A stretch of 17,713 bases of DNA from Candidatus Hermodarchaeota archaeon. GTDB lineage: Archaea > Asgardarchaeota > Lokiarchaeia > Sigyniarchaeales > SOKP01. The notes beneath the pieces are model-generated. The model was not told the DNA's origin, made no database searches, and saw only the letters and a list, made by a program, of their open reading frames with translations. Where the stretch lies: positions 1-17,713 of the forward strand of contig JBHLLO010000063.1 of assembly GCA_048885535.1 (NCBI GenBank). The letters are read 5' to 3'. Both the position numbers and the translations under genes were made by a program. This document shows, one piece after another, positions 1 to 17,713 of this stretch. The first letter of the stretch is position 1. Every line of letters begins with the position of its first letter.

Positions 1-565
1 GATTAACAATATATTCTTTGGGTTTAGGAGTAGAAATAACATATGAGGGAGATTCTCCAAATATAATTTCTGCTAAAGTTTGAAAAGTGTAATAAACCTT
101 CTGTTCATCTTGAGATAAAATTTCTGTAAATGCTGAAAGATTAAAGTTTTCTGCTATTGAAACCCCTTCTTCCCTGGAAACTTTTCGATTTCCACCTAAA
201 TTAACCTTAGTTCCAATCAACATTATGGGAATCGTTCCTACCTTTTGTCTAATAATTTGAATATATTCACTTAAGATACCTAAAGAATTTGGATCGGTGA
301 TATCGTATAAGAGTATAGCACCTCTGGCTCCGAGACAATACGTAGGCAACAAAAATCGAAAACGTTCTTCCCCTCCAAAACTCCATATTTGAAATTTAAT
401 GCTTCGCCCATCTAATTCTATAGTTTTAACATGGAAATCAACACCAATGGTTAATCTTTCAGATGGGTTAAAGACACTATGAAAATATCTTCGCGAAAAA
501 GATTGCTTTCCCTTATAGTTATCATTGAAGAGGATTATTTTAAATACGTAATCACAACTTGACAT
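1..565 (-). CDS. Rab/Ras-like small GTPase domain protein with degenerate G motifs; 3' end runs off the window
   Basis: Hand translation from ATG at 565: MSSCDYVFKIILFNDNYKGKQSFSRRYFHSVFNPSERLTIGVDFHVKTIELDGRSIKFQIWSFGGEERFRFLLPTYCLGARGAILLYDITD...IPIMLIGTKVNL...KVSREEG...KPKEYIVN. Rab-family segments (TIGVDF, KFQIW, EERFR, GAILLYDIT) are clear. No stop before position 1. Confidence 0.9.
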   Translation of the reverse strand, partial: MSSCDYVFKIILFNDNYKGKQSFSRRYFHSVFNPSERLTIGVDFHVKTIELDGRSIKFQIWSFGGEERFRFLLPTYCLGARGAILLYDITDPNSLGILSEYIQIIRQKVGTIPIMLIGTKVNLGGNRKVSREEGVSIAENFNLSAFTEILSQDEQKVYYTFQTLAEIIFGESPSYVISTPKPKEYIVN

Positions 566-740
566 TTTAATGGTTGAGAATGTAAATCTTCATATTCCTA
601 TCTTAATCTACCGTTTTTAATTAAGAATTAATTTGGTTTCTAAATGATACTTCTGCTATTAATAAGAAAAAACACACATATAAATATCATAGTTCTGTCA
701 GTTTTTCACGTGAATTAAAAGAACTTTTTCGTATTTTATC

Positions 741-1094
741 TTAAGATTCTCCCTTTTCAAGCCATGTTTTAATTGGAATCCATTCTTTATGTTCTATAGG
801 TCTGACTTCCATCTCCTTAGTAATGGATTTAAATCTAATGAAAGTTCTTGGGCTCATTATTCTACTATATCTATAGCTTAAAATTGACAGAACAACTAAA
901 ATGGGAACACAAATGATTAAGACCAAATATGAATTCATACCCGTCCAATACCCTATACCAAATAAATCATAATTAAATGAAGCTAAAAGAGCCCAAAATG
1001 TTAAAAATCCTAAGATGATAAATGCCGCGTATAGGGGTATCCTAATTATATTCCATTTTCTAAATAACTTGATACAATCTGTACAGGCGGGCAC
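741..1094 (-). CDS. Small membrane protein with two TM helices; probably extends upstream to about 1223 as a CxxC...CxxC Zn-ribbon protein
   Basis: ORF track shows two hydrophobic segments. The frame stays open upstream to the TAA at 1248-1250 and encodes IEIIKCVRCKSS...VPACTDC. Confidence 0.7.
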   Translation of the reverse strand: MPACTDCIKLFRKWNIIRIPLYAAFIILGFLTFWALLASFNYDLFGIGYWTGMNSYLVLIICVPILVVLSILSYRYSRIMSPRTFIRFKSITKEMEVRPIEHKEWIPIKTWLEKGES

Positions 1095-1310
1095 TGTTCC
1101 AGAGCTTACTTCTGTCCTATATCGATATCTTCCCCAAAAAGTTCCTTTAGTTTCCTTAACAACATGATGATAAGCTAATATCTTTTCAGAAGATTTACAT
1201 CTAACACACTTAATTATTTCGATCTTGTATGCACCTTTTGATTTTTGTTAAACTAAATCTTTGTTGTTATTCTATTTAAATCTTATATAAATACATGCAA
1301 TGTGACTAAA

Positions 1311-1500
1311 GACTTAATCATTGATTGTCTTCAATACAAGAGTTATGTGACCTCCTTATGATATTGTAGAGGAGCTTCTTGGGGCTATTATTCTTCCAGA
1401 TACTTTTCCTTGGTGGATAAGTCTTTTAAGTATACCCATAATAGCCATTGTCTTGGTTCTATTTAGAAAAAAGATATTTCGGATGAAGGGGAAGAAGTAA
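1311..1500 (+). pseudogene. 3' remnant of a membrane-anchored serine hydrolase (beta-lactamase family), copy 1
   Basis: Reads DL..LIVFNTRVM*PPYDIVEELLGAIILPDTFPWWISLLSIPIIAIVLVLFRKKIFRMKGKK*. In-frame TGA at 1348-1350 and no 5' part. Aligns with 4810-5033. Confidence 0.65.
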
Positions 1501-1540
1501 ATTTATTTTTTTATAAATCTAATGATTGAGATCAATCTTA
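1321..1540 (+). repeat. Diverged direct repeat, copy 1 (partner at 4854-5073)
   Basis: Aligns without gaps at an offset of 3533 nt, e.g. GCCATTGTCTTGGTTCTATTTAGAAAAA is present in both copies. Confidence 0.9.
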
Positions 1541-1559
1541 ATAGGACTTAAAAGAAGTA

Positions 1560-3656
1560 CTAATCTCTATTTATTAGAACAGCTTTATCTTTTCTTATAT
1601 GATATTCCCAAATAATCAAAAATGTTATGATAATTATAGTAAAAGGAAGAATATGAATCCATGGGATACTAGGTGCTACTGATTGACTTTCCAAGTGAAT
1701 CTTTATTTCATGAAAGCTGTGCTCATAATCGAAATGAATCTCAATTGTTGTTTGGTCGGTATTCAAGGTAAAATAGATCGGTATTCCATCAATAGACACT
1801 GCGTATGGGATAAGTGAGATTGCTTTAGGGAAAAAAACATCGCAATAACCGTTGGTTCCAGATGTACCATAGATCTCAAAGCTAATTTCATTTTGGGATT
1901 CATTAAACCGAAGTCCATAATCAGAGGAATTAGATTTAACTATTATATTATAAGGTGTATCATCTTTTATTATTACATAATTTGTTTTAGTTAATATTAA
2001 GGGTGTAATTTGGAACATCTTTGCATCAACCCAACTTTCACACGTTCTCTGAAGCGCCCATATATAGTCTCCATCCCAAGCAACTGCCCATGTACCATCA
2101 GCTACAGGATAAATTTGTCCTACAATTTTCCAATCATGAGTATATTTAGTTAGATTTCCTCCACCGGTGACTCCCCAGAAATGTGTTCCTGTCCACACTA
2201 AACCTCCGCTAATCCCCTCTCCAGGAATGTCAATTTCTTCAATAATTGCGCCAGATTTGTTCACTTTCCTTATTAAAGCTCCCCCCCTACTAGGGATATA
2301 AAGAAATTCTCCATCAGTAGTTAATCCTTGTACACCGCCTTCATCTTTTTTAGGTAGATCAAATGAATCATTCACTATGATTGCATTCCCTGAAATCGAA
2401 AATTTGAAAATTTTGAGCTGGCTATGATCGTAAGCAAAAAAATACTCACCATCCCATGCTAAACCACGTGCATTTTCAATAATATCATTTTGGATTTCAG
2501 TGTAATTACCTGTATCGGGTTCCATTCTTATAAAGTTTAAAGCACTCCCTATTTGGGCATTCCAAAAGTCAAATCGCCATAGGTAGCCCATTGCATATTC
2601 TAATGCCCATCCAAAACTTAGCCCTAATCCAACTCTTTTTATAACCCTTCTTGTTTCGTCTTTTAAATCATATACATAGGGATATTGATCAGCTGGATCA
2701 CCTGGAATATATCCCAATGTGTAGTTTTTCACATCCAGATAATCAAATACGGGAATTGGTAATATCATGGTTCCATTATCATTATTAATTAAAGTTACAT
2801 TAGCATTTGAAGTGACAGTGACTTGAGGAGTAGGTAATGATGGATCAAAAATGTTTTCTTCTAAAGTTGCATTTGAATGAGCTGCAATCGACACTATATC
2901 TCCACTATAATTAGTAAAGTAATTCCGTTTAAGATATGCTATTGAATTTTCTGAGTGAAACGCAACAATTCCATTTTTAAATATATTTCTTCTAACCGTT
3001 GCATTATTAAACTGTTCTAAAGCAATTTCATGATACCCGTTTCCATATAATGTGTTATTTACATACTCCACCTCAGAATATTCTGCATAAAGACCTTCTG
3101 TATTAACCCATCTTACTATTGAATTTGCAACTACAGATCCAGAGTAGAACTGGACAATTCCTACGAGTCCGTATTCCACAATAGTATAATTAAATATAGA
3201 ATCTGTAGTACCATTCATATATATTCCATCCCAATCCCCATTAATTGGTGGTGCAGCATCTGACGTAAACCAAATCTGTTGATCTGATGCTCCTAAGGCT
3301 TTTATGGTTCCGGCGACAAAAAGACTTAATCTTGCATCTGGAAATTTATATCCTCTATAGTGCTTAAATCTAACAATTGTTCCGGGCAAAATAGTTAGTG
3401 TAGCACCCTTAGAGACAGTAATACTTCGAGTTATAAGTATATTTCCACTCCATGTCTCATCGGTATTAATTGTTTCATTCTTTATCTGTACTGAGGTGTT
3501 AATCGATTCTATCTCTTCATTATAGTATAGAGTATCATTAATCTTGTTTGGTTTAATATTAGGAAACTCAATAATCAGAATACTAACAAAAATTAAGCCA
3601 AAAAGTAATACTGGTGATATTAGGATAAATTGTTTATGTGATTTTAGCATTCTCAA
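1560..3656 (-). CDS. Membrane-anchored surface protein: right-handed parallel beta-helix, beta-propeller-like repeats, C-terminal beta-sandwich domain and TM anchor
   Basis: N-terminal hydrophobic segment. ITVSKGATLTILPGTIVRF and FTS...GDWDGI are typical of beta-helix N-termini. GLAWDG, GLTTDG, GLVWTG and AVAWDG repeats suggest a propeller. SNS...FN..EISF...GTNGYCDVFFPK domain precedes a C-terminal TM helix. Confidence 0.8.
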   Translation of the reverse strand: MRMLKSHKQFILISPVLLFGLIFVSILIIEFPNIKPNKINDTLYYNEEIESINTSVQIKNETINTDETWSGNILITRSITVSKGATLTILPGTIVRFKHYRGYKFPDARLSLFVAGTIKALGASDQQIWFTSDAAPPINGDWDGIYMNGTTDSIFNYTIVEYGLVGIVQFYSGSVVANSIVRWVNTEGLYAEYSEVEYVNNTLYGNGYHEIALEQFNNATVRRNIFKNGIVAFHSENSIAYLKRNYFTNYSGDIVSIAAHSNATLEENIFDPSLPTPQVTVTSNANVTLINNDNGTMILPIPVFDYLDVKNYTLGYIPGDPADQYPYVYDLKDETRRVIKRVGLGLSFGWALEYAMGYLWRFDFWNAQIGSALNFIRMEPDTGNYTEIQNDIIENARGLAWDGEYFFAYDHSQLKIFKFSISGNAIIVNDSFDLPKKDEGGVQGLTTDGEFLYIPSRGGALIRKVNKSGAIIEEIDIPGEGISGGLVWTGTHFWGVTGGGNLTKYTHDWKIVGQIYPVADGTWAVAWDGDYIWALQRTCESWVDAKMFQITPLILTKTNYVIIKDDTPYNIIVKSNSSDYGLRFNESQNEISFEIYGTSGTNGYCDVFFPKAISLIPYAVSIDGIPIYFTLNTDQTTIEIHFDYEHSFHEIKIHLESQSVAPSIPWIHILPFTIIIITFLIIWEYHIRKDKAVLINRD

Positions 3657-3857
3657 CCCTGCTTAAAAAATGCATAATAATATATACGATTCATTTGTAT
3701 AAAAATATTATTTTCACTGAACTCGGTTTGGCAGTTTTTAAGGAGAACAAGAATTCTAATAATAACGAGTAAATTTTCGTATCAATCACTATATAATAAA
3801 GTGAATTAAACGAAAATAGCTCAAAATTTAATAAAATATAATAAAAATAAAAAAGAG

Positions 3858-4301
3858 TTAGAGTAAATTCATCATTTCTTGGATATTTTTTTCAATAGTT
3901 ATTATATGTTTAGATGATATATTTCTGCCTTCCACAACAACTGCCGGACCAACGGTTTTTAATTCCAACCAATCACACATTACCTTTAAATGTCTAATAT
4001 CTCCACTTCCACCGTGTGAAATAAAACAAAATACTGGACGTCCTTTCAGAGTTGCTCGATCTGAAAATAATTCATCAAAAAATATCTTTATATAACCTGA
4101 CGGTGCACTAAAATAATTAGGTGTTCCAATTATATATCCATCTGCTGATTTAAGAGTATCGAAATCTAGTTCTTTAGCATCCATAAGTTCCATATCTACA
4201 TTAGGCGCTCCTGTATTAGAAAAACAATCTAATATTTTATCAGCTACTTTTCTTACATTTCCTGTTTTTGAATAATACACGATATATATTTTTTTTACCA
4301 T
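3858..4301 (-). CDS. Flavodoxin-like FMN-binding protein (WrbA/NAD(P)H oxidoreductase family)
   Basis: YYSKTGNV FMN phosphate loop; ADGYIIGTPNYF motif. Confidence 0.9.
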   Translation of the reverse strand: MVKKIYIVYYSKTGNVRKVADKILDCFSNTGAPNVDMELMDAKELDFDTLKSADGYIIGTPNYFSAPSGYIKIFFDELFSDRATLKGRPVFCFISHGGSGDIRHLKVMCDWLELKTVGPAVVVEGRNISSKHIITIEKNIQEMMNLL

Positions 4302-4317
4302 TTTTTCTATAATCCCT

Positions 4318-4713
4318 CTAATTTAACTCGATCTCTAAATAGATATGCTTCTTTTCCTTACTTTTTACTAAATTAAATAAGACATGCCACATCCTAAATG
4401 CACTATATTTCTTCCGAAATAAGCTATATATCTGACTTGTTTCATCTGCAGCCATTACTCTGGCTTTTCCTTCAAAATATTCACCTTTAAGATTTCCGCT
4501 GGAATCCGATGCCGCAATTTCAACTTTTGGGTTATTTCGGATTCGCCTCACTTTATATGATCCTCCTCCAGTACAGATATAAAATTTACTATTGTTCTCC
4601 AGAAACCAAACAGGTGTGGCAGCACTTGTTCCATCCTTACGGAAAGTTTTAATACTAATATGTTGTACTTCTTTTAGTTGGTTTAAATTTCTACTCATTT
4701 CAATATCCTCCAT
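4318..4713 (-). CDS. PPOX-class F420-dependent oxidoreductase (Rv2061-like)
   Basis: ISIKTFRKDGTSAATPVW and KVRRIRNNPKVEIA motifs. The true start may be the second Met (MSRN). Confidence 0.88.
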   Translation of the reverse strand: MEDIEMSRNLNQLKEVQHISIKTFRKDGTSAATPVWFLENNSKFYICTGGGSYKVRRIRNNPKVEIAASDSSGNLKGEYFEGKARVMAADETSQIYSLFRKKYSAFRMWHVLFNLVKSKEKKHIYLEIELN

Positions 4714-4809
4714 ATTTTTTTTTATTTATAATTATAAAAAAATTTTGTATTTTTTTCCCTGTTATCTTCACTCTTTCAAATTTAATGAGAAATGTGAAGA
4801 ATAATCTAA

Positions 4810-5033
4810 GATACCAAGGACAAGTGATATTTGTTAACCCTGAAATGGATTTAGTGATCGTTTTTAATGCTAGAGATATGTGACCACCTTATGAAATTAT
4901 AGAATAGCTTCTTGGAGCTATTCTCCTTCCAGAAACATTTCCTTGGTGGATTGGGCTTTTAAGTATATCCATAATGGCCATTGTCTTGGTTCTATTTAGA
5001 AAAAGGATATTTCGAATGAAGAGGAAGACGTAA
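4810..5033 (+). pseudogene. 3' remnant of a membrane-anchored serine hydrolase (beta-lactamase family), copy 2
   Basis: Reads YQGQVIFVNPEMDLVIVFNARDM*PPYEIIE*LLGAILLPETFPWWIGLLSISIMAIVLVLFRKRIFRMKRKT*. QVIFVNPEMDLVIV matches QVIAVIPDLNLIVV of the intact hydrolase at 6083-7318. Two in-frame stops. Confidence 0.7.
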
Positions 5034-5073
5034 ATTTATTTTTTCTTAAATCTAATAATTGAAATCATTTCTA
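4854..5073 (+). repeat. Diverged direct repeat, copy 2 (partner at 1321-1540)
   Basis: Visual alignment to 1321-1540. Includes the last codons of the nitroreductase gene on the minus strand. Confidence 0.9.
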
Positions 5074-5566
5074 ACAAGTTTGAAAAGTCTGTTGTATCAG
5101 GATCATCTGTTTTAGGATTCCAACCAAATAAAAGTTTAGCAGATCTTCCGTGTTTTTTAACGTACCATTTAACAACATGAAGTTTCTCATCATCACTTGT
5201 GATATACTCTATTTTTGGATTGAAGCGGTGAAAACCATGTCGAACAGATACAGAATCGGGATCATGTCTTGCATTTTTCATCCATCCAGCATCTTCCCCC
5301 CTGCCCGAAATAACTGTAATAATCCCATTTATTCGATGATATTCCAATGGAGTTCTTCTTTTCTTCCCAGATTTCCTCCCTTTTGTAGTTAATATGAGAA
5401 ATATTCTTCCAAAGCCAAAAAGAGGTAATAAATAGCACCTGTATAATGGAAGAACGAGATATTTATTCAATCTTCTCCATCTTTTTAGGGTTTTATTCCT
5501 AACTTCTTCATCTTCATGATTTAAATTATAAAGTGGTGTATTGGGTCTTGGTAACATACAAATCAA
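5036..5566 (-). CDS. Deazaflavin (F420H2)-dependent nitroreductase/quinone reductase family (Ddn-like)
   Basis: LILTTKGRKSGKKRRTPL and WMKNARHDP motifs. Start is either the TTG at 5566, overlapping the upstream stop, or the ATG at 5557. Confidence 0.88.
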   Translation of the reverse strand: MICMLPRPNTPLYNLNHEDEEVRNKTLKRWRRLNKYLVLPLYRCYLLPLFGFGRIFLILTTKGRKSGKKRRTPLEYHRINGIITVISGRGEDAGWMKNARHDPDSVSVRHGFHRFNPKIEYITSDDEKLHVVKWYVKKHGRSAKLLFGWNPKTDDPDTTDFSNLLEMISIIRFKKK

Positions 5567-5973
5567 TTTTTCTTTTTAAATTTAAAAATTGAGAAAGTTC
5601 CATAAGCTTTTGCCACAAGAATTCCCTCATTCATAATCTCTGATTCAAGAAAACCCATAGATTTTCCTCTATGAATAACTTTCGTATCGCAAATAATTGT
5701 TCCTTCTTTTGCTGACTTAAAATAGCTTATTTTAATTTCAATCGTTGCGCATAATTCATCTCTTTCCAATAGAGAATATAACGCGGCACCCATACACGTG
5801 TCTGCCATTGAATATAACACCCCTCCATGTACTATACTATGTGGATTGAAATGCTTTTCATCAATCTGTAAAATACATTGCGAATAGCCCTCTTCAAATT
5901 TAGTAAATTCAATCCCAAGTAAATCTCCAAATTTATGGAACCCTTTCATTTTCATAGGAAATGGTTTAGGCAT
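5563..5973 (-). CDS. PaaI family thioesterase (hotdog fold)
   Basis: HFNPHSIVHGGVLYSMADTCMG and ATIEIKISYF motifs. Confidence 0.93.
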   Translation of the reverse strand: MPKPFPMKMKGFHKFGDLLGIEFTKFEEGYSQCILQIDEKHFNPHSIVHGGVLYSMADTCMGAALYSLLERDELCATIEIKISYFKSAKEGTIICDTKVIHRGKSMGFLESEIMNEGILVAKAYGTFSIFKFKKKN

Positions 5974-6082
5974 AATTGTTTAAAATACTTCATTATTATA
6001 AATATTTTTAATATTCAAGAAAAATGATTTTAGAAACTGGACTATTAATTTCTTATATTCATAAATATATAATTGATTAATT

Positions 6083-7318
6083 ATGAAGCAAATTTCTAAG
6101 CAATTGTTTATACTCATTTTGAGCTTAAGCTCCTTTTTCTTCACTTTATTGTATTTAAACTCCTTTCACTATGTAAGTTTAAAGCCAGTTTCCCATGTTG
6201 ATGGTATAGAAGTAAAAAGTTCGGATCCCGAGTATTGGCCGCTTTCAGGGTGGAGAACTTCATTACCAGGAGATCAAGGGGTAGCTATATCAAAATTGAG
6301 AGAGATGGAGGTATATATTGATAATAATAATTTAGGAGGTTATATTGATTCTTTACTTATTATACGAAACGGTTATCTAGTATACGAGGAATATCCTTCT
6401 GGCTATTATGATGAGAGTGATAGGCATCATATCTATTCATGTACCAAAGTGTTTATTTCTGCCTTAATAGGAGTTGCAATTGAGGAGGGTTATATCACTG
6501 GGATTGATGATCTCGTTCTTGATTTTTTCCCAAATAAAACCTTTGCTAATTTAGATTCGCGAAAAGAAGCTATCACTATTAAGCACCTACTTACTATGAC
6601 TTCTGGATTATCATGGATTGACAATATTAATTATTATCAGATGGATGGGAGTCCTGACTGGGTTCAGTATGTGTTAGATCGACCAATGGAACATCAACCT
6701 GGAACCGTGTGGAACTATAATTCCGGAGGATCACACGTTTTATCAGCCATTCTTGACCAAGTAACCCCAAATGGAACCCGTGCATACGCTGAAGCCAAGA
6801 TTTTCGATCCATTAAATATTAACTATGTATGGTATACTGGCAGTCAAGGAATTCCAAATGGAGGAACTTTATTACATCTTACACCGAGAGCTATGGCTAA
6901 ATTTGGATTTTTATATTTGAATAGTGGTTATTGGAATGGTACTCAACTTATTCCCTCAGATTGGATAGTTGATTCTATAACACCTTTTATGGAAGTACAT
7001 TTTGATCAAGAAGCAGGATCAGGCTATGGGTATAAATGGTGGATTTACGGAGATATTAACGCTTATGCTGCTCGCGGTTCAAATGATCAAGTTATTGCAG
7101 TAATTCCCGATCTTAATTTAATAGTAGTATGTACCGGTAATACAGAATTTCAATACATAAGATTATTGATCGACTATATCCTTCCTTCGGTAGGCTTATA
7201 CCCATTAGATCTTGACGCCATAATCGTCCTTGCTGTCAGTTTAAGTGCATTAGGCGTTTTCTTAGGTTTTTTGTTACATCGTATGCAAAAAAGAATATCT
7301 CTGCGAGAGCAGAGATAA
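6083..7318 (+). CDS. Serine hydrolase, beta-lactamase/AmpC-like family, with N- and C-terminal TM segments
   Basis: SCTK (SxxK), ITIKHLLTMTSG, PGTVWNYNS, LTPRAMAKFG and GYGYKWW motifs. Confidence 0.93.
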   Translation: MKQISKQLFILILSLSSFFFTLLYLNSFHYVSLKPVSHVDGIEVKSSDPEYWPLSGWRTSLPGDQGVAISKLREMEVYIDNNNLGGYIDSLLIIRNGYLVYEEYPSGYYDESDRHHIYSCTKVFISALIGVAIEEGYITGIDDLVLDFFPNKTFANLDSRKEAITIKHLLTMTSGLSWIDNINYYQMDGSPDWVQYVLDRPMEHQPGTVWNYNSGGSHVLSAILDQVTPNGTRAYAEAKIFDPLNINYVWYTGSQGIPNGGTLLHLTPRAMAKFGFLYLNSGYWNGTQLIPSDWIVDSITPFMEVHFDQEAGSGYGYKWWIYGDINAYAARGSNDQVIAVIPDLNLIVVCTGNTEFQYIRLLIDYILPSVGLYPLDLDAIIVLAVSLSALGVFLGFLLHRMQKRISLREQR

Positions 7319-7443
7319 AAGAAGAATATTATAATGCGATAAAGAGAGAAGAAAATTAATTTTTTCTTATATTTTTAAGGTTAAAGGTTAAATATCATTT
7401 TAATAACTTATTTTTTATATCTAAAATCACTTCAATACATTTA

Positions 7444-8754
7444 ATGAACGGAATTGAATATCTTCCCGTAATAATATTGAATTTGGTATTATTTGCGATC
7501 TTAATGGCTTTTTACTCTCAAAGTAAATTCGATTACTTCCCCATCGCATTAATTATTGGGACCGTCGTAGTGGTCTCAATGCTCATAATTGGTATTCAAG
7601 AGGGAGAAATTCTCGGATTTATTAATTTCAACACTTTAATTTTTATATTTGCAATGCAAGTAATCATTTACTTTGCAATTAATGACAGGGTTTTAGAATA
7701 TCTTGCAATCAAATTGATCCATATTACAAAAGGGAATAATCGAACTTTCTTTTACATGATTTGTATTTTTACAAGTATTATGGTTGCTTTTATAGAGGAT
7801 TTAACTCTATCTTTGATTTTAGTTCCATTAATTTACAGAACGTGTAGAATTTTAGATATAAGAGCCGGTACTTATATGATGGGGATGACTATTACTATAA
7901 ATATTGGTGCTATACTCACACCTGTTTCGAGTTTAAAGAACCTAATTATCGCTAAGGCGTTTAACTGGGGATTTGGCGAATATTTTATTAATATGGGTCT
8001 GCTGTTTTTAATTACATTAATTTTAACTATTTTCTTGATTGATAGGTTATTTTTGAAAAAAGAAGAAAAACCAACTGAAAAAAACAAGAAGATTTTATTA
8101 TCAATGCTTAAACCAACAATAGTGATACAAGATAAGAGATATTTTTTAATAACAACAATAGTTCTCATAGGCACCTTCGTGTTCATGATCATAGGATTTG
8201 AACCTGCACTTGTTGCGATTATATCTGCTGCAATACTCCTTCTTTTACATTATAAGACTTCTGACTTCTCAAACATTAAGAACGAAATTGAGTGGAAACT
8301 TATTATAGTATTCGCAATTATGTTCATTATTTCGAATTCATTAGCAGCATTAGGCTTTTCAGAACTAATATCCACAAGTTTGATAAGCTTTATAAATAAT
8401 AACATCTATCTTGCGGTATTGGTCACATTGGGGCTTTCTTCTCTTTTCTCTGCATTTCTCGCAGGTACACCGGTTACCATCATTCTACTCCCCATTTTTT
8501 CGGTTATAGTTGGAGAATTCGGTCTCCCTATTGGTAACCCAATTATAATAGCCTTCATAGGTGGTGTTAATTTGGCTGGTAACTTTTTACCGCAAGGTTC
8601 TGCATGTGATCTACTCACCTTATCATTGGCAAAAAAGTATAAAGTAGCAAATTTAAACTATAAGCGGCTTTTAAAAAATGGTGCCCTTTTCGCAACCATT
8701 CATTTATTTATCATATTAGGATATACAATGATTTATACTTTAATATTAGGTTAA
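7444..8754 (+). CDS. SLC13/ArsB-NhaD (IT superfamily) permease
   Basis: About 12 hydrophobic segments; NIGAILTP.SSLKNLII and NLAGNFLPQGSACDL repeats typical of the family. Confidence 0.85.
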   Translation: MNGIEYLPVIILNLVLFAILMAFYSQSKFDYFPIALIIGTVVVVSMLIIGIQEGEILGFINFNTLIFIFAMQVIIYFAINDRVLEYLAIKLIHITKGNNRTFFYMICIFTSIMVAFIEDLTLSLILVPLIYRTCRILDIRAGTYMMGMTITINIGAILTPVSSLKNLIIAKAFNWGFGEYFINMGLLFLITLILTIFLIDRLFLKKEEKPTEKNKKILLSMLKPTIVIQDKRYFLITTIVLIGTFVFMIIGFEPALVAIISAAILLLLHYKTSDFSNIKNEIEWKLIIVFAIMFIISNSLAALGFSELISTSLISFINNNIYLAVLVTLGLSSLFSAFLAGTPVTIILLPIFSVIVGEFGLPIGNPIIIAFIGGVNLAGNFLPQGSACDLLTLSLAKKYKVANLNYKRLLKNGALFATIHLFIILGYTMIYTLILG

Positions 8755-8847
8755 AAGAATTATTTATGTAAACATTCTTGAGATTTTTTTTATAAAATAT
8801 TAAAATATTTTTTTAATAGGTAGTCTTGCTAGAATTACAAGAGAAAG

Positions 8848-9288
8848 GTGATAAATTTGGTCAAAGTAAGTCCTTATTTGTTGGTTAAGAATGGAAAAGC
8901 TGCTATAGAGCTATATAAAGAATTATTCGGAGCAAAATTAGTAGATCATATGCCATTTACTAAAGAAGTTGGTAAAGAATTTAGTTTACCTAAGGGATTT
9001 GATTATGATAATTCTACAATGCATGCTGTATTAGATATAGAAGGCGCTGAGATCATGGTTGCTGATAACTTTACAGGGCTTTCACCGGGTGGAAATGTTG
9101 AAGTTGTTTTACATCTGGATACTAAGAGGCAAATTGAAACAATCTATAAGAAAGCGAAAGCCAAGAATTTCAAAATAAAAATGGAGCTTCAACAAACATT
9201 TTGGGGTTCTTGGTATACAAGATTCGAAGATTCAGAGGGCGTAGGATGGCAATTAAATTTCCAGGAACACCCTCCTGAAAAATCTTAA
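8848..9288 (+). CDS. VOC/glyoxalase family protein (PhnB-like)
   Basis: PYLLVKNGKAAIELYKELFGA, MHAVLDI and TFWGSWY..FEDSEGVGWQLN motifs. Confidence 0.9.
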   Translation: MINLVKVSPYLLVKNGKAAIELYKELFGAKLVDHMPFTKEVGKEFSLPKGFDYDNSTMHAVLDIEGAEIMVADNFTGLSPGGNVEVVLHLDTKRQIETIYKKAKAKNFKIKMELQQTFWGSWYTRFEDSEGVGWQLNFQEHPPEKS

Positions 9289-9331
9289 ACTAAAATCTTT
9301 TTTTTAATTTAAAATATCATAATTCATTACT

Positions 9332-10150
9332 ATGACAGAAAAAATAATATTGATTTCTGGCTCTACAGATGGGATAGGTTATCAAGCAGCAATAGAATTA
9401 GTTAAATCTGATTTTCATGTTATTATACATGGAAGAAATAAAGAAAAGGCAGAATTTACATTAGGACGTATTAAAAGCAGAACCAAGAGAAAAAATGTGA
9501 GCCTCGTTTATGCTGATTTATGTTCCTTTAACCAAATAAAAGAGATGGCAAACGATATTAATAATAACTATGATAGATTAGATGTACTTATTAATAATGC
9601 TGGTGTGTTTAAACCAGAGCGATCTTTAACCGAAGAAGGATTTGAATCAACCTTCGCTGTAAATTATATTGCTCCTTTTCTACTTACAAATCTTTTATTA
9701 GAATCATTGAAAAAAAGTAAATCAGGTAAAATAGTCAACGTAGTGTCAAGGGTTCATTCTAATCATTTTGATTTTAATGATTTACAGTTTAAGATGGGAT
9801 ATACTGGTGTAAAAGCATATGCTAAATCTAAAACAGCTCTTATATTATTCACATATGCTCTAGCAGAAAAATTAAAGAATATTAATATTACTGTAAACTG
9901 TCTCCATCCTGGAGTGATAAATACTAAATTATTGAGATCCGCCTATGGAACATATGGAGCACCAGTATTAGAAGGTGCTAAGACATTAATTTATGCTGCT
10001 ACAGCGCCAGAATTAAAAAATGTGACTGGAAAGTATTTTGTAAATAACCATCCAGAGCCTTCGAAAGATATTACCTATAATAAAGAGACAATGAATATGC
10101 TTTGGAGCAAAACTGAGGAATTAATAGGACTTAAATTTGATCTTTTATAA
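9332..10150 (+). CDS. Short-chain dehydrogenase/reductase (retinol dehydrogenase-like)
   Basis: GSTDGIG (GxxxGIG), LINNAG, YAKSK (YxxxK) and HPGVINT motifs. Confidence 0.95.
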   Translation: MTEKIILISGSTDGIGYQAAIELVKSDFHVIIHGRNKEKAEFTLGRIKSRTKRKNVSLVYADLCSFNQIKEMANDINNNYDRLDVLINNAGVFKPERSLTEEGFESTFAVNYIAPFLLTNLLLESLKKSKSGKIVNVVSRVHSNHFDFNDLQFKMGYTGVKAYAKSKTALILFTYALAEKLKNINITVNCLHPGVINTKLLRSAYGTYGAPVLEGAKTLIYAATAPELKNVTGKYFVNNHPEPSKDITYNKETMNMLWSKTEELIGLKFDLL

Positions 10151-10236
10151 TACCAAATATCTTTAGTCAAAAGTGTATAAATTATATTATCTGTAAACAT
10201 AATCTTTAATTACTTTTTTAACGTTTTAAGAATAAG

Positions 10237-11703
10237 ATGACAATTTTAGAACTTGGTTGTGGAAAAGTAGAAGGTTATAGCGAGAAAGGTTTATATATAT
10301 TTAAAGGCATTCCTTATGCTGAACCTCCTATTGGAGATTTACGGTTTTGCCCACCAATTCCAAAAAAACCTTGGGATGGAGTGTTTAATGCAAAAAGTTT
10401 TGGTCCTTGTGCTTTCCAAGGATATACTCAACTTGAAGAGTTGATAGGAAAACTTGAACCTGAAAGTGAAGATTGTTTAACTCTTAACATATGGACTCCC
10501 GAAATTGATAAAGGAAAACATCCAGTGATGTTCTGGATACATGGAGGGTCTTTTATTTTTGGGGGTAGTAGTAGTCCTATTTTTGATGGCTCAACATTAG
10601 CTCATCGTGGTAATGTGGTTATTGTAACAATTAATTACCGATTGGGAGCGTTTGGTTATCTTTATATTCCTGGTGTTACGGCGAATGTAGGATCGCTTGA
10701 TCAAATTTTAGCATTAAAATGGGTTCATGAAAATATTGCATTATTTGGTGGTGATCCTAATAATATTACTATTTTTGGGGAATCTGCTGGAGCATATTCT
10801 GTAATAACTCTTGCAGCTATGCCAGCAGCTCAAGGATTATTTCATCGAATTATAGCTCAAAGTGCTCCTATTATTGATCCTAAAGTTGATAAGAAACCTA
10901 CAAAAACTTTAATGCGTTCATTAGGTTTAAAAACCAAAGATATTGATGCTTTACGGGATATTTCTCCCAAAAAAATTATTAATGTACAAAATGAAATTAC
11001 CAAAAATGAATTGTTAGCTTTCCGACCTTTAATTGATGGAGACACCCTCCCAGTACATCCTTTACAGGAATTTAAGAAAGGAACTTGTAAGCATATCGAT
11101 CTCATGATCGGTAATAATCTAGACGAAGCAAAACTATTCACTTCATTAGATCCAACTGTAAGTAAAATAAATGATGAGAAACTCATTATTGGGTATATAG
11201 CAACGATGCTAATGTATAATGTTGATAAAGCTAAATCAATACTTAACAAATATAAAAATGCAAGAGAGGGAAAGGCTTCTAATAAACCAAAAGAACTATT
11301 AGATGCAATTGTTTCAGATTTGATATTTCGAATTCCGAAAATTCGGTTACTTGAAGCACAGAGTATTCATCAAACTAATACATATAATTACTTATTTACA
11401 TGGAAGACCCCTTTCTTAGATGGAAAATTAGGTGCTTGCCATGCTCTTGAACTTCCATTTGTTTTTAATACATTAGAAGAACCCACAATGAAGGAATTTG
11501 TTGGTAGAAAATCGAATTTAGAACCTCTAAGTGAGAAAATGATGGATGCTTGGATATCGTTTGCCTATACTGGAAATCCAAATCATAATGGAATTCCCCA
11601 TTGGTCTCCTTATAATAAAGAAAAGAGAGCTACATTAATATTCGATGATGAGTGTAAAATAGCAAATGCTTTATTTGATGAAGAACGGTCAGCTTGGGAT
11701 TGA
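10237..11703 (+). CDS. Type-B carboxylesterase (para-nitrobenzyl esterase-like)
   Basis: SEDCLTLNIW, WIHGG, GESAG nucleophile elbow and GACHALEL catalytic His. Confidence 0.95.
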   Translation: MTILELGCGKVEGYSEKGLYIFKGIPYAEPPIGDLRFCPPIPKKPWDGVFNAKSFGPCAFQGYTQLEELIGKLEPESEDCLTLNIWTPEIDKGKHPVMFWIHGGSFIFGGSSSPIFDGSTLAHRGNVVIVTINYRLGAFGYLYIPGVTANVGSLDQILALKWVHENIALFGGDPNNITIFGESAGAYSVITLAAMPAAQGLFHRIIAQSAPIIDPKVDKKPTKTLMRSLGLKTKDIDALRDISPKKIINVQNEITKNELLAFRPLIDGDTLPVHPLQEFKKGTCKHIDLMIGNNLDEAKLFTSLDPTVSKINDEKLIIGYIATMLMYNVDKAKSILNKYKNAREGKASNKPKELLDAIVSDLIFRIPKIRLLEAQSIHQTNTYNYLFTWKTPFLDGKLGACHALELPFVFNTLEEPTMKEFVGRKSNLEPLSEKMMDAWISFAYTGNPNHNGIPHWSPYNKEKRATLIFDDECKIANALFDEERSAWD

Positions 11704-11708
11704 GAAAT

Positions 11709-11737
11709 GGAGTTTTAAAATAGAATTTTTAAAATCC
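11709..11737. terminator. Possible bidirectional terminator hairpin between convergent genes
   Basis: GGAGTTTTAAAA...TTTTAAAATCCC inverted repeat in the 46-nt gap between convergent stops, followed by T runs. AT-rich, so weak evidence. Confidence 0.3.
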
Positions 11738-11749
11738 CTTTTATTCCTT

Positions 11750-12769
11750 TTAGATTTGAAATACAAGTAATTTTAAGACAACATACACAGCATAAAAACT
11801 AATGAGTAAACCTCCTTCCCATCTTTTTAATGTTTTTTGGCTCCATAATAAATAAAGCCCAAGAAACACTGCTATGAATAGTACGGGTATATCAAAAATT
11901 AAAATGATCATTGGAACATTAAAGTTAATAATTACTGCTCCTGATCCTGTGGCCAATAAAATATCACAAATATTGGATCCTAATATATCTCCTACGGCAA
12001 GTCCATACGATTCTCTCCTAATTGCCGTTAAATCGGCTATTAGTTCAGGTAAACTTGTACCAAGACCAACTACTAAAATCCCAATTACATTCTCAGGAAT
12101 ATTAAACGCCTTAGATATATCATGTGCCGATAATAACGTAATTTCTGCTGTGAATAGTAAAATAGCAAGACCAGCCAAAAAAATTCCAATATCTTTCCAC
12201 AATGACGAGGTCTTATGTACAGTTTCAACAGGTTCAACACATACAGGATCTAAACGTTGTTGTTCATAATATTGAAGTTCACATTTTGACTTAACTAAAC
12301 GTTTTTCACTCCAAATTACCAATGAAAGGTAAATTAAATATATAATTATCAATATTAACGCTTCAAGCTGAGAAAGAACCCCATCAAGGGAAAAAACAAG
12401 AAAAATCAATACAGAGATCACAAGCATTGGACCTTCTCTTCTTAATTCCCATTTACTAACAAATATTGGTTGACTCACCGCTAAAATTCCAATTATTAAA
12501 GTAAAATTAGTTAAAAATGATCCTATTTTGTTTCCAATTACAATTCCATCGATGTTAGGGTCAATTCCTAAAAATTTGTCAAAACCACCAATTACACTTA
12601 CTGCAATTTCAGGTAGACTAGTTCCGATTGACAAAATCGTCAAACCAACTAAAATATGACTAACCCGTAAGCGAGTTGCAATATTTTCAAGACCAACAAT
12701 TACTAATTTAGCACCATAATATAAACCAACAAAACCTAGTATTAAGAGGAGAAATGAAAATAAAACCAT
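11750..12769 (-). CDS. Calcium/sodium antiporter (CaCA superfamily, YrbG-like)
   Basis: Two alpha repeats: GTSLPEI...GNKIGS and GTSLPEL...GDILGSNICD. Confidence 0.93.
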   Translation of the reverse strand: MVLFSFLLLILGFVGLYYGAKLVIVGLENIATRLRVSHILVGLTILSIGTSLPEIAVSVIGGFDKFLGIDPNIDGIVIGNKIGSFLTNFTLIIGILAVSQPIFVSKWELRREGPMLVISVLIFLVFSLDGVLSQLEALILIIIYLIYLSLVIWSEKRLVKSKCELQYYEQQRLDPVCVEPVETVHKTSSLWKDIGIFLAGLAILLFTAEITLLSAHDISKAFNIPENVIGILVVGLGTSLPELIADLTAIRRESYGLAVGDILGSNICDILLATGSGAVIINFNVPMIILIFDIPVLFIAVFLGLYLLWSQKTLKRWEGGLLISFYAVYVVLKLLVFQI

Positions 12770-12974
12770 GGCTTGTTAGTAAAAAAGGTCTCGAATTTAA
12801 ATCTTTGTTATGAAAAACATAGATCTACATGTTTTAAATCCCCAATGGCAGGATGCAAAAAATTGTAATAAATATAACAATTCAAGATTAAGTGTGAATG
12901 AAATCGTCAAAAATTAAACTTAATTTTAAAATTTGAGAATAAATAATGAAAAAGAAATAAAATAAATTTATAAA

Positions 12975-13904
12975 TTATCTGCTAAAACGCTTTTTTAAGA
13001 AGATGCTCAAAATTGCTATAATTCCGACTATAGATATGGAAGCAATAGTAATAGTGCTTTCAATTGGGATTGTTTCAGGGATTAATAAAGTCCAGGTTGA
13101 TAAAGTAGTTATCTCAGTGGTTAAATATCCATCTTCATTTATTGTCGGAGAAGTTACCCATTCATTAGTTTCATCAACATAACATGCCCACTGCCCTAAT
13201 CGATTTTGATTGGTTGCTCTTATTCTTAGTCTCGCTTTTAAAAAATTACCATTATAAGGACATTCAGAATCGCATTTACATTCAGGGTCACAATTACATT
13301 GGCAGTTACACTCACAAATACATACAGGATCACATTGGCATTTACAATTGCAGATACAATTACATTCTAACTCACAGTTACATTCACATTCGCAAGGGCA
13401 TATACAATCTGGATCACATTGACATTGACACTCACACTCACATGAACATTCAGGATCACATTTGCAATTACAATTACAACTTGGAGAACATTCCATAGAA
13501 ATACAAAATCCTTCTAAATACCTATACATATTTCGGTTTCTTACTCTATGAAGGCTTCCGTTCATTAATCCGAGTTGAGTTTCTTCTCTCGTACAAGTCA
13601 TTGTCATTCTATGCTTTGTATCTCCTTCAATTTCGATGATTACATCTTTTTCTCCTATTCTCAAAGCTTCACAATTAATTTCTAACTCTAAGTCTGTATT
13701 AGTACATATTGTGAGTCGTGTTCTTTCACGAAAACAGAACATAGTTCGATTATTACTCTGTAGTTGTATCTGAATTGAATCTCCTTGAACATCTATGATT
13801 TGATCGGGACCCTCAAAACCTAACACGTTTACAGAACTTACTAGGGTAAACACCATAATTAATGTGAGAAGGCTTAACAATACTTTACTAACATTTTTTT
13901 TCAT
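12975..13904 (-). CDS. Secreted/membrane-anchored protein with a metallothionein-like Cys-rich tandem repeat
   Basis: N-terminal signal peptide-like segment, C-terminal TM helix followed by KKRFSR, and a 77-aa tract containing 32 Cys. Confidence 0.8.
   Translation of the reverse strand: MKKNVSKVLLSLLTLIMVFTLVSSVNVLGFEGPDQIIDVQGDSIQIQLQSNNRTMFCFRERTRLTICTNTDLELEINCEALRIGEKDVIIEIEGDTKHRMTMTCTREETQLGLMNGSLHRVRNRNMYRYLEGFCISMECSPSCNCNCKCDPECSCECECQCQCDPDCICPCECECNCELECNCICNCKCQCDPVCICECNCQCNCDPECKCDSECPYNGNFLKARLRIRATNQNRLGQWACYVDETNEWVTSPTINEDGYLTTEITTLSTWTLLIPETIPIESTITIASISIVGIIAILSIFLKKRFSR
13260..13490 (-). repeat. Intragenic 42-nt (14-aa) tandem repeat encoding DPx-C(XC)5
   Basis: GG(A/G)TCACA anchors at 13285, 13327, 13411 and 13453, all at multiples of 42 nt. 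Confidence 0.85.
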
Positions 13905-14064
13905 TAAATAACACCAATATTTTTGGTTAATGATTAATTAAAAGTTCAAATAAAAAGGATTAAGGTGCAATCTTTCCCAATAATTTCCGATTAAAATGTC
14001 AAAATACAAAAAAACAATTTTTGAGATAGATATAAAATTAATAGAATAACCAATAAAGAAAAGC

Positions 14065-15771
14065 TTATGCATTAATCCTTCTAATTTCTTCTTCTAGTAA
14101 TTTATCAATGTCAATAAAATAGAATTTATCCACTATAAGCTCATATGTGTTGCTGTAATCGCTAAACCGGGATCGACCAGCAATAACGATATCTTTTCCA
14201 AGTAATTCTGCTGAAATTTTCTCCAAAAATTTAACCAGATCCGGAGTATTTTGCAATAATCTCATTTCTTCTGTTCTTTGTTTAATTAACCTTTCAGCAA
14301 TTCTTCCCATAAAAGCTGTTCGGATAGTACCTGTCCCATCATCAATTATTAAATTAATTATCATTCTAGCAATAGGTGGTTCTCTCTCGTGATTTGGTAT
14401 TAAGCACTTGTCATATATCCTATTGCAGATACTACAAGCTTCATAAATAAAGATTTTAGTTATCTCCTTAGCGATAAATCCCTTTATTGTGAAGGTTCCA
14501 ATGCTATCTATTGAGGATAGAGAAGTGTATTTTTTTTCGGGTGCATAATATTCTGTAACTTGCTTAATTTCTGTTGTATCTATCTCCATAGATGAAAAAT
14601 TGAGAAAAACTACTTCTTTTTGTCTATCAACTCTACTATTCTTAACCATTACATTCTTAAGTGTTATTTTATATCCTTCTTTAATCATCTTAGAATAATC
14701 TAAAGCAGGTCTTCCCCAAATTCTAACCCTGATAGAATCAGAGTCGTCAGCTACAAAGAAATTTAAAACATAATTCTCTTTTCCCGATCTTATAAAATGT
14801 ATTTTCCTAAGATCATCGATAGAAACTATATATCCTGTAAAATGAGCTAATCCCTCACTCTTTTTAAGATCATGTACAATTTTTGTATATTCTAGCTTTT
14901 GAGATACAATATCCTTCTCTTTCTTAATATTTGTATCAGAAGTAGCATATAACTCTATTGCATTATTTACTCTGTCTCGATGCAATATTAAATCAGAAAT
15001 ATGGATATAATCCCCAACCTGTAAATTTTGAATTTTATCTCTATCATTATCCCAAAATGTGATTCTAATAATTCCTGAAGTATCCATCAAATTAATTGAA
15101 ATTAGATATCCACTTTTACGAGTTTGAGTTTTATATCTTTTAAGAGGGAAAATTTGGATAACCTCTCCTTTTAAAGAGATTAGTTTTTCATTCATATCAC
15201 CCTTTATATCGATTATATTTATGAGATTTTCAAATACTTTTGGATATCGCTTATAATCAACATCTTCAGGGCTTAAGATAATGCGTGAATAGCGCCCAAC
15301 ATGGATTTCTAAATTGTTATACTTATCAACCTTTGTAAAACCATTCATAATTTTAACTAAAGTATTCTTTCGAAAATTTTCTTGCTTAAACATGTCAACA
15401 TGTTCATTCCATAATACAACGCGAATGTCTCCTGTACGATCAGTTAATATAAAAGTGCCAAGAAAGCCCTCCCGTCCATCTCTATGAATAAATTTATGTA
15501 TGGGATAAATTAACTTAATTCTACCATAAAGGATTATGTTTCTCATATTTGGATTAAGATCTGAAATAAGAAGCTCAATTTCAAGTAATTCTAATTGATT
15601 TACGATATCGATACCTAATTCTTTTGCAATAATGAATAAGGCACCTTCGTCAGAGATTAAACCTTTTAGTTCAGATTTTTTCTCTTCTACCATTTGAAAT
15701 ATTTCTGTTCTAGTTAAACCTGTCTCTTCAATAATTCTATTTAAAAAATTTTCGAATTTCCTTCTCATCAT
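14065..15771 (-). CDS. rpa: Replication protein A-like ssDNA-binding protein (N-terminal helical domain, 4 OB folds, Zn finger); candidate retron partner
   Basis: N-terminal EI..MVEEKK.ELKGLISDEGALFIIAKELG of archaeal RPA. Repeated OB signatures DRTGDIRVVLW, DTSGIIRITFW, DDSDSIRVRIW and DDGTGTIRTAF. Zn finger YEACSICN...C....H. Confidence 0.9.
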   Translation of the reverse strand: MMRRKFENFLNRIIEETGLTRTEIFQMVEEKKSELKGLISDEGALFIIAKELGIDIVNQLELLEIELLISDLNPNMRNIILYGRIKLIYPIHKFIHRDGREGFLGTFILTDRTGDIRVVLWNEHVDMFKQENFRKNTLVKIMNGFTKVDKYNNLEIHVGRYSRIILSPEDVDYKRYPKVFENLINIIDIKGDMNEKLISLKGEVIQIFPLKRYKTQTRKSGYLISINLMDTSGIIRITFWDNDRDKIQNLQVGDYIHISDLILHRDRVNNAIELYATSDTNIKKEKDIVSQKLEYTKIVHDLKKSEGLAHFTGYIVSIDDLRKIHFIRSGKENYVLNFFVADDSDSIRVRIWGRPALDYSKMIKEGYKITLKNVMVKNSRVDRQKEVVFLNFSSMEIDTTEIKQVTEYYAPEKKYTSLSSIDSIGTFTIKGFIAKEITKIFIYEACSICNRIYDKCLIPNHEREPPIARMIINLIIDDGTGTIRTAFMGRIAERLIKQRTEEMRLLQNTPDLVKFLEKISAELLGKDIVIAGRSRFSDYSNTYELIVDKFYFIDIDKLLEEEIRRINA

Positions 15772-15800
15772 AACTTTCCTCTCTCTATCTGTATAACTCG

Positions 15801-15979
15801 CTTTAGAATTTTATCAGCTTGTTTTGTTAATTGCATTCTAGTGTTTGTTTTGTTATCATAGCTGCATTATAGGGTGTTTTGTTACCTTAAATGCACTTTT
15901 ATCACTCCATATGACGGAACATCATATTATCCTAAGGAAAAATATATATCCTTTTGGATGGCCTGAAATAACTCCAAAG
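15801..15979 (-). ncRNA. Predicted retron msr-msd non-coding RNA
   Basis: Closing stem 5'-CUUUGGAGUUAUUUCAG (15979-15963) pairs with 5'-CUGAUAAAAUUCUAAAG (15817-15801), 15 of 17 positions including 2 G.U pairs that form only on the minus strand. Unpaired G15962 lies opposite G15818. Hairpins at 15929-15959 and 15909-15927. Begins 4 nt after the RT stop codon. Confidence 0.65.
15820..15895 (+). repeat. Three direct repeats of TGTTTTGTTA, each followed by TGCA
   Basis: Exact 10-mer at 15820-15829, 15846-15855 and 15875-15884; TGCA at 15832, 15863 and 15892. Confidence 0.9.
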
Positions 15980-15983
15980 TGTT

Positions 15984-17036
15984 TTATAATTTTAAATTTT
16001 TATTTATCATATTTTTAATTGAAATAAAATCTTGGTAAAAGTGATTATATTTCTCTTTATTGACCATTAGGGCATAAGCGCACCTTCCTTCAATATTTTT
16101 CATTATCTCCATGACGCTATCATCTAAATACTTATAATCATTTTTTAAATGATACAGAGCCGAGCGTAGATTTTTGATCCATCTTCTTGGTAAAGATGGT
16201 TGAGAATTCTGAACATTTATCCCTGTCACACGTTGAAAATTACGATTATATGATAAGCGTTCTTTTTTTCTATTAATTGAGAATCCATGTGCTTCAATAG
16301 ATGAGTGTATTTTTTTTATTAAATTTGTGGTGATATATCTCTTAGATTGACTGGAAAAGGTTATATCATCGGCGTATCTGGTATATCTCAACCCATATCT
16401 CATTGCAAATTCACTAAGTTCTTTATCAAGTTGATCACACACCAGATTAGAAATTATAGGGCTTGTACACGCTCCTTGAGGCAAAAACGCCGCTTTATAA
16501 AGGTTTAATAGTGTTTTATCTTGAATGCCATAATCGTATTTGGGTAAGAATGTACATAATAATCCAAACAAGTGCGAAATATATTCTGAATACCCAATAT
16601 TCATGAAAACCTTACAAACTTTATATAGTTTAATTGATGGAAAGAAATCTACTAAATCAATATGATAAGTTATCAGAGATTTTAAATGTTCTTTAGCATT
16701 TGAGACAATTGAACGTTCTTTTGTAAAACCATGAGCAAATTCACTTGGCTTAACTTTTTCTAGGATTTCCCTGAGAATTTTTAATTGAATCTGTTTCAAT
16801 TCAGGTGTAGGAGTGATGATCTCTCGACGACCTCCTGATTTCTTAGTAATAAAAAAAGTGTTGTAAGTTAAAATTCTTGAGTTGAATTTAAAATAATCTT
16901 TTAATAATAAATCGCTAATTTCCAAGAAATTAGCTAAATCCCTGAAATTGTGAATTAATGGTAATCCATTCACTTTTAATTTTAAAAAATTAGAATCATG
17001 TGTACTTAAATCTAATTTATGATGACATTCAAGCAT
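15984..17036 (-). CDS. Retron-type reverse transcriptase
   Basis: KKSGGRREI..P..ELK.IQ, AHGF...RSIVSNAKEH (retron region X, NAxxH), DLVDFFPSI, LPQGACTSP, YTRYADDITFS and VTG (region Y). 350 aa with no maturase or endonuclease domain. Confidence 0.93.
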   Translation of the reverse strand: MLECHHKLDLSTHDSNFLKLKVNGLPLIHNFRDLANFLEISDLLLKDYFKFNSRILTYNTFFITKKSGGRREIITPTPELKQIQLKILREILEKVKPSEFAHGFTKERSIVSNAKEHLKSLITYHIDLVDFFPSIKLYKVCKVFMNIGYSEYISHLFGLLCTFLPKYDYGIQDKTLLNLYKAAFLPQGACTSPIISNLVCDQLDKELSEFAMRYGLRYTRYADDITFSSQSKRYITTNLIKKIHSSIEAHGFSINRKKERLSYNRNFQRVTGINVQNSQPSLPRRWIKNLRSALYHLKNDYKYLDDSVMEIMKNIEGRCAYALMVNKEKYNHFYQDFISIKNMINKNLKL

Positions 17037-17201
17037 CGAAACATATTAAACATTTTTGCCTTATAACTTCAGAAGAACCATAAATATTTAAAGAATATGC
17101 AAAAATTGAAATCAAAAATTAAGGATTAGTATACCTTAAAATTCATTTTATATAATGAAATATTATAATAATAACAATCAATTGGAATATTGTGAGATTC
17201 T

Positions 17202-17713
17202 TTGATTTGGTTTACTGCTGATTTTCATCTTTCTCATAAGAATATTATTGATTACTGTAACCGTCCGTTTAATAGTATTGAGGAAATGGATAAAGCCATA
17301 ATCAAGAATCTTGAAGAATGTGTTAAATCAAGTGATATGCTCTACTTTCTTGGAGATTTAACCTTTAAGCAAACAATCGCACGTGACTTTTTTGAGAGAT
17401 TTAATGATCTTGAGATTCATTTCATAATAGGAAATCATGATTCAAAAGAAGTAATAAAACTTGCTGAAAAACATTGTATTTCAATATCTAATTTGAAGGA
17501 TATTATTATAGAAGACCAATCAATTACGCTCTGTCATTACGCAATGCGTGTGTGGAATAAAAGTCATTTTAACGCTTGGCAGTTATACGGACATTCTCAT
17601 GCAGGCCTTTCTCCTATTGGGAAGCAATATGATGTCGGAGTAGATAACAATCACTTCTTTCCTGTATCATTTGAAAATTTAAAGGTTATAATGAAAAAAC
17701 AGCCTGATAATTT
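17202..17713 (+). CDS. Calcineurin-like metallophosphoesterase (COG4186-like); 3' end runs off the window
   Basis: Hand translation from TTG at 17202: MIWFTADFHLSHKNIIDYCNRPF...LYFLGDL...IGNHD...LCHYAM...LYGHSH...DVGVD. All five metallophosphoesterase motifs (DxH, GD, GNHD, H, GHxH) are present. No stop before the window end. Confidence 0.92.
   Translation, partial: MIWFTADFHLSHKNIIDYCNRPFNSIEEMDKAIIKNLEECVKSSDMLYFLGDLTFKQTIARDFFERFNDLEIHFIIGNHDSKEVIKLAEKHCISISNLKDIIIEDQSITLCHYAMRVWNKSHFNAWQLYGHSHAGLSPIGKQYDVGVDNNHFFPVSFENLKVIMKKQPDN

What the first reader, a model, noticed from the sequence alone, without database searches (positions are those of the whole stretch)
15801..15979. Intergenic RNA with retron a1/a2 stem, G.G branch site and two msr-like hairpins, downstream of the RT
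Seen on the minus strand: a 17-bp imperfect terminal stem (15979-15963 with 15817-15801) whose two G.U pairs favour the RT-sense strand. Directly inside it G15962 faces G15818. Hairpin A is AUCC-AA-AAGGA/UCCUU-A-GGAU (15959-15929) and hairpin B is AUAUGA-UGUUCCG-UCAUAU (15927-15909). Established: in retrons such as Eco1/Ec86 the 2'-OH priming G lies just 3' of the first inverted-repeat arm, opposite another G, followed by msr stem-loops. Inference: G15962 is the branch G, and the msDNA would read as the plus strand from about 15819 to about 15900. The position after the RT, rather than upstream of it, is atypical.
Basis: partly seen in the sequence, partly recalled or inferred. Interest (0 to 1): 0.85.

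Follow-up and report, generated by a model that had tools for sequence, protein, structure and literature searches.

The report
Archaeal retron RNA placed after its RT
An Asgard archaeon carries a retron-type reverse transcriptase whose template RNA lies directly after the gene instead of before it and is followed by an extra copy of the single-stranded-DNA-binding protein RPA, a retron layout not found described in the papers searched.

Summary
On the minus strand, 4 nt after the stop codon of a retron-type RT (15984-17036), lies a 179-nt element. It has a terminal stem a1/a2 (15979-15963 with 15817-15801), G15962 facing G15818, and two hairpins (15959-15929, 15927-15909). It folds better than shuffles (z -2.64). 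The RT-upstream spacer does not (z +0.33).

The same architecture sits just 3' of the RT in four other Asgard loci whose RTs are 40-45% identical. The motif CAG|G|CYRUCC, hairpin A and hairpin B with a conserved loop are kept. Three stem pairs of hairpin B change on both sides. The a1/a2 arms differ in sequence but always pair. A G faces a G in 5 of 5 loci.

The gene after the element varies: an RPA paralogue here, a RadA paralogue in two genomes, unrelated genes in two. The RNA therefore belongs to the RT.

msDNA synthesis is inferred, not shown. Two exact sub-fragments of the predicted msd occur elsewhere in the genome and are unexplained.

Verdict: a new variant of a known kind, a retron with a 3'-placed ncRNA and RPA/RadA-like partners. 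Confidence 0.85.

The parts
15984..17036 (-). Retron-type reverse transcriptase, 350 aa
   Evidence: Pfam RVT_1 1.5e-24. PADLOC RT_XIII 4.4e-101, and every listed match (best 25 of 57) is a retron RT model. NCBIfam retron St85 family 5.8e-62, below its cut-off. YADD 221-224, N113-A114-x-x-H117 and V270-T271-G272 are invariant in 13 clade members.
15963..15979 (-). a1, the 5' arm of the terminal stem; it starts 4 nt after the RT stop codon
   Evidence: Pairs with 15801-15817 in the MFE fold. Duplex -13.5 kcal/mol, closing exactly at the inner ends. The equivalent arms in 4 other loci differ in sequence but still pair.
15962..15962 (-). Candidate branching G (2'-OH primer), within the conserved motif CAG|G|CC
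   Evidence: A G stands directly 3' of a1 in 5 of 5 loci, and G9-G10-C11 are invariant columns in alignment A3. Its priming role is inferred from retron biology (passage seen in PMC8632793).
15929..15959 (-). msr hairpin A (outer stem AUCC/GGAU, inner stem AAGGA/UCCUU)
   Evidence: Present in the MFE fold. The outer 4-bp stem is paired in 95% of cells across 5 loci. The interior varies in length.
15909..15927 (-). msr hairpin B: 8-bp stem AUAUGAUG/CGUCAUAU with a 3-nt loop
   Evidence: Present in the MFE fold. Across 5 loci 97.5% of cells pair and 3 pairs change on both sides. The U.G pair at columns 53-59 occurs in 4 of 5 loci and fits only the RT-sense strand.
15818..15908 (-). Predicted msd (template). 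The msDNA would read as the plus strand from C15818 upwards. G15818 faces G15962.
   Evidence: Position between msr hairpin B and a2. The base before a2 is G in 5 of 5 loci. As DNA it is mostly unpaired: MFE -5.1 kcal/mol, z -0.94. Its extent and the stop site are inferred.
15819..15884 (+). Three direct repeats TGTTTTGTTA inside the msd (15819-15829, 15845-15855, 15875-15884)
   Evidence: the repeat finder families D3 and D8. Meaning unknown.
15827..15899 (.). Part of the msd that recurs exactly elsewhere in the genome (15837-15899 on contig C59, 15827-15879 on contig C65)
   Evidence: BLAST at 100% identity over 63 and 53 nt. Dispersed internal exact repeats of 40 nt or more are rare in this assembly.
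15801..15817 (-). a2, the 3' arm of the terminal stem; it ends 30 nt before the RPA-paralogue start codon
14065..15771 (-). RPA paralogue (RPA'), 568 aa; candidate retron partner
   Evidence: OB-fold, DUF2240 and Rep_fac-A_C hits. Replication factor A models match far below their cut-offs. The usual RPA is elsewhere (G000:C22, 44% identity), and RPAs of genus relatives are 37-45% identical. It groups with P0121 and P0122 on a long branch apart from 59 ordinary Asgard RPAs. P0122 is on a contig of the same length (4768 nt) as RT relative P0004.
17202..17711 (+). Small metallophosphoesterase (runs off the window end); possible further component or island neighbour
   Evidence: Pfam Metallophos. 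The family is found in 21 of 161 class genomes. It lies next to the RT-RadA' pair in G097 and G008, but no RT lies within about 8 kb in 13 of 17 other places.

Best explanation
This is the msr-msd non-coding RNA of a retron in an Asgard archaeon, placed 3' of the RT gene instead of 5' of it.

Shown:
- The RT is of the retron clade.
- Starting 4 nt after its stop codon, the same strand carries a1 (15979-15963), a G (15962), two hairpins (A 15959-15929, B 15927-15909), about 90 nt of template, a G (15818) and a2 (15817-15801).
- This layout is conserved, with covarying stems, after the RT in five loci, whatever gene follows.

Inferred:
- The element is transcribed on the RT mRNA.
- The RT binds the two msr hairpins. 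a1/a2 pairing places G15962 opposite G15818, and the 2'-OH of G15962 primes reverse transcription of the msd from 15818 towards about 15900.
- The product is an msDNA of about 80-90 nt, T/G-rich and largely single-stranded (plus-strand sequence), branched to the msr RNA.

More tentative:
- The RPA paralogue encoded 30 nt downstream (a RadA paralogue in two related genomes) binds this single-stranded msDNA and forms the sensor/effector part of the system, as accessory proteins do in bacterial retrons.
For: - RT identity: PADLOC RT_XIII 4.4e-101, all 25 listed matches (of 57) are retron RT models. YADD, NAxxH and VTG are invariant in 13 clade members. Relatives L021 and L182 also match RT_XIII best.
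- Fold: MFE -35.0 kcal/mol, z -2.64, with the terminal stem and both hairpins.
- Homologous loci: the RT-downstream spacers of the window, L021, L002, L182 and L186 all hold ...CAG/CCG|G|CYRUCC, hairpin A, hairpin B with a GUUCCG-type loop, a template region and G|a2.
- bG = G and facing base = G in 5 of 5 loci. Cognate a1/a2 duplexes are -12.7 to -18.7 kcal/mol; the non-cognate mean is -5.8.
- Hairpins: 96.7% of 60 cells paired, 3 pairs changed on both sides, 0 of 500 shuffles reach the covariation score, and slid registers drop to 20-58% paired.
- L182 and L186 have a classic long msd hairpin just before a2.
- The element follows the RT whatever the next gene is: RPA' (window), RadA' (G097, G008), a GH38 mannosidase (G068), a convergent zinc-ribbon gene (G115).
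- Upstream spacer: z +0.33; only 67 and 96 nt in L002 and L182.
- A relative's contig in run X5 has G>A at 15979, which keeps a U.G pair with G15801 on the RT-sense strand only.
- Partner: RPA' is an extra, fast-evolving paralogue, apparently linked to an RT again on a 4768-nt contig. RadA' is a third RadA copy found only beside the RT.
Against: - No RNA or msDNA data exist. No RNA run holds the locus, so transcription, priming and msDNA are inferences.
- Only five loci are available, and L021 and L002 are close to each other. Hairpin covariation rests on 3 pairs.
- The covariance model R1 found nothing beyond its own training loci: 5 of 151 class genomes matched, four being training loci (the fifth training locus, G115, was not listed) and one a false hit inside a coding region. 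It found nothing in the other 98 of 100 loci searched. There is therefore no independent validation set.
- The window's msd lacks the long stem-loop usual for msd.
- The window's own z-score is moderate: 4 of 200 shuffles fold as well.
- In 3 of 5 loci the a1/a2 duplex is about as stable on the opposite strand. The strand call rests on G.U pairs, hairpin B and RT orientation.
- The RT of L186 aligns in two frames and may be broken.
- RT-RPA' linkage outside the window rests on equal contig lengths, not on seen DNA.
- No known defence model matches RPA', RadA' or the phosphoesterase.
Confidence: 0.85

Rival explanations
1. The element is a conserved RT-binding structured 3' UTR that is not a retron template. 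It could be an autoregulatory RNA, or a template used in another way, as in defence RTs (DRT) whose ncRNA is copied without a 2'-5' branch.
For: - The position after the RT resembles DRT3, where a structured ncRNA lies downstream of the RT gene (passage seen in PMC8632793).
- The window's template region has three direct repeats and no long hairpin.
- No msDNA data exist.
Against: - The RT matches retron profiles at 1e-101 but Drt2 only at 1e-10.
- The a1/a2 stem closing on a G facing a G is the specific retron priming geometry, and it is kept in 5 of 5 loci.
- L182 and L186 have classic msd hairpins.
Confidence: 0.08
2. The repeated core (15827-15899) is a small mobile or recombination element (MITE-like repeat or att-type site). 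The surrounding pairing would then be incidental to the RT.
For: Exact 63-nt and 53-nt copies lie on contigs C59 and C65 in intergenic regions. Both sites lie where gene order differs from relatives.
Against: - The copies cover only the template part, not a1, a2 or the hairpins.
- They have different ends and no terminal inverted repeats.
- Identity does not continue into one flank, as att arms of an integrated element would.
- The a1/hairpin/a2 frame is conserved in four other genomes whose template regions are unrelated and have no extra copies.
- Nothing similar is found in 41 genus relatives, apart from one chance hit.
Confidence: 0.04
3. It is a chance fold in AT-rich spacer DNA, or a terminator or leader belonging to the downstream RPA-like gene.
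For: The genome is 30% G+C. Four of 200 shuffles fold as well. No Rfam family matches.
Against: The element is conserved with compensatory changes across RTs only 40-45% identical. It stays with the RT when the downstream gene changes. No terminator-like site was scanned in it.
Confidence: 0.03

Closest known systems
Bacterial retrons of Mestre type XIII (RT clade 10; myxobacterial vertically inherited retrons)
   Same: Best RT profile match: PADLOC RT_XIII, 4.4e-101 for the window, 7e-83 and 6e-107 for relatives. Retron RT motifs are present. The ncRNA has an a1/a2 stem and a branching-G geometry.
   Different: - The RT is about 350-400 aa and matches the profile only from position about 94 of 469.
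- No winged-helix/SWIM or HEAT/ARM partner is present. These partners define type XIII (passages seen in PMC7736814); Pfam and PADLOC on the neighbours found none.
- The ncRNA is 3' of the RT.
- The host is an archaeon.
- The msr model R1 finds nothing in the 79 bacterial RT loci searched.
Classical retrons such as Eco1/Ec86 (msr-msd-RT)
   Same: [quoted passage not shown] The geometry is met here.
   Different: Gene order is RT then ncRNA, instead of ncRNA then RT. The window's msd is largely unstructured. The partner is an RPA paralogue rather than a nucleoside deoxyribosyltransferase-like effector (that partner is recalled, not from a call).
Type V retrons with a cold-shock (OB-fold) DNA-binding partner
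   Same: The accessory protein is an OB-fold single-strand nucleic-acid binder. The type V association with a cold-shock domain is mentioned in PMC13712802.
   Different: Here the partner is a full-length, multi-OB, eukaryote/archaea-type RPA paralogue (or a Rad51/RadA paralogue in relatives). The RT clade is different.
DRT3 (UG3/UG8 defence RTs)
   Same: A structured ncRNA is encoded downstream of an RT gene (PMC8632793 passage).
   Different: The RT family differs: UG RTs against a retron RT. A retron-type a1/a2 stem with a G facing a G was not seen for DRT3 in the passage read; its absence there is recalled, not checked.

Membership tests
Retron (RT + msr-msd ncRNA) | RT of the retron clade with YADD, NAxxH and VTG motifs | tested here: met
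   PADLOC: all 25 listed matches (of 57) are retron RT models, best RT_XIII at 4.4e-101. Y221-A222-D223-D224, N113-A114-H117 and V270-T271-G272 are invariant. VTG as a retron signature: passage in PMC8632793. NAxxH as a signature is recalled.
Retron (RT + msr-msd ncRNA) | ncRNA contiguous with the RT whose 5' and 3' ends pair (a1/a2) | tested here: met
   15 of 17 positions pair. Cognate duplexes are -12.7 to -18.7 kcal/mol in 5 of 5 loci against a non-cognate mean of -5.8.
Retron (RT + msr-msd ncRNA) | Conserved G directly after a1 at the stem end (branching G) | tested here: met
   G in 5 of 5 loci, facing a G before a2 in 5 of 5. Invariant columns in A3. The chemistry was not tested.
Retron (RT + msr-msd ncRNA) | msr stem-loops between the branching G and the msd | tested here: met
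   Two hairpins. 96.7% of cells paired, and 3 pairs with changes on both sides.
Retron (RT + msr-msd ncRNA) | msd folds into a stable stem-loop | tested here: inconclusive
   Window msd as DNA: MFE -5.1 kcal/mol, z -0.94. L182 and L186 have long msd hairpins.
Retron (RT + msr-msd ncRNA) | ncRNA encoded upstream of the RT (usual order msr-msd-RT) | tested here: not met
   The element is 3' of the RT in 5 of 5 loci. The upstream spacer is unstructured, z +0.33. This is a usual, not a mechanistically required, feature.
Retron (RT + msr-msd ncRNA) | Production of branched msDNA (2'-5' link) | not testable with these tools
   No RNA or msDNA data. No RNA run was listed.
Retron type XIII (Mestre et al. 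2020) | Linked winged-helix/SWIM protein, often with a HEAT/ARM-repeat protein | tested here: not met
   Definition from passages in PMC7736814. Pfam on all 17 other window ORFs scanned and PADLOC on RPA' and ORF 12975-13904 show none.
Retron type XIII (Mestre et al. 2020) | Type XIII-specific ncRNA consensus structure | not testable with these tools
   The consensus is in figures and supplements that were not available. Rfam has no matching family.
Diversity-generating retroelement | Template repeat and variable repeat differing at adenines, with the VR inside a target gene | tested here: not met
   The two genomic copies are 100% identical over 63 and 53 nt and are intergenic. The RT matches retron models.
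DRT/UG defence RTs with ncRNA | RT of a UG/Abi clade | tested here: not met
   NCBIfam Drt2 only 9.8e-11 over 80 residues, against retron families at 1e-55 to 1e-62.

The most novel reading that the evidence does not exclude
Asgard archaea would have a retron lineage rebuilt around eukaryote-type recombination proteins. The RT makes a long single-stranded msDNA from a 3' UTR template. Dedicated RPA or Rad51/RadA paralogues load onto it. The msDNA can also end up in the chromosome: two exact msd sub-fragments sit at rearrangement junctions elsewhere in this genome. That would be natural retron-derived DNA capture or insertion, rather than only a defence decoy.
Probability: 0.12. Interest if true: 0.95.

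Novelty: new variant of a known kind. Interest (0 to 1): 0.8.

Why it matters
Retron RTs are known in archaea only as a small share of RT sequences (4% of archaeal RTs; passage in PMC8632793). My full-text searches found no paper describing an archaeal retron ncRNA, a retron ncRNA encoded after the RT, or RPA/RadA partners.

If the reading is right, three things follow:
1. Retron annotation pipelines that look only upstream of the RT would miss this class.
2. The priming geometry works from the 3' UTR of the RT's own mRNA, which suggests cis use of the template.
3. The partners are paralogues of the eukaryote-like ssDNA-handling proteins RPA and Rad51/RadA, in the archaeal group closest to eukaryotes. 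This gives a testable link between reverse-transcribed ssDNA and recombination proteins, and possibly a compact source of long unstructured msDNA for editing tools.

Tried and rejected
- Rfam: no family reached significance in 13500-17713 (best E 0.041, an unrelated snRNA inside the RPA' gene). None reached gathering score in 19 loci.
- Alternative template upstream of the RT (17037-17201): z +0.33, 120 of 200 shuffles as good. Rejected.
- Covariance model R1: beyond its training loci it gave only G065:C25, which lies antisense inside an ORF. A BLAST hit in G153:C11 (78% over 53 nt) has no RT nearby. Both were taken as chance.
- My own crude scan for G-flanked inverted repeats on 72 bacterial RT loci did not discriminate: mean best stem 11.14 upstream, 11.38 downstream, 10.99 shuffled. 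I therefore could not show by computation where the bacterial cousins keep their ncRNA.
- Viral contigs: 30 RT relatives, none above 40% identity.
The phylum search gave no relative closer than 45%.
- Complex prediction for RT with RPA': no answer, score 0.00, controls not run. This is not evidence either way.
- The look-up of sequencing runs: no RNA holder listed.
- Read laying: only contigs were available. Parts of the element lack cover in X5 and X6, and most of the X5 contig's differences were not printed.
- att-site reading of the msd copies: rejected, because identity stops on both sides within the element.
- DGR reading: rejected, 0 mismatches and intergenic copies.
- The second RT copy on C103 is most likely a strain-variant branch of the assembly graph. 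Its last 77 nt equal C63:16144-16220, and 77-nt overlaps mark many contig ends. It is not counted as an independent locus.
- L021, L181 and L227 carry the same sequence (100%) and count as one locus; so do L002 and L228.
- Closed or unavailable: the search of earlier findings, the listing of cluster members, the look-up of encoding contigs (not called), and paper supplements (not asked for). The supplementary figures of PMC7736814 on ncRNA structures may bear on whether any retron type has a downstream ncRNA and on the type XIII consensus.

Full report
**Setting.** The window is contig C63 of a 3.09-Mb, 112-contig assembly with 30% G+C. The sources' names for the closest proteins place it in the Asgard archaea (Promethearchaeota). 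An unrelated Ras-family GTPase at 2-565 fits that.

The region of interest reads, on the minus strand:
- RT, 17036-15984
- a 212-nt spacer, 15983-15772
- a 568-aa OB-fold protein, 15771-14065

A small metallophosphoesterase (17202 onwards) diverges from the RT on the plus strand.

**The observation.**
- a1 (15979-15963) and a2 (15817-15801) give 15 pairs in 17 positions, with two G.U pairs.
- G15962 follows a1 and G15818 precedes a2.
- Hairpins A (15959-15929) and B (15927-15909) are as described.
- RNAfold of the minus strand returns exactly this architecture at -35.0 kcal/mol, z -2.64, with 4 of 200 shuffles as good.
- The plus strand has no terminal stem, z -1.62.
- The a1/a2 duplex is 5 kcal/mol better on the RT-sense strand.

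Taken alone this is only moderately beyond chance in AT-rich DNA.

**The RT.** It is a retron RT.
- PADLOC's best model is RT_XIII (4.4e-101). All 25 listed matches (of 57) are retron RT models.
- NCBIfam retron families score 1e-55 to 1e-62, against Drt2 at 1e-10.
- In an alignment with 12 relatives, YADD, N-A-x-x-H and V-T-G are invariant.

It belongs to a small clade of short (about 350-400 aa) RTs. Closest are a 98% partial copy, variants at 84-85% and 70%, and ten proteins at 44-51%. Among one genome per species, RTs of this short clade were found in G008, G068, G097 and G115. That came from 12 of 161 class genomes with any match at E<=1e-50, and nothing closer was found in 400 phylum genomes.

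**The decisive evidence: homologous loci.** I read the spacers on both sides of the RT in the five accessible short-clade loci: the window, L021 (= G097), L002 (= G008), L182 (= G068) and L186 (= G115). In every one, the spacer after the RT stop codon holds the same layout:
- an arm ending in CAG or CCG
- a G
- C-Y-R-U-C-C opening hairpin A, which closes with GGRU
- hairpin B, with an 8-bp stem and a loop in a GUUCCG context
- a template region of 50-190 nt
- a G, then an arm complementary to the first

The element starts 4-47 nt after the stop.

The arms differ completely between lineages, yet each pairs with its own partner. Cognate duplexes are -12.7 to -18.7 kcal/mol, the mean of the 20 non-cognate pairings is -5.8, and every duplex closes exactly at the two Gs.

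On the alignment of the msr module (A3), 96.7% of 60 cells pair. Three pairs of hairpin B change on both sides (A-U to G-C, G-C to A-U, A-U to U-A). None of 500 shuffles reaches the covariation score, and sliding the partner by 1-3 columns drops pairing to 20-58%. A U.G pair in hairpin B (4 of 5 loci; C-G in the fifth) fits only the RT-sense strand.

L182 and L186 also have a textbook long msd hairpin directly before a2.

The upstream spacers are 67-218 nt, AT-only and unstructured. For the window, z is +0.33.

This is the canonical retron geometry: complementary ends, and a conserved branching G in msr used as 2'-OH primer (passage in PMC8632793). It is moved to the 3' side of the RT.

**It belongs to the RT, not to the next gene.** The gene after the element differs between loci:
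- window: an RPA paralogue
- G097 and G008: a Rad51/RadA paralogue followed by the phosphoesterase (Pfam Rad51 about 1e-70)
- G068: a GH38 mannosidase
- G115: a convergent zinc-ribbon gene

**Limits.**
- Only five loci could be read, and two of them are related.
- The covariance model R1 recovered four of its five training loci and one false hit in 151 class genomes. It found nothing in 79 bacterial type-XIII-like loci or 19 further archaeal loci. The msr module is therefore clade-specific and there is no independent test set.
- No RNA run holds the locus.
- Contigs of a relative in run X5 cover 15890-16054 at about 83% identity. They show G>A at 15979, which keeps a U.G pair in a1/a2 on the RT-sense strand. 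Most differences were not printed.

**Predicted product.** Priming at G15962 would copy the template from G15818 towards hairpin B. The result is a plus-strand msDNA beginning C-T-T-G-T-T-T-T-G, about 80-90 nt long. It carries three TGTTTTGTTA repeats and is almost wholly single-stranded (MFE -5.1 kcal/mol). This is inference.

**Candidate partners.** The 568-aa protein has the domain set of archaeal RPA but is an extra copy.
- The genome's ordinary RPA is on C22 (44% identity). The RPAs found in 36 of 41 genus relatives are 37-45% identical.
- In a quick maximum-likelihood tree it groups with P0121 (99%) and P0122 (50%) on a long branch, apart from 59 ordinary Asgard RPAs (SH-aLRT 100). Long-branch and composition warnings apply.
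- P0122 comes from a contig of 4768 nt, the same length as the contig of the 70% RT relative P0004. P0121 and P0001 likewise share 11338 nt. Linkage is likely, but the DNA was not seen.

The RadA paralogue of G097 and G008 is a third RadA copy beside two ordinary ones. It belongs to a clade of about six proteins separated by a gap (71% to 52% identity) from ordinary RadA, and it lacks their helix-hairpin-helix Pfam hit.

Two different ssDNA-handling paralogues placed right after the template of an ssDNA-producing RT suggest that they bind the msDNA. This is an inference from gene order.

The phosphoesterase family is patchy (21 of 161 genomes). It lies near an RT in only 4 of 17 other places, so its membership is open.

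**Unexplained: msd fragments elsewhere.** Window 15837-15899 recurs exactly on C59 (63 nt) and 15827-15879 on C65 (53 nt).
- Both lie inside the predicted msd, both lack its first 9-19 nt, and both sit between convergent genes.
- Exact repeats of 40 nt or more form 182 segments in the assembly. Most are 77-nt contig-end overlaps or local tandem repeats.
- At C59 the 84-nt spacer holding the fragment stands where relative G153 has 1065 nt including a 288-aa ORF.
- At C65, similarity to the closest relative G018 stops at the neighbouring gene's end.
- The msd regions of the other four genomes have no extra copies.

Capture of abundant msDNA as filler at end-joining junctions would fit. It would also be indirect evidence that the msd exists as free DNA. 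But the polarity is not shown, and n = 2.

**Comparison and novelty.** The element works like a retron and meets the sequence-level defining features. The exception is the usual gene order. It is closest to type XIII by RT profile but lacks that type's SWIM and HEAT/ARM partners.

Full-text searches found no paper describing a retron ncRNA downstream of the RT, an archaeal retron ncRNA, or RPA/RadA partners. I saw listings and passages only. Subscription journals and supplements were not covered. A downstream ncRNA is known for DRT3, a different RT family.

I rate it a new variant of a known kind.

Noticed in passing
G000:C59:3804-3866 and G000:C65:9958-10010 (copies of window 15837-15899 and 15827-15879): Exact 63-nt and 53-nt sub-fragments of the predicted msd lie in 3'-3' intergenic regions, where gene order differs from relatives G153 and G018. 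Possibly msDNA captured at repair junctions. The polarity is unknown.
   Followed up: partly
L021 3884-6921 (= G097) and L002 1387-3990 (= G008): A cassette of RT, then ncRNA, then a Rad51/RadA paralogue (334-345 aa, no HhH Pfam hit), then a 166-aa metallophosphoesterase. The RadA paralogue is a third copy in these genomes and forms a clade of about six proteins.
   Followed up: partly
window 17202-17711 and loci L201-L226: The small metallophosphoesterase family is patchy (21 of 161 class genomes) and multi-copy in G008 (4 copies). It lies near a retron-type RT in only some places. It is an accessory gene of unknown role.
   Followed up: partly
G000:C103:6636-8205 versus window 16144-17713: A 90.7% identical variant of the phosphoesterase-RT region. 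It ends in a 77-nt exact overlap with C63:16144-16220. It is most likely a co-assembled strain variant, not a second genomic copy. Many contig ends share 77-nt overlaps.
   Followed up: partly
window 12975-13904 (-): A 309-aa ORF downstream of the RPA paralogue with no Pfam or PADLOC match. It has a partial relative on G000:C14 (53% over 118 aa). Whether it belongs to the system is unknown.
   Followed up: no
L186 1477-2489 (G115:C87): The RT aligns in two pieces in different frames (residues 19-282 and 268-347). Either the gene is frameshifted or the sequence has an error. Its ncRNA is intact.
   Followed up: no
L233 7751-8732 (G008:C21): A second, more distant retron-type RT in G008 is split into two overlapping frame pieces, about 5.4 kb from another phosphoesterase copy.
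   Followed up: no
L182 564-1320 (-): A HEPN-domain gene and a small overlapping ORF diverge from the RT in G068. They may be an unrelated toxin-antitoxin pair, or this retron's partner.
   Followed up: no
window 2-565 (-): A Ras-family small GTPase (Pfam Ras 1.2e-32), consistent with an Asgard archaeal host.
   Followed up: no

Follow-up and report, generated by a model that had tools for sequence, protein, structure and literature searches.

The stretch of DNA analysed here (the window, 17,713 nt) comes from a Candidatus Hermodarchaeota archaeon of the class Lokiarchaeia, and it carries a row of minus-strand features composed of a gene for a 350-residue reverse transcriptase (RT, 17036..15984), a 212-nt spacer containing short repeats, and a gene for a 568-residue protein resembling replication protein A (RPA, 15771..14065). 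Divergent from the RT gene, on the plus strand, is a gene for a small calcineurin-like metallophosphoesterase (17202..17711; Pfam Metallophos, 2.1e-5), which is cut by the end of the contig. Retrons are known as bacterial defence systems in which a hairpin DNA product restrains an enzyme effector, and it is to these elements that the RT points. The protein (15984..17036, minus strand) has the NAKEH and VTG motifs of a retron-type enzyme, and residues N113, A114, H117, T271 and G272 of the NAxxH and VTG motifs are invariant columns in all four clade members compared. Its best HMM match was PADLOC RT_XIII (4.4e-101), in addition to which it matched 56 further PADLOC retron RT models and Pfam RVT_1 (1.5e-24), and it scored 209.6 bits against the NCBIfam model for the retron St85 RT, under the cut-off of 235 for that model. 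Outside the archaea, the closest RTs came from myxobacteria, planctomycetes and cyanobacteria (33-38% identity), and the nearest bacterial relatives were type XIII-like. Judged from its sequence, the enzyme is a retron RT of a type XIII-like kind, a class given by model match. Relatives of the RT were present in 21 of the 154 genomes of the order, and as a single-protein query against the genome contig collection it retrieved no relative.

Parts of the locus recur on other contigs. The terminal codons and stop of the RT gene (15981..16017) have a 35/37 identical copy standing alone in an intergenic stretch (C93:2620-2656), and this RT-end fragment showed up as loose ends among contigs from four public runs of one study. 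Contig C103 (C103:6636-8205) has a variant form of window 16144-17713, 90.7% identical, which spans the phosphoesterase gene and RT codons 1-297; the last 77 nt of C103 are those of window 16144-16220, the point at which variant and window merge. Because its depth was lower in public contigs, the variant probably stems from a second strain that was assembled along with the first, and does not represent another copy within one genome. Just past the RPA gene lies a 38-nt element (13982..14019) with a 35/38 copy in the same orientation just past the phosphoesterase gene (C103:6546-6583). The resulting imperfect direct repeat brackets a four-part cassette of phosphoesterase, RT, noncoding RNA (ncRNA) and RPA, and possibly the pair delimits an inserted island.

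Architecture of the noncoding RNA

Directly downstream of the RT gene, in the window and in four related Lokiarchaeal loci (G121, G050, G021 and G068), is a region with a common layout: an arm a2, a G, two stem-loops, a variable msd and a second arm, a1. In the window the 5' arm of the closing stem, a2 (CUUUGGAGUU-AUU-UCAG, 15963..15979, minus strand), pairs in minimum-energy folds with the 3' arm, a1 (CUGA-UAA-AAUUCUAAAG, 15801..15817, minus strand), which was located by folds and by a duplex search; a2 sits at the equivalent position in the four relatives. The arm sequences are unrelated among the loci, yet all of them end in CAG/G or CCG/G and restart with CUGA, CUGG or CGGG, the a1 start following AACAG, AACG, AUCG or ACAAG. 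The G right after a2 (15962, minus strand), which follows CAG or CCG in all five loci, is the candidate priming (branching) nucleotide, a role that we infer from retron biology as set out in PMC7736814.

The two stem-loops of the msr are conserved among the loci. Stem-loop 1 (15929..15959, minus strand) has an outer AUCC/GGAU helix, an A bulge and an inner AAGGA/UCCUU helix, with 92% of cells paired in five sequences, while stem-loop 2 (AUAUGAUG-UUC-CGUCAUAU, 15909..15927, minus strand) has eight pairs with 97.5% of cells paired, and across the loci it keeps 7-8 pairs and a UUC or CAC loop. Aligned over the five sequences, the two hairpins together had 95.4% of their cells paired, a value reached by 2 of 500 shuffles, and slid controls of the alignment gave 20-59%. 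Three pairs, all in stem-loop 2, were altered on both sides, a count that 161 of 500 shuffles reached. A covariance model of the two hairpins (R1, 13 pairs) was built from the window, G121, G050 and G021; it matched the window at 15905-15965 with 61.6 bits, and it matched all five loci of the RT clade. As four of the five loci went into the model, G068 (27.1 bits, E 1.3e-06) is the sole independent match. In 151 genomes of the order there was no other match better than E 0.002.

The closing stem varied in strength from locus to locus. In G021 the a2 and a1 arms form 13 bp in the fold, and their best duplex of -15.9 kcal/mol was equalled by 2 of 300 shuffles; shuffles did as well in 3 of 300 cases for G068, 17 of 300 for G050 and 44 of 300 for G121. 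When the a2 region of the window was searched against everything downstream, the best duplex was -13.7 kcal/mol and 31 of 500 shuffles were as good, so that the window stem taken by itself is moderately better than chance; with the last G of the CAG omitted, a competing pairing with 15912-15895 scored best. Folds of the whole RNA gave z-scores of -6.2 for G021, -6.1 for G068, -3.2 for G050 and -1.9 for the window. A retron-clade RT, closing repeats a1 and a2 (five of five loci) and a G at the inner end of a2 (five of five) are thus found together, and on these sequence-level features the locus fits the definition of a retron.

Other assignments for the RNA were searched. Rfam had no match over the whole window at gathering thresholds and none at E up to 1 over 15700-17300, and tRNA and tmRNA searches of the window found none. 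A C/D-box sRNA was considered and dropped, since the box-like strings are misordered and, by eye, missing from the copies of the region on contigs C59 and C65 that are described below. Outside the archaeal loci, R1 gave two matches only (E 0.17 and 0.4) among 80 metagenome RT loci, all of at most 41% identity. Three bacterial RTs of the type XIII-like kind had weak R1 matches on their upstream side, with E from 0.08 to 0.2 (L137:3212-3230, L164:484-524 and L146:3359-3402). These matches contain GGUGUUCCGCC or a similar hairpin, like stem-loop 2, which suggests, as far as sequence can tell, that the archaeal ncRNA and the type XIII msr are related and differ by a permutation of position.

The msd region, its repeats and the predicted cDNA

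With the hairpins at 15959-15929 and 15927-15909 and a1 at 15817-15801, the predicted template, or msd, is the 91-nt interval that remains between stem-loop 2 and a1 (15818..15908, minus strand). The initial annotation, made from the letters alone, had proposed 15818-15905 as the template, and the interval defined by the shared layout of the five loci bears this out. The predicted cDNA is the plus strand from 15818 upwards, 91 nt in length and 49% T, and its DNA fold of -5.1 kcal/mol (z -0.94) was no better than those of shuffles. It had also been anticipated that the product would not be one long hairpin, and the fold agrees; a long msd hairpin, usual for retrons and not strictly defining, is accordingly the one retron feature looked for that the window cDNA lacks. 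Predicted cDNAs of G121 (z -0.33) and G050 (z +1.06) were similarly unstructured, and in these two loci, as in the window, a paralogue of a protein acting on single-stranded DNA is encoded next door (RadA in both relatives, RPA in the window). G021 (z -3.8) and G068 (z -9.0), which have no RPA or RadA paralogue as neighbour, both had a strong hairpin in the predicted cDNA. The relation between structure and partner fits an open strand that would be made for a binder, in a set of five loci of which two are close kin.

In the organisation of its sequence the window msd is the odd one out among the five. Three exact copies of TGTTTTGTTA lie on the plus strand (copy 1 at 15820..15829, copy 2 at 15846..15855 and copy 3 at 15875..15884), spaced 26 and 29 nt apart, and these are the positions and spacings at which they had been noted initially. 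A TGCA does follow each of the three copies as then described; it is not adjacent to them, the gaps being 2, 7 and 7 nt. The spacers between the repeats, of 16 and 19 nt, are unlike each other. When one mismatch was allowed, the window had four sites against 3.91 expected (108 of 200 shuffles reached four), which is not significant, and exact TGTTTTGTTA occurs at 21 sites on both strands of the 3.09-Mb genome, where base composition predicts about 31. Only two clusters of exact sites within 200 nt were present in the genome, the msd triple and a pair on C59 that belongs to a copy of the same stretch, and it is this clustering of exact copies that is the non-random aspect of TGTTTTGTTA. A hairpin at 15863-15895 with copy 3 in its loop had been drawn from the sequence, and it does appear in the minimum-energy DNA fold, the whole of which is as weak as given above; 33 of 200 shuffles of the predicted cDNA folded as well, and a slightly longer stretch had a z of -0.12. 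The alternative stem that was suggested to loop out copy 2 can be drawn, but it appeared in none of the predicted folds. When repeat number was compared across the homologous msd regions, the triple was present in one of the five, and it is therefore not conserved in the family.

Neighbouring proteins and a proposed retron

The RPA-like protein (14065..15771, minus strand) contains a DUF2240 region, OB folds and an end resembling Rep_fac-A_C in Pfam, together with a sub-threshold match to Pfam POT1PC, and all of its matches to the NCBIfam replication factor A models were under their cut-offs. In BLASTP comparisons it was 43-47% identical to all 29 RPAs of the family examined; the housekeeping RPA of the genome, its other copy (C22), is 68% identical to an RPA of the same genus. 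In a FastTree phylogeny the window protein had the longest branch; in 400 genomes of the phylum no relative exceeded 49% identity, and in a large protein collection the best matches were one cluster at 99% and, after it, one protein at 50%. The gene for the 99% identical paralogue is on a contig of 11.3 kb in another assembly. By these comparisons the window RPA is an extra and very divergent second copy. Its pairing with the RT is confined to one genome, in that no RPA gene was found within 1.5 kb at the order's remaining 28 RT loci or at 160 more distant RT loci, and the 80 metagenome RT loci had no RPA, RadA or phosphoesterase as a neighbour.

A counterpart to this pairing was provided by G121 and G050, in which the RT gene is followed by 280-340 nt of ncRNA, then a Rad51/RadA gene (Pfam 2e-69 and 5e-70) and then a phosphoesterase gene, all in one direction (L098:4009-6972 in G121 and L099:5453-8490 in G050). 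The RT-linked RadA proteins are 71% identical to each other and 45-51% identical to the RadA genes of G000, and G121 and G050 each have four RadA-like genes, compared with three in G000 and G073 and two in G109. On the sequence comparisons, the RT-linked RadA is an extra (fourth) paralogue that occupies the position of the RPA in two relatives, and these loci look like a retron-recombinase module in Lokiarchaeia. The recurrence of an extra paralogue at the same place makes a link between the retron and the neighbouring RPA plausible. Homologues of the window phosphoesterase, 52-56% identical to it, are the enzymes that follow the RT-linked RadA. In the window's genome the phosphoesterase is found only beside the RT, and its family is mostly located away from RTs (23 of 28 fetched loci had no RT or RadA within 1.5 kb). 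Its sole solved relative is a distant one (1xm7, E 5e-5), and its NCBIfam matches were weak and sub-threshold. The lariat-debranching enzyme Dbr1 belongs to the metallophosphoesterase superfamily, and by analogy the small enzyme could cut the 2'-5' RNA-DNA branch or trim the cDNA.

Taken as a whole, the explanation that we favour, with a probability of roughly 0.55, is that the repeat-bearing stretch is a retron msd and that its open cDNA serves as ligand for the RPA paralogue next to it. The minus-strand RNA between the stop of the type XIII-like RT gene and the start of the divergent RPA gene would carry the msd template and would be closed by the long-range stem of a2 and a1 (15979-15963 with 15817-15801). 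The RT would recognise the two conserved stem-loops and prime on the G at 15962, and its copying of the RNA, starting at 15818 and moving upwards, would yield a T-rich single-stranded DNA roughly 90 nt long. This product, whose ends are predictions, would display the three TGTTTTGTTA units 26 and 29 nt apart and be almost free of self-structure. That open strand would then be bound by the RPA paralogue, a corresponding ligand would serve the extra RadA recombinase in the related loci, and trimming or release of the DNA may fall to the small phosphoesterase. If other retrons are a guide, the DNA probably restrains its protein partner until a virus disturbs the complex, which would give the cassette a role in defence.

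How such a cassette would relate to described systems can be judged from several of them. Type XIII retrons, which form clade 10 of Mestre et al. 2020 and include Mx162, Mx65, Ne144 and Sa163, are accompanied by a protein with a DEDE motif, a winged helix and a SWIM zinc finger and by a HEAT/ARM-repeat protein, according to that study (PMC7736814). The archaeal locus resembles them in the best match of its RT to RT_XIII and in the GGUGUUCCGCC-like hairpin of the bacterial ncRNA matches, and differs in its archaeal host, in having the ncRNA downstream of the RT rather than upstream, and in its partners, which are a paralogue of RPA or RadA and a small phosphoesterase. No SWIM, winged-helix or HEAT/ARM protein was found in a Pfam scan of 10 ORFs of the window and 8 of C103, a view bounded by the contig ends. 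Since SWIM and ARM partners are lacking and the ncRNA is permuted in position, the locus falls outside the definition of the type XIII system. The accessory protein of type V retrons has an OB-type fold. It is a single cold-shock DNA-binding domain of 67-86 residues, as given in the same source (PMC7736814). The similarity is that a retron is paired with a nucleic-acid-binding protein, a small one in type V; the archaeal partner is instead a 568-residue, multi-OB RPA derived from a host replication protein, and the RT clades differ.

The working model of a DNA that holds its partner in check is borrowed from retrons Ec86 (Eco1) and Sen2, which follow a toxin-antitoxin logic with an msDNA scaffold restraining the effector. 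Those retrons have enzymes as effectors and hairpins as msDNAs, whereas the archaeal partner is a single-stranded DNA binder or a recombinase and the predicted DNA is an open single strand. Laboratory retron recombineering, reportedly an engineered combination of msDNA with an SSB and an annealase, also couples a source of retron cDNA with single-stranded DNA-binding and recombination proteins; the archaeal genes differ in being natural neighbours, and no editing activity is claimed for them. The locus and its relatives point to a branch of retrons in Asgard archaea with three differences: the ncRNA comes after the RT, the predicted DNA is an open single strand, and the partners are a spare RPA or RadA with a small phosphoesterase. 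The cassette would be a concrete case of a retron product meant for binding as single-stranded DNA. In the literature searched, whose supplements may list some, no retron was described in Lokiarchaeia or other Asgard archaea, and within the same bounds the sources (PMC7736814, PMC8632793 and PMC13712802 among them) had no archaeal pairing of a retron with RPA.

Chromosomal copies and competing explanations

Parts of the msd recur elsewhere in the genome. Window 15837-15899 (63 nt) is 100% identical to C59:3866-3804, and window 15827-15879 (53 nt) is 100% identical to C65:10010-9958, so that 15827..15899 is the stretch with recurring parts. Each copy is flanked by the ends of two convergent genes, in surroundings that lack an RT or RPA, and both fall within the predicted cDNA span, with ends that differ; two of the three 10-mers are included at C59 and one at C65. 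The 43-nt core common to the copies was found in none of 134 other genomes of the family, and a 24-nt core pattern had no match in metagenome or viral contig collections. Isolated exact repeats of at least 36 nt make up only four families in the 3.09 Mb, of which the msd family alone has three members, and with such repeats so rare it is very unlikely that one landed in a single 91-nt msd by chance. All three contexts of the stretch were visible as loose ends in contigs from four public runs of one study. In run X1 the core unitig had a depth of 43.7 against about 14 for its flanks, the expectation for three genomic copies; since contigs cannot show the level of small DNA, that depth is silent on msDNA.

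One reading of these copies is that the cassette is a natural retron-plus-recombination module whose cDNA has already reached the chromosome. The C59 and C65 copies would derive from the interior of the predicted msDNA, having been taken up or copied where the chromosome had broken, or they could be homology targets with which RPA- or RadA-loaded cDNA pairs. The suggestion was made because the copies are inside the cDNA span, their ends differ, and the C59 copy fills a junction at which a relative has an additional gene: of the 87 nt of intergenic DNA at C59:3784-3870, 63 are those of the msd fragment, and G134 (L306:430-1500) has a gene for a 288-residue LRR protein there, between two conserved genes. 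The RT-end fragment on C93 (35/37) is outside the cDNA span and counts against cDNA origin as a general rule, as does the absence of additional msd copies from the four relatives searched for them. We regard this reading as speculative, with the odds clearly against it; if the scattered copies did prove to be retron-derived, they would be the first natural retron cDNA reaching a chromosome, and relevant to retron-based genome editing.

The same copies lend themselves to a different view of the stretch, namely that it is a dispersed repeat, filler or a mobile or foreign fragment that replaced the original msd hairpin and perhaps left the retron crippled. The perfect 63- and 53-nt copies at convergent gene ends without RT or RPA fit such a repeat, the window msd deviates from the others in its organisation, and in none of four related genomes was the genome's own msd present in a second copy. 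Invasion does not explain why the full 73-nt union is found solely in the retron while C59 and C65 carry different sub-segments of it. Moreover, the hallmarks of a MITE were lacking: the ends of the three copies are staggered, and inspection of the junctions by eye showed neither terminal inverted repeats nor target duplications. The arms a2 and a1 are intact, as are both stem-loops, and the viral and metagenome collections gave no match. On balance this origin is unlikely. An attachment site was also modelled, in which the 43-nt core would be shared by integrated elements, with the window attP-like, C59 attR and C65 attL. Such a tandem integration would account for C63 sharing a left arm with C59 and a right arm with C65, but arm identity extends for just 20 and 10 nt, no integrase was present among the ORFs scanned, and the core's restriction to one of the family's genomes examined also speaks against it. 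The genes flanking the C65 copy, for CysRS and an MBL hydrolase, already adjoin each other in G134, with 30 nt between them, so no large element starts there, and this adjacency largely refutes a model that we consider highly improbable.

Two further explanations concern the 10-mers themselves. They could be double-stranded sites for a transcription factor that controls the gene of the RPA paralogue, as would be allowed by direct repeats 46-110 nt upstream of its start codon and by a GATAAAAT that follows them closely and looks TATA-like by eye; a1 ends 29 nt before the RPA ATG, and a promoter for this gene must overlap a1. The initial annotation had itself named an rpa promoter as the alternative to be checked. 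The exact motif was upstream of none of 30 other rpa genes (29 from relatives and the housekeeping copy), with a one-mismatch site at one of the 30, and on this check the promoter alternative fails. In addition, the 10-mers at C59 and C65 have no promoter to serve between convergent gene ends, and the stretch occupies the msd position of four related ncRNAs, leaving an operator very unlikely. Telomerase, with POT1 or CST, is a precedent for TG-rich repeats made by an RT and bound as single strands by an OB-fold protein, and the TG-rich repeats here do lie beside an OB-fold single-stranded DNA binder. The idea of a telomerase-like RT that uses the internal repetition of UAACAAAACA to realign, adding repeats and producing a concatemeric TG-rich cDNA for its OB-fold partner, draws on the repetitiveness of that motif and on the OB-fold neighbour only. 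A retron-clade RT with complete a2/a1 arms and stem-loops predicts a unit-length product, the repeats are encoded in the genome and interrupted by dissimilar spacers of 16 and 19 nt, no sign of repeat addition was seen, and no related locus has such repeats; repeat addition is thus the most improbable of the explanations considered, and the retron msd with an open, RPA-bound cDNA is the reading to which we return.

Repetition is not confined to the cassette. On the minus strand at 12975-13904 is a gene for a 309-residue protein, secreted or anchored in the membrane, in which cysteine repeats of the CxCxC type form a long run; the protein matched no Pfam family, and its gene contains an internal 93-nt duplication (13260-13352 and 13386-13478, 78% identical). 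The window also has a 213-nt direct repeat, 86% identical, at 1322-1534 and 4855-5067.
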